Source of the DNA: Chlamydiota bacterium | GTDB lineage: Bacteria > Chlamydiota > Chlamydiia > Chlamydiales > JAAKFQ01 | Direction of reading: 5' to 3' | DNA: 61,315 nucleotides | Assembly (NCBI GenBank): GCA_011064725.1 | Contig: JAAKFQ010000003.1 | Location: forward strand, 1 to 61,315 | Shown here: positions 1-61,315 of the stretch, in pieces | How positions within the stretch are numbered: the stretch's first letter is position 1 | Layout: every line of letters begins with the position of its first letter | Position numbers and translations under genes: made by a program | Notes under the pieces: model-generated | What the model was told of the DNA's origin: nothing | Database searches by the model: none | The model's input: the letters and a program-made list of their open reading frames with translations, nothing else

Positions 1-86
1 ATCTCAATTTTTTAAATTCTTTCAAGCAAAACTCGACAAAAAGATTCATATCGGATACAATTTAATCTAAAAAAGAGAGAGAAACC

Positions 87-824
87 ATGGCAACAGTTGC
101 ATTAGATACTATAAACACTAATTTTGAATCTGAAACATTTTCAATAGGTGAATCTGCATATTCATATTTTGAATCAGATATTATTCAGTCAGGAGGTTTT
201 TTATCTCTATTTCCAACATCTCTTAAGGTATTGCTTCCTACAATTGATGTAAAAAAACACCAAGAGTTTAGAAACAAAATCACTCAATTAAAAGAAGATA
301 CTGCATGTTTTTATAAAGTTGTTCTTCTCGATTCAAAAAGTGATTATAAAAGCTGGGGTCTACCCATTTCTTTTACATCCTATGTCATTGCTCTTCCCTT
401 TAAACAATTTACATCTAATCCTGATGTTTTTGATTTTTTTACAACACGAGAATTGTGTAAAATAAATCACATAAAAAGAGCTCCGTCTCCTCGGGAAGGC
501 TTAATACAATTTATCATCAAGCAAATACCTGTTACTGGTACACCATTAAGCAATTTTGTATTTAATCAATCCATCCAATATCAATATGATGAAACAGCAG
601 CAGGTCTTGTGGGTTTTGAAAAAAGTCTTTCAGCTATGAAAGAATACAAACAGCTTCGACAAGAAAACAATAAAATGTGGAAACATGGATCTATTTTCTC
701 AAGACTTATTGCGCGTTTCACTTTAGACAAAGACAACAACGACTACTTCAATACTTTCACGCCTTCTATTGATAGACGTATCAAAAATTTAGAAACGCGT
801 TTTCGTCAAATACAAATTGTTTGA
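87..824 (+). CDS. hypothetical protein (245 aa)
   Basis: Uninterrupted ATG ORF with a purine-rich stretch (aaaagagagagaaacc) just upstream. Lies upstream of kdsA. No family motif recognised. Confidence 0.5.
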   Translation: MATVALDTINTNFESETFSIGESAYSYFESDIIQSGGFLSLFPTSLKVLLPTIDVKKHQEFRNKITQLKEDTACFYKVVLLDSKSDYKSWGLPISFTSYVIALPFKQFTSNPDVFDFFTTRELCKINHIKRAPSPREGLIQFIIKQIPVTGTPLSNFVFNQSIQYQYDETAAGLVGFEKSLSAMKEYKQLRQENNKMWKHGSIFSRLIARFTLDKDNNDYFNTFTPSIDRRIKNLETRFRQIQIV

Positions 825-857
825 CAAACGCAGTTTTTTATCGCTACAATGTGAAAC

Positions 858-1694
858 ATGCACACTGTAGTCATTGATACGCTAAAAATTGGACAAGATC
901 AGCCGCTTGCTTTAATGCTAGGACCTTGTGTCATTGAATCTCTAGACTCTGCCCTCTTATCTTGTGAAAAAATCTTAGAGCAAATCGATGGTCTTGACTG
1001 TCAATTTATTTACAAATCCAGTTTTGATAAAGCCAATCGTTCTAGCATTGACTCATTTCGTGGACCTGGATTGGAAAAAGGATTGGAAATTCTGCAAAAA
1101 GTCAAAGAAGAGTTTCATGTGCCTGTGGTTTCTGATATTCACCTGCCTCAAGAGGCTAATCTTGCAAAAGACGTATTGGATTGTATCCAAATTCCTGCAT
1201 TTTTATGCAGGCAAACAGATTTGATTCTAGCTGCAGCAGAGACTAAAAAAGCCCTGTCTATTAAAAAAGGACAGTTCATTGCTGCAGAAGACATGAACAA
1301 CGTGGTAGAAAAAATCGAATCTGTTGGTAATCGTAATATTTTACTTACAGAAAGAGGCTCTTGTTTTGGATATCACAATTTAATCAATGATATTCGCTCG
1401 ATTCCAGTGATGCAATCCCTTGGATACCCTGTTGTGTATGATGCGACGCATTCTGTGCAAGTGCCTGGCGGAAAAATCACCAAAGGCAATAGTGAATTTA
1501 TTCCTGTTTTGACAAAAGCCCACATTGCTGCAGGTGCCAACGCTTTATTTATGGAATGCCACTTAGATCCTAAAAATGCCAAAAGCGATAAGCACAACGT
1601 GTTTCCAATTGAAAATTTACGTCTCTTTTTAGAAGATATTCTTGCACTCTATACATTGATCCAAAATCAAAAGACATCTTATGCGCAAGTCTAA
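858..1694 (+). CDS. kdsA: 2-dehydro-3-deoxyphosphooctonate aldolase (KDO-8-phosphate synthase)
   Basis: 278 aa. Typical KdsA blocks (FKSSFDKANRSS, IPAFLCRQTDL, KKGQF, TERG, YDATHSVQ.PGG). Confidence 0.9.
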   Translation: MHTVVIDTLKIGQDQPLALMLGPCVIESLDSALLSCEKILEQIDGLDCQFIYKSSFDKANRSSIDSFRGPGLEKGLEILQKVKEEFHVPVVSDIHLPQEANLAKDVLDCIQIPAFLCRQTDLILAAAETKKALSIKKGQFIAAEDMNNVVEKIESVGNRNILLTERGSCFGYHNLINDIRSIPVMQSLGYPVVYDATHSVQVPGGKITKGNSEFIPVLTKAHIAAGANALFMECHLDPKNAKSDKHNVFPIENLRLFLEDILALYTLIQNQKTSYAQV

Positions 1695-2250
1695 AACACA
1701 ACTTTTTTCAATGCTTTTTTTGGTTCTTGTTTTGGTCTTGTACTTTATCTATTTTGCTAAAACGTTCAAAGTGCCACAAAACTTTGAAAAATTAAAATCT
1801 CAAACACAGACAACGCTTTCTTTAATTTCAGAAGATAACATCAAAGAAACCTATGCGGTAGAAAAAAACACACGTCGTCATTCTCGTTTCCATTCAAAAA
1901 AAAGTCATATTGAAACAAAAGATGGTGTGTATTTTTTTGAAAATCATCAAGATCTTGTAGGTTTTGTTCAAATCAAATGCTTTTTTGATCCTAAAACCCA
2001 AAAACCTCAGCAACATCTTTACGTCTTTAACGCTCCCGACGGAATCTTTGACTTTAGCAAAAGCACGCTTGCAACCACCTATTCTCATTTCACGTTATAT
2101 CTAGCAGAAGGCCATCGTTTGCCCTTCTTGCTACCCACACACTTTTTTTTCAAAGGCACATCTAAAGACGTGGTCTTTCAACTCAACAATCCCATGCAAT
2201 TTAATGCCAAACGCCTCCAAATGACCATCAAGAAAAAAGAAACTGACTAG
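1681..2250 (+). CDS. membrane-anchored hypothetical protein; an LptC/LptA-like role is suggested only by its position between kdsA and lptB
   Basis: N-terminal hydrophobic anchor (LFSMLFLVLVLVLYFIYF). Start overlaps the kdsA end by 14 nt. No motif recognised. Confidence 0.5.
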   Translation: MRKSKTQLFSMLFLVLVLVLYFIYFAKTFKVPQNFEKLKSQTQTTLSLISEDNIKETYAVEKNTRRHSRFHSKKSHIETKDGVYFFENHQDLVGFVQIKCFFDPKTQKPQQHLYVFNAPDGIFDFSKSTLATTYSHFTLYLAEGHRLPFLLPTHFFFKGTSKDVVFQLNNPMQFNAKRLQMTIKKKETD

Positions 2251-2287
2251 CTCGCGCAAAATCGCACATTCTTTTATACTCCAAAAT

Positions 2288-3010
2288 ATGGCAATTCTAG
2301 AAATCAAAAACCTTGAAAAACAGTACGGCTCTAAAAAAGTTGTTTGTGGATTAGATATCTCCATTGAAAAGGGCGAAATCGTTGGGCTTTTAGGTCCCAA
2401 TGGGGCTGGGAAAACCACCAGTTTTTATATGACAATGGGTCTTGTCAAACATGACCGTGGCACCATTCATTTTAAAGAACAAGATATTTCTAATTTTCCT
2501 GTGCATAAGCGTGCTCAACTTGGCATGGGATATTTATCCCAAGAACCTTCCGTGTTTCAAGATCTGACAGTCAAAGAAAATATTTTGCTGATTTTAGAAA
2601 ACCAAAATCTTTCTAAAGATCAGCAAGAAGAGCGCTTGGGTGCTTTGTTGCAAGAATTAAACCTAAGCCATCTTAAAGATCAAAAAGCCGCCACGCTATC
2701 TGGAGGAGAAAGACGACGCTTAGAAATCACGCGTTCTTTGGTCAATAACCCCGACATTTTGCTTCTAGACGAACCTTTTGCTAATATCGATCCCATCACG
2801 ATTCAAGAACTAAAAAAGCTCATCATACAATTGACAAAAAAAGGGATTACGATTTTGATTACAGATCACAATGCGCGCGAAATTTTTTCCATTTGCAATC
2901 GCATTTATCTCATCCAAGAAGGCCGCGTTTCATTCTGCGGAACTGCTAAAGAACTCTTGGAAAATCAAGAAGCTCGGGCAACCTACCTTGGCGATGAGTT
3001 TTCTCTATAA
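2288..3010 (+). CDS. lptB: LPS export ABC transporter ATP-binding protein
   Basis: Walker A GLLGPNGAGKTT, signature LSGGERRRLEI, Walker B ILLLDEP, 240 aa. LptB-like overall pattern. Confidence 0.9.
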   Translation: MAILEIKNLEKQYGSKKVVCGLDISIEKGEIVGLLGPNGAGKTTSFYMTMGLVKHDRGTIHFKEQDISNFPVHKRAQLGMGYLSQEPSVFQDLTVKENILLILENQNLSKDQQEERLGALLQELNLSHLKDQKAATLSGGERRRLEITRSLVNNPDILLLDEPFANIDPITIQELKKLIIQLTKKGITILITDHNAREIFSICNRIYLIQEGRVSFCGTAKELLENQEARATYLGDEFSL

Positions 3011-3020
3011 CATTTAAGGA

Positions 3021-3446
3021 TTACCGAGAGAATAACTCGTGGTCGTTGAAGAAAAAGGACACTTCTTCTTTAGCTGTTGGAAGTGCATCCGATCCATGCA
3101 CAGCATTGACTCCAATGTTGGTGCCAAAACGTTGTCTAATTGTGCCTTCTTTTGCTTGTTTGGGGTCTGTGACTCCCATTAAATCTCGATTTTTTTCAAT
3201 AGCATCTTCGCCCTCTAAACAAATTACAACAACAGGGCCAGAACTCATAAATTGTACAATTTCTTCAAAAAAAGGTTTGCCTGTATGAATCGCATAAAAA
3301 TGTTCTGCTTGTTCTTTTGTCAGATGTAACATTTTGCAGCCTAAAACAATCAGTCCATTTTCTTCAAAAATCGTGATGATTTCTCCAATGTGATTAGCAA
3401 TAACTGCATCAGGTTTAATGATCGATAATGTACGTTCTTTTGCCAT
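3021..3446 (-). CDS. ndk: nucleoside-diphosphate kinase
   Basis: MAKERTLSIIKPDAV..., NAVHGSD active-site His block, 141 aa. Confidence 0.95.
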   Translation of the reverse strand: MAKERTLSIIKPDAVIANHIGEIITIFEENGLIVLGCKMLHLTKEQAEHFYAIHTGKPFFEEIVQFMSSGPVVVICLEGEDAIEKNRDLMGVTDPKQAKEGTIRQRFGTNIGVNAVHGSDALPTAKEEVSFFFNDHELFSR

Positions 3447-3471
3447 AAAAACTCCTTTTATTATTATTTTA

Positions 3472-4551
3472 TTAGCGTCTTGATCTCTTTCTGTCCATGT
3501 ATTCCAAAGCTTTTCCTGTACCTAGACAGACAGCAAGCAAAGGATTTGGAGCGACAAAAGTAGGCAAGCCTGTTTCTTGCGTCATCAATTTATCCAATCC
3601 TTTAATCAAAGCCCCTCCTCCAGCTAGTACCATACCACGATCGACAAGATCTGCAGCCAATTCCGGAGGACATTTTTCAAGTGTAAGCTTGACGGCATCC
3701 ACAATTTGTTGTGTGGGCTCAGATAGACATTCGCGCACTTCAACAGAGTTAATTTTCTTTGTGACAGGAAGCCCAGAGACTTGATCGCGTCCTCGAACCT
3801 CCATTTCCAATTCATTTTCACCAAGAGTATATACAGAACCTATCTTCATTTTGATCTCTTCTGCTGTTTTGGGCCCGATCATCAAATTGTAGGTTCTTCT
3901 CATGTAATTCATGATACATTCATCAAATTCATCTCCAGCAACACGCAAAGAGCGCGACTCGACAACCCCACCTAAAGAAATAATGGCTATCTCTGTGGTT
4001 CCCCCTCCAATATCAATAATCATATTAGCAGAAGGCTCATGTACAGGAAGATCGACACCAATGGCCGCAGCCATACATTCTTCAATCAAAATGACTTCTT
4101 GTGCCCCTGCGCGCATGGCAGAATCTTCCACAGCACGCTTTTCCACTCCTGTAATCCCTGAAGGAACAGCAATTAAAATACGCGGACGAAACAGCGATTT
4201 TGTAGGCGTGACTTTTTCAATCAATGCTTTCAATAATCCTTCGGTAATTTCAAAATCTGCAATCACCCCATCTTTCATAGGGCGCACAGCCTTGATTTTT
4301 TGCGGTGTTTTTCCAAGCATCATTTTGGCTGCATGCCCTACTTCTAAGATTTGACCTGTTACCGCATCCACCGCTACAACCGACGGTTCTGTCAGTGTGA
4401 TGCCTTTGCCTTTGACATAGACCAAAGTGTTGGCTGTTCCAAGATCAATTCCAATATCACTTGCAAACATGCCAAAGACACGCTTGAGCTTTTTGGATAA
4501 AAAATTGGTAGCTTTGCGATAATGTTCCTTAACTCTTCTTGTGTAGTACAT
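3472..4551 (-). CDS. mreB: actin homologue MreB with a basic N-terminal extension
   Basis: Actin-fold blocks DIGIDLGTANTLVY, DIGGGTTEIA, VLAGGGALI. The ORF track starts at TTG 4563. ATG 4551 has GAGGA 5 nt upstream. The canonical MreB N-terminus would start at Met 4470, so a ~27-aa basic extension is predicted. Confidence 0.9.
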   Translation of the reverse strand: MYYTRRVKEHYRKATNFLSKKLKRVFGMFASDIGIDLGTANTLVYVKGKGITLTEPSVVAVDAVTGQILEVGHAAKMMLGKTPQKIKAVRPMKDGVIADFEITEGLLKALIEKVTPTKSLFRPRILIAVPSGITGVEKRAVEDSAMRAGAQEVILIEECMAAAIGVDLPVHEPSANMIIDIGGGTTEIAIISLGGVVESRSLRVAGDEFDECIMNYMRRTYNLMIGPKTAEEIKMKIGSVYTLGENELEMEVRGRDQVSGLPVTKKINSVEVRECLSEPTQQIVDAVKLTLEKCPPELAADLVDRGMVLAGGGALIKGLDKLMTQETGLPTFVAPNPLLAVCLGTGKALEYMDRKRSRR

Positions 4552-4571
4552 GTGGATCCTCAATGTTTTTT

Positions 4572-4736
4572 AACCTTAAGCTTGGTTTAGTTTATTCAGA
4601 ATCATGAGGAGATTTTCTTAAATTCTCGGGATTTTTGACGTAGGGAATGGTCAAAAGGCCATTCTCAAGGCAAAAAGCTCGAGAAGAAAGAATAACCTCC
4701 CATGAGAGTGGGTAAAATAAACCCAAACTTAAGGTT
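4572..4736 (-). mobile_element. MITE-like palindromic element, family A, copy A1 (165 bp)
   Basis: Near-identical to the elements at 4831, 12233, 27422 and 58256. Terminal inverted repeats aaccttaagcttggtttagttta.../...taaaataaacccaaacttaaggtt. Flanked by TTT on both sides. No coding capacity. Confidence 0.65.
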
Positions 4737-4756
4737 TTTACGCAAGGATACCCAAG

Positions 4757-4790
4757 ATAAAAAAAAGATGCAAATAGATCTTTGCATCTT
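4757..4790 (-). terminator. rho-independent terminator downstream of the SNF2 helicase gene
   Basis: Perfect stem agatgcaaa / tttgcatct with loop tagatc. On the minus strand it is followed by a run of 8-9 T. The plus side is also T-rich, so it may act in both directions. Confidence 0.65.
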
Positions 4791-4830
4791 TTCATTTTTA
4801 AGATTCTGAGCAAGATAAAGTTCAGGTTTT

Positions 4831-4996
4831 AACCTGGACTTTGAGTTCAGTTTACTCAGAATCATGCGAGATTTTCCTCAGATTCTTGGGATTTTTGCCG
4901 CAGGGAATAGTCAAGAGGCTATTTCCAAGGTGAAAAGCGCGAGAAGATAAGGAAAAGATCCATGAGTATGAGTGAAATAAACTCAAAGTTCAGGTT
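4831..4996 (-). mobile_element. MITE-like palindromic element, family A, copy A2 (166 bp)
   Basis: Same family as A1. TIR aacctggactttgagttcagttta.../...aaataaactcaaagttcaggtt. TTT on both flanks. Its last 7 nt overlap the final codon and TGA stop of the SNF2 gene. A ~14-nt solo terminus (ataaagttcaggtt, 4815-4828) lies just upstream. Confidence 0.65.
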
Positions 4997-7900
4997 TTTA
5001 ATAGTTCCAACACTTCTTCCCAAGTGAGTTTGGAAATCGCTTCTTCGTCAGAGCTGATGAGCTGTTTGACAAGGCCCCGCTTTCTATCTTGCATGCTGAG
5101 GATTTTTTCTTCGATTGTCCCTAGCGTGATCAATTTGTACGCACTGACTTTCTTTTTTTGGCCAATACGGTGCACACGATCTGTGGCTTGATTTTCGACG
5201 GCAGGATTCCACCACATGTCGTAATGGATGACCGTATCTGCCCCTGTCAGATTGAGTCCTACGCCACCTGCTTTGAGCGAAATTAAAAAGACAGGGATAT
5301 TGTCTGATGCATTGAAATGTTTCACAAGCTCTAGGCGGTTTTTTGTCGATCCATCCAAGTAAAGGAAAGGAATGTGCATGCGCTCTAGATCTTCTTTGAT
5401 AATGTTAAGCATTTTTGTGTACTGAGAAAACACCACAGCTTTTTTCTCATTTTGTGCAAAATTCATCAATAGGTCCAAAAGCATTTCATACTTTGCAGAA
5501 TCTCCACGCTCTATTTGGTCCTTTGCAAAAATGGCTGGGTGGCAACAGATCTGCTTCAGACGTGTTAAGGTCGCAAGCACATGGATACGCACTTTGTCAA
5601 AGCCCTGTTTTTGCACTAGTCTAGAGAGTTGTTCTTTGGCAGATTTTGCATACGATGTATACAATTCTTGCTGCACATCGGTAAGTTGGCAGTGATAGGT
5701 AATGTGGGACACTGGCGGCAGCTCTTTTAACACATCAGGCTTCATACGACGCATAATGAAGGGGAAAATTTTACGTTTTAGTGTCTCTAAATTTCCTTGG
5801 GTGTATTCAGACGGTTTGACATATTTATCGACAAAACGATCAAAGGCACCTAAAAATCCTGGCATGAGAAAATCAAACAAACTCCACAAATCTTCCAAAG
5901 AATTTTCAATCGGCGTTCCTGTTAACACCAATCGATGATGGCTTTTTAATTGCTTGACAGATTTTGCATTGCGTGTACTTCTATTTTTGATGTGTTGTGC
6001 TTCATCTAAAATGGCATACAGGTAGTCTTTTTGCAGGTAGTGTTCAATATCTTTTTGCAAAAGTGTATAGGAAGTGATCAATACATCAATTTTGGCTTTT
6101 GAAAAGATCGTGTTTTTTCGTCTTGGAGGAGGTCCATCGACAACGTGTATTTTGAGTTTTGGATTAAATCGATGGAATTCTTCTTTCCAGTTATAGGTTA
6201 AAGAAGTAGGACACACAATAAGCGTTTGCATCCCTGGCTTTTCTTCATGTCCATTTGTAATCGCACAAATGGCTTGCAGCGTTTTTCCAAGCCCCATGTC
6301 ATCTGCCAAAATACCATTGAGATACATGGTGCGCAGACGCTCCAGCCAATAAAATCCTTCTTTTTGATAACCACGTAATTCGGCTTGAATGTTTTTTGGA
6401 ATGGGTTTGATTGTGGCCGCTTCTTCGCCCATCATCTGTCTTTGAATCTTTTTTAGATTCTCCGTCATCGTAAAATCGATATTTGCTTCTTTGAAACGAT
6501 CTTCTAACAAATGGCTCAATACCCAAAGAGGTCTCTTGAAGGTGCTGTTGTCTAATTTGACAATTCCAATCTCGTCAAAAAGTTGTACAATGTGAGAAAG
6601 CTTTTTTAAATTTAGGACTAAAATTTTTGAACGTGTCTGTTTTTTTGTGCGTTTATTTTCTTTGAGCTCAATATAGGTGCGACGCGATGCAATACAATCC
6701 CACAACATATCCATTTTGATGCCGTTGAGCGCGCCATTTACTTTGAGTTCAAGTTCAAATTCATGCACTGTTTTGAGTTCTTTGACATGCAAACCGAAGG
6801 TCGTTTCATCATAAATAAAGCGATCGAGCAGATTTTCTGGGCATTCAAAATCGACATCGGCTTGGAATTTAGGCAAACGTTCTGTCATGAATTCGACGAT
6901 TTTCTTTTCTGTTTTTGCAACAAACCGCCCCGTGGATGCATCAAACATAAAATCACTAAATAGTTCGTCGATGATCTGTTTTTCTATCACTAGATCTCGT
7001 GACAATATTCCCTCTTCTTTTTCGAAGGTTTGGATATGATCAATATTAATATGGGTTGGAGCTACTGGAACTTCATGCCCATCATAATTAAACCAAAGCT
7101 CGCATTCCATTTCTCCATCTAGATAGGCAATTTTACATCTTCCATGGATCTTATTGACGTGAGGAATGGTGACAAATTCTTCTAAAACTTGCTGATTATC
7201 AATCTGCACAAAAGAGCCAAGTTCTGGCAAAACATTTTCTACAAAGGTTCCAAACAAAGGTTTGGGAATAGTCATTGCTTGAACATCATCCAAACTCTTT
7301 AGATGGCTTCTTAGAATATTGGGACCAAAACGAAAAAAAGTGCCGTTGTATAAAAAACCTGGTTGCGAGCAATCAAAAAGAAGGACATCTTGCAAAAGCA
7401 CTGTTTCTTTATTTGCCATCAGCGTGGGGCTAATCAAAATTTTATTTGCAGGCGGCTTGATAAATTCCAGAGCAAAATTAAAACGCGCATGACGAGAACA
7501 GTAGTAAATGGGTTTTTCTAGTGTTTGTTCAAATAGGCATGGCAAAGGTTGCAGCAGTCCTTCTTCTTCTTCATAAACAAGTTGCGTTTTTTCATTGGCA
7601 ATTTCAAAACAAAGAGCGAGCAACTCTCCAAAATCATTTTTTGAAAGATGAAATGTACGTTGGCATTTTTCTTGAATTTGCAGTGCGTAAAAATCCAAAA
7701 TAAAGTCCAAAATACGCATGGAATCTTCATCAAAAGAGCGTTCTGTAAACAGGCACATGCGCTCTGCCAAATAGACACTTTCTCCATGCTTAATGGCATC
7801 CAAAAAAGCTTTCACATTGGGAACAATCACAGGTTTGGTACGAAACTTAAGCCTAAGTGCAATTTGCAGATCAAAAAATGATGGCGTTTTTTTCATATTA

Positions 7901-8433
7901 AAACTAGAAGTGACAATGACACCGAGTTCCGCTTTTTGTTCTTCTATTTGTTTTTTAGGAAGGAAAAAAGGCGATTTTGTCAACACGCGACATGCGTGCA
8001 CATATTCTTCTAAAAGTTCTTTTGCTTGCGTTTGAACTTGCAGTGATTCATGCGCTTCTTTTGCTTTTTCAATCTTTTCTAAAAGAGCATCATCTTGAAT
8101 TTTTTCTCCCACATCATATTGTTTAGAAAAATCCACGACCATTTTATCCATGTGCTTTTCTAAGTAACACACAAGGGCAGCTAAATGTTGGCAATCGTAG
8201 GCGTAGGGACAATCACAATTTGAATCGACAACCTCACTTTCTATTTGATCGATTTCAATTTCACACTCGTAGTTATTTTCATAAGAACCTTTGACCTCTG
8301 CCATAACTTTAATTTTCTTCGCATCTAAAGCAACAATCTTTGCATTTAAAATGGCTTTTTCATCAAAAAGAACTTTTCCATCTTTCAAAATATTTGCCGA
8401 AAAATCTTGTTTAACGCGTCGAAAATTAAGCAT
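4990..8433 (-). CDS. SWIM zinc-finger / SNF2 (Rad54-like) family helicase, paralogue 1
   Basis: 1147 aa. SWIM-type CDCPYAYDCQHLAA near the N-terminus. Helicase motifs LADDMGLGKT, DEAQHIKN, LTGTPIEN, QATDRVHRIGQ. Confidence 0.9.
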   Translation of the reverse strand: MLNFRRVKQDFSANILKDGKVLFDEKAILNAKIVALDAKKIKVMAEVKGSYENNYECEIEIDQIESEVVDSNCDCPYAYDCQHLAALVCYLEKHMDKMVVDFSKQYDVGEKIQDDALLEKIEKAKEAHESLQVQTQAKELLEEYVHACRVLTKSPFFLPKKQIEEQKAELGVIVTSSFNMKKTPSFFDLQIALRLKFRTKPVIVPNVKAFLDAIKHGESVYLAERMCLFTERSFDEDSMRILDFILDFYALQIQEKCQRTFHLSKNDFGELLALCFEIANEKTQLVYEEEEGLLQPLPCLFEQTLEKPIYYCSRHARFNFALEFIKPPANKILISPTLMANKETVLLQDVLLFDCSQPGFLYNGTFFRFGPNILRSHLKSLDDVQAMTIPKPLFGTFVENVLPELGSFVQIDNQQVLEEFVTIPHVNKIHGRCKIAYLDGEMECELWFNYDGHEVPVAPTHINIDHIQTFEKEEGILSRDLVIEKQIIDELFSDFMFDASTGRFVAKTEKKIVEFMTERLPKFQADVDFECPENLLDRFIYDETTFGLHVKELKTVHEFELELKVNGALNGIKMDMLWDCIASRRTYIELKENKRTKKQTRSKILVLNLKKLSHIVQLFDEIGIVKLDNSTFKRPLWVLSHLLEDRFKEANIDFTMTENLKKIQRQMMGEEAATIKPIPKNIQAELRGYQKEGFYWLERLRTMYLNGILADDMGLGKTLQAICAITNGHEEKPGMQTLIVCPTSLTYNWKEEFHRFNPKLKIHVVDGPPPRRKNTIFSKAKIDVLITSYTLLQKDIEHYLQKDYLYAILDEAQHIKNRSTRNAKSVKQLKSHHRLVLTGTPIENSLEDLWSLFDFLMPGFLGAFDRFVDKYVKPSEYTQGNLETLKRKIFPFIMRRMKPDVLKELPPVSHITYHCQLTDVQQELYTSYAKSAKEQLSRLVQKQGFDKVRIHVLATLTRLKQICCHPAIFAKDQIERGDSAKYEMLLDLLMNFAQNEKKAVVFSQYTKMLNIIKEDLERMHIPFLYLDGSTKNRLELVKHFNASDNIPVFLISLKAGGVGLNLTGADTVIHYDMWWNPAVENQATDRVHRIGQKKKVSAYKLITLGTIEEKILSMQDRKRGLVKQLISSDEEAISKLTWEEVLELLKT

Positions 8434-8588
8434 CTGTGTTTACCTTCGGGTTGTATCACTCTACTTATCGCTTTTTAAAGATCTTACAAAAGTTTCGCAA
8501 CGAAAAAAACATTTTTTTTTAAAAATTCCCCATTTCCTCTCGTAGAAAAAAAAATAAAAAAATCCATCTAAGGATCTAAAAAAAAAAA

Positions 8589-8750
8589 TACTGATGTTAT
8601 GCAGTAAATTCTGCTTAAGAATAGAGCGAAAAGGGAAGAAGTACAAGTATGTCCGACAAACACAACTCTAAGGAGTTGCGTGAGGAGGAATACGAAGTAG
8701 ATCGCCCTTTGCAGCCTTTCTTAAGTAGGAGTTAATGCATAATATCAGTA
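8589..8750 (+). mobile_element. MITE-like palindromic element, family B, copy B1 (~162 bp)
   Basis: TIR tactgatgttatgc... / ...gcataatatcagta. The internal sequence aligns with the elements at 12305, 37328, 45918 and 55517, including the central hairpin caactc..gagttg. Confidence 0.6.
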
Positions 8751-8766
8751 ATTAAAAAATAGATTC

Positions 8767-8794
8767 TTGCAAAAAATTTGAAAAATGTTATATT
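8767..8794 (+). promoter_or_regulatory. sigma-70/66-type promoter with extended -10
   Basis: TTGCAA (8767-8772), 16-nt spacer, TGtTATATT (TG 8786-8787, -10 at 8789-8794). No CDS follows on this strand. Confidence 0.4.
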
Positions 8795-8800
8795 GCAAAA

Positions 8801-8874
8801 TAACACATTATTCCCCACTACCGATTCTGGGTCCAAGTTTCCTCCATTCTTTGATTCAGGATCGGTTTTTTTTT
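8801..8874 (+). ncRNA. candidate small RNA (~75 nt), an orphan promoter-to-terminator unit
   Basis: Starts about 7 nt after the -10 element. Ends in a 13-bp stem (8821-8833 with 8853-8865, including G-U pairs) followed by T9 (8866-8874). The loop exposes CCUCC (8841-8845). No ORF. Confidence 0.35.
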
Positions 8875-8888
8875 GCCTTGAATCTTAC

Positions 8889-8917
8889 TTGCTCAAAATT
8901 TCTTGAAGGGGTATAAT
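8889..8917 (+). promoter_or_regulatory. promoter of tRNA-Gly
   Basis: TTGCTC (8889-8894), 17-nt spacer, TATAAT (8912-8917). The tRNA 5' end is 13 nt downstream. Confidence 0.5.
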
Positions 8918-8929
8918 TGGGAGCTTGAT

Positions 8930-9001
8930 GCGGGTATAGCTCAGTGGTAGAGCATCACGTTGCCAACGTGAGGGTCGTGGGTTCGAATCTCATTACCCGC
9001 T
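8930..9001 (+). tRNA. tRNA-Gly (anticodon GCC)
   Basis: Hand-folded cloverleaf: acceptor GCGGGTA/TACCCGC, D arm GCTC-AGTGGTA-GAGC, anticodon stem TCACG/CGTGA with loop TTGCCAA, T arm GTGGG-TTCGAAT-CTCAT. CCA is not encoded. Confidence 0.9.
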
Positions 9002-9042
9002 TTTATCAGTTTTTTTAAAAATTTTTAGTATAAAGGAATGCC

Positions 9043-10353
9043 ATGGCTACTGAAAAAAAGACTTTGTCTAACGAGCACATTTCGATTGACATTGAAACTC
9101 TACCTCAATGCAAAATAAAAATCAAAGGTACACTCAAACAAGCGGTTGTCAAAGACTGCTACAAAGATGCCACAAAAGAAATTAGCAAAAAGGTGGAGAT
9201 GCCAGGCTTTCGAAAAGGAAAAGTGCCTCCAGCGATGTTAGAGAAAAATTTCAAAAAAGACATGGTTGCAAAAACTAAGGAACTCGCTTTGCAAAAAACA
9301 CTTTTAGAAACTCTCATTTTATCCAAGTTGCATATTTTACAAACCCATCCAACCCTGCGCTCAAATTTTAAAGTTTTTGATGTAGAAAAAGATTGCACCT
9401 TTGAATTGGAGTTTCAAGTAGAGGCTGAAGTTCCAGACATTGATCTCAAAGATATTAAAATAAAAAAAACCAAAGAAGAAGCCATTACACAAACGCATAT
9501 CGATGACATGATCGAGCGTATGCAGCACTATTTTGCAGAATTTAAGGAAGTCAAACGTAAAATTAAGGAAAATGATTTTGTCGATTTAGATATTTATGAT
9601 GAAGAACAAAAACAAATGATCTTTAACGATAAACGTTTTCGCGTGAATAAAAAATCGATGGCACTTTGGATGTTTGATGCCCTAAAAGACAAAGAAGTTG
9701 GGCAAACTTTTGAACAAACAAGCACTTTGGATGTCGATGCACCAAAAGAAGTGAAAGACAAATTCAAACCCACAAAATGCAAAATTACCATCAAAAAAAT
9801 AGTGGAAGGAAGTTTTCCTGACGTAGATGAAGCGTTTGCAAAAAAGGTGGGGTCAAACAACGTCGAAGATTTACATAAAAATGCAAAAAAAATGCTTGAG
9901 CAACAATCCAAAGAAAAGGTCAAAGAGGAAGATCGCACAAGTTTGATTGAAGCGATTTTAAAAAAACATCCCTTTGAGATTCCAGAAGTGCTGCTAAGCA
10001 CGCAAAAAGAACTCCTTTTAAAAGAACTTGTGTCTCGTTTGTCGGATGCCAGAGCTTTAGACAAAGACATTATCGAAAGAAAAAAAGATCTTGAACATAC
10101 TGCAGAAATTCAAGCCAAAAAAATCATTCAAACGTATTTACTGACACAAAAAATTGCAAAAGAAGAGAAGATTGAAGTGTCACAAAATGAAATCATTTCT
10201 CATTTATTAAAAGTCATGCCACAGCAAGCTATGCAAATATTAAATGACCCCAATCAAACAGAAAAACGTGACGCAATGATTCAAGATACGGTGATTTACT
10301 TAACGCAAAACAAAGTTTTAGATCTTTTGATTGAAAAATTATCGAAGGATTAG
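9043..10353 (+). CDS. tig: trigger factor
   Basis: 436 aa. GFRKGKVP ribosome-binding signature. Conserved tig-clpP-clpX order. Confidence 0.85.
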   Translation: MATEKKTLSNEHISIDIETLPQCKIKIKGTLKQAVVKDCYKDATKEISKKVEMPGFRKGKVPPAMLEKNFKKDMVAKTKELALQKTLLETLILSKLHILQTHPTLRSNFKVFDVEKDCTFELEFQVEAEVPDIDLKDIKIKKTKEEAITQTHIDDMIERMQHYFAEFKEVKRKIKENDFVDLDIYDEEQKQMIFNDKRFRVNKKSMALWMFDALKDKEVGQTFEQTSTLDVDAPKEVKDKFKPTKCKITIKKIVEGSFPDVDEAFAKKVGSNNVEDLHKNAKKMLEQQSKEKVKEEDRTSLIEAILKKHPFEIPEVLLSTQKELLLKELVSRLSDARALDKDIIERKKDLEHTAEIQAKKIIQTYLLTQKIAKEEKIEVSQNEIISHLLKVMPQQAMQILNDPNQTEKRDAMIQDTVIYLTQNKVLDLLIEKLSKD

Positions 10354-10390
10354 GTATGCATAAAATAAGCGAATTAAACAAAGGATTTTT

Positions 10391-10996
10391 ATGAGTAGTA
10401 TTCCTTACGTGATTGAAGATACTGGACGTGGCGAGCGTTCCATGGATATTTATTCAAGATTATTACAAGATCGCATTATTTTCATTGGTCAAGAACTTTC
10501 AGATTCTCTAGCCAATGCTGTCATTGCGCAACTTCTTTTCTTAAAAACAGATGATCCCAAAAAAGATATCCATATCTATATCAACTCCCCTGGTGGTTAT
10601 TTGACAGCTGGATTTGCGATTTATGATACTCTGCGCTTTTTGGAATGCGACATCAACACTTATTGCATAGGATTTGCTGCGAGTGTATCTGCATTGATTT
10701 TATCTGCAGGTACAAAGGGCAAGCGTTTTGCTCTTCCTCATGCTCGTATCATGCTCCACCAACCTTCAGGTGGTGTGGGTGGAACATCTGCAGATATTGC
10801 TCTGCAAGCACAGGAAATTTTAAAATTAAAACAAATTTTAGCAAAAATGCTGAGCACATCAACAGGAAAACGTTTTGAAGATATTTTAGAGGATTCAGAA
10901 CGTGATTTTTATCTTGATGCTTTAGAGGCAAAAGAGTATGGTCTTATTGATAGTGTGATTGAAGCCTCAGCTAAAAGAGAAGTATTGAGCACATGA
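10391..10996 (+). CDS. clpP: ATP-dependent Clp protease proteolytic subunit (paralogue linked to clpX)
   Basis: [23 protein letters not shown] (Ser), MLHQPSGG (His), D in ERDFYLDA. 201 aa. Confidence 0.9.
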
Positions 10997-12228
10997 ACCA
11001 AGAAAAACAGATTGTTTGTTCTTTTTGTGGACGGACTGAAAATGATGTAGAAAAGATCATTTCAGGACCTAATGCCTACATTTGCGACAAATGCATTCAT
11101 CTATGTTTAGGCATTATTGACAAAAAAGAGGTAAAAGCACATCCGGAACATGAACTCAAAATCTTAAAACCTAAAGAGATTAAAGAGAGGCTGGATGAAT
11201 ACATCATCGGCCAAGAAAAAGCCAAGCGGACCATTGCTGTTTCTGTATACAATCATTACAAACGTGTCCGCACAATTCAAAACAACCAAGAAGCAGAATA
11301 CAACAAATCCAATGTATTGCTTTTAGGTCCGACTGGATCTGGCAAAACATTGATTGCTAAAACTTTAGCAAATATTCTTTCTGTGCCTTTCACCATTGCA
11401 GATGCCACCACGCTTACAGAGGCAGGTTATGTGGGTGAAGATGTGGAAAATATAATTTTAAGACTTTTGCAAACCTGTGACTATAATGTGAAACAAGCAG
11501 AGCAAGGCATCATCTATATCGATGAAATTGATAAAATTGGCAAAACCACATCGAATGTATCTATCACACGCGATGTGTCTGGAGAAGGCGTCCAACAAGC
11601 ACTTTTAAAAATCTTAGAAGGTAGCCTATGCAATGTCCCCCCTAAAGGAGGACGCAAACATCCTCAACAAGAATATATCAAGGTCAATACAGAAAATATT
11701 CTCTTTATTGTGGGTGGAGCTTTTGTGAATTTGGACAAAATTATCGCAAAACGCCTTGGAAAAGGGACGATAGGTTTTACGTCTTCTTCTCATGAAGGGT
11801 ATAGCGAAAAAGAAAAAAACACGTTTCTTTCCAAAGTAGAACCCGAAGATTTAGTCCAATTTGGGCTCATTCCCGAATTTATTGGCCGTTTTAACTGTAT
11901 TGCCAGCTGCAATGAGCTTTCTATCAACGAGCTTGTCGATATTTTGATAAAGCCTAAAAATGCTGTTTTCAATCAATATTCAAAAATGTTTGAACAAGAA
12001 GGAGTTAAGCTCAATTTTAGTCAGGATGCCCTCGTTGCCATTGCAAAAAAGGCAAAAGAAGTAGGCACAGGAGCCAGAGCTTTGGGCATGATTGTAGAAG
12101 AAGTGTTACAAGACTTGATGTATGAGACTCCTTCCGATCCTAGCATCCGTGAAATTATCGTCGAAAAAGACCATGTCAAAAAGAATACTCCTCCCATTGT
12201 CATCAGAGACAAAAAAGAAGTTATTTAA
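10993..12228 (+). CDS. clpX: ATP-dependent Clp protease ATP-binding subunit ClpX
   Basis: N-terminal zinc finger CSFCGR..CDKC, Walker A GPTGSGKT, Walker [10 protein letters not shown]. The ATGA start overlaps the clpP stop. Confidence 0.95.
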
Positions 12229-12232
12229 TATC

Positions 12233-12565
12233 AACCTGAGTTTCTAAGTTTATTTCATTCATTTTCAGTGAGATAACTCTTTCTTCTCTTAGCTTTACCT
12301 TAAGAACTGATGTTACGCGATAAATCCAGTTTAGAGGAAGAGCGAAAGGAATGAGATACAAGTATTACTCAGAAGTTCAACTCCGTGAGAGTTGGGCGAG
12401 GAATAATACGATGTAGATCGTTCCTTGCAGCCTTTCTATAAGCTGGAGTGAGTAGCGTAAGGTCAGTTAAGAATAGCCTTTTGACCATTCCCTGCGGTAA
12501 AAATCCCAAGAATTTAAGAGTAATCTCCTCGTGATACTAAATAAACTAAACCCAAAACTCAGGTT
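12233..12565 (+). mobile_element. family A element, copy A3, interrupted by a family B element
   Basis: Left part 12233-12304 and right part 12469-12565 together reconstitute a full A element. ATC lies on both outer flanks. Begins 4 nt after the clpX stop. Confidence 0.7.
12305..12468 (+). mobile_element. family B element, copy B2, nested inside A3 (164 bp)
   Basis: aactgatgttacgc...gcgtaaggtcagtt. AAG is directly duplicated at both junctions (ccttAAG|aactga ... gtcagtt|AAGaatagcc). Confidence 0.7.
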
Positions 12566-12621
12566 ATCAATCATTTACATAATTTTTGTCAAAAAGTGCC
12601 TTTTTTAGGTATAGGAAAGGT

Positions 12622-13056
12622 ATGAAAGAAGAAAAGATCTTAAGGCAATTCGACGAGCTTTTAAAACATTCTAAGGATACTGATGTCTTACACTTAGAAG
12701 AGACTGTCCATGAATTGATCAAAATTTTCATGCAAATCAAAGACCAGCTAGAATCAGATGATTTAGAGGTAAGAAAAGAAGCTGTCAAAAATCTCAATCT
12801 TTTGCAAAAAAAGCTCAAAGAGCAGGCCGATTTTGCAGTCAAAGAGACTGGGCTTTCTCAAGATGAACTCAAAGAATACATGAATACATCTAAGAACTTT
12901 TCTGAAGATGAGTGGAAAGCCATCCAAGAAGCCCAAAAAGAGCTCAAAGATTATGAAAAGCAGCTTGTCCAACCCTCCTCATCCCCCGTTAAGCAAGAAA
13001 AGAAAGATAAGAAGGGTAAAAAGGGCCCTCCCAAGTCTAAGTGGATTACGGGATAA
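12622..13056 (+). CDS. hypothetical coiled-coil protein with a Lys-rich tail (144 aa from ATG 12622)
   Basis: ATG preceded by aggaaagg. The track ORF starts at TTG 12586. Charged helical sequence, C-terminal KKDKKGKKGPPKSK. Confidence 0.5.
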   Translation: MKEEKILRQFDELLKHSKDTDVLHLEETVHELIKIFMQIKDQLESDDLEVRKEAVKNLNLLQKKLKEQADFAVKETGLSQDELKEYMNTSKNFSEDEWKAIQEAQKELKDYEKQLVQPSSSPVKQEKKDKKGKKGPPKSKWITG

Positions 13057-13300
13057 TTGAAGCCTTATATACCAAATATTCCCTTCACTCAAAAGCACAG
13101 GCAAATCAAGCTAGTTCCTTAAAAACCAGTGGTTTATGTAAAAAACCCTTTTGTTCATAAATAATTGAAAATAAATAGCTTACACAAAAAAACCCCTTGA
13201 ACAGCCAAAGCCAAAATTAATATGATTTTAATTTCCAGCACTTAAATACCTGCACGACAGCCTGTTAAACCACTAATTGCCCTATTTTCAATAAAAAACT

Positions 13301-13334
13301 ATATCCCTGTGTGCTATAATATAACTAGGGATAT
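13301..13334 (+). promoter_or_regulatory. candidate promoter (extended -10) bracketed by an 8-bp inverted repeat
   Basis: ATATCCCT (13301-13308) ... TGcTATAAT (13312-13320) ... AGGGATAT (13327-13334). About 100 nt upstream of the first gene of the five-gene operon. Confidence 0.35.
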
Positions 13335-13422
13335 TATAACTATTTTAAATTAACATATAAACCTGTCCTTTAAAAGGCTCTTTTTATTGAAGGGACAGAC
13401 TAATAACCAAGGGGTAAAATAT

Positions 13423-15042
13423 ATGAATTCTAATCAAAGCCAAGCAGCTCTATATGACAAATTTGCTGGTAATAGCACATTTGCCCAATTAGAGCAGATT
13501 GTTCAAGAGCGTAATAACGCTGTGACCAATCATAAAAAGAACGATAATACAAATGCGTATTCGCTGTCTAAGGCTTCTGAATCTCTTGCCAAAATGGCAG
13601 AAAATGGCACTAATGTAAAAGGAAAATTAGGAGCAGGAGCACCTACAACAGGCGCTTCAAATCCAGGTGGTTCTTCAACTCCTGGAGTCGGTTCCGGCAA
13701 TCCAAATGTCGGCGCAGGCCCATCTCAAGGTTCTCAAGGCTCATCTTCTCAATCCCCTACATACGGCGGAAGTAATGCATCACAAAACACACCTAATAAC
13801 TGGCCCGATCTTGGAAATGGACCAAATGACCAATATGATATGGCGATGTACAACTACTTTATGCAATCTATGTCAGGCGGAATGGATAACCCGAACTCTA
13901 TTATCTACTTCTTAGAAGCGTTAGCTAAAATGATGTCAAGTGGAGATGCAGGAGAGCAGGCTCACTTAGCTGCTTTTACAAAAGCGCTTTGTGGTGCTAC
14001 AACCACAGATCCTATCACAGGAAAAGGATCTATGTCTTATGCAAAAGCGATTGCAATGGTATTAACACTCGTAGATCTTTATGACAAAAAAAGTGGTGGA
14101 AGCCAAGACTTTTTAGGTCAATTAAAATCCCAATTAGCAGCTGGTGGATCTAATCCATTCATCGCACAAATCTTAAGTGCTTTAAATAATCCTGGAGATA
14201 TCCAAAAAGAAATTCAAAACACTTATGGCATTAATATTAATAATCTCGATAAAGATGGTCTTAGTACACTCAAAACTATCCTAAGCTTTGCAACAGAAGC
14301 TCTTGCGATTAACTCAACCGGTCTAGATAAAGCAGGCGCTGCTTATAAAGCTTCTTATATGGCTATGTTAAGACAACGCGCTATTCAAAAAGAATTTGCT
14401 AAAATGGAAGGTAAAGGTGCAAATGCATTAGACATGATGCAATTCTTACTAGGAGCTATTTGTGGGGGTATTGATAACCAAATTTCCTCATACCAAGTCT
14501 CTATCGGAGCGCTTTCTGGTCCAGGTCAAGCTATTGGTGGTCTAAAAGGAGATTTAGCACCTGATCCAACAGCTTATGACAACACAACCGACGCTCAAAC
14601 AAAAGCAAAAGACATCGCCAAATGGGTAAAACAATTAGAGCTTTATGCAAACAATCCTATTTTAAAAAAGAACGGTATTGCAACTTCTATTAATGATTTC
14701 TTGGCTAAATTGGATAAAATCTCTGACGGGAAAGTGACACTCAAAGACATCGTTGATGGAAAAACAACAGCAGCGCAAGACAAAACCTTTTTCCAATGGC
14801 TCATGACACCTCAAAGCGATGGTAGTGGTGAGGGTGGTTCTGAAAAAATGAACTCTGTATTGCAAGATGCAATCAATGATGCTGGGATTCCAGAACAACA
14901 GATCAGTTCACAAAACGATTTGGAAAAAACACTCTTTACAAATGCTAACCAACAAGCCTCTCAGAACCTTTCTGCAGCAGGTGGTGTGATTAAAGATTTA
15001 ATGAAACTATTTTCATTAATGGTACAAAACCAAAAATCATAA
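13423..15042 (+). CDS. hypothetical secreted-protein candidate (539 aa) with a Gly/Ser/Pro/Asn-rich low-complexity region
   Basis: ATG 13423 with AAGGGG 8 nt upstream (track start TTG 13387). No signal peptide. Low-complexity block GAGAPTTGASNPGGSSTPGVGSGNPNVGAGPSQGSQGSSSQSP. First gene of the operon. Confidence 0.7.
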   Translation: MNSNQSQAALYDKFAGNSTFAQLEQIVQERNNAVTNHKKNDNTNAYSLSKASESLAKMAENGTNVKGKLGAGAPTTGASNPGGSSTPGVGSGNPNVGAGPSQGSQGSSSQSPTYGGSNASQNTPNNWPDLGNGPNDQYDMAMYNYFMQSMSGGMDNPNSIIYFLEALAKMMSSGDAGEQAHLAAFTKALCGATTTDPITGKGSMSYAKAIAMVLTLVDLYDKKSGGSQDFLGQLKSQLAAGGSNPFIAQILSALNNPGDIQKEIQNTYGININNLDKDGLSTLKTILSFATEALAINSTGLDKAGAAYKASYMAMLRQRAIQKEFAKMEGKGANALDMMQFLLGAICGGIDNQISSYQVSIGALSGPGQAIGGLKGDLAPDPTAYDNTTDAQTKAKDIAKWVKQLELYANNPILKKNGIATSINDFLAKLDKISDGKVTLKDIVDGKTTAAQDKTFFQWLMTPQSDGSGEGGSEKMNSVLQDAINDAGIPEQQISSQNDLEKTLFTNANQQASQNLSAAGGVIKDLMKLFSLMVQNQKS

Positions 15043-15072
15043 GTTAAACAACTTATAAAAGGAGAAAAAATT

Positions 15073-15552
15073 ATGTCAAACGCAAGCCCAATTGCAGCAG
15101 GTTTTAAGGAAGACCTTAATCACTCTCAGCTGCAAGCAACGATTGTCAGTATGGCAATGCAATGGAATAAAATGGAAGGTGATATCATCAAGGGAAATGC
15201 AATTTGTACACAAATGTTAAACAAGTTTGCAGAAAGAATTACTGCTGATATGAACAGAAAGTTCAACATTGATATCATCAACCTTAAAACTCTAGACAGG
15301 TATAACCCTAAGAGTAAAAACTACAGCCCCGAAGAAGTGCAAAAAAATATTGGTATTATGATGGCTGAAATCAATAAGTTGCAATCTGTTGCACAAAGTA
15401 ACGTGCAAACTGTGACTGGTATTTCTGATGATACAAGTAACAAAGTAAAACAAGATATCTCTTCTGCACAGTCATTAATTACATCAGCTTCAACAATTGA
15501 TACCACTGTATATCAAGCAGCTCAGCAAGCCGCTAACGGTATTTCAGCTTAA
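15073..15552 (+). CDS. small helical protein (159 aa), paralogue of the next gene; EspA/SseB-like candidate
   Basis: Strong RBS AAGGAGAAAAAAtt-ATG. Shares the blocks ..MQWNKMEGDIIKGNA.. and ..VQTVTGISDDTSNKV.. with the next ORF. Confidence 0.7.
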   Translation: MSNASPIAAGFKEDLNHSQLQATIVSMAMQWNKMEGDIIKGNAICTQMLNKFAERITADMNRKFNIDIINLKTLDRYNPKSKNYSPEEVQKNIGIMMAEINKLQSVAQSNVQTVTGISDDTSNKVKQDISSAQSLITSASTIDTTVYQAAQQAANGISA

Positions 15553-15570
15553 AGAAACAAGGAGAAAAAA

Positions 15571-16182
15571 ATGATCGAAAGTATTCAAACTAGTACACCT
15601 CAGATAGATGCCAAAACTGCTGGCACAGACCCTGCGGCTTCTGGAGATAAAACTGCAGGCGCAGGCCCTAATGCTGTTGGTTTTATCTTGCATGGAGCTC
15701 TCTATTCTGTTCTTTTAGCTGTGATTGAAAGCTATCAACCTGCCCAAACAGATATTATTGAAGGGGATGCGCTTGCATCTGCAGGCTTTAATAATATGGT
15801 AGCACGGCTTGGCAAAGATAAGGTAAGTGCAACAGAAAAACTAGAATATGCAGGCGCAGATGGTAAAGGAACTATGACTAACCCAGCAAAAGGAACTCTG
15901 CTTTATGAATTTCTACATTATCCTACTGGAGGAACAGATAAACAAAAAATGGACAGCAACAAGCAAATTTCTGAACTGCAAGCTCAGATTAGAGAAGTGA
16001 AATCCATGTTTGATTCCAGCATTTCACAAGTACAAGGGGTGGCTACAGATTCAGAAAATAAGATGGCAAGCGCCTTTTCTGCCACAACCCAAACATATAA
16101 AAATTTACAAGTGATGCTAAATGGACCTATTGCAACCGCAGAAAACCTCATTCCTACATTAGGATCCCCAGTATCTAATTAA
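15571..16182 (+). CDS. small helical protein (203 aa); EspA/SseB-like filament/sheath candidate
   Basis: RBS AAGGAGAAAAAA-ATG. Hydrophobic stretch VGFILHGALYSVLLAVIESYQPAQTDIIEGDA, which recalls my memory of EspA ..AAILMFAYMYQAQSDLSIAKFA... C-terminal heptad-like region. Confidence 0.7.
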   Translation: MIESIQTSTPQIDAKTAGTDPAASGDKTAGAGPNAVGFILHGALYSVLLAVIESYQPAQTDIIEGDALASAGFNNMVARLGKDKVSATEKLEYAGADGKGTMTNPAKGTLLYEFLHYPTGGTDKQKMDSNKQISELQAQIREVKSMFDSSISQVQGVATDSENKMASAFSATTQTYKNLQVMLNGPIATAENLIPTLGSPVSN

Positions 16183-16205
16183 AAAAGAAAAAAAAGGAAA
16201 AAAAT

Positions 16206-18080
16206 ATGTCACACACAACCCCAACTCTACCAGTTAAGCCTAATCCCTCAGTAAATGGATCATTTTTCACTACCAGTACTGGAAAAAAAGGCAAAAATAA
16301 AATATTAGAAGATATGCAAGAACAAACAATGCTTGCAGAAGATAAATCAACACAAAATCAAGAAGAGGCACAAAAAAGCTCTTCTAAAGCAACCATGAGA
16401 ATGTTGAGTGCTGATGAAACTTTAAGAAATGCCAAATTAGATAGCGTACAAACATCTAAATTATTAGAAGATCAGCTCAATTTGGATCAACTATTAAGCG
16501 CATTAAAAGTGCCTAAACAAGCTCAAGCTCAAGTCAAAGAGCTTTTGAGCAATCCCGAAAAATTGGCACAAGCACTTAAAGGATTTAAAATGCCTTCAAT
16601 TCCAGCAGATTCTAAAACATTAAAGGCGGGTCAAGCTCTTAGTAAAAAAGCTGTAGAAGATCCAGAAGGCACACTCAAAAGTCTTGGAATTACAATCGAT
16701 TCTAAAACGCTTCAAAAAACCACAAAAGACTTGATGGAAATCTTGCAAATGGCTTTCAAAGCTCTTGCAGATGCCCTCGTTGTAACCTCAAAAGCAAGTA
16801 ACCAACTTGCAACCCTTGACCAAGTCCAACAAAAAGACCATGTCAAATATTTACAATCTATTTTAGCAGATATCACAAAAACAGGTTCTAAAGCGGTCGC
16901 AGATGCTAAAAAAGCAAAATTTTGGGACACCTTTAAAAAAGTCGCAAGTGCTGTTGCCGGTGGATTGATGCTCTTTATTGGCGCTGTATTATGTTGCATC
17001 CCCGGTGCTGAAGTTTTCGGTGTTGCTCTGCTTTTAGCTGGCGTAGTCACCATCGGTATGGGATGTTTTGGTGATGCTATTTCTAAAGGAATTGATAATG
17101 CATGTGATAAAATTCAAAATCCTAAATTAAGAGAAGCTGCAAAAATTGCTGCCAAAGCTACAATTGCTATTTTAGTTACTCTTGCCGCAGTTGCACTCAT
17201 CATCGCAACAGGCGGAACAGCTACTCCTATCGTTGTTGCAGCCGCAGCTGCTGGCATCGGATCTCTTGTCGGAACCTTTGCAGGTCTTGGTGGAACCAGC
17301 GATTCCCTAGAACTCTACAACGATATTAAATATAACACAGATATGGAAAATACAGCTCTTGGCGCTTCAAAAACAAAAGAAGTGCAAAAAGAACAAAAAA
17401 TCATGAACGATATTGTCCTTGCAATCACCATTGTTTCTGCTGTGATATCTTTAGGAGCATCTCTTTCCAGCCTCAGCAGCGTTGGAAGTGCATTAAAAAA
17501 TATCGGAAGTGCAATGAAGAATGCTGGAAGTGCATTAAAGAATTCTTTTTCAGTTATTGATGAATCAGCATTAAGTATCGCACTTCAAGAAGCCCTTGCA
17601 GACTTTGCACAAGATCTCGGAAGTGCAGGTAGCAGCGCTTCTAAAGCCGCAACTAGTGCTGTTTCTAGCAGTGAAAATGCTGCAGCTAACGCCATAAAAA
17701 ACTTCTTTACAAAAGTCTTCTCAAAAATACGTCCCAGCTCGCTAACTGCTTCAACAAGTCTATCTAAATACGCAACTACGCTCTATTTACTTTCACAAGG
17801 CTCTCAAGCGCTCGAACAAACTGCACAGGGCTCAGTTTCTTTCGCACAAGCTCGTAAATTAGAAGAAGAAGCTATAGCAACACTGACTGCTGGTATGTTA
17901 CAAACTAACTTCCAATACTCTACTAATGCCCTCGATATTGGAACACAAATGGTGAAACAAGATGAAACCTCAAGACAGGCCCAAACCACACAACGTGTGA
18001 CACAAGAACATGTTCGTGAAGATGAAATGCAAGAAGCAATGAAACAAATCGCAGCACTCCAAGAACAGATAGAGGCTTAA
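16206..18080 (+). CDS. large hydrophobic translocator-like protein (624 aa; YopB/EspD/SseC/CopB-like architecture)
   Basis: No signal peptide. Helical charged flanks around hydrophobic blocks at nt 16941-17070 and 17140-17297, plus a third at ~17400-17480. C-terminal coiled coil. Confidence 0.7.
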   Translation: MSHTTPTLPVKPNPSVNGSFFTTSTGKKGKNKILEDMQEQTMLAEDKSTQNQEEAQKSSSKATMRMLSADETLRNAKLDSVQTSKLLEDQLNLDQLLSALKVPKQAQAQVKELLSNPEKLAQALKGFKMPSIPADSKTLKAGQALSKKAVEDPEGTLKSLGITIDSKTLQKTTKDLMEILQMAFKALADALVVTSKASNQLATLDQVQQKDHVKYLQSILADITKTGSKAVADAKKAKFWDTFKKVASAVAGGLMLFIGAVLCCIPGAEVFGVALLLAGVVTIGMGCFGDAISKGIDNACDKIQNPKLREAAKIAAKATIAILVTLAAVALIIATGGTATPIVVAAAAAGIGSLVGTFAGLGGTSDSLELYNDIKYNTDMENTALGASKTKEVQKEQKIMNDIVLAITIVSAVISLGASLSSLSSVGSALKNIGSAMKNAGSALKNSFSVIDESALSIALQEALADFAQDLGSAGSSASKAATSAVSSSENAAANAIKNFFTKVFSKIRPSSLTASTSLSKYATTLYLLSQGSQALEQTAQGSVSFAQARKLEEEAIATLTAGMLQTNFQYSTNALDIGTQMVKQDETSRQAQTTQRVTQEHVREDEMQEAMKQIAALQEQIEA

Positions 18081-18109
18081 AAAGATTTAAAAAATTAAAG
18101 GAGAAAAAA

Positions 18110-19141
18110 ATGAATAATCAACAAAACAATAACTTAGGAATGGTATTTGGATCTCATCTTGGCCTCGCTGGTGTCGCAGCTCCCTATACACAAAAAGCAC
18201 TTGAAGAAAGATTAAAGATGATTCAAGATATACAAGCCTTCTTATCTCTTGTCTTTAGTATGGCTCCTGCCATTCTAGAAAAAATGCAGACTGTAGAAAA
18301 AACATTCTACACACAAGCCAGTAAAATGATTAAAGAGCAAGCTTACGGTCAAATGGCTGCAGGAATTGCTGGAGCTACAACAGGAGCTATTGGAGCTGGA
18401 ATGGGAGCTAAGGGGTTAATATCCGGAGGTTCTTTAGTTAAAGAAGGTGGCATTCTACAAAGCTATAGCGATAAATTGAGCTTGCCATATGCAGGAAAAC
18501 TGGAATTGACATCTGCTCCTGAAACAACAACCAATCCTTTTGAAGATACTTATAAAGCACCTACAAAACAAGAGACTTTCTTCAAAGGATTAGAAGCAGA
18601 AGGAAAACTTGAACAGACACCTACACTTAAACTAGATCCAGAAGCTGCAAAAACAGCTGGAAATAAACTCTTGGCCAAAACCGAAGTTGACCCAACTGCA
18701 AAACGCTTCGCAACACAACGCGCAGGTGTTAACAATATGGGTAAAACTGCACGTACAGAAGAATTTGATAAATTAGACAGCAATACTTTAGGAAAAGAAA
18801 ATGAAGCCCTAAGAGAAGCATATGCACAAAAATTTGCAGCTAAAGCAAAAACCATCTCTGAGCAAGGAAATGCACAAATGAACGCTCTGACTGGTGTTTC
18901 ACAAAGCTTAGGAGCCATAGGTTCCGGTTTTGGAGGCATAGGTACAGGAATCGCTGGCTTAGTACAAGCAAATACTCAATTAGAACAAGCAGATACTGCT
19001 GCTGCCAAAGTTGCTAATGAATTTATCAGTCAACAATTTGGTAAATTGAGTAATAGCTCTATCGATGAATTGCAAGCTTTTGTCAACGCTTTAGATGCGC
19101 AAGTTTCTGTAGATAACCAAATAAACGAACAGCGTGGATAA
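18110..19141 (+). CDS. Gly/Ala-hydrophobic translocator-like protein (343 aa; EspB/SseD/YopD-type position)
   Basis: RBS AAGGAGAAAAAA-ATG. Patches AAGIAGATTGAIGAGMGAKG and LGAIGSGFGGIGTGIAGL. Last gene before the terminator. Confidence 0.7.
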   Translation: MNNQQNNNLGMVFGSHLGLAGVAAPYTQKALEERLKMIQDIQAFLSLVFSMAPAILEKMQTVEKTFYTQASKMIKEQAYGQMAAGIAGATTGAIGAGMGAKGLISGGSLVKEGGILQSYSDKLSLPYAGKLELTSAPETTTNPFEDTYKAPTKQETFFKGLEAEGKLEQTPTLKLDPEAAKTAGNKLLAKTEVDPTAKRFATQRAGVNNMGKTARTEEFDKLDSNTLGKENEALREAYAQKFAAKAKTISEQGNAQMNALTGVSQSLGAIGSGFGGIGTGIAGLVQANTQLEQADTAAAKVANEFISQQFGKLSNSSIDELQAFVNALDAQVSVDNQINEQRG

Positions 19142-19166
19142 AAAAAGTTCCCCTTGAAAAAAGTAA

Positions 19167-19202
19167 GCCTCTTTGGAATTTTTCCAAAGGGGCTTTTTTT
19201 TT
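19167..19202 (+). terminator. rho-independent terminator closing the five-gene operon
   Basis: Stem gcctctttgga / tccaaaggggc (one G-U pair), 5-nt loop, then T9. Confidence 0.75.
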
Positions 19203-19204
19203 GT

Positions 19205-19232
19205 TTGTAAATAATTCACAAATTTTTAAAAT
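19205..19232 (+). promoter_or_regulatory. candidate promoter of the scc4-like/cdsD operon
   Basis: TTGTAA (19205-19210), 16-nt spacer, TAAAAT (19227-19232). The ATG is at 19265. Confidence 0.35.
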
Positions 19233-19264
19233 AGAGGAGTTAGCCGGGAAATTGTGAGGTTAGG

Positions 19265-19681
19265 ATGAACTTAGAACTTTTTTGTAAAGATCTTCTAAAA
19301 GAATTAAAAGTAGATGCATCAAATATGCATATTCAAACAAAACAACCGCTTTCTATTAGACTCTTGCTTGACAAGCATTTAAACGTTGAGCTAAAAGAAC
19401 AAGAAATAGGGCTTTTGGTCTCAGCCCCCCTGTGTCAGATAGAGGCAGAAGAGATCGAAGAGGTGTATGCATTGCTCTTAGAAGCAAACCTTTTTGGTCA
19501 AGGAACGGGAACATTTGGTGTACTCGGACTGACAAAAGATGGGAAAATGCTATTGCTCAATTTGGATATAGATTTTGACTTAACCTATGTCCAATTTAAA
19601 GAAAGAATGGAAGATTTCTTAAATTATATTGAGTATTGGCAAAAAAAGATTGAACTAACGCTAGAAGAAACAAAGTCTTAA
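19265..19681 (+). CDS. class I T3SS chaperone (CesT/SycE-like; position of chlamydial CT663/Scc4)
   Basis: 138 aa, acidic. LLEANLFGQGTGTFGVLGL..DGKMLLLNLDID...F...EDFLNYIEYWQ is the typical CesT-family pattern. Immediately precedes cdsD. Confidence 0.7.
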   Translation: MNLELFCKDLLKELKVDASNMHIQTKQPLSIRLLLDKHLNVELKEQEIGLLVSAPLCQIEAEEIEEVYALLLEANLFGQGTGTFGVLGLTKDGKMLLLNLDIDFDLTYVQFKERMEDFLNYIEYWQKKIELTLEETKS

Positions 19682-19685
19682 AAAT

Positions 19686-21374
19686 ATGGCGCCGAAACTC
19701 GTTGCAGAAAGTGGTCTGTTAAAAGGAAAAGTCTATTCTCTTGAAGGACAAGAGGAATACATCCTTGGTCGCGATCCTGATCTTGCTAATATTGTATTAG
19801 AAGATCCCTCTGTTTCACGAAAACATCTATTGATCACCGAAACCGATGAGGGCTTTTTTGCGCAAAACCTAAGCTTAATCAACCCTTCGCTCTTAGACGA
19901 CAAGCCTCTAAAAGAAAAAATGCCGCTGCAAGATGGTCAAGTGCTTCAAATCGGCTCCACACATTTCCGTTACACCACAACGTTTGACGAAACCTTCAAA
20001 GTCAGTGACCAAGAACTCGACACCATCTTTGAAGAAGACCATAAAATGCCTACCTCTTTTGATTTTTCCATGCCTCCTCCCTCCCGTTATTTGCTCAAAG
20101 TCCTCTCAGGTCCCAATGCCGGAGCTGAGTTCTTCATGGAAAAAAACAAGCCCTACAAAATAGGGAAAGATCCCTTAAAATGTGATATCATATTCTATGA
20201 TCGCAGTGTCTCTTCTGAACATGCTAGCATTGAAATCAAAGACGACGGAACCATTTTGATCAAAGATCTAGACTCTCGAAATGGCGTCTTTGTATCTGGA
20301 GTCAATGTAGATGAAGACAATATTGCCTTTCAAGACGTGGTCTCTTTAGGCACCACAACCTTTGTTGTGATCGATACAGAACAAGAACAACCTACCATCA
20401 TCTCGCCTGTTCCTAGAGAAGTTCGTGCAAAAAAAGAAGCTAAACCCATTTCTAGCTGGAAAAAAATATTCGTTCCTACACAAGATCTTGCGATCGCTTC
20501 TGTCTTCACACTCATTGTGCTCATCATCGGCGTCTCCATGCTCATGCTCTTTAAAGGGACACCTAAGGAAATCGCAAAAATCGATCATACTATGGAGATC
20601 AAAAATACGCTTCAAATATATCCTTCTTTAGAATTCACTTATAACAACGTGTCAAAAGATCTGTTTTTAGTGGGTCACTTATCTACAGAAGTGGAAAAAG
20701 ATCAAATGCTCTTCGAGCTTGGCTCTCTTAGCTTTTTAAACAAAATTGATGATAACGTGGTCGTGGACGAACTCATCTGGCAAGAAATGAATAGCATTTT
20801 TGCCAAGAATAGCGATTGGCAATCTGTCACTATGTATTCTCCTGGACCTGGGCAATTTGTCGTTTCTGGATACCTAGACAAAACCGGTGATGTGGCCAAA
20901 TTACAAGATTTTATCAACCTGAACTTCAACTTTGTCGATCAACTCAAGAATGAGGTGTATGCCGATGATATCTTGACACAGGCAATCGATAAAATGCTTG
21001 CCCAAAACGGCTTTTTTAATGTGCAATCTAGTTTTGCAGATGGTGGAGCCACGCTGCAAGGTTCGATTAACTCTAATAATGAAAAGAACTATCTCAATTT
21101 ATTAAACAATTTAAGACACGTTGATGGAATTAGAAAAATTAATGACCTTGTGGTTGTGCAAAAGCAGCAACAAGAAGATGCCATTAGCCTCGGATCACAA
21201 TTTGTTGTGAGTGGAGTATCGAAGCAAGCTAACAAAAATGTCAACGTTATTATTAACGGAAAAATCTACTTTCTTGGAGAGGGTTTTGAAGGGATGACTA
21301 TTGTCAAAATCCTGCAAGACGAAGTGCTCTTAGAAAAAGATGGATTAAAATATAAGATTAATTATACTTTGTAA
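19686..21374 (+). CDS. cdsD: T3SS inner-membrane ring protein SctD (CdsD) with two FHA-like domains
   Basis: FHA-like modules (YILGRD..SRKHLLI..; YKIGKD..SSEHASI..SRNGVFV), one TM (LAIASVFTLIVLIIGVSMLMLF), periplasmic C-terminal domain. Synteny. Confidence 0.8.
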   Translation: MAPKLVAESGLLKGKVYSLEGQEEYILGRDPDLANIVLEDPSVSRKHLLITETDEGFFAQNLSLINPSLLDDKPLKEKMPLQDGQVLQIGSTHFRYTTTFDETFKVSDQELDTIFEEDHKMPTSFDFSMPPPSRYLLKVLSGPNAGAEFFMEKNKPYKIGKDPLKCDIIFYDRSVSSEHASIEIKDDGTILIKDLDSRNGVFVSGVNVDEDNIAFQDVVSLGTTTFVVIDTEQEQPTIISPVPREVRAKKEAKPISSWKKIFVPTQDLAIASVFTLIVLIIGVSMLMLFKGTPKEIAKIDHTMEIKNTLQIYPSLEFTYNNVSKDLFLVGHLSTEVEKDQMLFELGSLSFLNKIDDNVVVDELIWQEMNSIFAKNSDWQSVTMYSPGPGQFVVSGYLDKTGDVAKLQDFINLNFNFVDQLKNEVYADDILTQAIDKMLAQNGFFNVQSSFADGGATLQGSINSNNEKNYLNLLNNLRHVDGIRKINDLVVVQKQQQEDAISLGSQFVVSGVSKQANKNVNVIINGKIYFLGEGFEGMTIVKILQDEVLLEKDGLKYKINYTL

Positions 21375-21400
21375 AAGAGGGGCAAATAAAAGGGGTCTTT

Positions 21401-21676
21401 ATGTTTGGATATGAACAAAACAAAGAAAACAAACCTAACTCACTAGCTTATTATGGGTTTGAATTAGAAGATAAAATCGAAAAAGATGAAGGATACACCA
21501 AAGTCTTAGCAAAGCAAATCGATGATCGCATTTTACAAATTAAAGATTTCTTAAGACGAGGCGCGACAAAAGAAGATTTTGATAACTTAGCCATCGTCTT
21601 AAATGCTTACATCGCGTTTCAAAAAGTGATCAAACGCGTAGAAGCTCAAAAGTTATTAAGAAAAAGAAGGACATAA
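21401..21676 (+). CDS. cdsE: needle co-chaperone, YscE/CdsE-like
   Basis: 91 aa. IKDFLRRGATKEDFDNLAIVLNAYIAFQKVI parallels YscE as recalled (KKDMMRGGDAKQY...ALESAIAII). Lies before the needle gene. Confidence 0.6.
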   Translation: MFGYEQNKENKPNSLAYYGFELEDKIEKDEGYTKVLAKQIDDRILQIKDFLRRGATKEDFDNLAIVLNAYIAFQKVIKRVEAQKLLRKRRT

Positions 21677-21679
21677 ACC

Positions 21680-21934
21680 ATGAGTGATAATCCTATTGAA
21701 AAATCTAAGTTGAGCTTGCAAGCTCTACTTGATAGTTACAATAAAATAAATGCATCTTTAACACAGCAGTTATCAGATGTAGCAGCGCAAGTGTCGGAAA
21801 CAAGCCCTGGGCAATTTCTATTATTGCAAATGAAAACGTCCCAACTAGCGCAGATTGGGGAAAGTATTTCTAACATCATTGCCCAAGCAAACGCGATTAT
21901 TAAAAATACAATCCAAAACCAACGAGCCTCTTAA
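21680..21934 (+). CDS. cdsF: T3SS needle subunit SctF (CdsF)
   Basis: 84 aa helix-turn-helix protein. PGQFLLLQ turn region and C-terminal ..NIIAQANAIIKNTIQNQR.. typical of the YscF/MxiH family. Confidence 0.8.
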   Translation: MSDNPIEKSKLSLQALLDSYNKINASLTQQLSDVAAQVSETSPGQFLLLQMKTSQLAQIGESISNIIAQANAIIKNTIQNQRAS

Positions 21935-21945
21935 GGAGTCATTAA

Positions 21946-22401
21946 ATGATTAAAAATACAGAAACATTTAAAGAAGATATCCATCTTCTACTAGAAGCTG
22001 GTTTCATTGCCATCAATCAGGCAGATGAGGATTCGGCAAAAAAACTCTTTGATGCATCCATGCTTTTGGATGACAAAAATGTGCTTTGCTACGTGGGAAA
22101 AGGGTATGTTGCCTTGCATAAATTAGACACAAAAAATGCTGTAAATATGTTTGAAAAGGCTCTAGAAATTGATCCTGAAAATCAAATGGCAAGAACTTTT
22201 TTGGGTCTGACACAAATGTTCATCCCAAATAAGGTCACAAGCGGTGAAAAGACCTGCATGGAAGCCATGAAAGAAACCTCAGATCCACAAATTAAAAAAT
22301 TTGCCGAATCTGCGATTGAATTTTCAAATACCTTCATTAAAAAAGGAATGGGGGGCACTGAAAGTCCAATGAAATTACATAAAAAGAAAAAAGAAAAATA
22401 A
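21946..22401 (+). CDS. cdsG: TPR-type needle chaperone, YscG/CdsG-like
   Basis: 151 aa. TPR-like repeats (GKGYVALHKLDTKNAVNMFEKALEIDPEN). Follows cdsF as in Chlamydia CT667. Confidence 0.65.
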   Translation: MIKNTETFKEDIHLLLEAGFIAINQADEDSAKKLFDASMLLDDKNVLCYVGKGYVALHKLDTKNAVNMFEKALEIDPENQMARTFLGLTQMFIPNKVTSGEKTCMEAMKETSDPQIKKFAESAIEFSNTFIKKGMGGTESPMKLHKKKKEK

Positions 22402-22402
22402 G

Positions 22403-23101
22403 ATGGCACCAGAACCTTTAGATAATGTGAGTGATCCAGCAGGAGACCTTTCCCGCATCGATTATACGCAAGGACCCACAAGCTCAAAACAGCCTCAAAA
22501 GTCCTTCGAACAGGTCATGCAGCAAACCACAACTCCACAAGCGACCCAAGCGACCAATGTGACGCAGACGGGAGTCAGTCCTATGGATCTTGTGGCCCAA
22601 AACAAAGGTATCGTGGTTCCTCAAAATGCCGATGCCAATACCGTGATGCAATCGCTTGGGCAAGCCCAACAAAAAACGCAAGAAGTTCAAGGAAAACTCA
22701 CAGCAAATCAACCCACACTGACAGATCAGCGCCAACAAGACCTCAAAACACAGCTCTCTCCAAATCAACAGCTCCAATTTAAACAAAAAATGCAGGGCGC
22801 AAATCAAAATATCACCGACGTTTCCAATAGCCTTGGGATGGATCCTTCGAAGTTTCAACCTAAAACAGCTTCACTCGGACCTTTTGGAAAGTTTTTTGAC
22901 ATGCTCTCATCTGGACAGAAGATGTTAACAAGCGCTCGAGAACAGATGCCCTCTCTAATCCAAGGTGGCAATGTGAATCCTGGAGACTTTTTGGCACTGC
23001 AATATAAACTTTCTCTTGCCACAATCAATTTAGAATTTGCGTCTCAGATTTTAGGTAAAGGCCAAGATGCCCTTTCAAAACTAATGAACATCAATATTTA
23101 A
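22403..23101 (+). CDS. T3SS-associated protein (CT668 position); C-terminus resembles inner-rod SctI
   Basis: 232 aa. Q/T/P-rich N-terminal two-thirds. C-terminus [37 protein letters not shown] resembles the LxLQ...E..SK..K......L.K rod pattern. TAAgATG junctions on both sides. Confidence 0.4.
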
Positions 23102-23102
23102 G

Positions 23103-24422
23103 ATGGATTTAGGCGATCAATTTGACAAGTTTCTTACCCAAATGGAAGATGTTCAATTAGCTTCTGTCAATGGACGTATCAATGAAATTGTAGGGATGCT
23201 CATCAAAGCATCCATCCCTCAAGCTAAAATGGGTGAAACCTGCTTGATCAAACGCCCAGGCAAAGAACCGCTTCTTGCCGAAGTTGTCGGGTTTACGAAA
23301 GATGAAGCTTTTTTATCTCCTCTTGGTGAAATGTCTGGCATTGGGCCTTCTTCCGAAGTGATCCCTCTAAGAGTTCCCATGAGCATAAAAGTTGGCGACG
23401 CTCTTTTAGGACGTGTATTAAACGGCCTAGGAGAACCTTTGGACGAAGATACCAAGGGCCCGCTGATTTTGACAGAACGCTACCCTGTCATGAATGCCCC
23501 ACCCAATCCACTTCTAAGAGCTCCTATTGACAAAACCATCTCTGTAGGCATTCGTTGTATCGATGGTGTGCTTACATGTGGACGCGGGCAGCGTATAGGT
23601 ATTTTTGCTGCCGCTGGCGGGGGTAAATCTACGATTTTGGGAATGATAGCACGCCATGCCCAAGCAGACATCAACGTGATTGTGCTTGTTGGAGAGCGGG
23701 GTAGAGAAGTGAGAGAATTTATTGAAAACTCCTTGGGTGAAGAGGGCTTAAAGCGCTCTGTTGTGATTGTTTCTACATCAGACCAGCCTTCCCAATTACG
23801 TCTCAATGCTGCCTACACAGGAACTGCCATTGCCGAATATTTTAGAGCTCGAGGCAGAAACGTCATCTTGATGATGGACTCGATCACGCGTTTTGCAAGA
23901 GCGTTGCGTGAAATTGGCCTCGCTGCTGGAGAGCCTCCTGCAAGAGCCGGTTACACACCTTCTGTCTTTGCTACACTGCCAAAACTATTGGAACGTTCTG
24001 GAAATAGCGATAAGGGATCGATTACTGCTTTTTACACCATTTTGGTCGCAGGAGATGATATGAACGAACCCGTGGCAGATGAAACGCGTTCAATTTTGGA
24101 TGGCCACATTATTCTCTCTTCAGAACTGGCACGTCAATACCACTACCCTGCCATCGATGTGCTTTCTTCCACATCTCGTTTGCTCAATCACATCGTCAGT
24201 AAAGAACATCTCGAATACATTGGAAAAGTGAGAGAAGTGCTTGCGCATTACAAAAAAAATGAACTGCTCATCCGTATTGGTGAATATAAACCAGGATCCG
24301 ATGCAAAAGCCGATTTTGCCATCAAATACATTGAAAAAGTGAACCGATTTTTAAGACAACGTATGGATGAAAAATCGAGTTTAGAAGAAACGGTGCAACA
24401 ACTCAAAGCCCTATTTAGATAA
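23103..24422 (+). CDS. cdsN: T3SS ATPase SctN (CdsN)
   Basis: Walker [13 protein letters not shown], Walker [13 protein letters not shown]. FliI/YscN-like throughout. 439 aa. Confidence 0.95.
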
Positions 24423-24427
24423 TGAAA

Positions 24428-24521
24428 CTCCAGCATAATACAAATTTTATTAAAAACTTCATCAAAACCTCCCTAGAAGAGTTTTACATAAAAACGCTCC
24501 GTTTTTTGTATTATGCAGGAG
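24428..24521 (+). promoter_or_regulatory. long-range RNA hairpin sequestering the cdsO Shine-Dalgarno sequence
   Basis: ctccagcataatacaaa (24428-24444) pairs 16/17 with tttgtattatgcaggag (24505-24521). The 3' arm contains the AGGAG 8 nt before ATG 24529. The 5' arm starts 6 nt after the cdsN stop. Confidence 0.45.
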
Positions 24522-24528
24522 CCTCATA

Positions 24529-25035
24529 ATGATTAAAAAATATCCCCTAGAACAACTGATCGCTATTAAACAAAAACGCGTCGAAGATGCTGAAAATGTC
24601 TTTATTGAAAAGAAAAAAATCTACCAAAAAGAACTCGAAAAACTGAAAAAAGAAAAAGAAAAAAAAGATGAAATCAATCGCTATTATGAAGAAAAACTCG
24701 AAGAATTTTACACCTCTTTTGAAGCAGGGACAACAAGCATTAAAATTAAACAAAAAAAGGAGTTTTTGAAAAAGATTTTAGAAGATCTAAAAGTCCAAGA
24801 TCAAAAGCTCAAAGAACAGGCAAAAAAAGTCGATGCGGCAGAAGAAGAAAGGATTGAAGCGAAAAAAATTTTGGACCAGAGACGCATAGACGTTGAAAAA
24901 ATTGAGATCCATCACGTAGAGTGGGAAAAAGAGGAAAAAAAAGAAGAAGAGCGAAAACTTCAAGTCGAACAGGATGAGTTGGGATCTTCAACATATGCGT
25001 ATCGAAAAAAACGCAGAGAAAAAGAGGGGTATTAG
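24529..25035 (+). CDS. cdsO: T3SS stalk protein SctO (CdsO)
   Basis: 168-aa highly charged coiled coil (K/E-rich) immediately after the ATPase gene, as for YscO/CT670. Confidence 0.65.
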   Translation: MIKKYPLEQLIAIKQKRVEDAENVFIEKKKIYQKELEKLKKEKEKKDEINRYYEEKLEEFYTSFEAGTTSIKIKQKKEFLKKILEDLKVQDQKLKEQAKKVDAAEEERIEAKKILDQRRIDVEKIEIHHVEWEKEEKKEEERKLQVEQDELGSSTYAYRKKRREKEGY

Positions 25036-26235
25036 ATGTCTGATGTAGAAAAAATTTCTGATAAATCTAAATTCCCAATGGATAAGCGCGAGGGCGTCAA
25101 AAAAGAGATCGATCCAACAAAATTTCGTCGTTATGTTGACAAGATACAAGAAACAGACCCAGAAGAGCAAAAACGACGCAAACTTCCTGGCGAGCAAGAA
25201 GATAAATATGTGCAAAAGTTTCCTGAAAAAGAGAATCAAAATGAGGGCAAGGGAGCAGGGCTTGGTGCCTCTCAAAACAGCCCTGATTATTCCAAAAAAA
25301 GTCAAGAGCCAACCGGCCCCAAAGATCGCACCTTCGCACCCACAGGAACACAGGAAACTGGAGACACAAAAGAGAGTGGAAAAACCAAAGAATCTGGCGC
25401 AACAAAAGAAGCTGGAAAACCCATGAAAGAAGAAAAAAAAGAGGAAATACTCTCTCCTCTAGAAATCGCCGCTTTAAAAAAAGAAAAACTCGAACGACCC
25501 ACAACAAAAGCTCCTCTAAAACTCACCCCAGAAAAAGAACCTGCTAAACTGGCACCTAAAGTAAAGCTCCCAGAGTTACCTCAAGCACCAAAAGCTGCAC
25601 CCCCACAACCTTCAAAAGTTCAAGCGCCAAAGCCTCCTGTGCAAGCTCCCAAGCAACCTCCTAAAACAACAGCTCCTGCAGCTGCCGCCCCAACAACAAA
25701 AAAAGAAGAAGAAAAAAAGATAGAACCTTCTAAAACAACTGCGCCCCTAACCGGCGCGCCGAAAACTAAGAAAGAAGCTCCAGCTATTCCCATACAAGCA
25801 GTTATTGGACAAGTTCCCATTACACCTTTGGCAAAAGAAGTCGCAGCAACGCCCCAATCAACCTACACTCCAGCTATCCAAAATCCCGAAATTTTACGCC
25901 TTTTTTCCTTCATGGTCACGCAAATCACGATGGTGGTACAACGTGGCGAAACCAATGTGACCATCACATTGGGTGGTCAAGCATTTCAAGATTCTGTCTT
26001 TAATGGTTCACAAATCGTGATCAAAGAATCGCCTCTAGCTCCACGTGAATACAATATTGAACTCTATGGAGCAACAAATGAAGCACAAACGCTTTTTGAT
26101 GCACATGCAGAAGAACTTTTGAGCGTCTTTCAAAACAAACAATACCCTTTCATGGTAAAAAGAATCTCAACATCAAAAACGAAAAAGCATATGATTGAAA
26201 GAAAACCGACAAAAGATCAGGGAGAGTTATCGTGA
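25036..26235 (+). CDS. cdsP: needle-length ruler / substrate-specificity switch SctP (CdsP)
   Basis: 399 aa. Pro/Lys/Ala-rich low-complexity centre (APKAAPPQPSKVQAPKPPVQAPKQPPK). Globular C-terminal domain (TITLGGQAFQDSVFNGSQIVIKES...YNIELYG) in the T3S4 position. Its ATG abuts the cdsO TAG. Confidence 0.6.
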   Translation: MSDVEKISDKSKFPMDKREGVKKEIDPTKFRRYVDKIQETDPEEQKRRKLPGEQEDKYVQKFPEKENQNEGKGAGLGASQNSPDYSKKSQEPTGPKDRTFAPTGTQETGDTKESGKTKESGATKEAGKPMKEEKKEEILSPLEIAALKKEKLERPTTKAPLKLTPEKEPAKLAPKVKLPELPQAPKAAPPQPSKVQAPKPPVQAPKQPPKTTAPAAAAPTTKKEEEKKIEPSKTTAPLTGAPKTKKEAPAIPIQAVIGQVPITPLAKEVAATPQSTYTPAIQNPEILRLFSFMVTQITMVVQRGETNVTITLGGQAFQDSVFNGSQIVIKESPLAPREYNIELYGATNEAQTLFDAHAEELLSVFQNKQYPFMVKRISTSKTKKHMIERKPTKDQGELS

Positions 26236-27407
26236 GTGCATTTGTAGACCATATCGAATCTACGCTTTTAGATCTTGTTGACTTTCCAAAATCTTATGCA
26301 GCTTTAGACTTACCTATTCAAGAGCTCAAAGAAGGTATCAAACAACAGCTCAATTTAGATAATTTAGAACTGCGTTTTAAACGCCCAAAAATCGAGAAAA
26401 ATACTGACTTTACCACCTCTTGTTTTGTGATTGAGTTAAAAACGGCTCTCAATGGCAATCTCTTTTTTTGTCTTCCCAATGAACATTTAAAAACACTTGT
26501 CGAAATTCTCTCTAAAAAAAAGATCGACATTCTTGATCCCGATCTTGCCAAAAGCATCTTTTACACATTGACTTTAGAAAGCTTAAATATCATGCATACC
26601 ACACAATTTTTAGAAGATCTCAATTTCAAACTTGTCACCCACGCTTCTACAATCATACCTCCTGTTTTCAATTATGAAATCACAGCAACCATCAATAAAC
26701 AAGAGTTGCATTTTTATCTCATCTATTCCAAAGAATTTGCTTTGAGTTTTGATCGTTTTATTGAACCCAATCTTCAATCCAAAATCCCCAAAGAATTTGA
26801 AAATACCATTGACTGTACCCTTAACTTACAAGTCGGATCTGTGGATTTATACTTAAATGAATTCAAAAGCATAAAAAAAGGAGACTTTGTTGTCCTTGAT
26901 CGTTGTACGATCGATCCAGAAACAACGCACGGCACGCTCAGCTTTATGTTAGATAAGCGCCCTCTTTTTGTGGGCAAGTTAAAAGAAGATAAAGTCAAAA
27001 TATTGGATATGCTTGAAATACAAGGAGAGATGATGAACGAGGACAAAATAGAGCCAGAAGAAGAAAATTGGGTCGAAAACCCAGAGATTCCAGAACAAGC
27101 TACCTCAGAAACGATGGAAAATGAAATCGAAGAAGCAATAGGAACGGCGGGTGAAAAAAAAGTAGAAAAATCCAAAGAAGCACTGATTAAATCCGAAGAT
27201 ATTCCCCTCACTATGAGTGTCGAAGTCGGCCGCATCAACATGAGCGTAAAAGAATTGTTAAATCTCACCCCAGACCAAACGCTCGATTTAAAAATCGATG
27301 TGACAAAGGGTGTGGATTGTTTGATCGGAAACAAAAGAGTTGCTAAAGGAGAACTTGTTAAGTTAGGCGATTTTTTAGGCGTTCGCATTACCGAGATCAG
27401 ACGCTAA
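26232..27407 (+). CDS. cdsQ: T3SS cytoplasmic sorting-platform protein SctQ (CdsQ)
   Basis: C-terminal SpoA/FliN-like domain (LTMSVEVGRINMSVKELLNL...GELVKLGDFLGVRITEI). The GTG start overlaps the cdsP stop (GTGA). Confidence 0.8.
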   Translation: MSAFVDHIESTLLDLVDFPKSYAALDLPIQELKEGIKQQLNLDNLELRFKRPKIEKNTDFTTSCFVIELKTALNGNLFFCLPNEHLKTLVEILSKKKIDILDPDLAKSIFYTLTLESLNIMHTTQFLEDLNFKLVTHASTIIPPVFNYEITATINKQELHFYLIYSKEFALSFDRFIEPNLQSKIPKEFENTIDCTLNLQVGSVDLYLNEFKSIKKGDFVVLDRCTIDPETTHGTLSFMLDKRPLFVGKLKEDKVKILDMLEIQGEMMNEDKIEPEEENWVENPEIPEQATSETMENEIEEAIGTAGEKKVEKSKEALIKSEDIPLTMSVEVGRINMSVKELLNLTPDQTLDLKIDVTKGVDCLIGNKRVAKGELVKLGDFLGVRITEIRR

Positions 27408-27421
27408 ATCTTTTGACTATC

Positions 27422-27586
27422 AACCTGAGTTTTGGGTTTATTTCACTCATTCTCAGGGAAATAACTCTTTCTTCTCTTGGCTTTGCCTTAGAAATGACCT
27501 TTTGACCATTCCCTACGGTAAAAATCCCGAGAATTTAAGAGTCATCTCCTAGTGATTCTGAATAAACTAAACCCAAAACTCAGGTT
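27422..27586 (+). mobile_element. family A element, intact copy A4 (165 bp)
   Basis: 19-bp perfect TIR aacctgagttttgggttta / taaacccaaaactcaggtt. ATC on both flanks. Sits between cdsQ and pkn5. Confidence 0.7.
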
Positions 27587-27656
27587 ATCAAAAAGATACG
27601 CAAAAAAATGACTGTTTGAAAGACAAATTTTACAAATCTTGGTATCAATAGGATTA

Positions 27657-29189
27657 ATGGAAGATTTTTTTTTCAAACAAAAAACCCTTGCCTCTGATTT
27701 TAATCAGCCTATTTTAGAGCCTGTAAATATTCCCGATCTCATTGGCCCTTATAAGATCGATTCTTTTTTGAAAAAAGGCGGCATGAGTGAGTTGTTTTTA
27801 GCCTCAGATCCTGAAAGCAAACTCCCCCTTTGCATCAAAGTTTTGCCCAAACATTTTACCAGCAATGCTTCTTTGATCAAGCGTTTTTTAAAAGAGGCAA
27901 AAATCATTCAAATGACAGACCATCCCAACATTATCAAACTTTTTGGACAGGGAGAAGATCCCCTTGGGCTTTATATTGCCATGGAATTTATCCAAGGACT
28001 CAATTTAAAACAGCTGCTTTTCCAAAATAGTCTATCGCAGCAAAAATCTTTGAGCCTTGTGCTCAATATTAGCTATGCTCTGATGCATCTTCATGGACAT
28101 GGCGTGGTCCATAGAGATCTAAAACCTGAAAACATTTTGATCGATCATAAAGGCATTCCCAAAATTATCGACTTTGGAATTGCTCAGGTCAATCCCAATG
28201 CCTTTACCCAAGAAAATCTAAAAATTGCAGGCACACCTGCGTACATGAGCCCCGAACAAAAAGAAGATCCTTCCAAAGCTTCTTTTCAATCTGACATCTA
28301 TTCTCTTGGTGTGATTCTATATGAACTGATTTTGCAAAAACAGTGCTATGGTATGATCCAGCTCGAACTCATCCCAGAGCGGCTTAGAAAAATTTTACAA
28401 AAAGCCTTGCAACCAGATCTAAAAAAACGCTATTTGGATATTGTCGATTTTGTTCAAGATCTAAGCACATACATCCACAGCGGAAACATCGAAACACTCT
28501 CCTCAAGCGATTTCGAAAAACACGTCAAAGAAGAACTGGTTTCAACAAAAACACAACTGTGCCACCTGCCACCTCTCGATATTAATCTTTTTGAATTTGC
28601 AAAAACGCATTTAGAAGGTCCCTATGTCTATGATTTCCAAATTCTCGAAAATGGCGATCTACTCCTTGTGCAATTTGGACTTAAAGAATCGATTTCAAGC
28701 TATCTTCATCTGTCCAATATTTTGGGTGCATTTAAATCTAAAAAATATAAAACATTGCAAGAATCCGTCGAACATTTAGATCAATTTATTAAAGAACAAA
28801 ATATTCCCTCGCCCATCGCGCTATTTTTACAAATCCACCCACAAACAGATCAACTCCATTTCCTTTCCTTTGGTCATGTGTATTTGTTTCATGAAAGTAG
28901 AGAACCTGGATCTGCAAATTACATTTCTCATCGCAATCCTAATTTAGGAGAACTTAAAAGCTACAATTTACCCACAAAAACCTTTCGATTTTGGAAAGAA
29001 GATTGTTTAACATGGTTTTTATTTTCGCATTTAGAAGATTCCATGGAACAATTTTTAACACAATGCTTAAATGATTCTCATGAAAATGCTTCAGAAAACC
29101 GCCTTTTTTTACTGCTCGATCAAATCAAAATAAAAAGCCACAACGCCTTTGTTCTTCCTTTCATTGCAACGCTATTAAAGAAAGAATAA
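27657..29189 (+). CDS. pkn5: Ser/Thr protein kinase (Pkn5-like), T3SS-linked
   Basis: VHRDLKPENIL, IIDFGIA, GTPAYMSPE, Lys in LCIKVL. ATG 27657 has AGGA 4 nt upstream (track TTG 27639). ~230-aa C-terminal domain of unknown type. Confidence 0.85.
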   Translation: MEDFFFKQKTLASDFNQPILEPVNIPDLIGPYKIDSFLKKGGMSELFLASDPESKLPLCIKVLPKHFTSNASLIKRFLKEAKIIQMTDHPNIIKLFGQGEDPLGLYIAMEFIQGLNLKQLLFQNSLSQQKSLSLVLNISYALMHLHGHGVVHRDLKPENILIDHKGIPKIIDFGIAQVNPNAFTQENLKIAGTPAYMSPEQKEDPSKASFQSDIYSLGVILYELILQKQCYGMIQLELIPERLRKILQKALQPDLKKRYLDIVDFVQDLSTYIHSGNIETLSSSDFEKHVKEELVSTKTQLCHLPPLDINLFEFAKTHLEGPYVYDFQILENGDLLLVQFGLKESISSYLHLSNILGAFKSKKYKTLQESVEHLDQFIKEQNIPSPIALFLQIHPQTDQLHFLSFGHVYLFHESREPGSANYISHRNPNLGELKSYNLPTKTFRFWKEDCLTWFLFSHLEDSMEQFLTQCLNDSHENASENRLFLLLDQIKIKSHNAFVLPFIATLLKKE

Positions 29190-29353
29190 CACACATTCAA
29201 GAGTTATTTTTTACATCTCTTTTTTTAAAGTCCTCTTACTAGTGCATAAAGTTCATTTTTGCTATTGGTATAATTTGCATAATCATTTAGAATAAAGCAA
29301 GTTCGCGTGAAGTAAAAAAGGGGTCGGTCGGCAAGATCCGATTTTAGTTTTTG

Positions 29354-32300
29354 ATGAAACAAAAAAACGCATTGCATTGGCTAAAAAAGAGTGTTTTTTT
29401 TCTCGCATTGTGCTGCTTTCTTAACATTAGTTTTGCAGACACAACGGCCGATGATACAACACCTCAGACAAGCACCTCTGACACAGAGGTTGTACAAACA
29501 ACGCCATCAACTCAAGAAGATGCCACGCCCCCCCCATCTACAGACACAAACAAAACAGATCTTTCACAAGAGGTGATTGATCCTTCAAATGTAGCCCAAC
29601 CGGAACAAAAGCAAAGCAATCCATGGTGGGATTTTATTTTAAAAGGGCGCCCTCAAAAATCCAAACAAATTTCTCCAGAACCACCTAAAACCGCTCCTGT
29701 TCAAGAAAAAGATCCCTGGACACAAAATGAAAATGGTTATGAAATTAATTTCAACAATGTCTCGATTGTCGAAGTGATAAAAACCATCTCAAAGATGACA
29801 AAACTCAATTTTGTGTTCGATGAAAGTCAACTCACTTTCAATGTTACCATTGTTTCTTCTGGCCCCACCTCTTTGGCCAACTTGATTTCCAGTTTCGTTC
29901 AAGTGCTTCAAGTCAATGGGTACACGCTTTCAGAAGAAGGCAATGCGTTTGTGATCCATTCTGTCGGTGAAGTGAATAGTCTTGCCAAATTTGTCTTGCC
30001 AAATGAACAAATCCCTTTTGAAACAGCTTTGATCACAAAAGCCTTTTCTTTAGAAAATCTTGCCCCTTCTTATATTCTAGAAACTGTCAAACCCCTGCTT
30101 TCACAATCTGCTTTAATTGAAGCAAGCGATTCCACACGCCATTTGATCATCACAGACACTCCAGGAAATATCGCAGCTTTGCAAAGGCTTGTGACATTTT
30201 TGGACTCTCCTAATGAATCGGCGCAAATTGGTGTCTACAAAGTTTCTAATTTTTATGCCTCTTCTTTGACCACGCTTGCCGACAAAATTTTACAAGCATT
30301 ACCAGACAAAACAGATGTATTATTGATTCCACAAGACACCAGTGAAAACATCATTATTGTCGCAACGCCTTATCTTGTGAAAAAGACACAGAGTCTTTTA
30401 AAACAGCTCGATCAAGTATCCATTGCTTCTGGCGAAAAACAGCAAAAACAAGTGAATTTTGAAAATATTTTCCTCTACACACCACAATTTCGTTCTTATG
30501 AAGCTGTGTTAAGTGCTTTGAAACTCATCAATACCAATCTTGAAGAAATGGGATCTTCCTATTCTGATTTAAAAGACGTGGTTGAGTCTGCATATTGGAT
30601 ACAAGATATTTCTGCATTTTTATTCGTAGGTGATCCTCAAAACATTTCAAAACTCCAAGCCATTTTAAAAGACATTGATTCGGCGTCCACAGACGCTTAC
30701 CCAAGCTCTACTGTGCTTTTCACTTATGACCCTCAATACATCACTACAGAAGATTTGACAACAGCCCTACAAAACGTGGCGACTAATCTAAAAGCACTCA
30801 AAAATGCAGCACCTGCATTGATTCATATGCTCGAATCGATCCATATCATTCCTAAAACAGAATCTGTGATCTTTGTTGGAGAAAAAATAGCCCTTGCACA
30901 ATTGCAAGAAATCCTTAAATCCGTCGATATTGATATTGCGAACGTACCGATTGTCAAATCGCCTAACTTTAATTTTCTTGTCTATGATTTAAAATTCATC
31001 ACTTTTAATGATCTTAACCAATCTTTGCAAGACATCACCCAAATCATTAGCAAAACTGATGATCCTGACAAAACCCTGATTGATACCATCAACTCTATTC
31101 ATTATATCCAGGACACCAATTCAGTGATTTTCACAGGGTCAAAACGTTCACTGCAAAACGTCGAAAGTTTGCTTGAAAAATTTGATACAGAAGATCAACA
31201 ACAGCGCGCACATCAGCAATTTTTCATCTACAAACCCCAAAATCGCAAACCTAAAGATATCCAAGATAGTCTTCAAGAAATGACCAGTTATCTCAAAACT
31301 CAAGAGATGATCGATCCACAAATGCTCGACATGATTGAAAGTGTCAAACTCATCCAAGATACAGGCTCTTTGCTTTTCGTCGGCAGCCAACAAACCTACA
31401 CTCAAATAGAAACCCTTTTGCAAAATATTGATATACCCGCTGGACAAATCACAGTGAGCGCTTTGGGCACTTCTAATTATTTAATTTATTCTATTACAGC
31501 AGCCCAAGAAGTAAAATTGATGGATGCTTTAAAAGAGTTGGCAAAAAAATTGCAGTCAACCCCTACACCAGATAATGAACTCATCTTTGCGCTGCAACAT
31601 CCTGAATACATCTCCCAAACACATTCATTGATTTTTGTTGGCGACGATAACACGCTTAAAGAAATTTCCGACATCATGTCAAAGCTCGATATCTCTCCAG
31701 CAGGTCAATCGATCACAAATTTCGTTCTCTACGTTCCTCAATATTTAGAACCCCAAGAAGTGATTGATGATTTAAATGTGATGGCTTCTCAACTTTCCGA
31801 TTCAGGACTCAATGATCAATCGCTCATTTTAACACTTTCTTCTGGTGTTTATTCTAAAAAAACAGGTGCCATTATTTTCACAGGCACAGAAGACTCACTT
31901 GGAAAAACACAAAACATTTTAAAAACATTGGATGTTCCCGACTCTTCTGTAGGCCAACACCTCTTTATTTATAAACCACAAAATCTCTCTCCAAAAGAAT
32001 TACTTGCGTCTTTGCAAGCTGCCGTCAAACAGCTCGATGGAAAAAGTGAATACCAATTAAATACTGCCATTAAAAACGGGAAAATTATTGCAGGATCTCT
32101 TTCTTTCAAAGGCTCTGAAGCTTCTGTTCATCACATTCAAGAGATGATAAAAACATTGGACACAATTACGCCCGATGCAAATCAACAACAGATTTTCATC
32201 TATACACCTCAATACATGTCCATCACTCAGTTGAAAAACAACTTAGAAAACCTTGTAGATAAATTAGAACAAGATCCCTCTTCATCGAGTTTGGTTAGCA

Positions 32301-34369
32301 TCATAAAAGAAAGCTACGTAGAAAAAAAATCTAATGCTGTTGTTTTCAAGGGACCTGCTCAGATTTTAGACCAAATCAAAACTGTTTTACAAGAATTGGA
32401 TCAACCTTCTACAAAAGAAGAAGCCATTTTTGTCTATACTTTAAAAAACGTCTCCATCAAAGATGCGACTTACTACTTAAGCACTGTTGAAGATCATTTG
32501 AAAGAAGCACCAAACCCAGATCATGCGCTCATAGACGTCATTGAATCTGCAAAATCCATTCCTCAAAGCAACTCACTCATGTTTACAGGAAAAGCTCTAG
32601 CCATTACTCAACTTCAAGAGTTGCTTGCAAAATATGACAGTCCAGACAATGCCCCTTCTCCAAAACAATCACAGTCTGCATTTATCATGTACACACCAAA
32701 ATACATCTCAGGAAGTACCCTCGTTTCTAATTTGAAAAGTGCAGGTAAAGAACTTCAAGATTCTGGCCTTGCCAATCCTTATTTGATCAAATCCTTACAA
32801 ACAGCACGTTACAACCATGACTCCAATTCAGTCATAGTCACAGGAAATGATTCCACACTCAAAGACGTCAAAGATCTTATCTCCCATTTCGATACCACAA
32901 AAGCTGCTCCCTCTACTACTGGCAGCAAAAGCAACTACCTTGTCTACAAACCAAAATTTGTCACAGGTCCCACGTTAGAGAATTGGATGGTAGATTCGAC
33001 AAAAAATCTAGAAAAATCCGGGCTCAATGATCCCAAACTTATCGATGCTCTAAAATCTATGCACTATAATAGCGACACAGGCACTCTCACTTTTTCTGGA
33101 GACCAACAATCGCTTGCTAAGGTGCAAGATTTGATTAATGACTATGACAATGAATCCAATGCGCAAAATGGAGAATCTGGGCTTCCCTCTTCAGAAGGCC
33201 TGACATTTTTGGTCTACAAATTACAATATCATCAGGGCGATGAAATCATTGATGCTCTATCTAGCATTAGTACCGATTTACGCAAATATCAAACAGGCAC
33301 AGAAAATGATGTGGTTCTCAATGCGATTTCTTCTGTTCAATGGCTCAAAATCACAAATTCCCTTTTAATTTCTGGCTCTTCAACAACCCTACAAAAAATA
33401 AAAAGTCTTATTCAAAAACTGGACATTCCTTTGCAACAAATTTTCTTAGAAGTGTTGATCATTAGAACAAGCGCTCTCGATATTCTAAATTTTGGTTTGC
33501 GCTGGGGAACTGCCGGAACCATTTTAAAAAAGTTTTCTACCGCTTTCGGCCTTTTTCCTGATACCGGTAATTTCACTAACTTAAACAAATTTGGTTCTAA
33601 CATTTTAAACGCAGGGGGGACTACTACTCCTGCACCTACAACAGTGGGAGCTAATGGTTTTGATTTAGGTGTTATTGGAGATATTATTTTCCATAAAGGC
33701 AAATCCTTTTTAACACTAGGAGCTTTGGTAGCAGCGCTTCAAAAAGATTCAAATGATACCAGTATTCAAACACATAACACTGTCGCGCAAGATAATCAGC
33801 AAGCGCACATCTTTTCCGGATTTAACCGTCCCTTTGATCTGTCGAGTTTTACCCAACAAATTTCCACTGGTGGAACCAATTCTACTGCAACTAATGAGTA
33901 CCGCGACGTAGGATTTGATCTACAAATCACACCCATTATTGGAGGAGATGATATTATCACACTGATCATTGATCAAAAGTTTACAGAATCGTCAGCAGAA
34001 CAGCTCAACAATGTACAAAGTAATACGGTTTCAAAACAGGTCACCACCACACGTGTACGCGCGCCTAACAACCATTTTATCGCCCTTTCTGGCGCTCTTA
34101 CAGATACACGCTCTCGCGCCAAAACAGGTATTCCTTGTTTAGGTGGACTTCCTGTTGTCGGCGCTTTATTTAGTGATGTGACAAGAACCAATCAAAAAGA
34201 TAATATCATCATCTTTATCCGCCCACAGATTATCACTTCTGACCAACAAGTTGTCAATATGACAGAAAGACAAGAAGATCGTTTCAGAGAAAACGCAGGA
34301 AGTTTAGAACTTCAATATGACGTCGATGACGCAATCAATATGATGGTGCCCATAGATGAGATTGAATAA
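29354..34369 (+). CDS. cdsC: T3SS outer-membrane secretin SctC (CdsC), giant form with ~13 tandem secretin-N modules
   Basis: Signal peptide MKQKNALHWLKKSVFFLALCCFLNISFA. N0-like YEINFNNVSIVEVIKTISK. Repeated modules span 30224-33424. C-terminal secretin domain GIPCLGGLPVVGALFSDV...IIIFIRPQII. TGgTATAAT at 29266-29274 is a possible promoter. Confidence 0.9.
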   Translation: MKQKNALHWLKKSVFFLALCCFLNISFADTTADDTTPQTSTSDTEVVQTTPSTQEDATPPPSTDTNKTDLSQEVIDPSNVAQPEQKQSNPWWDFILKGRPQKSKQISPEPPKTAPVQEKDPWTQNENGYEINFNNVSIVEVIKTISKMTKLNFVFDESQLTFNVTIVSSGPTSLANLISSFVQVLQVNGYTLSEEGNAFVIHSVGEVNSLAKFVLPNEQIPFETALITKAFSLENLAPSYILETVKPLLSQSALIEASDSTRHLIITDTPGNIAALQRLVTFLDSPNESAQIGVYKVSNFYASSLTTLADKILQALPDKTDVLLIPQDTSENIIIVATPYLVKKTQSLLKQLDQVSIASGEKQQKQVNFENIFLYTPQFRSYEAVLSALKLINTNLEEMGSSYSDLKDVVESAYWIQDISAFLFVGDPQNISKLQAILKDIDSASTDAYPSSTVLFTYDPQYITTEDLTTALQNVATNLKALKNAAPALIHMLESIHIIPKTESVIFVGEKIALAQLQEILKSVDIDIANVPIVKSPNFNFLVYDLKFITFNDLNQSLQDITQIISKTDDPDKTLIDTINSIHYIQDTNSVIFTGSKRSLQNVESLLEKFDTEDQQQRAHQQFFIYKPQNRKPKDIQDSLQEMTSYLKTQEMIDPQMLDMIESVKLIQDTGSLLFVGSQQTYTQIETLLQNIDIPAGQITVSALGTSNYLIYSITAAQEVKLMDALKELAKKLQSTPTPDNELIFALQHPEYISQTHSLIFVGDDNTLKEISDIMSKLDISPAGQSITNFVLYVPQYLEPQEVIDDLNVMASQLSDSGLNDQSLILTLSSGVYSKKTGAIIFTGTEDSLGKTQNILKTLDVPDSSVGQHLFIYKPQNLSPKELLASLQAAVKQLDGKSEYQLNTAIKNGKIIAGSLSFKGSEASVHHIQEMIKTLDTITPDANQQQIFIYTPQYMSITQLKNNLENLVDKLEQDPSSSSLVSIIKESYVEKKSNAVVFKGPAQILDQIKTVLQELDQPSTKEEAIFVYTLKNVSIKDATYYLSTVEDHLKEAPNPDHALIDVIESAKSIPQSNSLMFTGKALAITQLQELLAKYDSPDNAPSPKQSQSAFIMYTPKYISGSTLVSNLKSAGKELQDSGLANPYLIKSLQTARYNHDSNSVIVTGNDSTLKDVKDLISHFDTTKAAPSTTGSKSNYLVYKPKFVTGPTLENWMVDSTKNLEKSGLNDPKLIDALKSMHYNSDTGTLTFSGDQQSLAKVQDLINDYDNESNAQNGESGLPSSEGLTFLVYKLQYHQGDEIIDALSSISTDLRKYQTGTENDVVLNAISSVQWLKITNSLLISGSSTTLQKIKSLIQKLDIPLQQIFLEVLIIRTSALDILNFGLRWGTAGTILKKFSTAFGLFPDTGNFTNLNKFGSNILNAGGTTTPAPTTVGANGFDLGVIGDIIFHKGKSFLTLGALVAALQKDSNDTSIQTHNTVAQDNQQAHIFSGFNRPFDLSSFTQQISTGGTNSTATNEYRDVGFDLQITPIIGGDDIITLIIDQKFTESSAEQLNNVQSNTVSKQVTTTRVRAPNNHFIALSGALTDTRSRAKTGIPCLGGLPVVGALFSDVTRTNQKDNIIIFIRPQIITSDQQVVNMTERQEDRFRENAGSLELQYDVDDAINMMVPIDEIE

Positions 34370-35306
34370 CTATTTTTTACTTCTTTGCTGTCTTTTTTTA
34401 TGCAGCTGTTACAAGCCTAAAAAAGAGACCGACATGATGGCCTATTCGATTTCAGAAACGCAACTGCGCTCACTCGGCACTTGCTTTACTCCATTTACAG
34501 AAGAAGAAAAACAAAAAAGTTTTGCAAAGGAGTATTTGATTGCTATCAATTTTGCAAAAGAGCTCGATTACTATCGCGCTGTGACAACTTTTAAACGTTC
34601 CAAGGTTCTTGCCGAAATCGAAGAACCCGATCGCGTCCATCAAGCAGAATATGCCATTCTACTCTCCTATTTTTTAGCCAATCGTTTTTACGATGTCGCT
34701 CGCGAATTTGAACGTTCTAATTTACGCAAAGAAATGCAACCCGACTTTCCCGCTTTCCATGATCTTGTCATCATTTTGCATGAAAGCTATTTAAAAATTG
34801 GTAATGAAGAAAAGGCAAAAGAAGCACTTTCACTACTAGACAAACAAGATGAAGTGACAACAGATCGCATCGAAGTGTATGATGTGTTAGATAAGGGACG
34901 CTTTAAAGAGCTCTACACATACACGCAAAACAAACCCTACGGCGACGATCTGCAATTTTTTATCGATCAATACCAATCTAAAGCTAAATCGATGCGAACA
35001 GCAGCGCTGTTATCGATGGTCATTCCAGGCTCTGGCTATTTGTATGCTGGCCAAACGCGCTCTTTTGTAACCAGTTTTTTACTTAACACTTTATTCATTG
35101 TCGCAGCAGTGCATCTTTTTAACAAAAATCATATTGCCGCCGGCGTGGTTGTCTTGGGTTTTGAAATGGGTTGGTACTTTGGTGCCATCTACGGCTCTGC
35201 ACGCGCAGTCAAATTCTACAATGAACGCCTGTATGGAAAACAAGCCAGATGGCTTGCAGAAGAATATAAATTTTACCCAGCTTTAAATCTAAAATGCGCA
35301 TTTTAA
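34356..35306 (+). CDS. lipoprotein with helical-repeat (TPR-like) N-domain and C-terminal membrane domain
   Basis: Lipobox-like LFLCS|C. Helical repeat region. C-terminal hydrophobic segments (LLSMVIPGSGYLYAG..; LLNTLFIVAAVHLF; GVVVLGFEMGWYFGAIYG). The start overlaps the cdsC end by 14 nt. Confidence 0.65.
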   Translation: MRLNNYFLLLCCLFLCSCYKPKKETDMMAYSISETQLRSLGTCFTPFTEEEKQKSFAKEYLIAINFAKELDYYRAVTTFKRSKVLAEIEEPDRVHQAEYAILLSYFLANRFYDVAREFERSNLRKEMQPDFPAFHDLVIILHESYLKIGNEEKAKEALSLLDKQDEVTTDRIEVYDVLDKGRFKELYTYTQNKPYGDDLQFFIDQYQSKAKSMRTAALLSMVIPGSGYLYAGQTRSFVTSFLLNTLFIVAAVHLFNKNHIAAGVVVLGFEMGWYFGAIYGSARAVKFYNERLYGKQARWLAEEYKFYPALNLKCAF

Positions 35307-35728
35307 CCAACACTGTGCGAAAAATCTTAAGCGTAGGAAGACTGCAAGGAATAATTTGCGGCCTATTGCTCCTCTGCTGCTGTAGTTGGCAAAAAACCAC
35401 CTGGGAAGAACCTTGGGGCAAAGACAAAGAACTTGTGCATTTTGATCGCACAGAAAAAAAGACACAAAAAACATCCTACAATCCGCTATACCACGCCGGG
35501 ATTTTGATGATTCAATTCCACCAAACGTTCATCTCCCCCATGAACCAAGACAGAAGCAATTTCCGTCCTACAAGCTCGCAATATGCCATGGATGCGATCA
35601 AAAGACATGGTTTTGTACAAGGCTTTATCATGGGATGTGATCGCTTAATGCGCGAAAATGATGATGAGTGGGTCTACAATCAAAAAGAGATCAATGGCAT
35701 CTTGTGGAAATATGACCCTGTCGAATAA
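35294..35728 (+). CDS. YidD-like protein (membrane-protein insertion efficiency factor family) lacking the conserved cysteines
   Basis: FHQTFISPMNQDRSNFRPTSSQYAMDAIKRHGFVQGFIMGCDRLMRE parallels the YidD consensus (..Y...iSp....CRF.PTCS.Y...Ai..hG...G......Ri.rC.P), but with Ser where the CRF/PTCS Cys residues are expected. N-terminal hydrophobic/Cys-rich leader. 13-nt overlap with the upstream gene. Confidence 0.6.
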   Translation: MRILTNTVRKILSVGRLQGIICGLLLLCCCSWQKTTWEEPWGKDKELVHFDRTEKKTQKTSYNPLYHAGILMIQFHQTFISPMNQDRSNFRPTSSQYAMDAIKRHGFVQGFIMGCDRLMRENDDEWVYNQKEINGILWKYDPVE

Positions 35729-35729
35729 T

Positions 35730-35894
35730 AACCTGCGTTTCTAAGTTTATTTCATTCATTCTCAGGGAGATAACTCTTTCTTCTCTTGGCTTTACCTGAG
35801 AAATGGCCTTTTGAAAAGCTGGATGAAGAGTTGGACGAAGTCAATTGTTCCTTGCAGCTCTCCTATGAATTGGAGTTGCTGCGTAACATCAGTT
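35730..35894 (+). mobile_element. chimeric remnant: left half of a family A element fused to the right half of a family B element
   Basis: 35730-~35814 matches the A left end up to gaaatggccttttga. ~35815-35894 matches the B right half, ending gctgcgtaacatcagtt. Starts 1 nt after the yidD-like stop. Confidence 0.6.
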
Positions 35895-36036
35895 AAAAAA
35901 ATCTTGCAGATTTGTACAGAATTTTACACAACTATCTGATAATTAGATATTTAGTGTTTTACACCCATAAAAAGTTTAGGAGCTTTTATTATAAAATCTA
36001 TTCATTTATAATAACCCTACCAAATTGAGTATTCTT

Positions 36037-37326
36037 ATGACTAAAATTGCTATTTTGGGCCGTCCCAATGTGGGAAAGTCCTCATATTTCAATAGGCTTT
36101 TAAGCAAGCGTTGCGCCATTGTGGATGATGAGGCTGGCACCACACGTGACTATATCTCAAATATGCTAGAGATCGATGATACTTCGATCGAACTGATCGA
36201 TACAGCAGGGCTCAATCTACACAAAAATGACCCTTTTTCTCTGCAAGCCACTCTAGCTCTGGAGATTGCAGATGCCATTGTCATGATTGTCGATGGAAAA
36301 ACAGGCCCTCAACTTGAAGATAAAAACATCGCCAAGCTCTTGCTTAAATCCAAAAAACCCCTTGTGCTCGCCATCAATAAAATCGACCATGAAGAGCAAG
36401 AAATTCCCCATTCCTTTTCTCAATTGGGAATCAAAAAAATGTTTGGCATTTCTGCTTTGCACAACAGAAATTGTTTTGAGCCTATCGAGTCTTTGGTTGC
36501 CGTGCTTCCCCCAGAAGCTCCAGAGCCTAAAAACATGGGTCCAAAAGTGGCCATCCTAGGACTTTGCAATGTAGGAAAATCGACGCTGACAAATGCATTT
36601 ATCAATCAAGAACGGCTAGCTACCTCCACCATCCCTGGCACCACCCGCGACAGCATTTCTATCACTTTAATCCACAATGACAAACCCTATACTTTCATCG
36701 ATACAGCAGGCATCAAGAGGCGCAATTTAAAAGTCGAGCTTGTCGAAAAACTTGCTTTTTTACGCACCAAACAAGCGCTCAAAGAGGCAGATCTTGTCCT
36801 GCTTCTTCTGGATGCGACAAAAGGCATGAGTGCTAAAGAAAAGAAAATCATGAATATGATTGAAGAGGAGGGAAAAAGCGTGTGCATCCTTCTCAATAAA
36901 TGGGATCTTGTCAAAAACATTCGTCAAGAACATGTGACCAAAGCTTTAAAAATGCAGATTCCTTATCTTAAGCACTGCCCTTTTTTATGCATTTCCGCTA
37001 AAACCAAACTCAATCTAGAAAAAATTTTCCCTCACATCGAACATCTTCTAAATGAGAGAAACAAACGCATCCCAACAGGAAAACTTAATCAATTTTTAGA
37101 AAAAGTGATGCAACAAAGACCTCCTGCAATGCTCAAAGGAAAACGTTTGCGCATTTACTATACCACACAAGCTGGCACATCTCCTCCGACCTTTTTACTC
37201 TTCGTCAATTATAAAAACTTGATGCAAAAAACCTATATCCAATACCTAAAAAACCAATTCCGCAAAGCTTTTCAATTTAGCGGCGCTCCTATCAATGTCT
37301 ATCTAAAATCCCACGCAAAACATTGA
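36037..37326 (+). CDS. der: ribosome-associated GTPase Der (EngA)
   Basis: Two GTPase domains (GRPNVGKSS..DTAG..NKID; GLCNVGKST..DTAG..NKWD) plus a KH-like C-terminus. ATG 36037 preferred over track TTG 36025. Confidence 0.9.
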   Translation: MTKIAILGRPNVGKSSYFNRLLSKRCAIVDDEAGTTRDYISNMLEIDDTSIELIDTAGLNLHKNDPFSLQATLALEIADAIVMIVDGKTGPQLEDKNIAKLLLKSKKPLVLAINKIDHEEQEIPHSFSQLGIKKMFGISALHNRNCFEPIESLVAVLPPEAPEPKNMGPKVAILGLCNVGKSTLTNAFINQERLATSTIPGTTRDSISITLIHNDKPYTFIDTAGIKRRNLKVELVEKLAFLRTKQALKEADLVLLLLDATKGMSAKEKKIMNMIEEEGKSVCILLNKWDLVKNIRQEHVTKALKMQIPYLKHCPFLCISAKTKLNLEKIFPHIEHLLNERNKRIPTGKLNQFLEKVMQQRPPAMLKGKRLRIYYTTQAGTSPPTFLLFVNYKNLMQKTYIQYLKNQFRKAFQFSGAPINVYLKSHAKH

Positions 37327-37327
37327 T

Positions 37328-37488
37328 AACTGACCTTAACGCTACCTCCTATTCATAGGAAGGCTACAAGGAACAATCTACTTCATATTGCTCCTTGTCC
37401 AACTCTCATGGAGTTGAACTTCATCGCCATCCTTGTATCTTGTCCCTTTCGCTTTTCCTCTAAACAGAATGTAGCGTTAAGGTCAGTT
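37328..37488 (-). mobile_element. family B element, copy B3 (161 bp)
   Basis: Perfect 18-bp TIR aactgaccttaacgctac / gtagcgttaaggtcagtt. Central hairpin caactc tcatg gagttg. Starts 1 nt after the der stop. Confidence 0.65.
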
Positions 37489-37521
37489 GACAACTGTTCT
37501 GTGTTCTTGTAAAAGAAAAGC

Positions 37522-38460
37522 ATGAACAAAGTTCCCAAAAAATCCCCCGATTCAGCCAAAGACACACAGTTTGAACATCTCTACCAAGTCTCTGAGAGCG
37601 AAGTATACGATTTTGTCCATCAACACCATCTATTTAAACAACTCGATCAATTTCCTGAGATCGCTAAAACATACTATACTTACACAATCAATAACGCCAT
37701 CAAACAGATGCATAAAAATAAAAAGCTCACAACACTCTTTCATGCAGTGACAAAACCTCAAAGCACAGAAGAAAGCGAACTTAAAAAACTCTTGCCTTCC
37801 AAAACTGTTGCAAAATATTTGACCCGATTAAACCTCACTTTCTTAAAAAAAGAAGAGATCGAAGCACTCATAGAACATCTTCCAGAAAATTTAGAATTTG
37901 TCTCAGAAATCAATCTAGCTCATACTTATGTGCCCCCAAAAACTCTGCAAATGCTTCTCAAAAAATGCCCAAACCTCAAAAATTTACTCGTGACAGATAA
38001 TCAAACAGATCACACCTATTCTTTAACAGCAGAAGATTTCATCTACATCCTAAAACTCTTTCCTCATATTGAAAAATTAGAATTGCACAACAAGTATTTC
38101 GACAAACTCAAAGATTTAGATACACATGGGATTAAATTGGACGATTTGAGTTTTTTTTATCTATCTAATGCACCTATTACAAAACAAGATTTTGTACAAT
38201 TTCTCACCATCTGCCCAAATCTTAAAGAAGCAGAGTTTAATCGCTGTGAAAATTTAAAAGATTTAGATGAAAAGACCTTTCCTCAATTAGAAAACCTAGA
38301 AATCCTCCATCTCGTAGGAGATGCCAATCTTAAAATCCAAGATCTTGTTATTATCACTCAAAAATGCCCCCATCTCAAAAAAATCTATCTGACCAAAAAT
38401 CCCTCCTTATCTGCCCAAGATATCCCCACAGATATCAAGAAAAAGATCATCTGGAGATAA
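37522..38460 (+). CDS. leucine-rich-repeat protein (cysteine-containing, eukaryote-like LRR subtype); effector candidate
   Basis: Repeats such as CPNLKNLLVTDN, FPHIEKLELHNKYF, CPNLKEAEFNRCENLKD, LENLEILHLVGDANLKIQDL, CPHLKKIYLTKNPSL. No signal peptide. Confidence 0.75.
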   Translation: MNKVPKKSPDSAKDTQFEHLYQVSESEVYDFVHQHHLFKQLDQFPEIAKTYYTYTINNAIKQMHKNKKLTTLFHAVTKPQSTEESELKKLLPSKTVAKYLTRLNLTFLKKEEIEALIEHLPENLEFVSEINLAHTYVPPKTLQMLLKKCPNLKNLLVTDNQTDHTYSLTAEDFIYILKLFPHIEKLELHNKYFDKLKDLDTHGIKLDDLSFFYLSNAPITKQDFVQFLTICPNLKEAEFNRCENLKDLDEKTFPQLENLEILHLVGDANLKIQDLVIITQKCPHLKKIYLTKNPSLSAQDIPTDIKKKIIWR

Positions 38461-38516
38461 TTTTCAAATAATTCTTTGACATTTGTAGATAAATATCTAT
38501 TGAACTTAATTCTTTT

Positions 38517-39806
38517 ATGTTCTACAATCCTCTTATTATGACAAAGACTTTGCCAATAAACTCATCATTTTTACCCCCACTTAACAGGTTGGCGACAAAA
38601 CCTATAAATTATTTTTTAGCCAGTATTATCCCCCTGCTCATCCTAGCAACTCTCTGGAAACAATCCTCTGACTTTAGAAAATTTGTGGTCAACACACTAA
38701 GTCGCACAGCGACAAGAGCTTCGGATTTAGTCCCTGCTCCGAGACCTTCTGCCGTAAGAGCACCAAGCTCTTCTATCTCAGCGTCTAGTTCATCTCGAAT
38801 AGCTTCCATTTTTCCAGAAAATCTCCTTATTTACACAGCATCAAACTTTTATCTATCTGTAAATCAAATGATTACAACCGCTCATGCTCAACGAGAAAAG
38901 GGGGCTTTTGAGCTAAAAACTCTTCCTAAAGAAACAACGATTTTATCATCCCATGACCTTATTGGAAAAAGCTTACCAGATCAACCCGAAGATTTAATTG
39001 GCTTATTTCAATGGCATCATTTTGTGCAAAATCTTCAAGAAAGCAACTTTCCTTCTCGTGGATTTAAACCTGAAACATTCCAACAAACATTACAACGTCA
39101 AAAACAGATTTACAACATACAAGCAAAAGCAAAAGCTATCCTCCAAAAGCAGTTTCCAGGTTTAGACCCCTTTTTACTTGAAAGCATGCTCAAAACATCT
39201 ACAGATTTGGACTTGAAGGAGCTAACTTTAGGAAATGCTAAGGAGTATCTTCTATTTATGCTGGCAACTAAAAAAGATCCTGCTGTGCTTGCTGCCACCG
39301 TCCAACATCAAATAAAAGCTGAAACAGATTTCTCAATAGAATCCCTAAAAGATTTCGTTGCACTGCTTCCAAAAGACCTACAAGGAAAAATGCTCGATTT
39401 TTTAGCCCAAAAATTGACACTGACTGCTATGAATGACAATCCTTTTAAACCATTTTATGACTTTAAACAAATGCTATTTGATAAAGTTCAGCTAAACTCA
39501 CAGTTAGAATGGTTAAAAATCGAACTCGATAAAATTAAAATCGTAGATTTTCGTACGTATCTTTTTTGGTACCAACTCAAAAAAGAGTTTGGAAATCTAG
39601 ATTGGATAGCAACCCTTTTAACTGATCTCATTTATAGTGGAGGACTTTCTGCGGTTGATGAACAACGTCTTCCTAATGAAAAAGCAGCCTTACAAAAGCT
39701 GTTAAATGCAATTGGGCAACTTTTAGATTGCCAAGTGCCCCAAATTGTCCTTGATCAAGACACATCTAATGATAGCGTACTTGCACAAGTTGCGCAATTT
39801 ACATAA
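38517..39806 (+). CDS. hypothetical protein (429 aa) with one N-terminal TM segment and a Ser-rich tract
   Basis: INYFLASIIPLLILATLW, then APSSSISASSSSRIAS. The rest is helical with no motif recognised. The start is uncertain (alternative Met at 38538). Confidence 0.5.
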   Translation: MFYNPLIMTKTLPINSSFLPPLNRLATKPINYFLASIIPLLILATLWKQSSDFRKFVVNTLSRTATRASDLVPAPRPSAVRAPSSSISASSSSRIASIFPENLLIYTASNFYLSVNQMITTAHAQREKGAFELKTLPKETTILSSHDLIGKSLPDQPEDLIGLFQWHHFVQNLQESNFPSRGFKPETFQQTLQRQKQIYNIQAKAKAILQKQFPGLDPFLLESMLKTSTDLDLKELTLGNAKEYLLFMLATKKDPAVLAATVQHQIKAETDFSIESLKDFVALLPKDLQGKMLDFLAQKLTLTAMNDNPFKPFYDFKQMLFDKVQLNSQLEWLKIELDKIKIVDFRTYLFWYQLKKEFGNLDWIATLLTDLIYSGGLSAVDEQRLPNEKAALQKLLNAIGQLLDCQVPQIVLDQDTSNDSVLAQVAQFT

Positions 39807-39808
39807 CA

Positions 39809-42800
39809 TTAATCCGGCAGGGAAGATAAAAGCTCTAGCCAATCGGATTGGGTGAAGGTCTTGATCACATCGGTTGATCTTGGCTGATCGAGAATCTCAA
39901 AGAGTTTCAATTTTCTTTGGATCATTCTGTCAATGGATTCTTCAATAGAATGCTGCGTCATCAATTTGTAAATTTGTACGCCTCTGACTTGGCCAATACG
40001 ATGCACACGGTCTGTGGCCTGATTTTCCCAAGCAGGATTCCACCAGCGATCATAATGGATCACGCAAGAAGCGACGCTTAAATCCACACCAAGGCCAACA
40101 GCACGCAATGAACCAATAAAGACAGGACATTTGCGATCTTCGAAAAAGCGCTTGAGTTCTTTTTTTCGATCAATAGTCGCTCCTTGAATGCTGGCATATT
40201 TTAGTCCAAGATTATTGAGATACTTTTTGATGATCTCAATCATTCCCAAATATTGCGTGAAAATCACAAGCTTTTGATCCGAATCTAAAGCTTCATGCAT
40301 AAGTTCACAAAAAATGTCCCATTTTCCACTGCTATATTTGGTATAATTGTCATAATCGCGATGAAAAAGGGCTGGATGATCGCAGATCATTTTTAATTTT
40401 GTGAGAAGCGAAAAGATGGTTAAAAAAGGCGCTTTTTTGTCTTTCAACTGCCCTTCAATTTTTGACTTGAACGAATGGGTAACTTCTAAATAAAGCGTTT
40501 TTTGATCATTGATGAGTTCACAGGTACGAATCTGTTCCACTTTAGGTGGAAGATCTTTTAATACATCTGCTTTTTTTCGTCTTAAAACAAAAGGATGGAT
40601 CAATTTTTGAAACAAACGTGTTTGTTTTTCATCAAAATAGCGCTCAATGGGAACAACAAAATTCTTTTGAAATTGTTCTGCGGAAGGAAGATAGCCTGGT
40701 AAAATTAAATCAAAGAGTGTTTTGAGTTCTCTTAATTTGTTTTCAATTGGCGTTCCTGTGAGCCCCAAACGCATTTTTGTATGCAGTTTGCTCAGTGCTA
40801 AAAAGGTTTGACTTTGAAAGTTTTTTGCCATTTGCACTTCATCAAAAATGGCAAGATCAAAATCAATGGAAAATAGGTTGGGGTCTTTGCGTCTCAAAAT
40901 TCCATAGCTTGTGAGTAAAACATGGTACTTTTTTTTAAAGCGCTCTATATCTCTTTTTTGTCCGTGATAGACATAGACTTTTAGTTCGGGTAAAAATGTA
41001 GCGATTTGATGTTCCCAATGGTAAAGCACAGAAGTTGGACAGGCGATCAAAAAACGCGTTTTTTTTTGGTTAAACAAGGCCTTGATTAGCGCCATGGCTT
41101 GGTGCGTTTTGCCAAGGCCCATCTCGTCACATAAAAGGCCAGATAAACCATGCTCATGCAAAAACCAGAGCCAATCGACACCTTCCAATTGATAAGAACG
41201 TAATTGGCTCTTGAAACCTGTTAAGTCATATTTAGACTGCGTTTTGTGATCAAGAATATCTTTAATCCATTTTTTATGCGTCTGATTTAACAGTGATGCT
41301 AAATTAAGCTCTGCATAAGAATAGAGCTTGAAAAATTCTAGCGTCGAGAGTTCAATATGATTTTGTTGAATAATATGTGGAGCCAAGTTTTGGATCCATT
41401 CTAATTTTTCCTCTGTGAGATCTAAATACCCACTGTCAAAAAAGAAAAGTTTTTCTTTTTCAAATAGAGCTCGCAGTAACGTTGTAAAGGGGATTTTTTT
41501 TTCTCCAATTAAGACAGACAAATCTAAGATCCACTTTTGTGAAAATTGAATATCATCTAACATAAAGGAAAAATGACTGATTTTAGAAAGCCTGGGATCT
41601 AAATATTCAATAAAATTCAGCAGGGCATAAATTTCATGCGTCAAAAATGTATAGACCTTTTCTCTAGGTATCGTTTTGTTGTTAAAATGTAACAGCTGTG
41701 TGTTCAGGGAAGAAAAGCCTTGGTTTTTTACATAGACATATTTTTTAAAGAAAATTAAATCGGATTCGTGAATTCCCTCTTTAAGTTTTTTTGTCACATG
41801 AATATCAATGCCTAAATCTTGATTGAGTTTTAGATTTAAGCCCATTTTTTCAATAGGATGCGATTCATTAAAAAAGCCTTCGATAGAAATGAGCTCTTGC
41901 GTGTTTTGATCAATGAAACGATCGAGATCTTTTTTTTTCACAACCAAACTCTTTTGCAGTTTGAGTTGAAAAGGCGTGGTCTTTTTTTGAAAAAATCCTT
42001 GATCTTCTAAATAGACCAAAGCCCCAAAATCGATACCTTTGTCTTGTGTTTTGGAATAACTTTGAGAAAGGTGCAGGGTTTGTTCTTCATCCACGTAAAA
42101 AGAAAAATGCGCATCAATTTGAAATAAGTGCACCTGAAATCCTGGAATGTCTTGAAAAAAGAGTCGATGCTTTGTCAAAAATGAGATCAAATCTTTTTTC
42201 TCGATGGTTTGTACGAGTTGATTAAAATAAAACGCACCAATTTTGAAAAATCCTACATCTTCAATATACACCCAGTTGCCAAACACAAACGAATGGGGTT
42301 TTAGAAAATCTTGCTTTTCTTGAATATATGCGTTGATATGCAGCGTGTGCGTTTTATCAAAAAATACGTCGTAACAAATAGGATGTTCTGTTTCAAAAAT
42401 GGGTAGATGCTTTTTTAAGATGTCTAAATGGTCATCAAAATAATCTGCTAAATGCATCACGTCGATTCTTTCTTGAGCGCTCTGTTTTAAAACAAAACCC
42501 TGCTTTGGCAAATACCAAAAGGCATAAAACTCTTTTGCATTTTGCTGCTTTGTAATAGCTTGTTTTCCTCTTCTTTGTATCTCAAGTGTCTTGGAGACTG
42601 GATCAAATTGAACATTCTCTATGAGCTTTCTTTCATCTTCGACAAAAAGAGGACATTGAATGGTTTTAAAATAAACTAACCAACGGCGTAAAAAAAGTTT
42701 GTGCAATTGTAGATTGAATTCCACATCTTTAAAAGAAATGCGCATCTTATTGGGGAAATCTTGCGTGTCATATTGAATATGGACCGAGGTTTCTTCCAAA

Positions 42801-43390
42801 TAATATTTTGTAAATAACCACTTTGCTAAATCTGAAAATACAGAAAGCTCAAATTTCAATTTTTTAGGAAAAATCCCCCGTTTATAACTTGCCATCTCTT
42901 TTTCTGTGAGATTGGAAAATTTAAGTGACGTCTCTTCGGTTTCTTCTTCTTTTGTGAGCAGTGTTAAGAGTTCTTGCTTAACATTCGATGACAACGCATC
43001 CAAAGTAAAGAAATTCCCATAGACAAAGTGCTCAGCTTTAAAACCCAAAAAGTGTTCTTTTTCTTTTTTTTGAAGCAAGAAAAAATCAAACATGACTTTT
43101 CTAAAAAAAGAATGTTCAAAAAGAACATGCAAGGGTCTATCGTGTTTTGTCAGGATTAAATATGCCACAGCAATATGGATACATGTATCTTCTGCATCAC
43201 AATTGCAAAAGCTCTCTTTGATATTGCCACGATCATCCAGCTGCAAAAAGGGCCAATATTCTGCCTTGGAGACAGGATCGATGGTTTTGATTTGATACGT
43301 TCCATGGGAAAACAGAATATCTAAACCGAAAACCTGATCCAAAAGCTCTTTTGCATTTTTTAATAAATTCGGATCAAAAAAACTAGCCAT
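39809..43390 (-). CDS. SWIM zinc-finger / SNF2-family helicase, paralogue 2
   Basis: 1193 aa. CNCDAEDTCIHIA, LCDEMGLGKT, FDEVQMAKN, LTGTPIEN, QATDRVHRIGQ. Confidence 0.9.
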   Translation of the reverse strand: MASFFDPNLLKNAKELLDQVFGLDILFSHGTYQIKTIDPVSKAEYWPFLQLDDRGNIKESFCNCDAEDTCIHIAVAYLILTKHDRPLHVLFEHSFFRKVMFDFFLLQKKEKEHFLGFKAEHFVYGNFFTLDALSSNVKQELLTLLTKEEETEETSLKFSNLTEKEMASYKRGIFPKKLKFELSVFSDLAKWLFTKYYLEETSVHIQYDTQDFPNKMRISFKDVEFNLQLHKLFLRRWLVYFKTIQCPLFVEDERKLIENVQFDPVSKTLEIQRRGKQAITKQQNAKEFYAFWYLPKQGFVLKQSAQERIDVMHLADYFDDHLDILKKHLPIFETEHPICYDVFFDKTHTLHINAYIQEKQDFLKPHSFVFGNWVYIEDVGFFKIGAFYFNQLVQTIEKKDLISFLTKHRLFFQDIPGFQVHLFQIDAHFSFYVDEEQTLHLSQSYSKTQDKGIDFGALVYLEDQGFFQKKTTPFQLKLQKSLVVKKKDLDRFIDQNTQELISIEGFFNESHPIEKMGLNLKLNQDLGIDIHVTKKLKEGIHESDLIFFKKYVYVKNQGFSSLNTQLLHFNNKTIPREKVYTFLTHEIYALLNFIEYLDPRLSKISHFSFMLDDIQFSQKWILDLSVLIGEKKIPFTTLLRALFEKEKLFFFDSGYLDLTEEKLEWIQNLAPHIIQQNHIELSTLEFFKLYSYAELNLASLLNQTHKKWIKDILDHKTQSKYDLTGFKSQLRSYQLEGVDWLWFLHEHGLSGLLCDEMGLGKTHQAMALIKALFNQKKTRFLIACPTSVLYHWEHQIATFLPELKVYVYHGQKRDIERFKKKYHVLLTSYGILRRKDPNLFSIDFDLAIFDEVQMAKNFQSQTFLALSKLHTKMRLGLTGTPIENKLRELKTLFDLILPGYLPSAEQFQKNFVVPIERYFDEKQTRLFQKLIHPFVLRRKKADVLKDLPPKVEQIRTCELINDQKTLYLEVTHSFKSKIEGQLKDKKAPFLTIFSLLTKLKMICDHPALFHRDYDNYTKYSSGKWDIFCELMHEALDSDQKLVIFTQYLGMIEIIKKYLNNLGLKYASIQGATIDRKKELKRFFEDRKCPVFIGSLRAVGLGVDLSVASCVIHYDRWWNPAWENQATDRVHRIGQVRGVQIYKLMTQHSIEESIDRMIQRKLKLFEILDQPRSTDVIKTFTQSDWLELLSSLPD

Positions 43391-44519
43391 TTACTGTTAA
43401 TTCAACTTCACTTAGTAAACTTTTGGGATCAGTATACTCAAATCCAAGATCTTTGGCCACAGGTTTTAGAGTTACTTTTCCCTTATAAACATTAAGGCCT
43501 TTTAGGATTTGATCATTTGAAAGTAGAGCTTTTTCTGCGCCTTCATTGGCGATTTTCAATGCATAGGGAAGAGTCGCATTGGTCAAAGCTTCCGTAGATG
43601 TTCTTGCAACTGCACCGGGCATATTTGTGACGCAATAGTGCACAACTCCATCAATCACATATGTTGGATTGGAATGTGTGGTTGGCCGAGATGTTTCAAT
43701 ACAACCACCTTGGTCTACAGCTACATCGACAATGACGCTACCTTTTTTCATCGTTTTTAGCATATCTCTTGTCACTAGCGAAGGTGCTTTTCCTCCATGG
43801 ACAAGCACAGCACCTATAAGTAGATCTGCTTTTTCAATCGATTCTTGAAGATGCAATGGATTTGAATACAAAGTTTTTAATCTTGGGCTATAGAGTTCAT
43901 CCAGCTCTCTCAAACGCTTCAAATCAATATCTAAAATTGTCACATCAGCACCTAAACCAAGCGCCATACGCGCCGCTTCTGTCCCCACATAACCTCCACC
44001 TAAAACGACCACGTTTGCAGGAAGTACGCCTGCAACTCCGCCAAGAAGCATCCCTCTTCCACCATTTGCCATTTGCAGAGCATAAGCACCTGCTTGAATT
44101 GCCACTCTTCCAGCCACTTCGCTCATCGGTGCTAAAAGAGGCAACTTTCCATCTATATCTTCAATGGTTTCGTACGCAATTCCAATGACTTTTTGCTCTA
44201 GCAAATTTTGGGTTTGCTTAAGATCGGGTGCAAGGTGTAAATAACAAAAAAGAATTTGACCTTCATGCATAAAAGGAAACTCTATATCTTGAGGTTCTTT
44301 GACTTTGATGATCATCTCAGCTCTGTACGCTTCTTCCAATGTTGATACAATTTTTGCACCCACTTGTTCATACATCTCATCCATAAATCCAATTTTTGCA
44401 CCTGCATCTTTTTGGATGATCACTTCATGATCATTTTGAATCAGTACACTCACAAAAGCGGGGGTTGCTCCCACGCGATATTCATGATCTTTCACTTCTT
44501 TTGGAATTCCAATTAGCAT
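43383..44519 (-). CDS. ald: alanine dehydrogenase
   Basis: MLIGIPKEVKDHEYRVG.., Rossmann VVVLGGGYVGTEAA, 378 aa. Typical Ald/PNT-N family layout. Confidence 0.85.
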   Translation of the reverse strand: MLIGIPKEVKDHEYRVGATPAFVSVLIQNDHEVIIQKDAGAKIGFMDEMYEQVGAKIVSTLEEAYRAEMIIKVKEPQDIEFPFMHEGQILFCYLHLAPDLKQTQNLLEQKVIGIAYETIEDIDGKLPLLAPMSEVAGRVAIQAGAYALQMANGGRGMLLGGVAGVLPANVVVLGGGYVGTEAARMALGLGADVTILDIDLKRLRELDELYSPRLKTLYSNPLHLQESIEKADLLIGAVLVHGGKAPSLVTRDMLKTMKKGSVIVDVAVDQGGCIETSRPTTHSNPTYVIDGVVHYCVTNMPGAVARTSTEALTNATLPYALKIANEGAEKALLSNDQILKGLNVYKGKVTLKPVAKDLGFEYTDPKSLLSEVELTVNG

Positions 44520-44569
44520 AAAGATCCTCCTTAAATTTCGTATTTCATTTTTCTTTTAAAAAAGCTTAA

Positions 44570-45277
44570 TTATCCCACAAAAATACTTTCTAAACAAGTT
44601 TTTTCCACCGTGCCTTCACAAATGTAAGTGCACTCACCTGTCATCCAAATAACATTTTTTTCTTTAAAAATATATAAAGTTTTTTTGGAGCGCATCACAA
44701 ACTCTTGTGCATTGACATTCAATACAAAAAAACAACTTAGAGCACCTGTACCACAAGCAAGGGTAAACGCTTCAACTCCCTTTTCAAATGTATGGATATG
44801 GTTGTTTTCAAAGAAAAAATTCACATTAGCATTAAAATTTTTACGTAACTTTAATGCTTTTTTTAAATCGAACTTTTCAAAAAGCACCACGTGTTTTGCT
44901 CCTGCATCTACAACGTATGGGTCTTTTTGTATCAATGTAGGCTCAGCTAAGCTACAGCTTACTATATTTCCATCGACGTAGCATTGATGCAACGCATGAT
45001 CACTTTTGATTTCAAATATTTCTTTGTCTTTAACTTTTCTAGCGTCATGCAAATATTTAGCTACGCAGCGCAATCCATTGCCACACATGAGAGCTCTTAA
45101 TCCATCCGCATTGTAAATGGAAAATGCAAAATCTTCTGTATCGACAAACAAAACACCATCTGCACCTATACCAAAATGGCGATCTGTTAATTCTCGAATC
45201 GTTTGTGCATCAAAAGGCTTACCTTCAAAAATTAAAAAATCGTTTCCAAGTCCCGTGTACTTAAAAAAACGCATCAA
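44570..45277 (-). CDS. dapF: diaminopimelate epimerase
   Basis: GLGNDFLIF, catalytic Cys blocks MCGNGLRC and ACGTGA. Confidence 0.85.
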
Positions 45278-45870
45278 AGAACCTTTTTTACATCCTCAAA
45301 TGTCTCTACAATTTGATCTATGAGACCAAAATCGAGTGCTTCTTGAACGTTCATCCATGTATCTCGATTTAACGCTTTTTCAATCTCTTCTCTCGGTCTT
45401 CCTGTCGCTTTTTGGTAGACATCCACAATTTGAGCATGTGTTTTTAAAATTTCTTTTGCCTGAATCTCAAGATCTGTTGCTTGACCCTTAATCACACCAT
45501 GAATCGCTGGTTGGTGAATCATGATACGCGCATTGGGCGTTGCAAGTCTTTTTCCTTTGTTCGCAACTAAAGACAATAGCGATCCCATCGAGGCAGCTAA
45601 TCCTGTCACAAGCGTTGTCACAGGTGATGTGATCATTTTTATTTGATCCCAAATGGCAAATCCAGCATCGATACTGCCTCCTGGAGAATTAATAATAAAA
45701 AGAATGGGTTTTCCAGGATCTTTGATTTCTAGATACCAAAGACGGCGAATGACTTCATTGGCAGAATCCATATCTACAGCCGCAGATAGGAATACTTTCC
45801 TCTCTTGGATTAACATGTCATCAATTTTGTCATCTAGTGCATTGGGTTTTTTTGTCGTTTCTTCACTCAT
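45274..45870 (-). CDS. clpP: ATP-dependent Clp protease proteolytic subunit (second, stand-alone paralogue)
   Basis: INSPGGS, AASMGS (Ser), MIHQP (His). 198 aa. 4-nt overlap with dapF. Confidence 0.9.
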
Positions 45871-45917
45871 AAAAAGGACTCCTTTATTTTTTTTATCTTG
45901 TGGATTTTTTTCTTTTT

Positions 45918-46081
45918 AACTGATGTTACACATTAAATGCAACTCATGGGAAGGCTACAAAAGACAATCTGCTTCGTCTTTGACTCTTCATCCAACTCTC
46001 GTGGAGTTGGACTTCATCACAATCCTTGCATCTTGCCCTTTTCGCTCTTCCCCTAACTAGATTTACTGCGTAACATCAGTT
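45918..46081 (-). mobile_element. family B element, copy B4 (164 bp)
   Basis: aactgatgttacac... / ...ctgcgtaacatcagtt. Central hairpin ccaactc tcgtg gagttgg. Ends 6 nt from the glyA stop. Confidence 0.65.
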
Positions 46082-46087
46082 TGAATT

Positions 46088-47554
46088 TTAAAAATCCAAA
46101 ATGATTTCTGGATATAGAGGATGCTTTGTTAAAAGCTCTTTTATTTCTGCATGCACTTTTTCTTTTATGCGTGCATCTGTTTCAAATTTTGCTTTAGATT
46201 TTTCTACAGGTTTTGTGTTTTTTAAAACTTCATACATCAGTCTTGCAATATGCGCCATTTCAATTTCTTTCATGCCCAGAGTGGTTAGAGCAGGTGTGCC
46301 GATACGTATTCCTGAGGTATACCAGGCGCCATTAGGATCGAGTGGGATCACATTACGATTCACTGTGATGTGTGCATCTAAAAGAGCCAATTCTGTTTGA
46401 CGTCCTGTCAAACCAAAAGAGCGTATACAATCAATCACAAGCAAATGATTATCCGTTCCGTCCGTGAGCACATGCATACCAAGCTCTCTACAAGTTTCCG
46501 CTAGAATTTTGGCATTTTTGACAATCTGATGTGCATAGGTTTCAAATTCAGGTTGCAGAGCTTCTTCAAAGGCCACAAGTTTTGCTGCCATGACGTGCGG
46601 CAGGGGGCCTCCCAAAACCATTGGACACCCTCGATCTACATAGGGCTTAAATTCTTCTGTGCAAAGCACAATCCCGCCTCTTGGCCCTCTGAGTGTTTTG
46701 TGTGTGGTCGATGTCACAATATCGGCAAAAGGAATCGGGTTATACTCCCCTTGCATCACTTTGCCTGCAACAAGCCCTGCAAAATGGGCCATGTCTACCA
46801 TAAAAACAGCTCCCACTGTATCTGCAATCTCTTTCATTTTCGCAAAGTTAATCAAACGTGGATATGCTGAATATCCTGCAATTAATATGAGCGGTTTTTC
46901 TCGTTTGACTTGTTCTTCTAGTGCTTTATAATCCATCAAACCTGTTGTAAAATCGACTTCATAGCTGACTGATTCAAATAATTTTGAAGAAATGTTGTGC
47001 CGATATCCGTGTGTTAGATGACCTCCGCTCCCAAGTCCCATTCCCATCATTTTTTGTCCCACCATCTGTTTGCGCAACACTTCATGTTCATTTGGGCTTA
47101 AAAGATCTAATTTTGTCTTCAATTTTTCTAACTCTTTATCTTGCACGCGGGCAAAAAGAATGGCTAAAAAAGCGACAAGATTGGCATCACAACCAGAGTG
47201 CGGTTGGACATATGCATGATAGCAACCAAACAATTTTTTTAACGCATCGATCGCGCCTTGTTCAATCAAATCGATCTGTTCACAACCTGCGTAAAAACGG
47301 TGATGTGGATAGCCTTCGGCATATTTATCTGTCAGCCAATTTCCCATGGCAAGCTGCACTGCAGAAGAACAATAATTTTCAGAAGCGATGAGTTTAAGAT
47401 CCCGTCTTTGTTTTTTCAGTTCATTGATGATTTGGGCTGCGACATGGGGATGCGTTTGCAAAAGATGGTCCAATGCTGCTAGATGCGCAATTGTACTAGA
47501 ACTCTTTTCGTTTATCTCTGAATCCAAATAATGTTTTAAAAGACTTGCTGGCAT
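46088..47554 (-). CDS. glyA: serine hydroxymethyltransferase
   Basis: PLP-Lys block TTHKTLRGPRGG, YAEGYP..R.Y.GC. Long (488 aa) chlamydia-like form. Confidence 0.9.
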   Translation of the reverse strand: MPASLLKHYLDSEINEKSSSTIAHLAALDHLLQTHPHVAAQIINELKKQRRDLKLIASENYCSSAVQLAMGNWLTDKYAEGYPHHRFYAGCEQIDLIEQGAIDALKKLFGCYHAYVQPHSGCDANLVAFLAILFARVQDKELEKLKTKLDLLSPNEHEVLRKQMVGQKMMGMGLGSGGHLTHGYRHNISSKLFESVSYEVDFTTGLMDYKALEEQVKREKPLILIAGYSAYPRLINFAKMKEIADTVGAVFMVDMAHFAGLVAGKVMQGEYNPIPFADIVTSTTHKTLRGPRGGIVLCTEEFKPYVDRGCPMVLGGPLPHVMAAKLVAFEEALQPEFETYAHQIVKNAKILAETCRELGMHVLTDGTDNHLLVIDCIRSFGLTGRQTELALLDAHITVNRNVIPLDPNGAWYTSGIRIGTPALTTLGMKEIEMAHIARLMYEVLKNTKPVEKSKAKFETDARIKEKVHAEIKELLTKHPLYPEIILDF

Positions 47555-47597
47555 AATCCTATAATAACGAAAGATAAAAATTTATGCATCGAAATTC

Positions 47598-47626
47598 TTG
47601 ATTTCTAAAGATCTCTCGTATAGAAT
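47598..47626 (+). promoter_or_regulatory. candidate sigma-70/66 promoter of the zinc-ribbon gene
   Basis: TTGATT (47598-47603), 17-nt spacer, TAGAAT (47621-47626). The track's TTG start at 47598 is the -35 hexamer itself. Confidence 0.45.
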
Positions 47627-47651
47627 AGGTTCAACTAAAAAAAGGTTGGTT

Positions 47652-48422
47652 ATGCTAAAGACATTCAAAGAAATTCTTGAAGTTCAAGAGCTGGATATGA
47701 AAATGATCCGTCTTTTAAGACTTCGAAATGAAAGACAAAAAGAGTTGAGCTCCTTAAATAAACTGCGACAAGATTTAGAAAATCAAGCAGAAGAAAAGCG
47801 TCAAGAAATCACTTCTCTAGAAAAAGAAGTGGAAGGTTTTGAGCAAAAAATCGAGCTTTTAAAAGAGCGTTTAAAACAGCTAGATCAGCAACAAAGTATC
47901 ATTAAAAAAGTTGATGAATTCAATGCGCTTACCCAAGAAATGTCTCATCTAGATAAAGAGCGCACCCAAAAAGAACAACACGTATCTGATTTGACCGATA
48001 GAATGAATATGGAAAAAGAAGTCTTAGAAAAAATTGAACAAAGCTTAAAAGAATCTTATGAATCTTCTAAAGAAATTGAAAAAGAAATTTTTAAAAGCAT
48101 CGATCAAATCAATAAAGAAGGCAAAGAGCTCAAAGATCAAAGGGATGTGATTGCACAAAAAGCCGACACAGAATTTTTATCCATTTACAACAAACTCCTT
48201 GCAAATAAACGCGATCGTGTTGTGGTACCAATTGAAAACCGAACTTGTTCTGGATGCCACATTACGCTCACTCCCCAGCACGAAAACCTTGTACGCAAGC
48301 AAGAAAAGCTCGCTTTTTGTGAACACTGCTCCAGAATCCATTATTGGCAAGAGCAGGAATCAAAAGAAGAGGGCGAACCTACAACAAAACGCCGTCGTAG
48401 AAGAGCTGCTATCATAAAATAA
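47652..48422 (+). CDS. coiled-coil / C4 zinc-ribbon protein (DUF164; chlamydial CT398/CdsZ-like, HP0958-like)
   Basis: Long coiled coil followed by CSGCHITL....CEHCSRI. Basic tail KRRRRRAA. ATG 47652 lies downstream of the promoter. Confidence 0.7.
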   Translation: MLKTFKEILEVQELDMKMIRLLRLRNERQKELSSLNKLRQDLENQAEEKRQEITSLEKEVEGFEQKIELLKERLKQLDQQQSIIKKVDEFNALTQEMSHLDKERTQKEQHVSDLTDRMNMEKEVLEKIEQSLKESYESSKEIEKEIFKSIDQINKEGKELKDQRDVIAQKADTEFLSIYNKLLANKRDRVVVPIENRTCSGCHITLTPQHENLVRKQEKLAFCEHCSRIHYWQEQESKEEGEPTTKRRRRRAAIIK

Positions 48423-48444
48423 CCCTGTGTGTTATTCTTCTATC

Positions 48445-48766
48445 CAGGAAAAGCGGGCAATCGCCACAAAATCGTGGAGGAAAGTCTGGACTTTATAAGA
48501 CAAGGATACCAGCGAAAGGCTGGGGGCCGAGAGGCTACGGAAAGTGTCACAGAAACTATGTCTGCTTTTAACCTTTTGGTTTCTAGCAGAGTGAAAAGGC
48601 GAAAGCACTCAAAGGGTAACTTTTGAGCTTGATAAACCCTATCCGAAGCAAGTTGAAAAATGCAAAGTCGTAAGAGCATTTTTCAATCAAACGCTTGAGC
48701 TTTGTGGCGACACAAAGCCTAGAGGAATGATTGCCAACACAGAATCCAGCTTACCGCTTTTCCCTT
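48445..48766 (+). ncRNA. rnpB: RNase P RNA (bacterial type A)
   Basis: Conserved GGAGGAAAGTCTGGAC (48477-48492), GTGTCACAGAAAC, ACAGAATCCAGCTTAC. P1 ggaaaagcgg (48447-48456) pairs with ccgcttttcc (48754-48763). P2 gcaatc pairs with gattgc. Confidence 0.85.
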
Positions 48767-48842
48767 TTCAAGGATGTATTTTAGAGTTTGGGTTAGAGAT
48801 CTTGCAGTGCCTTTTAAGCCCTTTTTCATTTTTATCAAAAAG

Positions 48843-48867
48843 TCAACCACTCTGTGGTTTATCTTTT
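48843..48867 (+). repeat. 25-bp direct repeat copy 1 containing the palindrome AACCAC-TCT-GTGGTT
   Basis: tcaaccactctgtggtttatctttt, identical to 48993-49017. Confidence 0.8.
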
Positions 48868-48992
48868 CTCTAAAAAGGAAAAATATCATTAAAATTCACC
48901 GCAATCTCAACTCACCCAACCACTAAAACACATCCCAGAACGCCCAGATACGATAAGAATGAAAGTTGTCAATAACAGGCTTAAAATATAAA

Positions 48993-49017
48993 TCAACCAC
49001 TCTGTGGTTTATCTTTT
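48993..49017 (+). repeat. 25-bp direct repeat copy 2 containing the palindrome AACCAC-TCT-GTGGTT
   Basis: Identical 25-mer 150 bp downstream of copy 1 and ~70 bp upstream of the pmp-like start. Confidence 0.8.
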
Positions 49018-49085
49018 TTATCAAATGCTGGTAGATTTTCTTAATTTTTTTTACAAGTAACTAAATATTTTATACTATGTAGAAT

Positions 49086-52000
49086 ATGCAACGCATTTTA
49101 GCTATTTGTCTTTTTGGGATGAGTCTATTTGCAACTCCTGCAACTGTGACGTTAAATATTGACTCTCTTGCTTTTGGCACGTTGCGAACCGTGATTACAA
49201 CGTTAAATAGCGGATCAAGCCCACCTAATAACATAACTTTTACTATTACACCAACTACAATTACACTTACAATGTCTCCTGGTCTTCCCTTACCTACCTG
49301 GCCAGGCACATGGACCATCGATGGTTTCAATGGTGGTAGCACAGTAACTGTGGATGGTTCTGGTGTTTTTCAGATATTTGGAGGCGCGATAACACCTGTT
49401 ATCACATTTGATTTGCAAAACATCAATTTTTCAAATGCAAATGTTGCCGTTAATGGAAGTGTTTTTCATTCACTCGGTCCTGTCCTTACGTCCAACACAG
49501 CCTTTAACACTTGTATAGCAGGAAATGATGGCGGAGCGATTTATGGAACCAATACCATCACCCTAAATAACACAAATAGTTTCACCAGCTGCACAGCCAC
49601 AGCTGGAGATGGCGGGGCGATTTATGGAACTTCCACAATCACCCTAACTACCCCTGGCATGCATAGTTTCACAAATTGCCAAGCCACAGCTGGAGATGGC
49701 GGAGCGATTTATGGCGTTGGCGCTATTCAAATTTCCAATGGAACCTTTAACATTTGTACAGCAGGAACTAATGGCGGAGCGATTTGGGGACAAGATGCTG
49801 TCGATGTTGCCGACACAAACTTTGACACTTGTGTAGCAGGAACTAATGGCGGAGCAATTTGGGGACAAGGTACTATCACACATGCTACTGGTGGAACCTT
49901 TCGCAATTGTACAGCAGGAACTCATGGCGGAGCGATTTATGGTAGTGGCGCATCAGCTGACATTCTCCTAGATGGTACGAATACTTTCACAAATTGCACA
50001 GCCACAACTGGAGATGGCGGGGCGATTCGTGGTGGTAGTACTGTTTTTGTTGGCGGTGCAACCTTCGGCGATGCAATCTTGGGCGGTTGTACAGCAGGAA
50101 CTAATGGCGGAGCAATTCGAGGAATAGGTGCCATCACGCTTTTTGATGGAGGAACCTTTAACACTTGTACAGCAGGAACTGATGGCGGAGCGATTTATGG
50201 AAATAATATCATCAACCTAAATGGAATTAGCGCGTATAGCTTCACAAATTGCCAAGCAACAGCCGGAAATGGCGGGGCGATTTGGGGAAATAATACCATT
50301 ACCCTAAATGGCACTGGCACGAATAGTTTCTCTAGTTGTCAATCTACAAATGGGAATGGCGGAGCGATTTATGGAAGTAATGCTATCTCTGTTTCCAATG
50401 GAGACTTTAACACTTGCGCAGCAGTTAATGATGGCGGAGCGATTTTGGGCCTTAATACCATTACTCTAACTAGCACTAGCACGAATAGTTTTACAGATTG
50501 CACAAGCACAAATGGAAATGGCGGGGCGATTTGGGGGAATAATACCATTACCCTAAATGGCACTGGCACGAATAGTTTCTCAGGTTGCCAAGCATCTGAT
50601 AGCGGCGGAGCGATTTTTGGAAATGATGTTATCTTACTCTCTAATGGTGGCACCTTCAATATTTGCACAGCAGGAAGTAGTGGCGGAGCAATTTGGGGAG
50701 CCAATACTATCACCCTGAATGGCACGAATGGTTTCTCAGGTTGCCAAGCATCTGATAGCGGCGGAGCGATTTTTGGATCAACAGATGCAATCTCTGTTTC
50801 CGATGGAACCTTTAGCACTTGCATAGCAGGAATTAATGGCGGAGCGATTTTGGGCTTTAATACCATCACACTAACTGGCACGAATAGTTTCACGGGTTGC
50901 ACAGCTTCACTTGGATTTGGCGGGGCCATTTTTGGAAGTGATGTTATTTCAGTTTCCAACGGGACCTTCAACACTTGTCAAGCTACAATTGGAAATGGTG
51001 GTGCAATTTATGGCGAAAATATTATCACTCTAACTAACACAAATAGTTTTGATACTTGTTCTGCACAAAAAGGTGGAGCAATTTTTGGTAGCAGCACCAT
51101 CACCATCCCTGGCGGAAGTTTTGCGAATTGTTCTGCTACTCAAGATGGGGGCGCCATTTATCTCGCTTCAACTGGAACTTTGTCCATGCTTGGCCCTGTT
51201 TCTTTTTCCGGTAATACGGCGACAAGAGGTAACGAGATCTTCATGGAATCTGGATCCAGTATTATTTTTGACACCACAGCTAATATCGAGATTCCAAGTG
51301 GAATCGAAAGTGAGCAGGGAGCAATGGTTGGCGGTGGATTAATCAAACGCAACACAGGTAAATTAACTTTAAACGGCGCTAATACCTACACGGGAGACAC
51401 AACTATAGAAAAAGATGAGTTACATCTTGATGGTTCACTTGTGACACATGTCAATGTACAGCAAGAGGGCACTTTGAGTGGAAACATTGTGATTTATAAC
51501 GGAGATTTAATCAATGATGGGTCTATTTTACCAGGGAATGGAAGCATTGGAGAAATACGTCTTAAACATGGAAAATTTGTACAAAGCAGCACAGGCACCC
51601 TAGAAGTTGACATCACTCCAACAGGCAATGATTCGGATAAAATTTATGTTGAAATAAGCTTGGCGTCTTCTTATGATGGCACGCTTCTTGTTGATCTCGA
51701 TCCGGGAAACTATATTAATGGAACCCTTTATACTGTCATCGATGGAGAAGTTGCTTTTGATGTTGCACAAGCAAATGCTAATCTTGTAAAAACAGGTCCC
51801 TTTGCAGATCTTGTGAATATTGAAGTGATTAAAGGCAGTCTGCAACTTATTATACAAACCACTATATTATTTCCTTGTGGAAATGCAAGCCCTGGAAATC
51901 CACAAACAATGGTCGAGGCGATCAAACACTTGAATCTTCCGCCAAATACAACCCTATCTCAGGTTGTAGAAGCTCTGGGTGTATTAGACTGTTCAAATCC

Positions 52001-52970
52001 AACACAGCTAAATAAAATCTTAAATCAAATGACCGCTGCAAATTATGCGAATCTTGAATGGATGACACTTATCTCAGATACACAAATAAGCTCAGCTCTT
52101 TCTAACCATGTCTATTCTCAAGAATGTAAAAATACTAAGTGTGGATGTAAAAAGGGAAGTTTCTTTGCAATAGGTCTTGGAAACTTTCAAGATACCAACT
52201 CTTTTGATTGGCTCTCTGGTTATGACTCTATCACAGGCGGTGGTCTTATTGGCTTTGATGTGTGCTCAGATCATGTTCATGTAGGCTTTGGTGGTGGCTA
52301 CACATACACAGATTTTAATATTAAAGACGATGCTGGATTTGGAGATGTTAAATCTGGATTTGGCGCCCTTTATACAAGTTTTGTTTCCAACTATTTTATT
52401 GCTAATGCCTCTGTCATCGCAGGTGGAAAACATTTTGACATGAATCGTAAGGTCGCTTTTTTATCAATCAATGAAGTGGCTAACTCTAAGTTTAATTCTC
52501 CTTTTGCAAACGCACATTTAGGATTGATGATACAAGCAAACATGCACGATTTTCGCCTAGAACTTTTTGGAAATGCAGACTATCACTACTGGTACAGAGA
52601 AAAACTTGCAGAAACAGGCTCAGCGATCAATCTTGTGATCACAAAGCATCATTCACATTTTATAAAAACAGAACTTGGCACAAATCTAAACGCTATTTTG
52701 CATTATCAAAACAAATGTTTTGTGCCCTTTGTTGGAGTCAGCGTGGTAAAAATCGTTCCCCTTGGAAAAACCAATTACAATGCACGCTTTGAATTTGATG
52801 ACTTTTGCATGTTTACTTTAACATCCAACTCTACGCAAGAGCTTGTTGCACCAAGATGCGGTCTTCGCATCCACACTAATTCATTTAGCTTTACAATTGA
52901 TTATAAAGGCGAGTTCAACAAAACCTTTAGAAATCATCAAGTAAGCGGCCGTTTAGAATGGGCCTTTTAA
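49086..52970 (+). CDS. polymorphic-membrane-protein (Pmp)-like autotransporter
   Basis: Signal peptide MQRILAICLFGMSLFATPA. 21 GGAI motifs, each preceded by an F-x-x-C tetrapeptide (nt ~49500-51160). C-terminal ~300-aa beta-barrel-like domain ending ..RLEWAF. Confidence 0.85.
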   Translation: MQRILAICLFGMSLFATPATVTLNIDSLAFGTLRTVITTLNSGSSPPNNITFTITPTTITLTMSPGLPLPTWPGTWTIDGFNGGSTVTVDGSGVFQIFGGAITPVITFDLQNINFSNANVAVNGSVFHSLGPVLTSNTAFNTCIAGNDGGAIYGTNTITLNNTNSFTSCTATAGDGGAIYGTSTITLTTPGMHSFTNCQATAGDGGAIYGVGAIQISNGTFNICTAGTNGGAIWGQDAVDVADTNFDTCVAGTNGGAIWGQGTITHATGGTFRNCTAGTHGGAIYGSGASADILLDGTNTFTNCTATTGDGGAIRGGSTVFVGGATFGDAILGGCTAGTNGGAIRGIGAITLFDGGTFNTCTAGTDGGAIYGNNIINLNGISAYSFTNCQATAGNGGAIWGNNTITLNGTGTNSFSSCQSTNGNGGAIYGSNAISVSNGDFNTCAAVNDGGAILGLNTITLTSTSTNSFTDCTSTNGNGGAIWGNNTITLNGTGTNSFSGCQASDSGGAIFGNDVILLSNGGTFNICTAGSSGGAIWGANTITLNGTNGFSGCQASDSGGAIFGSTDAISVSDGTFSTCIAGINGGAILGFNTITLTGTNSFTGCTASLGFGGAIFGSDVISVSNGTFNTCQATIGNGGAIYGENIITLTNTNSFDTCSAQKGGAIFGSSTITIPGGSFANCSATQDGGAIYLASTGTLSMLGPVSFSGNTATRGNEIFMESGSSIIFDTTANIEIPSGIESEQGAMVGGGLIKRNTGKLTLNGANTYTGDTTIEKDELHLDGSLVTHVNVQQEGTLSGNIVIYNGDLINDGSILPGNGSIGEIRLKHGKFVQSSTGTLEVDITPTGNDSDKIYVEISLASSYDGTLLVDLDPGNYINGTLYTVIDGEVAFDVAQANANLVKTGPFADLVNIEVIKGSLQLIIQTTILFPCGNASPGNPQTMVEAIKHLNLPPNTTLSQVVEALGVLDCSNPTQLNKILNQMTAANYANLEWMTLISDTQISSALSNHVYSQECKNTKCGCKKGSFFAIGLGNFQDTNSFDWLSGYDSITGGGLIGFDVCSDHVHVGFGGGYTYTDFNIKDDAGFGDVKSGFGALYTSFVSNYFIANASVIAGGKHFDMNRKVAFLSINEVANSKFNSPFANAHLGLMIQANMHDFRLELFGNADYHYWYREKLAETGSAINLVITKHHSHFIKTELGTNLNAILHYQNKCFVPFVGVSVVKIVPLGKTNYNARFEFDDFCMFTLTSNSTQELVAPRCGLRIHTNSFSFTIDYKGEFNKTFRNHQVSGRLEWAF

Positions 52971-52976
52971 CTGATT

Positions 52977-53897
52977 TTATTCAGTTAATGATTGTATCGC
53001 CCTAGGATGCGCCTTATCATAGGTCTCTTTTTTTAAACGCGGTGACACGTGAGTATAGATGGTTGTTGTGGAAAGTGAGCTGTGGCCAAGCAGTATAGAT
53101 ATCGTTTTTAAATCCATTCCATTCTCTAACCAATGCGTCGCGATTGTATGACGAATAGTATGTGGTGTAACACTAAGCCCAAGACCTGCTTTCAATAAAT
53201 ATTTTCTAAATGAACGCTCTGAAGAACGTGTGGTGATGCGCATGCCATCGCGATTTAAGAAAATCGCTTTTGCATCCTTTTGCTTTTTGTGCTTTTTGCT
53301 ATCCGATATACGATCTAGGTGATAAAGATATTTTTCTATCCAATTTGTAGCATTTTTAGTGATGGGTACAAGGCGCTCTTTTCTGCCTTTTCCTCGAACA
53401 CGACAAAGACGTTTTTTTAGATCGACATCTTCGCGATTAAGCTGCACGAGTTCTGAAATACGCAATCCTGATGAATAGAGCACCTCCATCATCACACGGT
53501 CACGCAAGCCCAAGTATTGCTTGGTGTTGGGCTGATCTAACAGCAACTCTACTTGAGTGTAATCTAATGTTGTGGGGATGTGTTTTTTTACCTTAGGACT
53601 TTCAATTTCATCCATAGGATTGTGTGTGATCTCTTTTTGTTTTTGCAAATAACGAAAAAAAGAACGCAAAGAAGCCAGTTTTCTTAAAACAGTCGCCCTT
53701 TGTTTTTTTTCTTTTGCAAGCACAAGTAAAAAATTGCGGATGTAATTTTCGTTGAGAACAAAAATGGGAGAATCAGGTTTTGCATTTTTTAAAAAATATT
53801 TGAGATCAAGATGGTAATTTCTCAGCGTATGCACAGATGCATTTTTCACGTTTTCTAAATAGTTAAAATACTTTTTTAAAGCATCTTGAATTTGCAA
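52977..53897 (-). CDS. tyrosine site-specific recombinase (XerC/XerD family)
   Basis: N-terminal SAM-like domain (HTLRNYHLDLKYF). Catalytic region GLRISEL ... HTIRHTIATH ... LGHSSLSTTTIYTHV. TTG start. Confidence 0.85.
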   Translation of the reverse strand: MQIQDALKKYFNYLENVKNASVHTLRNYHLDLKYFLKNAKPDSPIFVLNENYIRNFLLVLAKEKKQRATVLRKLASLRSFFRYLQKQKEITHNPMDEIESPKVKKHIPTTLDYTQVELLLDQPNTKQYLGLRDRVMMEVLYSSGLRISELVQLNREDVDLKKRLCRVRGKGRKERLVPITKNATNWIEKYLYHLDRISDSKKHKKQKDAKAIFLNRDGMRITTRSSERSFRKYLLKAGLGLSVTPHTIRHTIATHWLENGMDLKTISILLGHSSLSTTTIYTHVSPRLKKETYDKAHPRAIQSLTE

Positions 53898-53945
53898 CTT
53901 TTATCTCGTGTGTTATAATAGCTCCAACTTCAATATACGTTAAAC

Positions 53946-55535
53946 ATGATTACGCTGGAAGAAATTTCAAAAAACACGCCCGATGGGAAGATTTTATTTG
54001 AAGATGTCACCATCACATTCAATAAAAATACACGCTATGGTCTGACAGGACCCAATGGCTCTGGAAAATCTACCCTGTTAAAAATCATGATTGGTGAGGT
54101 CGAGTCTTCTGGTGGCAAGGTTTTTTTACCTAAAAAAGTGGGCTACTTACAACAAAACATTGAAGACTATGCGCTCGATCGTGTCATCGATGTAGTTATC
54201 CAGGGCAACCCAAGGCTTTGGGAAGTGATGCAAAAAAAAGATGCGCTTTATCTTGTTGAAATGACAGATGAAGTGGGCATGGAATTGGCTCATCTAGAAG
54301 AAATTGTCATGGAAGAATATGGGTATATGGCAGAGCCCCAAGCAGAAGAACTTCTTATTGGCATGGGTGTTGATATAAGTTTTTTTGAAAAACAGATGCA
54401 TACGCTACCCCAAGATACGCAATTTAAAGTGCTTTTGTGCCAAGCACTCTTTGGATCACCTGAAGCTTTGATCTTGGACGAACCTACAAACCATCTGGAT
54501 TTAGATTCCATTAGCTGGCTAGAACATTTTCTAAAATCTTTTGATGGATGTTTGATTGTCACGTCTCATGACCGTCATTTTCTCAACACGATTACCACGC
54601 AAATTGCCGATATCGATTATGAAACCATTATCATCTATCCTGGCAATTATGATGCTATGGTCATGGCTAAAATGGGTGTAAGAAAACAAGCAGAACATGA
54701 AAAACGCTCCAGAGAAAAGAAAATTTCCCAACTTAAAGAATTTATTGAAAAATTTAGGGCAGGAACTAGAGCATCACAAGTCCAATCTAGGATGCGCGAA
54801 GTGGAACGCTTACAACCCCAAGATCTCAAAGAATCCAATATCCAACGCCCCTACATCAACTTTCCAAATCCTGAAAAATCTTCTGGAAAAATTGTGATCA
54901 AAGCAAAGGACCTTGAAAAAAGTTTTGGTGATTTAAATGTCATTGTTAATTTTTCACTTGAAATTGAAAAAGGCGAAAAAATTGGCATCATTGGAAACAA
55001 TGGCAAAGGAAAAACCACGCTTTTAAAATTGCTTTGCCAAAAACTCGACCCAGATAAAGGCAATGTGGAACTTGGACACAATGTCGATATGGGATATTTT
55101 CCACAAAATCATGATGAAGTCTTAGATACAACAAGTACACAAACTCTGTTTGATTATTTAAAGGCCATCAAACCCAATACCTATGATCAAGAAATCCGTG
55201 GGTGTCTTGGAAAGATGCTCTTTTCTGGCGATGATGCATTCAAACCCCTATCGGCTCTATCAGGTGGCGAAAAAGCGCGTTTGATTCTATCTAGCCTTAT
55301 GCTCAAAGAACATAATACACTTTTTTTAGATGAACCTAATAACCACTTAGATCTAGAATCTGTCTCTGCTCTTGCAAAAGGGCTCGAATGCTTTCAAGGC
55401 ACCGTAGTGCTCGTTGCACACGATCGTGATTTGATCCAACATGTGGCGACAAAAATCATCGCTTTTGAAAAAGACCAATTAAAAATCTTCAACGGCACTT
55501 TTGAAGAGTACCTGACAACTGATGTTATGCAATAA
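53946..55535 (+). CDS. ABC-F family ATPase (two nucleotide-binding domains, no TM)
   Basis: GPNGSGKST / ILDEPTNHLD and GNNGKGKTT / LSGGEKARL / FLDEPNNHLD, with an inter-domain charged linker. The last 5 codons and the stop lie inside element B5. Confidence 0.85.
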   Translation: MITLEEISKNTPDGKILFEDVTITFNKNTRYGLTGPNGSGKSTLLKIMIGEVESSGGKVFLPKKVGYLQQNIEDYALDRVIDVVIQGNPRLWEVMQKKDALYLVEMTDEVGMELAHLEEIVMEEYGYMAEPQAEELLIGMGVDISFFEKQMHTLPQDTQFKVLLCQALFGSPEALILDEPTNHLDLDSISWLEHFLKSFDGCLIVTSHDRHFLNTITTQIADIDYETIIIYPGNYDAMVMAKMGVRKQAEHEKRSREKKISQLKEFIEKFRAGTRASQVQSRMREVERLQPQDLKESNIQRPYINFPNPEKSSGKIVIKAKDLEKSFGDLNVIVNFSLEIEKGEKIGIIGNNGKGKTTLLKLLCQKLDPDKGNVELGHNVDMGYFPQNHDEVLDTTSTQTLFDYLKAIKPNTYDQEIRGCLGKMLFSGDDAFKPLSALSGGEKARLILSSLMLKEHNTLFLDEPNNHLDLESVSALAKGLECFQGTVVLVAHDRDLIQHVATKIIAFEKDQLKIFNGTFEEYLTTDVMQ

Positions 55536-55672
55536 ATCTCTTTAGAGGCTTTGTTGAAGGGATAAAATACAAGTACGTCCGACGAATGCAACAAGAGTTG
55601 TGTGAGGAGGAATACGAAGTAGTTTATCCCTTCAGCGAAGCACATGAAGGGATTTATTGCATAACATCAGTT
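55517..55672 (+). mobile_element. family B element, copy B5 (156 bp)
   Basis: Perfect 22-bp TIR aactgatgttatgcaataaatc / gatttattgcataacatcagtt. Overlaps the ABC-F 3' end. Confidence 0.7.
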
Positions 55673-55679
55673 AACCACC

Positions 55680-56339
55680 CTAGTGTGATTTCCAATGTTT
55701 AGCGATGGGGCGATAAGAAAAAATGGATAGGTTTTGGACAAGATTCCTTTTTTGCTCAACCCATTCATAGGTTTCATTATCTTCTAGCCCTATCAAAGGT
55801 TCAAATTCGACTAAAAGTAAATTTTTTGGCGCTGTATTTGTATAATCGATTCTTGGATCATCCAATATTTCAAACCTAAAGGTGACAAAATGATCAGGAT
55901 AATTTAAAATTTCTTCTGTATAATGCGCATCAAATTCATGGTTTAATTCTTCACCGTTTTGAGGCTCTTTCCAATCCCAAAGTTCTACTGTGAGATGACT
56001 ATTGCCCTTCAACAAAGACGTGGTTGAAGGATTTTCTTGTTTTAATTGATACACTCCTAAGCGAATATCATCTAAGACAAAGCCTTGCTCTTGCTCTGAT
56101 AAAATCTGTAACATAGGATCCCTTTGTGCAATTTGTCGAGATAAAAGGGATTCTAAAAATGTCTCATTTTTAATTCCGTAAATGGTGATAAACCTTAAAG
56201 GATCTTGCAAATTTTGATAACGGTATCCAAATTCAAATCCTTTCACGTTCACTTTTTTAGGAAGTTGAAAATAGTAATAATCTTGAAACGCTTCAAATGA
56301 ATGGATTTCTACTTTTGCTTCTGTATATAAAATCAACAT
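55680..56339 (-). CDS. hypothetical protein (219 aa)
   Basis: Clean ORF with no overlapping alternatives. No motif recognised. Confidence 0.5.
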   Translation of the reverse strand: MLILYTEAKVEIHSFEAFQDYYYFQLPKKVNVKGFEFGYRYQNLQDPLRFITIYGIKNETFLESLLSRQIAQRDPMLQILSEQEQGFVLDDIRLGVYQLKQENPSTTSLLKGNSHLTVELWDWKEPQNGEELNHEFDAHYTEEILNYPDHFVTFRFEILDDPRIDYTNTAPKNLLLVEFEPLIGLEDNETYEWVEQKRNLVQNLSIFSYRPIAKHWKSH

Positions 56340-56459
56340 AAATTTTTACTTTAAAATTGTTATAAAGATACGCTTAGCTTGCTTGGCTTTACTTTTTTAT
56401 GATATAACAAAGGTTTAACTTTTGTACCACTTTATTTAAGCATTTGTTACCATGGTCCT

Positions 56460-57143
56460 ATGAATGAGTTGGTTTTTACTCTGCAAATTCTTTGTATCGT
56501 CTTTTTTTTGATCGTGTGTACAAAAATTGGAAAAGGCGCATTGACTGGAATTATTGTCATACAAATGATCTGCGCCAATCTTTTTATCCTTAAACAGATC
56601 AACCTTTTTGGAATGCACGTGACCACATGCGACATGTATGCCATTGGCGCTATTTTGGGCATGAATATTTTACAAGAATATTATGGAAAACAGGCAACTC
56701 ATAAATGTTTGCTCTATTCTTTTATCTGTTTATTCTTTTTTGCCATCATGTCTCGTTTCCATACACTCTACATACCCAATATTTATGATTATACTCATCA
56801 GAGTTATCAAAATATTATTTCCAGAATGCCTCGCATCTTTTTTGCAAGCATCTTTGTCTTTTTCATCACTCAAATGCTCGACATCAAACTTTTCGGGTTT
56901 TTAAAACAACGTTTTGTTTCTCTTAATTTGACCATTAGAATTTTAGGTTCGATTGTTTTTATCCAATTTTTAGATTCTGCTTTCTTTTCATTTTTAGGTC
57001 TCTATGGTCTTGTACATAATTTACGGCACGTCATCTTGGTCAGCTTTATTATAAAACTCATTGTGATTGCGTTTTCTGTTCCCTTCGTACCACTTCTTCA
57101 ACGATGGATCCCCAAAGAAAAAACTACACATGACCTTTTTTAA
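56460..57143 (+). CDS. yhhQ: queuosine-precursor/queuine transporter (YhhQ/DUF165 family)
   Basis: 227-aa polytopic membrane protein with the VFIQFLDSAFFSF block. Overlaps and precedes tgt. Confidence 0.65.
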   Translation: MNELVFTLQILCIVFFLIVCTKIGKGALTGIIVIQMICANLFILKQINLFGMHVTTCDMYAIGAILGMNILQEYYGKQATHKCLLYSFICLFFFAIMSRFHTLYIPNIYDYTHQSYQNIISRMPRIFFASIFVFFITQMLDIKLFGFLKQRFVSLNLTIRILGSIVFIQFLDSAFFSFLGLYGLVHNLRHVILVSFIIKLIVIAFSVPFVPLLQRWIPKEKTTHDLF

Positions 57144-58254
57144 AATACTTCACACTTCTAAAAAATCCAAAGCGCGGGTTGGTGTCATTCAAACACCTCA
57201 TGGCAATATCACCACCCCCAATTTTGTTGCTGTTGGCACCAACGGGACACTTAAGGCTTTAGATAATGTTCTTTTAGACCAATTGGGACAAGAACTTATC
57301 TTTTGCAATACCTACCATCTATTTTTGCAGCCAGGAACCCACGTGATTAAACAAGCAGGCGGCCTGCATTCATTTATCAAAAGAAAAGGTCCTATCATTA
57401 CAGATTCTGGAGGATTTCAAATTTTTAGCCTCGCTTATGGAAGTGTGGCAAGTGAACTAAAATCTAAAGGACAAAAACAACAAAATAAAACGCTTTTAAA
57501 GGTGACCGAAGAAGGAGCCACTTTCCGTTCCTATATCGATGGTAAAACCATTTTTTTATCTCCTGAAATCTCTGTTCAAGCACAAAAGGATTTAGGCGCA
57601 GATATTATTATTCCATTAGATGAACTGCCCCCCTATCATATCAAAGGTATTGATTTAAAAAAGGCACTCGATCGCACACACCGATGGGAACAACGTTCAC
57701 TTGATGAGCATAAAAAAGATCCAAAGGGCCAGCACATGTACGCTGTATTGCATGGAGGAATGGATTTTGATTTAAGGCAACATAGTTTAGATGTGCTGAA
57801 AAAGTTAGATTTCGATGGATTTAGTATTGGAGGCAGCCTTGGTAAAACCAAAAAAGAACTTTTTTCCTTACTTGAATGGTTAGTTCCCAAAATCCCCAAA
57901 GAAAAACCTAACCATCTCCTCGGAATTGGAGATTTAGAATCCGTAGATTTTGCCCTAAAACATGGAATTGACACTTTTGATTCAAGTTATCCGACAAGGT
58001 GTGCGCGTCATGGGATGCTTTTAACCAAACACGCGCCCTTAAAAATCACCCAAGGCAAATACAAATTGGATTTTGGACCCATCGAACATGATTGTGTGTG
58101 CCCTACTTGCACGCATTATTCTCGTGCCTATCTCCATCATCTTTTCAAAGCTAAAGAACTCACAAGCTACACGCTAGCAACGATCCACAATGTCTATTTT
58201 ATGATTCATAAAATGAAACGCATGCAACAAATGATCTTAAACGATGAGATTTGA
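57130..58254 (+). CDS. tgt: tRNA-guanine transglycosylase
   Basis: TPNFVAVGT, DSGGFQ, zinc site CVCPTC..H. ATG 57130 preferred over track start 57067. 14-nt overlap with yhhQ. Confidence 0.9.
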   Translation: MTFFKILHTSKKSKARVGVIQTPHGNITTPNFVAVGTNGTLKALDNVLLDQLGQELIFCNTYHLFLQPGTHVIKQAGGLHSFIKRKGPIITDSGGFQIFSLAYGSVASELKSKGQKQQNKTLLKVTEEGATFRSYIDGKTIFLSPEISVQAQKDLGADIIIPLDELPPYHIKGIDLKKALDRTHRWEQRSLDEHKKDPKGQHMYAVLHGGMDFDLRQHSLDVLKKLDFDGFSIGGSLGKTKKELFSLLEWLVPKIPKEKPNHLLGIGDLESVDFALKHGIDTFDSSYPTRCARHGMLLTKHAPLKITQGKYKLDFGPIEHDCVCPTCTHYSRAYLHHLFKAKELTSYTLATIHNVYFMIHKMKRMQQMILNDEI

Positions 58255-58255
58255 A

Positions 58256-58421
58256 AACCTGAATTTTGGGTTTATTTCACTCATTCTCATGGAGATATGA
58301 CTCTTTCTTCTCTTAGATTTACCTTGGAAATGGCCTTTTGACCATTCCCCGCGGTAAATTTAAGAAAATTTAAGAGAAATCTCCTCATGATTATGAGCAA
58401 ACTAAATCCAAAACTCAGGTT
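58256..58421 (+). mobile_element. family A element, copy A5 (166 bp, internal variation)
   Basis: aacctgaattttgggtttatttcactc... / ...aaactaaatccaaaactcaggtt. Starts 1 nt after the tgt stop. Its last 2 nt are part of the rnz stop codon. Confidence 0.65.
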
Positions 58422-59334
58422 AAAATCCGAATTCCTTTAGATCCTCGGCAGCAAAGGATTCTTTGAAGGTTTTTCTCGCTTCTATTTCAAACACACTCGC
58501 TTCACGGTAGCGCGCTGAAAAATGTGTCAAGACAAGTTTTTTTGCTTGCGCACTTTTGGCCAATGTTGCTGCATCTTGCGCTGTTAGATGTAAGTATTTT
58601 TTGGCTAAATCTTTATGCTCTTGTGTATAGGTACTTTCACATAAAAGTAGATCTACATCTTTTGCAAGCAATACAGCCTTAGGGTTAGAAGCGGTATCTA
58701 AAATCACAGCAATACTTTTGCCCTTTTGCACCCACGTCACATCTTCCAATTTGATGGTTTTGCCGCCAAGCTGCAACATTTTTTCTTCTTCTAAAGCGCG
58801 CACATTGGGTCCTTTGATATTATGTTCTTTGAGTTTTTGTTTATCAAATTTAACGCGATCGTGTTCTTCTACGCGATAACCTAAACAGGTTGTGCCATGA
58901 GACAAAAAATCAGCGTATACTTTAAATGTTGCATCTTCATGAACAAGTCCCGGTTTTTCTATTGGGTGTTCCACCACATGAATAGTTTCATGATAAATGG
59001 TCGAAAAACGCAACTTGTCAAAATATTCTTTTTTATCTGCTGGGAAGTAGCAATGAATGGGATGGGTCACTTTGTCTAAATTTAAACGCATGAGCATTGA
59101 GCCCACACCCAAACAATGATCCCCATGGAAATGAGAAATAAAGATACGTGTCACGTGCGTTGGAGACACATTGGCAAAAATAAATTGCCTTTGTGTCCCT
59201 TCACCTGGATCAAACAATAGACCTTCATCATTCCATAAAAAAAGATACGCACCGTGATTTCTATAACGGGTAGGTTGCTGTGAAGAAGTACCTAAGACAA
59301 TCAGTTTTCGTATGCTCATAGTTTGGGTTTCCAA
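58420..59334 (-). CDS. rnz: ribonuclease Z (metallo-beta-lactamase fold)
   Basis: LGTSSQQPTRYRN, FDPGEGTQRQ, ISHFHGDHCLG (HxHxDH). 304 aa. Confidence 0.8.
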   Translation of the reverse strand: METQTMSIRKLIVLGTSSQQPTRYRNHGAYLFLWNDEGLLFDPGEGTQRQFIFANVSPTHVTRIFISHFHGDHCLGVGSMLMRLNLDKVTHPIHCYFPADKKEYFDKLRFSTIYHETIHVVEHPIEKPGLVHEDATFKVYADFLSHGTTCLGYRVEEHDRVKFDKQKLKEHNIKGPNVRALEEEKMLQLGGKTIKLEDVTWVQKGKSIAVILDTASNPKAVLLAKDVDLLLCESTYTQEHKDLAKKYLHLTAQDAATLAKSAQAKKLVLTHFSARYREASVFEIEARKTFKESFAAEDLKEFGF

Positions 59335-60479
59335 GCAAAAAATTTGAATCGACCAAGCAAGATTCCAACAAGCCCCCCAACAATATGTGCGCTATTTGCA
59401 ATAGGAAGAGGAACTCGAAGAATTGTTGGATTTACAATGGAAAGCACAAATCCCCCAAATTGAACAAGAAGCAAGAAAAGCACATAGATGAGAAAGAAAA
59501 TTAAAATGGAACGCTGAATAGGATAGCCTTCCCAAGGAGCTTTTTTCTTTCTGGAATAAATATAACCTGCAAATGCTGTAATTACACCAGAAAATCCTAA
59601 AAAGAGGGGTCCTGAAATGACATATTGTGCTGTGTTAGATAAAAATGCGGCAATCAAGATTAAAAATAAAAAACGCTTAGAGCCAATTCTTCTTTCTACA
59701 GGAAGCCCTAACACCAAAAGCCAAAGCATATTGAACAATAAATGTAAAAATCCCCCATGTAACAAAATGGGTGTGAAAAAACGCCAGACTTGCCCCTGGC
59801 GAATTTTATAAAAATGGGGATAGCTCAAAGGAACTGATGTATCTTTTTGAAAGTAGGCTTGCAAGATGGTGTAATAACCTTCGAAGTAGCTTCCATTTTC
59901 AATCTGATCTTTTAAATCTTTTTCTTCTTTAGACCAATCTTTTGTTTGATCAAACGGAGAAATTTGAAACTGATCTTGAAACCCCACAATTAAATTAAAT
60001 ATGGGAGGAAAATCAAAAAGCGTCCATTGCATCAATGGAGTGAGAATCACAATATTGGCGTTTTTCCCACGCTCAGAACGAAAAATGGATCCGACTTGAA
60101 TTTGTTGAATCACAAATAACACCGCACACACAAGCAAAAAGAAGAAGGTGACTTTGGATTTTTTAGCTTTGGGTTCTTTGACAGAAAGTCCTTTGGGTGA
60201 GATGGGAGGCGTTTCAAAAAGTGATTGAGAAGAGGTGCTTTTTTCTTCTAAATCTTTTGGAATATCCAATTTTTTATCTTCTGGATTTTTTTGAAATGCT
60301 TCAAAAAGATCTTTTGCTTCATCAAAATCATTTTCATCTACAATCCATATATCAAAACGACTGTTTTCTTTTTCTTGAGCTGGACGAAATTCATACGAAT
60401 GTTCAATCCCTTTTCGATTAAACAAATGCGAGAGTTTTTGTGTCTCTTCTTCTGTTTTTAAAAAACCAATTAAACGCAT
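59316..60479 (-). CDS. rhomboid-family intramembrane serine protease with a cytoplasmic N-domain
   Basis: HLLFNMLWL (H..xN), GFSGVITAFAG (GxSG), HIVGGLVG. Multiple TM segments. Confidence 0.8.
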   Translation of the reverse strand: MRLIGFLKTEEETQKLSHLFNRKGIEHSYEFRPAQEKENSRFDIWIVDENDFDEAKDLFEAFQKNPEDKKLDIPKDLEEKSTSSQSLFETPPISPKGLSVKEPKAKKSKVTFFFLLVCAVLFVIQQIQVGSIFRSERGKNANIVILTPLMQWTLFDFPPIFNLIVGFQDQFQISPFDQTKDWSKEEKDLKDQIENGSYFEGYYTILQAYFQKDTSVPLSYPHFYKIRQGQVWRFFTPILLHGGFLHLLFNMLWLLVLGLPVERRIGSKRFLFLILIAAFLSNTAQYVISGPLFLGFSGVITAFAGYIYSRKKKAPWEGYPIQRSILIFFLIYVLFLLLVQFGGFVLSIVNPTILRVPLPIANSAHIVGGLVGILLGRFKFFAWKPKL

Positions 60480-61006
60480 ACTTTTATTTTCTCTATTAGG
60501 TTGGAGGTTGATAATCCTTCTATCTTATCACAAATGTAGACAACACCCCCATTTTCTTCCACTGTCTTAGCCTCAACGCATTTAGAGCCATATTCTGGAC
60601 CATTGATATGTACATTGGGCTTGATTAAATTGAGCACATCTCTTGGATCTGTTTCATCGAAATAGGAGACATAATCGACAAATTCTAAAGCTGCCATCAT
60701 TTCAACACGATATTTGAGCGGCACAATGGGGCGCAACTTTGATTTGTATTTTTGGATCGATGTATCGCTATTTAAGAGCACAATAAAAACATCGGCGAGT
60801 TGAGATCCTGTAAAAATCATATGCAAATGCCCTGCATGCAATAGATCAAAAGAACCATTGAGTGTTGCAATGGTTTTATTAGTTCTTTTTAAAGCATCGA
60901 CTCTACTTTTTAGCTCTTTTGGATCGATGACTTTTTTTTGGTGCTCGTTTTGCCACTTTTTGATGGGTTTCATTTTTCTTTTTGGGTTGTTTAAATGCAA
61001 TTTCAT
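60470..61006 (-). CDS. cytidylyltransferase-fold nucleotidyltransferase, RfaE/HldE domain II-like (heptose-1-phosphate adenylyltransferase-like)
   Basis: NGSFDLLHAGH (HxGH), NSD.S....K...RP, ALEFVDYV..F.E.DP, NGGVV....EGLSTSNLIEKI parallels HldE domain II as recalled. The start (61006 or 60973) overlaps the lon 3' end. Confidence 0.6.
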   Translation of the reverse strand: MKLHLNNPKRKMKPIKKWQNEHQKKVIDPKELKSRVDALKRTNKTIATLNGSFDLLHAGHLHMIFTGSQLADVFIVLLNSDTSIQKYKSKLRPIVPLKYRVEMMAALEFVDYVSYFDETDPRDVLNLIKPNVHINGPEYGSKCVEAKTVEENGGVVYICDKIEGLSTSNLIEKIKVCV

Positions 61007-61315
61007 AAACTTCTGTATAATAATCTACAAAATGCACCTCTAAGCCTTTTTTCAAATAATCGGGCAATTCATCAAAATCACGTCTATTATCTTTGGGGAA
61101 AATTAAGACATTTGCATGCACTCTTCTAGCTGCAATGACTTTTTCTTTGAGGCCCCCTATTGGCAACACCTTTCCAGTCAGAGTCACTTCTCCTGTCATT
61201 GCAAGATCAGGATGCACAGGTACATTTTTTAATAAAGATAAAAGAGCTGTGATCATCGTCACACCCCCAGAAGGCCCATCCTTTGGAGTCGCTCCTTCTG
61301 GAATTTGCATGTGCA
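60903..61315 (-). CDS. lon: Lon protease, C-terminal proteolytic domain (partial; continues beyond the window)
   Basis: PKDGPSGGVTM active-site Ser block, GEVTLTGKVLPIGGLKEK (Lys). The ORF is open to the window edge. Basic 30-aa tail. Confidence 0.85.
   Translation of the reverse strand, partial: HMQIPEGATPKDGPSGGVTMITALLSLLKNVPVHPDLAMTGEVTLTGKVLPIGGLKEKVIAARRVHANVLIFPKDNRRDFDELPDYLKKGLEVHFVDYYTEVYEIAFKQPKKKNETHQKVAKRAPKKSHRSKRAKK

Follow-up and report, generated by a model that had tools for sequence, protein, structure and literature searches.

Structural work on the type III secretion system (T3SS) treats the neck of its outer-membrane secretin as a fixed N0-N1-N3 unit. Canonical T3SS secretins possess the domains N0, N1 and N3, for a length of 566-607 aa in MxiD and YscC (PMC4682100). 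InvG, YscC and MxiD fill the same injectisome slot as the chlamydial secretin, contacting SctD via their N-terminal domains, and belong to a different secretin clade. The Chlamydia protein CdsC is an outlier in this structural work: at 921 aa, close to the 900 aa or so given in the original prediction for this locus, it has already been termed the largest T3SS secretin (PMC4682100), and the Chlamydia T3SS secretin falls inside the T2SS/pIV clade of the published tree (PMC3459982). Outside the T3SS, Thermus thermophilus PilQ (757 aa), part of a T4P and DNA-uptake system, has been called one of the largest secretin systems characterized; it likewise carries extra βαββα N domains, stacked as six N rings in a 35-nm complex across a wide periplasm (PMC5745081). 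The nearest described proteins by sequence and fold are GspD (Vibrio, E. coli, Pseudomonas XcpQ), which possesses N0-N3 only and has Gsp partners, and the filamentous-phage pIV.

I analyzed a 61,315-nucleotide stretch of Chlamydiota DNA (hereafter referred to as the window), in which a secretin gene lies last in the order SctD, CdsG, SctN, SctO, SctP-like, SctQ, Pkn5-like, secretin, that of the canonical chlamydial T3SS cluster. The features of the locus are as follows:

19686-21374, + strand: SctD/CdsD inner-membrane ring protein, 562 aa (TIGR02500, 166.9 bits; Pfam CdsD_PD1, PD2 and C domains)
23103-24422, + strand: SctN ATPase (Pfam ATP-synt_ab and T3SS_ATPase_C)
24529-25035, + strand: SctO (Pfam YscO-like, 111 bits)
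25036-26235, + strand: SctP/CdsP-like putative needle-length ruler, 399 aa, between SctO and SctQ (AF2; Foldseek)
26232-27407, + strand: SctQ (TIGR02551, 103.8 bits, above cut-off; Pfam FliMN_C)
27639-29189, + strand: Pkn5-like Ser/Thr kinase, immediately upstream of the secretin (Pfam Pkinase, 147 bits)
29351-34369, + strand: secretin gene, CdsC/SctC-type (ORF list; Pfam N0, Secretin_N and Secretin; database protein P0001 identical)
34356-35306, + strand: lipoprotein-like ORF, 316 aa, with a 14-nt overlap with the secretin stop, conserved downstream

By its pore domain, N0 and Secretin_N domains, the encoded protein is a member of the secretin superfamily, which comprises outer-membrane pore proteins from T2SS, T3SS, T4P and filamentous phage that assemble into gated homo-oligomers of 12-16 subunits. 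Because the gene closes this canonical cluster, recognized from the Pfam and TIGR/NCBIfam matches of its neighbors and from synteny, its context identifies it as CdsC/SctC, the predicted outer-membrane secretin of the chlamydial type III injectisome, as was originally proposed. C. trachomatis CdsC (CT674) shares its position after cdsQ-pkn5, its T2SS/pIV-like pore and N0, the hydrophilic N-terminal stretch ahead of N0, and the role of injectisome outer-membrane ring (PMC4682100, PMC3459982). Among the 52 loci whose upstream flank reaches 3 kb or more, SctQ lies upstream of the secretin in 43, and Pkn5 does so, on the same strand, in 40. The 316-aa ORF follows the secretin in 75 of 80 loci and has a conserved N-terminus (...[S/G]-C-Y-R-V-P-D-x-I-E-P); it matches no protein family in Pfam or NCBIfam, and it may possibly be a secretin partner.

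Read from its TTG start, the secretin ORF encodes 1672 aa; the database gene call P0001 begins at the next codon, an ATG at 29354, and has 1671 aa. The domain plan of the protein is as follows (residues numbered from the TTG):

29351-29437, + strand: predicted Sec-type signal peptide, residues 1-29, ...FLNISFA/D (read from the translation)
29438-29722, + strand: Thr/Pro/Asp/Gln-rich low-complexity stretch, residues 30-124 (95 aa), from the signal peptide to N0 (composition)
29744-29944, + strand: N0 domain, residues 132-198 (Pfam PF21305, 46.2 bits)
29969-30220, + strand: N1-like domain of the short canonical Secretin_N type, residues 207-290 (29.1 bits with Pfam Secretin_N, E 1.2e-6)
30218-30424, + strand: N2-like domain, the second of the short Secretin_N-like type, residues 290-358 (weak, with a partial Pfam match at E 0.13; module profile partial at 332-355)
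30461-33436, + strand: array of 12 long Secretin_N modules, residues 371-1362 (module profile, Pfam, AF2, Foldseek)
30461-30688, 30710-30940, 30968-31198 and 31214-31444, + strand: long-module units 1-4
31472-31702, 31715-31945, 31955-32170 and 32186-32413, + strand: long-module units 5-8
32420-32650, 32675-32905, 32930-33160 and 33200-33436, + strand: long-module units 9-12
33437-34366, + strand: C-terminal part with the pore (secretin) domain and the tail, residues 1363-1672 (Pfam Secretin at 1462-1628, PDB, PHROG)

This bears out the proposed layout of a normal N0 and one N1-like module ahead of the array and a normal pore domain behind it (Pfam N0, Secretin_N and Secretin). Residues 124-288 match the GspD/XcpQ N0-N1 crystal structures with an E-value of 2e-8, and the pore matches the GspD pore structure 5wln with an E-value of 5e-35 (PDB sequence search); the pore domain PF00263 scores 107.8 bits against a cut-off of 27.5 at residues 1462-1628 (Pfam). 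The N2-like short domain is kept in the family alignment, and N0 starts at residues 40-80 in most class-A relatives. Within the same protein family, two relatives with the CdsC layout (P0125 and P0121, about 925-931 aa) have a single long module besides N0 and two Secretin_N stretches by Pfam, and their extra length lies before N0. In contrast to CdsC, the window protein has just ~95 aa ahead of N0, which is followed by 14 Secretin_N domains, and in contrast to GspD it has T3SS neighbors and ten or more additional N domains.

Over the whole protein, Pfam Secretin_N (PF03958) scores 197.9 bits in 7 significant stretches. A profile iterated from one module detects 12 full-length modules at residues 376-1359, of 64-89 bits each and with a period of ~80-85 aa, preceded by a weak partial match at residues 332-355. 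The 13 modules originally placed at residues ~292-1358 (30224-33424) resolve, by profile and Pfam, into these 12 long modules and a weak, N2-like first one, and the module signature described for them (h-x-Y-x-P-Q, T-N-S-h-h-F-x-G and a closing L..h-D) is present in the module alignment. The total of 14 Secretin_N-type domains, compared with the usual 2-3, includes the canonical short domain at 211-288. Singly tested against Pfam Secretin_N, 10 of the 14 match at E<0.01 (best 1e-9) and 2 are weak or partial (E 0.04 and 0.13); modules 371-446 and 708-784 have no individual match to Pfam Secretin_N, but the profile common to the modules gives them 78-81 bits. With one module as query, phmmer retrieves 10 other modules at i-E<0.01, against 0 matches in 200 shuffles of the region.

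The assignment of the modules to the Secretin_N fold was upheld by this HMM scan and by structure prediction. The AlphaFold (AF2) monomer model of units 3-5, generated from a 24-row alignment of the window protein and its relatives, has a pLDDT of 89.6, a pTM of 0.65 and the topology β-α-(α)-β-β-α, with a predicted short helix between α1 and β2 of each long module that GspD lacks. The best Foldseek matches of this three-module model are the periplasmic N-domains of GspD/XcpQ, with a probability of 1.0, followed by the weaker match InvG.

The suggested comparison of SctC length and domain number over the Chlamydiota gives 6-22 long modules in environmental members. Relatives are encoded in 270 species-level genomes, nearly all labeled Chlamydiota, the few others being Verrucomicrobia or unclassified. 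The number of long modules runs from 6 to 21 in complete genes (mode 8-9), and metagenome proteins reach 22 modules and a length of 2368 aa. The expanded array is the norm in environmental Chlamydiota and is not peculiar to the source organism. In some lineages, for example in L048, P0016 and P0022, neighboring modules inside the array share 88-97 % identity, pointing to recent internal duplications, and the last, pore-proximal unit alone is orthologous by position in all relatives (89/89). This shows that the copy number of the array is variable, with internal modules gained by tandem duplication and the pore-proximal module fixed. No published description of the array was found in the literature covered; most subscription journals lie outside that coverage, so that absence is not proof.

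Needle length in the T3SS is set by the ruler domain of SctP (PMC6140923). In sequence searches, the window protein at 25036-26235 matched neither a named relative nor any family of Pfam or NCBIfam, nor a PDB entry. It displays a short conserved N-terminus, a Pro/Lys/Ala/Thr-rich spacer and a T3S4-like C-terminal domain, and its AF2 core has a pLDDT of about 90. Among 350,542 chains, Foldseek ranks FliK-C (2RRL) and the switch domain of PscP (5CUK) as the best two matches of this core, with probabilities of 0.96-0.98 but weak E-values of 0.015-0.04. Gene position, disordered spacer and predicted FliK-C/PscP-like C-terminal fold together suggest an SctP-like protein.

The length of this SctP-like protein increases with module number by 24.7±4.2 aa per module (r=0.73, n=32), and phylogenetic contrasts give a slope of 21.7 (r=0.65, p=5e-5), or p=0.04 without the three largest arrays. 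A length proxy independent of the start codon yields a slope of 19±6 (p=0.003). The variation sits N-terminal of the conserved C-terminal domain, and the lengths of five control proteins (SctQ, SctO, SctN, Pkn5 and the 316-aa ORF) show no correlation with module number. The correlation is moderate, is drawn from ORF-based lengths and a rough NJ tree, leans on three high-copy loci and includes one outlier (L052). P0019, P0028, P0016, P0020 and P0155, which are among the largest secretins, are absent from these data as the sequence context available around them does not include sctP, and P0066 (L084) added one point. Three of the points reported here go beyond the original prediction, namely the T2SS/phage-pIV-like sequence, the phylum-wide array and the co-variation with SctP.

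I consider it fairly probable that the modules stack as rings into a ~60-nm neck that grows or shrinks as modules are duplicated or lost, and that needle length follows. Every Secretin_N domain would oligomerize into a ring, as in each solved secretin, and the stacked rings would form an unbroken tube in the periplasm, with about 15 tiers in the window protein and up to perhaps 25 in relatives, the module copy number, unlike in PilQ, differing from one species to the next. At ~4 nm per tier, the value taken from the six-ring Thermus PilQ, this would amount to some 60 nm, with the pore in addition. Such a tube would join the outer membrane to an SctD/SctJ inner-membrane ring of normal size, and SctP would lengthen to let rod and needle reach past it. 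One point against such a neck is the ordinary size of SctD (562 aa), which would leave the secretin to bridge the extra distance by itself; others are the two modules without a Pfam match of their own and the two that are weak or partial. The periplasm at the T3SS pole of C. trachomatis measures 28.6 nm (PMC4336559), and a ~70-nm basal body would need more than twice this width.

A bolder version, which I hold only tentatively and at somewhat less than even chances, is that the injectisome basal bodies of environmental chlamydiae are 2-4 times longer than any described, from roughly 45 to >100 nm, with a length that is digital, set by ring number (6-22 long modules), and a co-evolved SctP. Cryo-ET of environmental chlamydiae was reportedly described by Pilhofer in 2014, and I am aware of no report in which basal bodies are this long. 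If this version is true, these species form a natural length series of one secretion machine, and the envelope or periplasm at their injectisomes is far wider than now assumed for these bacteria. An SctC clade with 8-24 ring domains, duplication-driven copy number and a scaling ruler would show that basal-body length is evolvable and modular, and would offer a natural experiment on how needle-length rulers measure, and on how secretin N-rings stack and transmit gating.

The modules may instead act as a flexible, extensible tether, as beads on a string of which none or just some form rings, allowing the basal body to adapt to a periplasm whose width changes with developmental form or host contact. 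The linkers of 9-20 residues that separate the modules have a lower pLDDT (73-82) in the three-module model, the Foldseek global TM-scores are low with an inter-domain geometry unlike that of GspD, and linkers are said to govern flexibility (PMC4682100), all of which agree with a tether. However, slack would not require a roughly ring-sized gain in ruler length per module, the pTM of 0.65 points to a degree of defined packing between modules, and N domains form rings in all solved secretins (PMC5745081), which makes a tether unlikely.

The original prediction had left a choice between a long stacked neck and an array that binds peptidoglycan or the outer-membrane complex. The stacked neck is favored, because SctP length co-varies with module number and so points to a role in axial length; for the binding array no evidence was found. 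A scaffold outside the conduit, contacting peptidoglycan, the cysteine-rich outer-membrane complex or neighboring injectisomes, would relieve the surprising length of a stacked neck, and peptidoglycan sacculi are reported for environmental chlamydiae, neither of which is direct evidence. It is very unlikely, as the modules are ring-building Secretin_N folds, and as Pfam and Foldseek found no AMIN, LysM, SPOR or OmpA-like peptidoglycan-binding domain in the secretin.

Still less probable is that the gene encodes a T2SS GspD, or another non-T3SS secretin, that merely lies beside T3SS genes. Such a reading can draw on the NCBIfam models, in which the whole protein reaches 382.3 bits over 6 stretches with GspD (TIGR02517, cut-off 351.35) and 91.4 bits with canonical SctC (TIGR02516, cut-off 238.45), and is thus outside the latter sequence family. 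The C-terminal part alone scores 176 bits with the GspD model versus 67.5 with the SctC model, PDB sequence matches are exclusively to GspD and PilQ, PHROG pIV scores 284 bits, and relatives have been named 'GspD/PulD' by JGI. These comparisons demonstrate, at the level of sequence similarity, that the pore domain and N0-N1 have T2SS/phage-pIV ancestry and are not InvG/YscC-like. However, the pass of the whole protein on the GspD model is inflated, since the repeats add score: without the array, the N-end (110.4) and C-end (176.4) sum to 287 bits, below 351. The synteny with sctQ and pkn5 is kept across the phylum, the chlamydial T3SS secretin itself is published inside the T2SS/pIV clade (PMC3459982), and SctC and GspD form separate chlamydial ortholog groups (PMC2811131). 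No gsp genes were found within the 61-kb window, where the neighbors are T3SS genes. A plain T2SS GspD identity was rejected on the T3SS synteny, the array-inflated score and this lack of gsp genes. Since the repeats raise the GspD score, automated annotation will wrongly name these genes T2SS GspD.

Repeat arrays are prone to mis-assembly, a risk for the relatives with near-identical adjacent modules, but an assembly artefact or decaying pseudogene can be practically discounted and was rejected here, because the modules share 16-36 % protein identity (mean 26 %; codon-aligned DNA 44 %) without a DNA-level repeat (in Tandem Repeats Finder the array holds none, the sole repeat in the gene being one of 28 nt in the 5' low-complexity part), and also on the frame, unbroken across 5 kb in the ORF list, and on an ortholog from another metagenome (P0002, 66 % identity) with the same 12 long modules. 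The original view of the expansion as old stands on this divergence and this ortholog.

A long Secretin_N array is also found, as an independent case, in a giant secretin that is not chlamydial (P0011, 1823 aa; locus L087). It spans 14 Pfam stretches and differs from the window protein by its short canonical modules, the absence of N0 by Pfam, and Tad/VWA-type neighbors with no T3SS genes. The chlamydial module profile gives 4 matches on it, 2 of them near-full, all ≤12 bits and none full-length at the 55-position cut-off. Its neighbor in L087 is a Secretin_N-repeat protein of 5437 aa.

The secretin gene is intact, and encodes 1672 amino acids if translation begins at TTG; the public collection calls it from the next codon, an ATG, for a product of 1671. 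Pfam gives Secretin_N 197.9 bits, in seven significant stretches over the protein, and places the flanking domains as follows:

29351-34369, forward strand: secretin ORF
residues 132-198: GspD-like N0 domain (Pfam)
residues 211-288: short canonical Secretin_N domain
residues 1462-1628: C-terminal Secretin pore domain (Pfam)

I seeded a profile with a single module and iterated it on the secretin protein itself. This identified 12 full-length modules (hereafter long modules) between residues 376 and 1359, scoring 64–89 bits each and spaced 80–85 residues apart, with a weak partial match at residues 332–355. The order is thus a signal peptide, a 95-aa Thr/Pro/Asp/Gln-rich stretch, N0, two short N domains, 12 long N domains and the pore. 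The original prediction, of 13 tandem secretin-N modules and one "N1" ahead of the pore, agrees with this in count and in the coordinates of the array, and its sequence signature is seen in the module alignment. The low-complexity stretch ahead of N0 (29438-29722) exceeds that of most relatives with several modules, whose N0 begins at residues 40–80, and is reminiscent of a hydrophilic N-domain of 250 aa that has been reported in CdsC of Chlamydiaceae.

Scanned one by one with the Pfam Secretin_N HMM, 10 of the 14 N domains match at E < 0.01; two of the others are weak or partial and two have no match, but the two modules missed by Pfam score 78–81 bits on the shared module profile. A single module used as a phmmer query retrieved 10 others at i-E < 0.01, against 0 matches in 200 shuffles of the region. 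Identity between modules is only 16–36% at the amino-acid level and 44% over codon-aligned DNA, Tandem Repeats Finder reports no repeat within the array, and a 66% identical ortholog from an unrelated JGI metagenome (P0002) has the same 12 long modules; an assembly artefact is rejected on these grounds. Judged from this divergence, the expansion in this gene is old, as had been proposed.

A structural model of modules 3–5 (residues 540–784, including one missed by Pfam) was generated with AlphaFold2 from an alignment of 24 three-module segments, with a mean pLDDT of 89.6 and a pTM of 0.65. Every module is predicted as β-α-(short α)-β-β-α: the ring-building βαββα motif, to which a short helix is added. 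The best Foldseek matches in the PDB are the periplasmic N-domains of the T2SS secretin GspD (Vibrio, Aeromonas and Pseudomonas XcpQ N0-N2; probability 1.0), followed by Salmonella InvG and, further down, KH-like folds. The domains are oriented differently relative to one another, which keeps the global TM-scores low.

The genes 5′ of the secretin encode, in order, a CesT-like chaperone, SctD/CdsD (with CdsD_PD1, PD2 and C domains), DUF5398, CdsG, SctN, SctO, a 399-aa ORF, SctQ and a Pkn5-like kinase; this is the chlamydial cdsD…cdsN-O-P-Q-pkn5-cdsC arrangement. Upstream sequence of at least 3 kb is available for 52 related loci, of which 43 have SctQ, and 40 the kinase, on the same strand ahead of the secretin. 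PDB sequence matches of the secretin are all GspD or PilQ (5wln, E 5e-35), with no InvG/YscC-type chain at E 1e-5, and the filamentous-phage pIV PHROG scores 284 bits. The NCBIfam GspD model reaches 382 bits on the whole protein (cut-off 351), and the SctC model 91 (cut-off 238); since the ends without the array sum to 287 bits, the GspD cut-off is passed because repeated N domains add score. Automatic annotation therefore likely mislabels T3SS secretins of this type as T2SS components; JGI labels relatives, P0002, P0014 and P0028 among them, "GspD/PulD". The chlamydial T3SS secretin has been described as T2SS-like (Abby & Rocha, PMC3459982), in agreement with this one, and SctC and GspD form separate chlamydial ortholog groups (Heinz et al., PMC2811131). 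I conclude that this is an injectisome secretin of the CdsC type, SctC by function and outside the InvG/YscC sequence family.

A scan of one genome per species gave 270 related loci. The best 80 of these are mostly labelled Chlamydiota (Parachlamydiales, Rhabdochlamydiaceae, Simkaniaceae, Anoxychlamydiales), the rest being Verrucomicrobia or unclassified. The 70 complete genes carry 6–21 long modules (6 in three genes, 7 in nine, 8 in 18, 9 in 20, 10 in seven, 11 in seven, 12 in three, 14 in two and 21 in one), and an exhaustive representative library holds proteins of up to 2368 aa and 22 modules. Also in this library is a second layout that has a single long module and, ahead of N0, a variable extension; its members of 925–931 aa (N0, two Secretin_N stretches, pore) have the layout published for Chlamydiaceae. 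Among these sequences, the multi-module architecture is the rule outside Chlamydiaceae, with the 12 long modules of the window at the high end of a copy-number-variable range. The array is genuine and ancient, an elaboration of the T3SS secretin that is shared across the phylum and is not peculiar to this window; no prior description was found in the open-access literature.

The module next to the pore is the only one with positional orthology in all relatives (89/89); orthology is partial for the penultimate module, and the internal ones show no stable orthology. Adjacent internal modules are 88–97% identical in several lineages (P0016, P0022, P0093, P0063, L048), which indicates very recent tandem duplication, and their copy number is at risk of collapse or expansion in short-read assemblies. 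The maximum in the gene of the window is 36%.

A non-chlamydial secretin of 1823 aa (P0011; L087:1-15472, GCA_964446835.1, contig CAYUQT010000028.1) has 14 Pfam Secretin_N stretches. The gene preceding it on the same strand, cut by the locus end, encodes a 5437-aa protein in which only Secretin_N is clear among the listed Pfam matches, the others being faint; there are Tad/VWA genes in the vicinity. Giant arrays of ring domains are thus not restricted to Chlamydiota.

If each module formed a ring, 15 stacked tiers would give a neck of ∼60 nm, or ∼70 nm with the pore, that would reach down to a SctD/SctJ ring of normal size. Each added ring would call for a longer rod and needle, and SctP, whose ruler domain dictates needle length (PMC6140923), should then scale with module number. 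The candidate ruler is the ORF between SctO and SctQ:

25036-26235, forward strand: 399-aa SctP-like protein

Sequence searches gave it no named family. Its layout is that of a ruler: the N-terminus is short and conserved, the spacer is rich in Pro/Lys/Ala/Thr, and the C-terminal domain, of ∼110 aa, is again conserved and was modeled by AlphaFold with a core pLDDT of ∼90 and α-β-β-β-α-β topology. The top two Foldseek matches among 350,542 PDB chains are FliK-C (2RRL, probability 0.96) and PscP (5CUK, probability 0.98, TM 0.62, 3.3 Å), the two solved ruler switch domains, at weak E-values (0.015–0.04).

Across 32 loci the SctP-like protein lengthens by 24.7 ± 4.2 aa per module (r = 0.73, p = 2e-6; Spearman 0.54), a moderate correlation that depends on the leverage of a few loci. 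It remains significant among arrays of at most 12 modules, and holds in a start-codon-independent length measure (slope 19 ± 6, p = 0.003). Phylogenetically independent contrasts on a neighbor-joining tree of the pore domain give a slope of 21.7 (r = 0.65, p = 5e-5), with p rising to 0.002 once the 21-module locus is removed and to 0.04 once the three largest are. No length trend with module number is seen for SctQ, SctO, SctN, the kinase or the ORF 3′ of the secretin (|rho| ≤ 0.16). Each ruler residue reportedly spans 1.9 Å (Journet, in 2003), so that 20–25 residues correspond to ∼4–5 nm. Thermus PilQ is 35 nm long with six rings (PMC5745081), or ∼4 nm per ring, in rough agreement, as a stacked-ring neck predicts. 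At a 17-module locus, an extra 245-aa gene lies between the SctP-like gene and SctQ (L084:6363-7100); its product weakly resembles the C-terminal region of the SctP-like protein in the window (E 0.014), and may derive from a ruler that was duplicated or split.

A basal body of ∼70 nm would need a periplasm over twice as wide as that measured at the T3SS pole of C. trachomatis, 28.6 nm (PMC4336559). The main alternative is that the array is a flexible, compressible tether, which is compatible with the 34-to-29-nm contraction reported in C. trachomatis (PMC4682100), but leaves the scaling of the ruler with module number unexplained. With stacked rings, the lengths of neck and needle would co-evolve.

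Three genes 3′ of the secretin deserve mention:

34356-35306, forward strand: 316-aa ORF, overlapping the secretin stop codon by 14 nt
35294-35728: YidD, after the 316-aa ORF
37522-38460, forward strand: leucine-rich-repeat protein, just 3′ of the Der GTPase

The 316-aa ORF directly follows the secretin in 75, and YidD comes next in 73, of 80 loci. The product of the 316-aa ORF matches no Pfam or NCBIfam family. Its lipoprotein-type signal precedes a conserved C-(Y/Q)-R-V-P-D-x-I-E-P motif, its middle is TPR-like, and there are hydrophobic helices around residues 236–280; it may be a pilotin-like partner of the secretin C-terminal tail. The leucine-rich-repeat protein, with eukaryote-like LRR matches in Pfam, could be an effector; candidates of this type are common in environmental chlamydiae.
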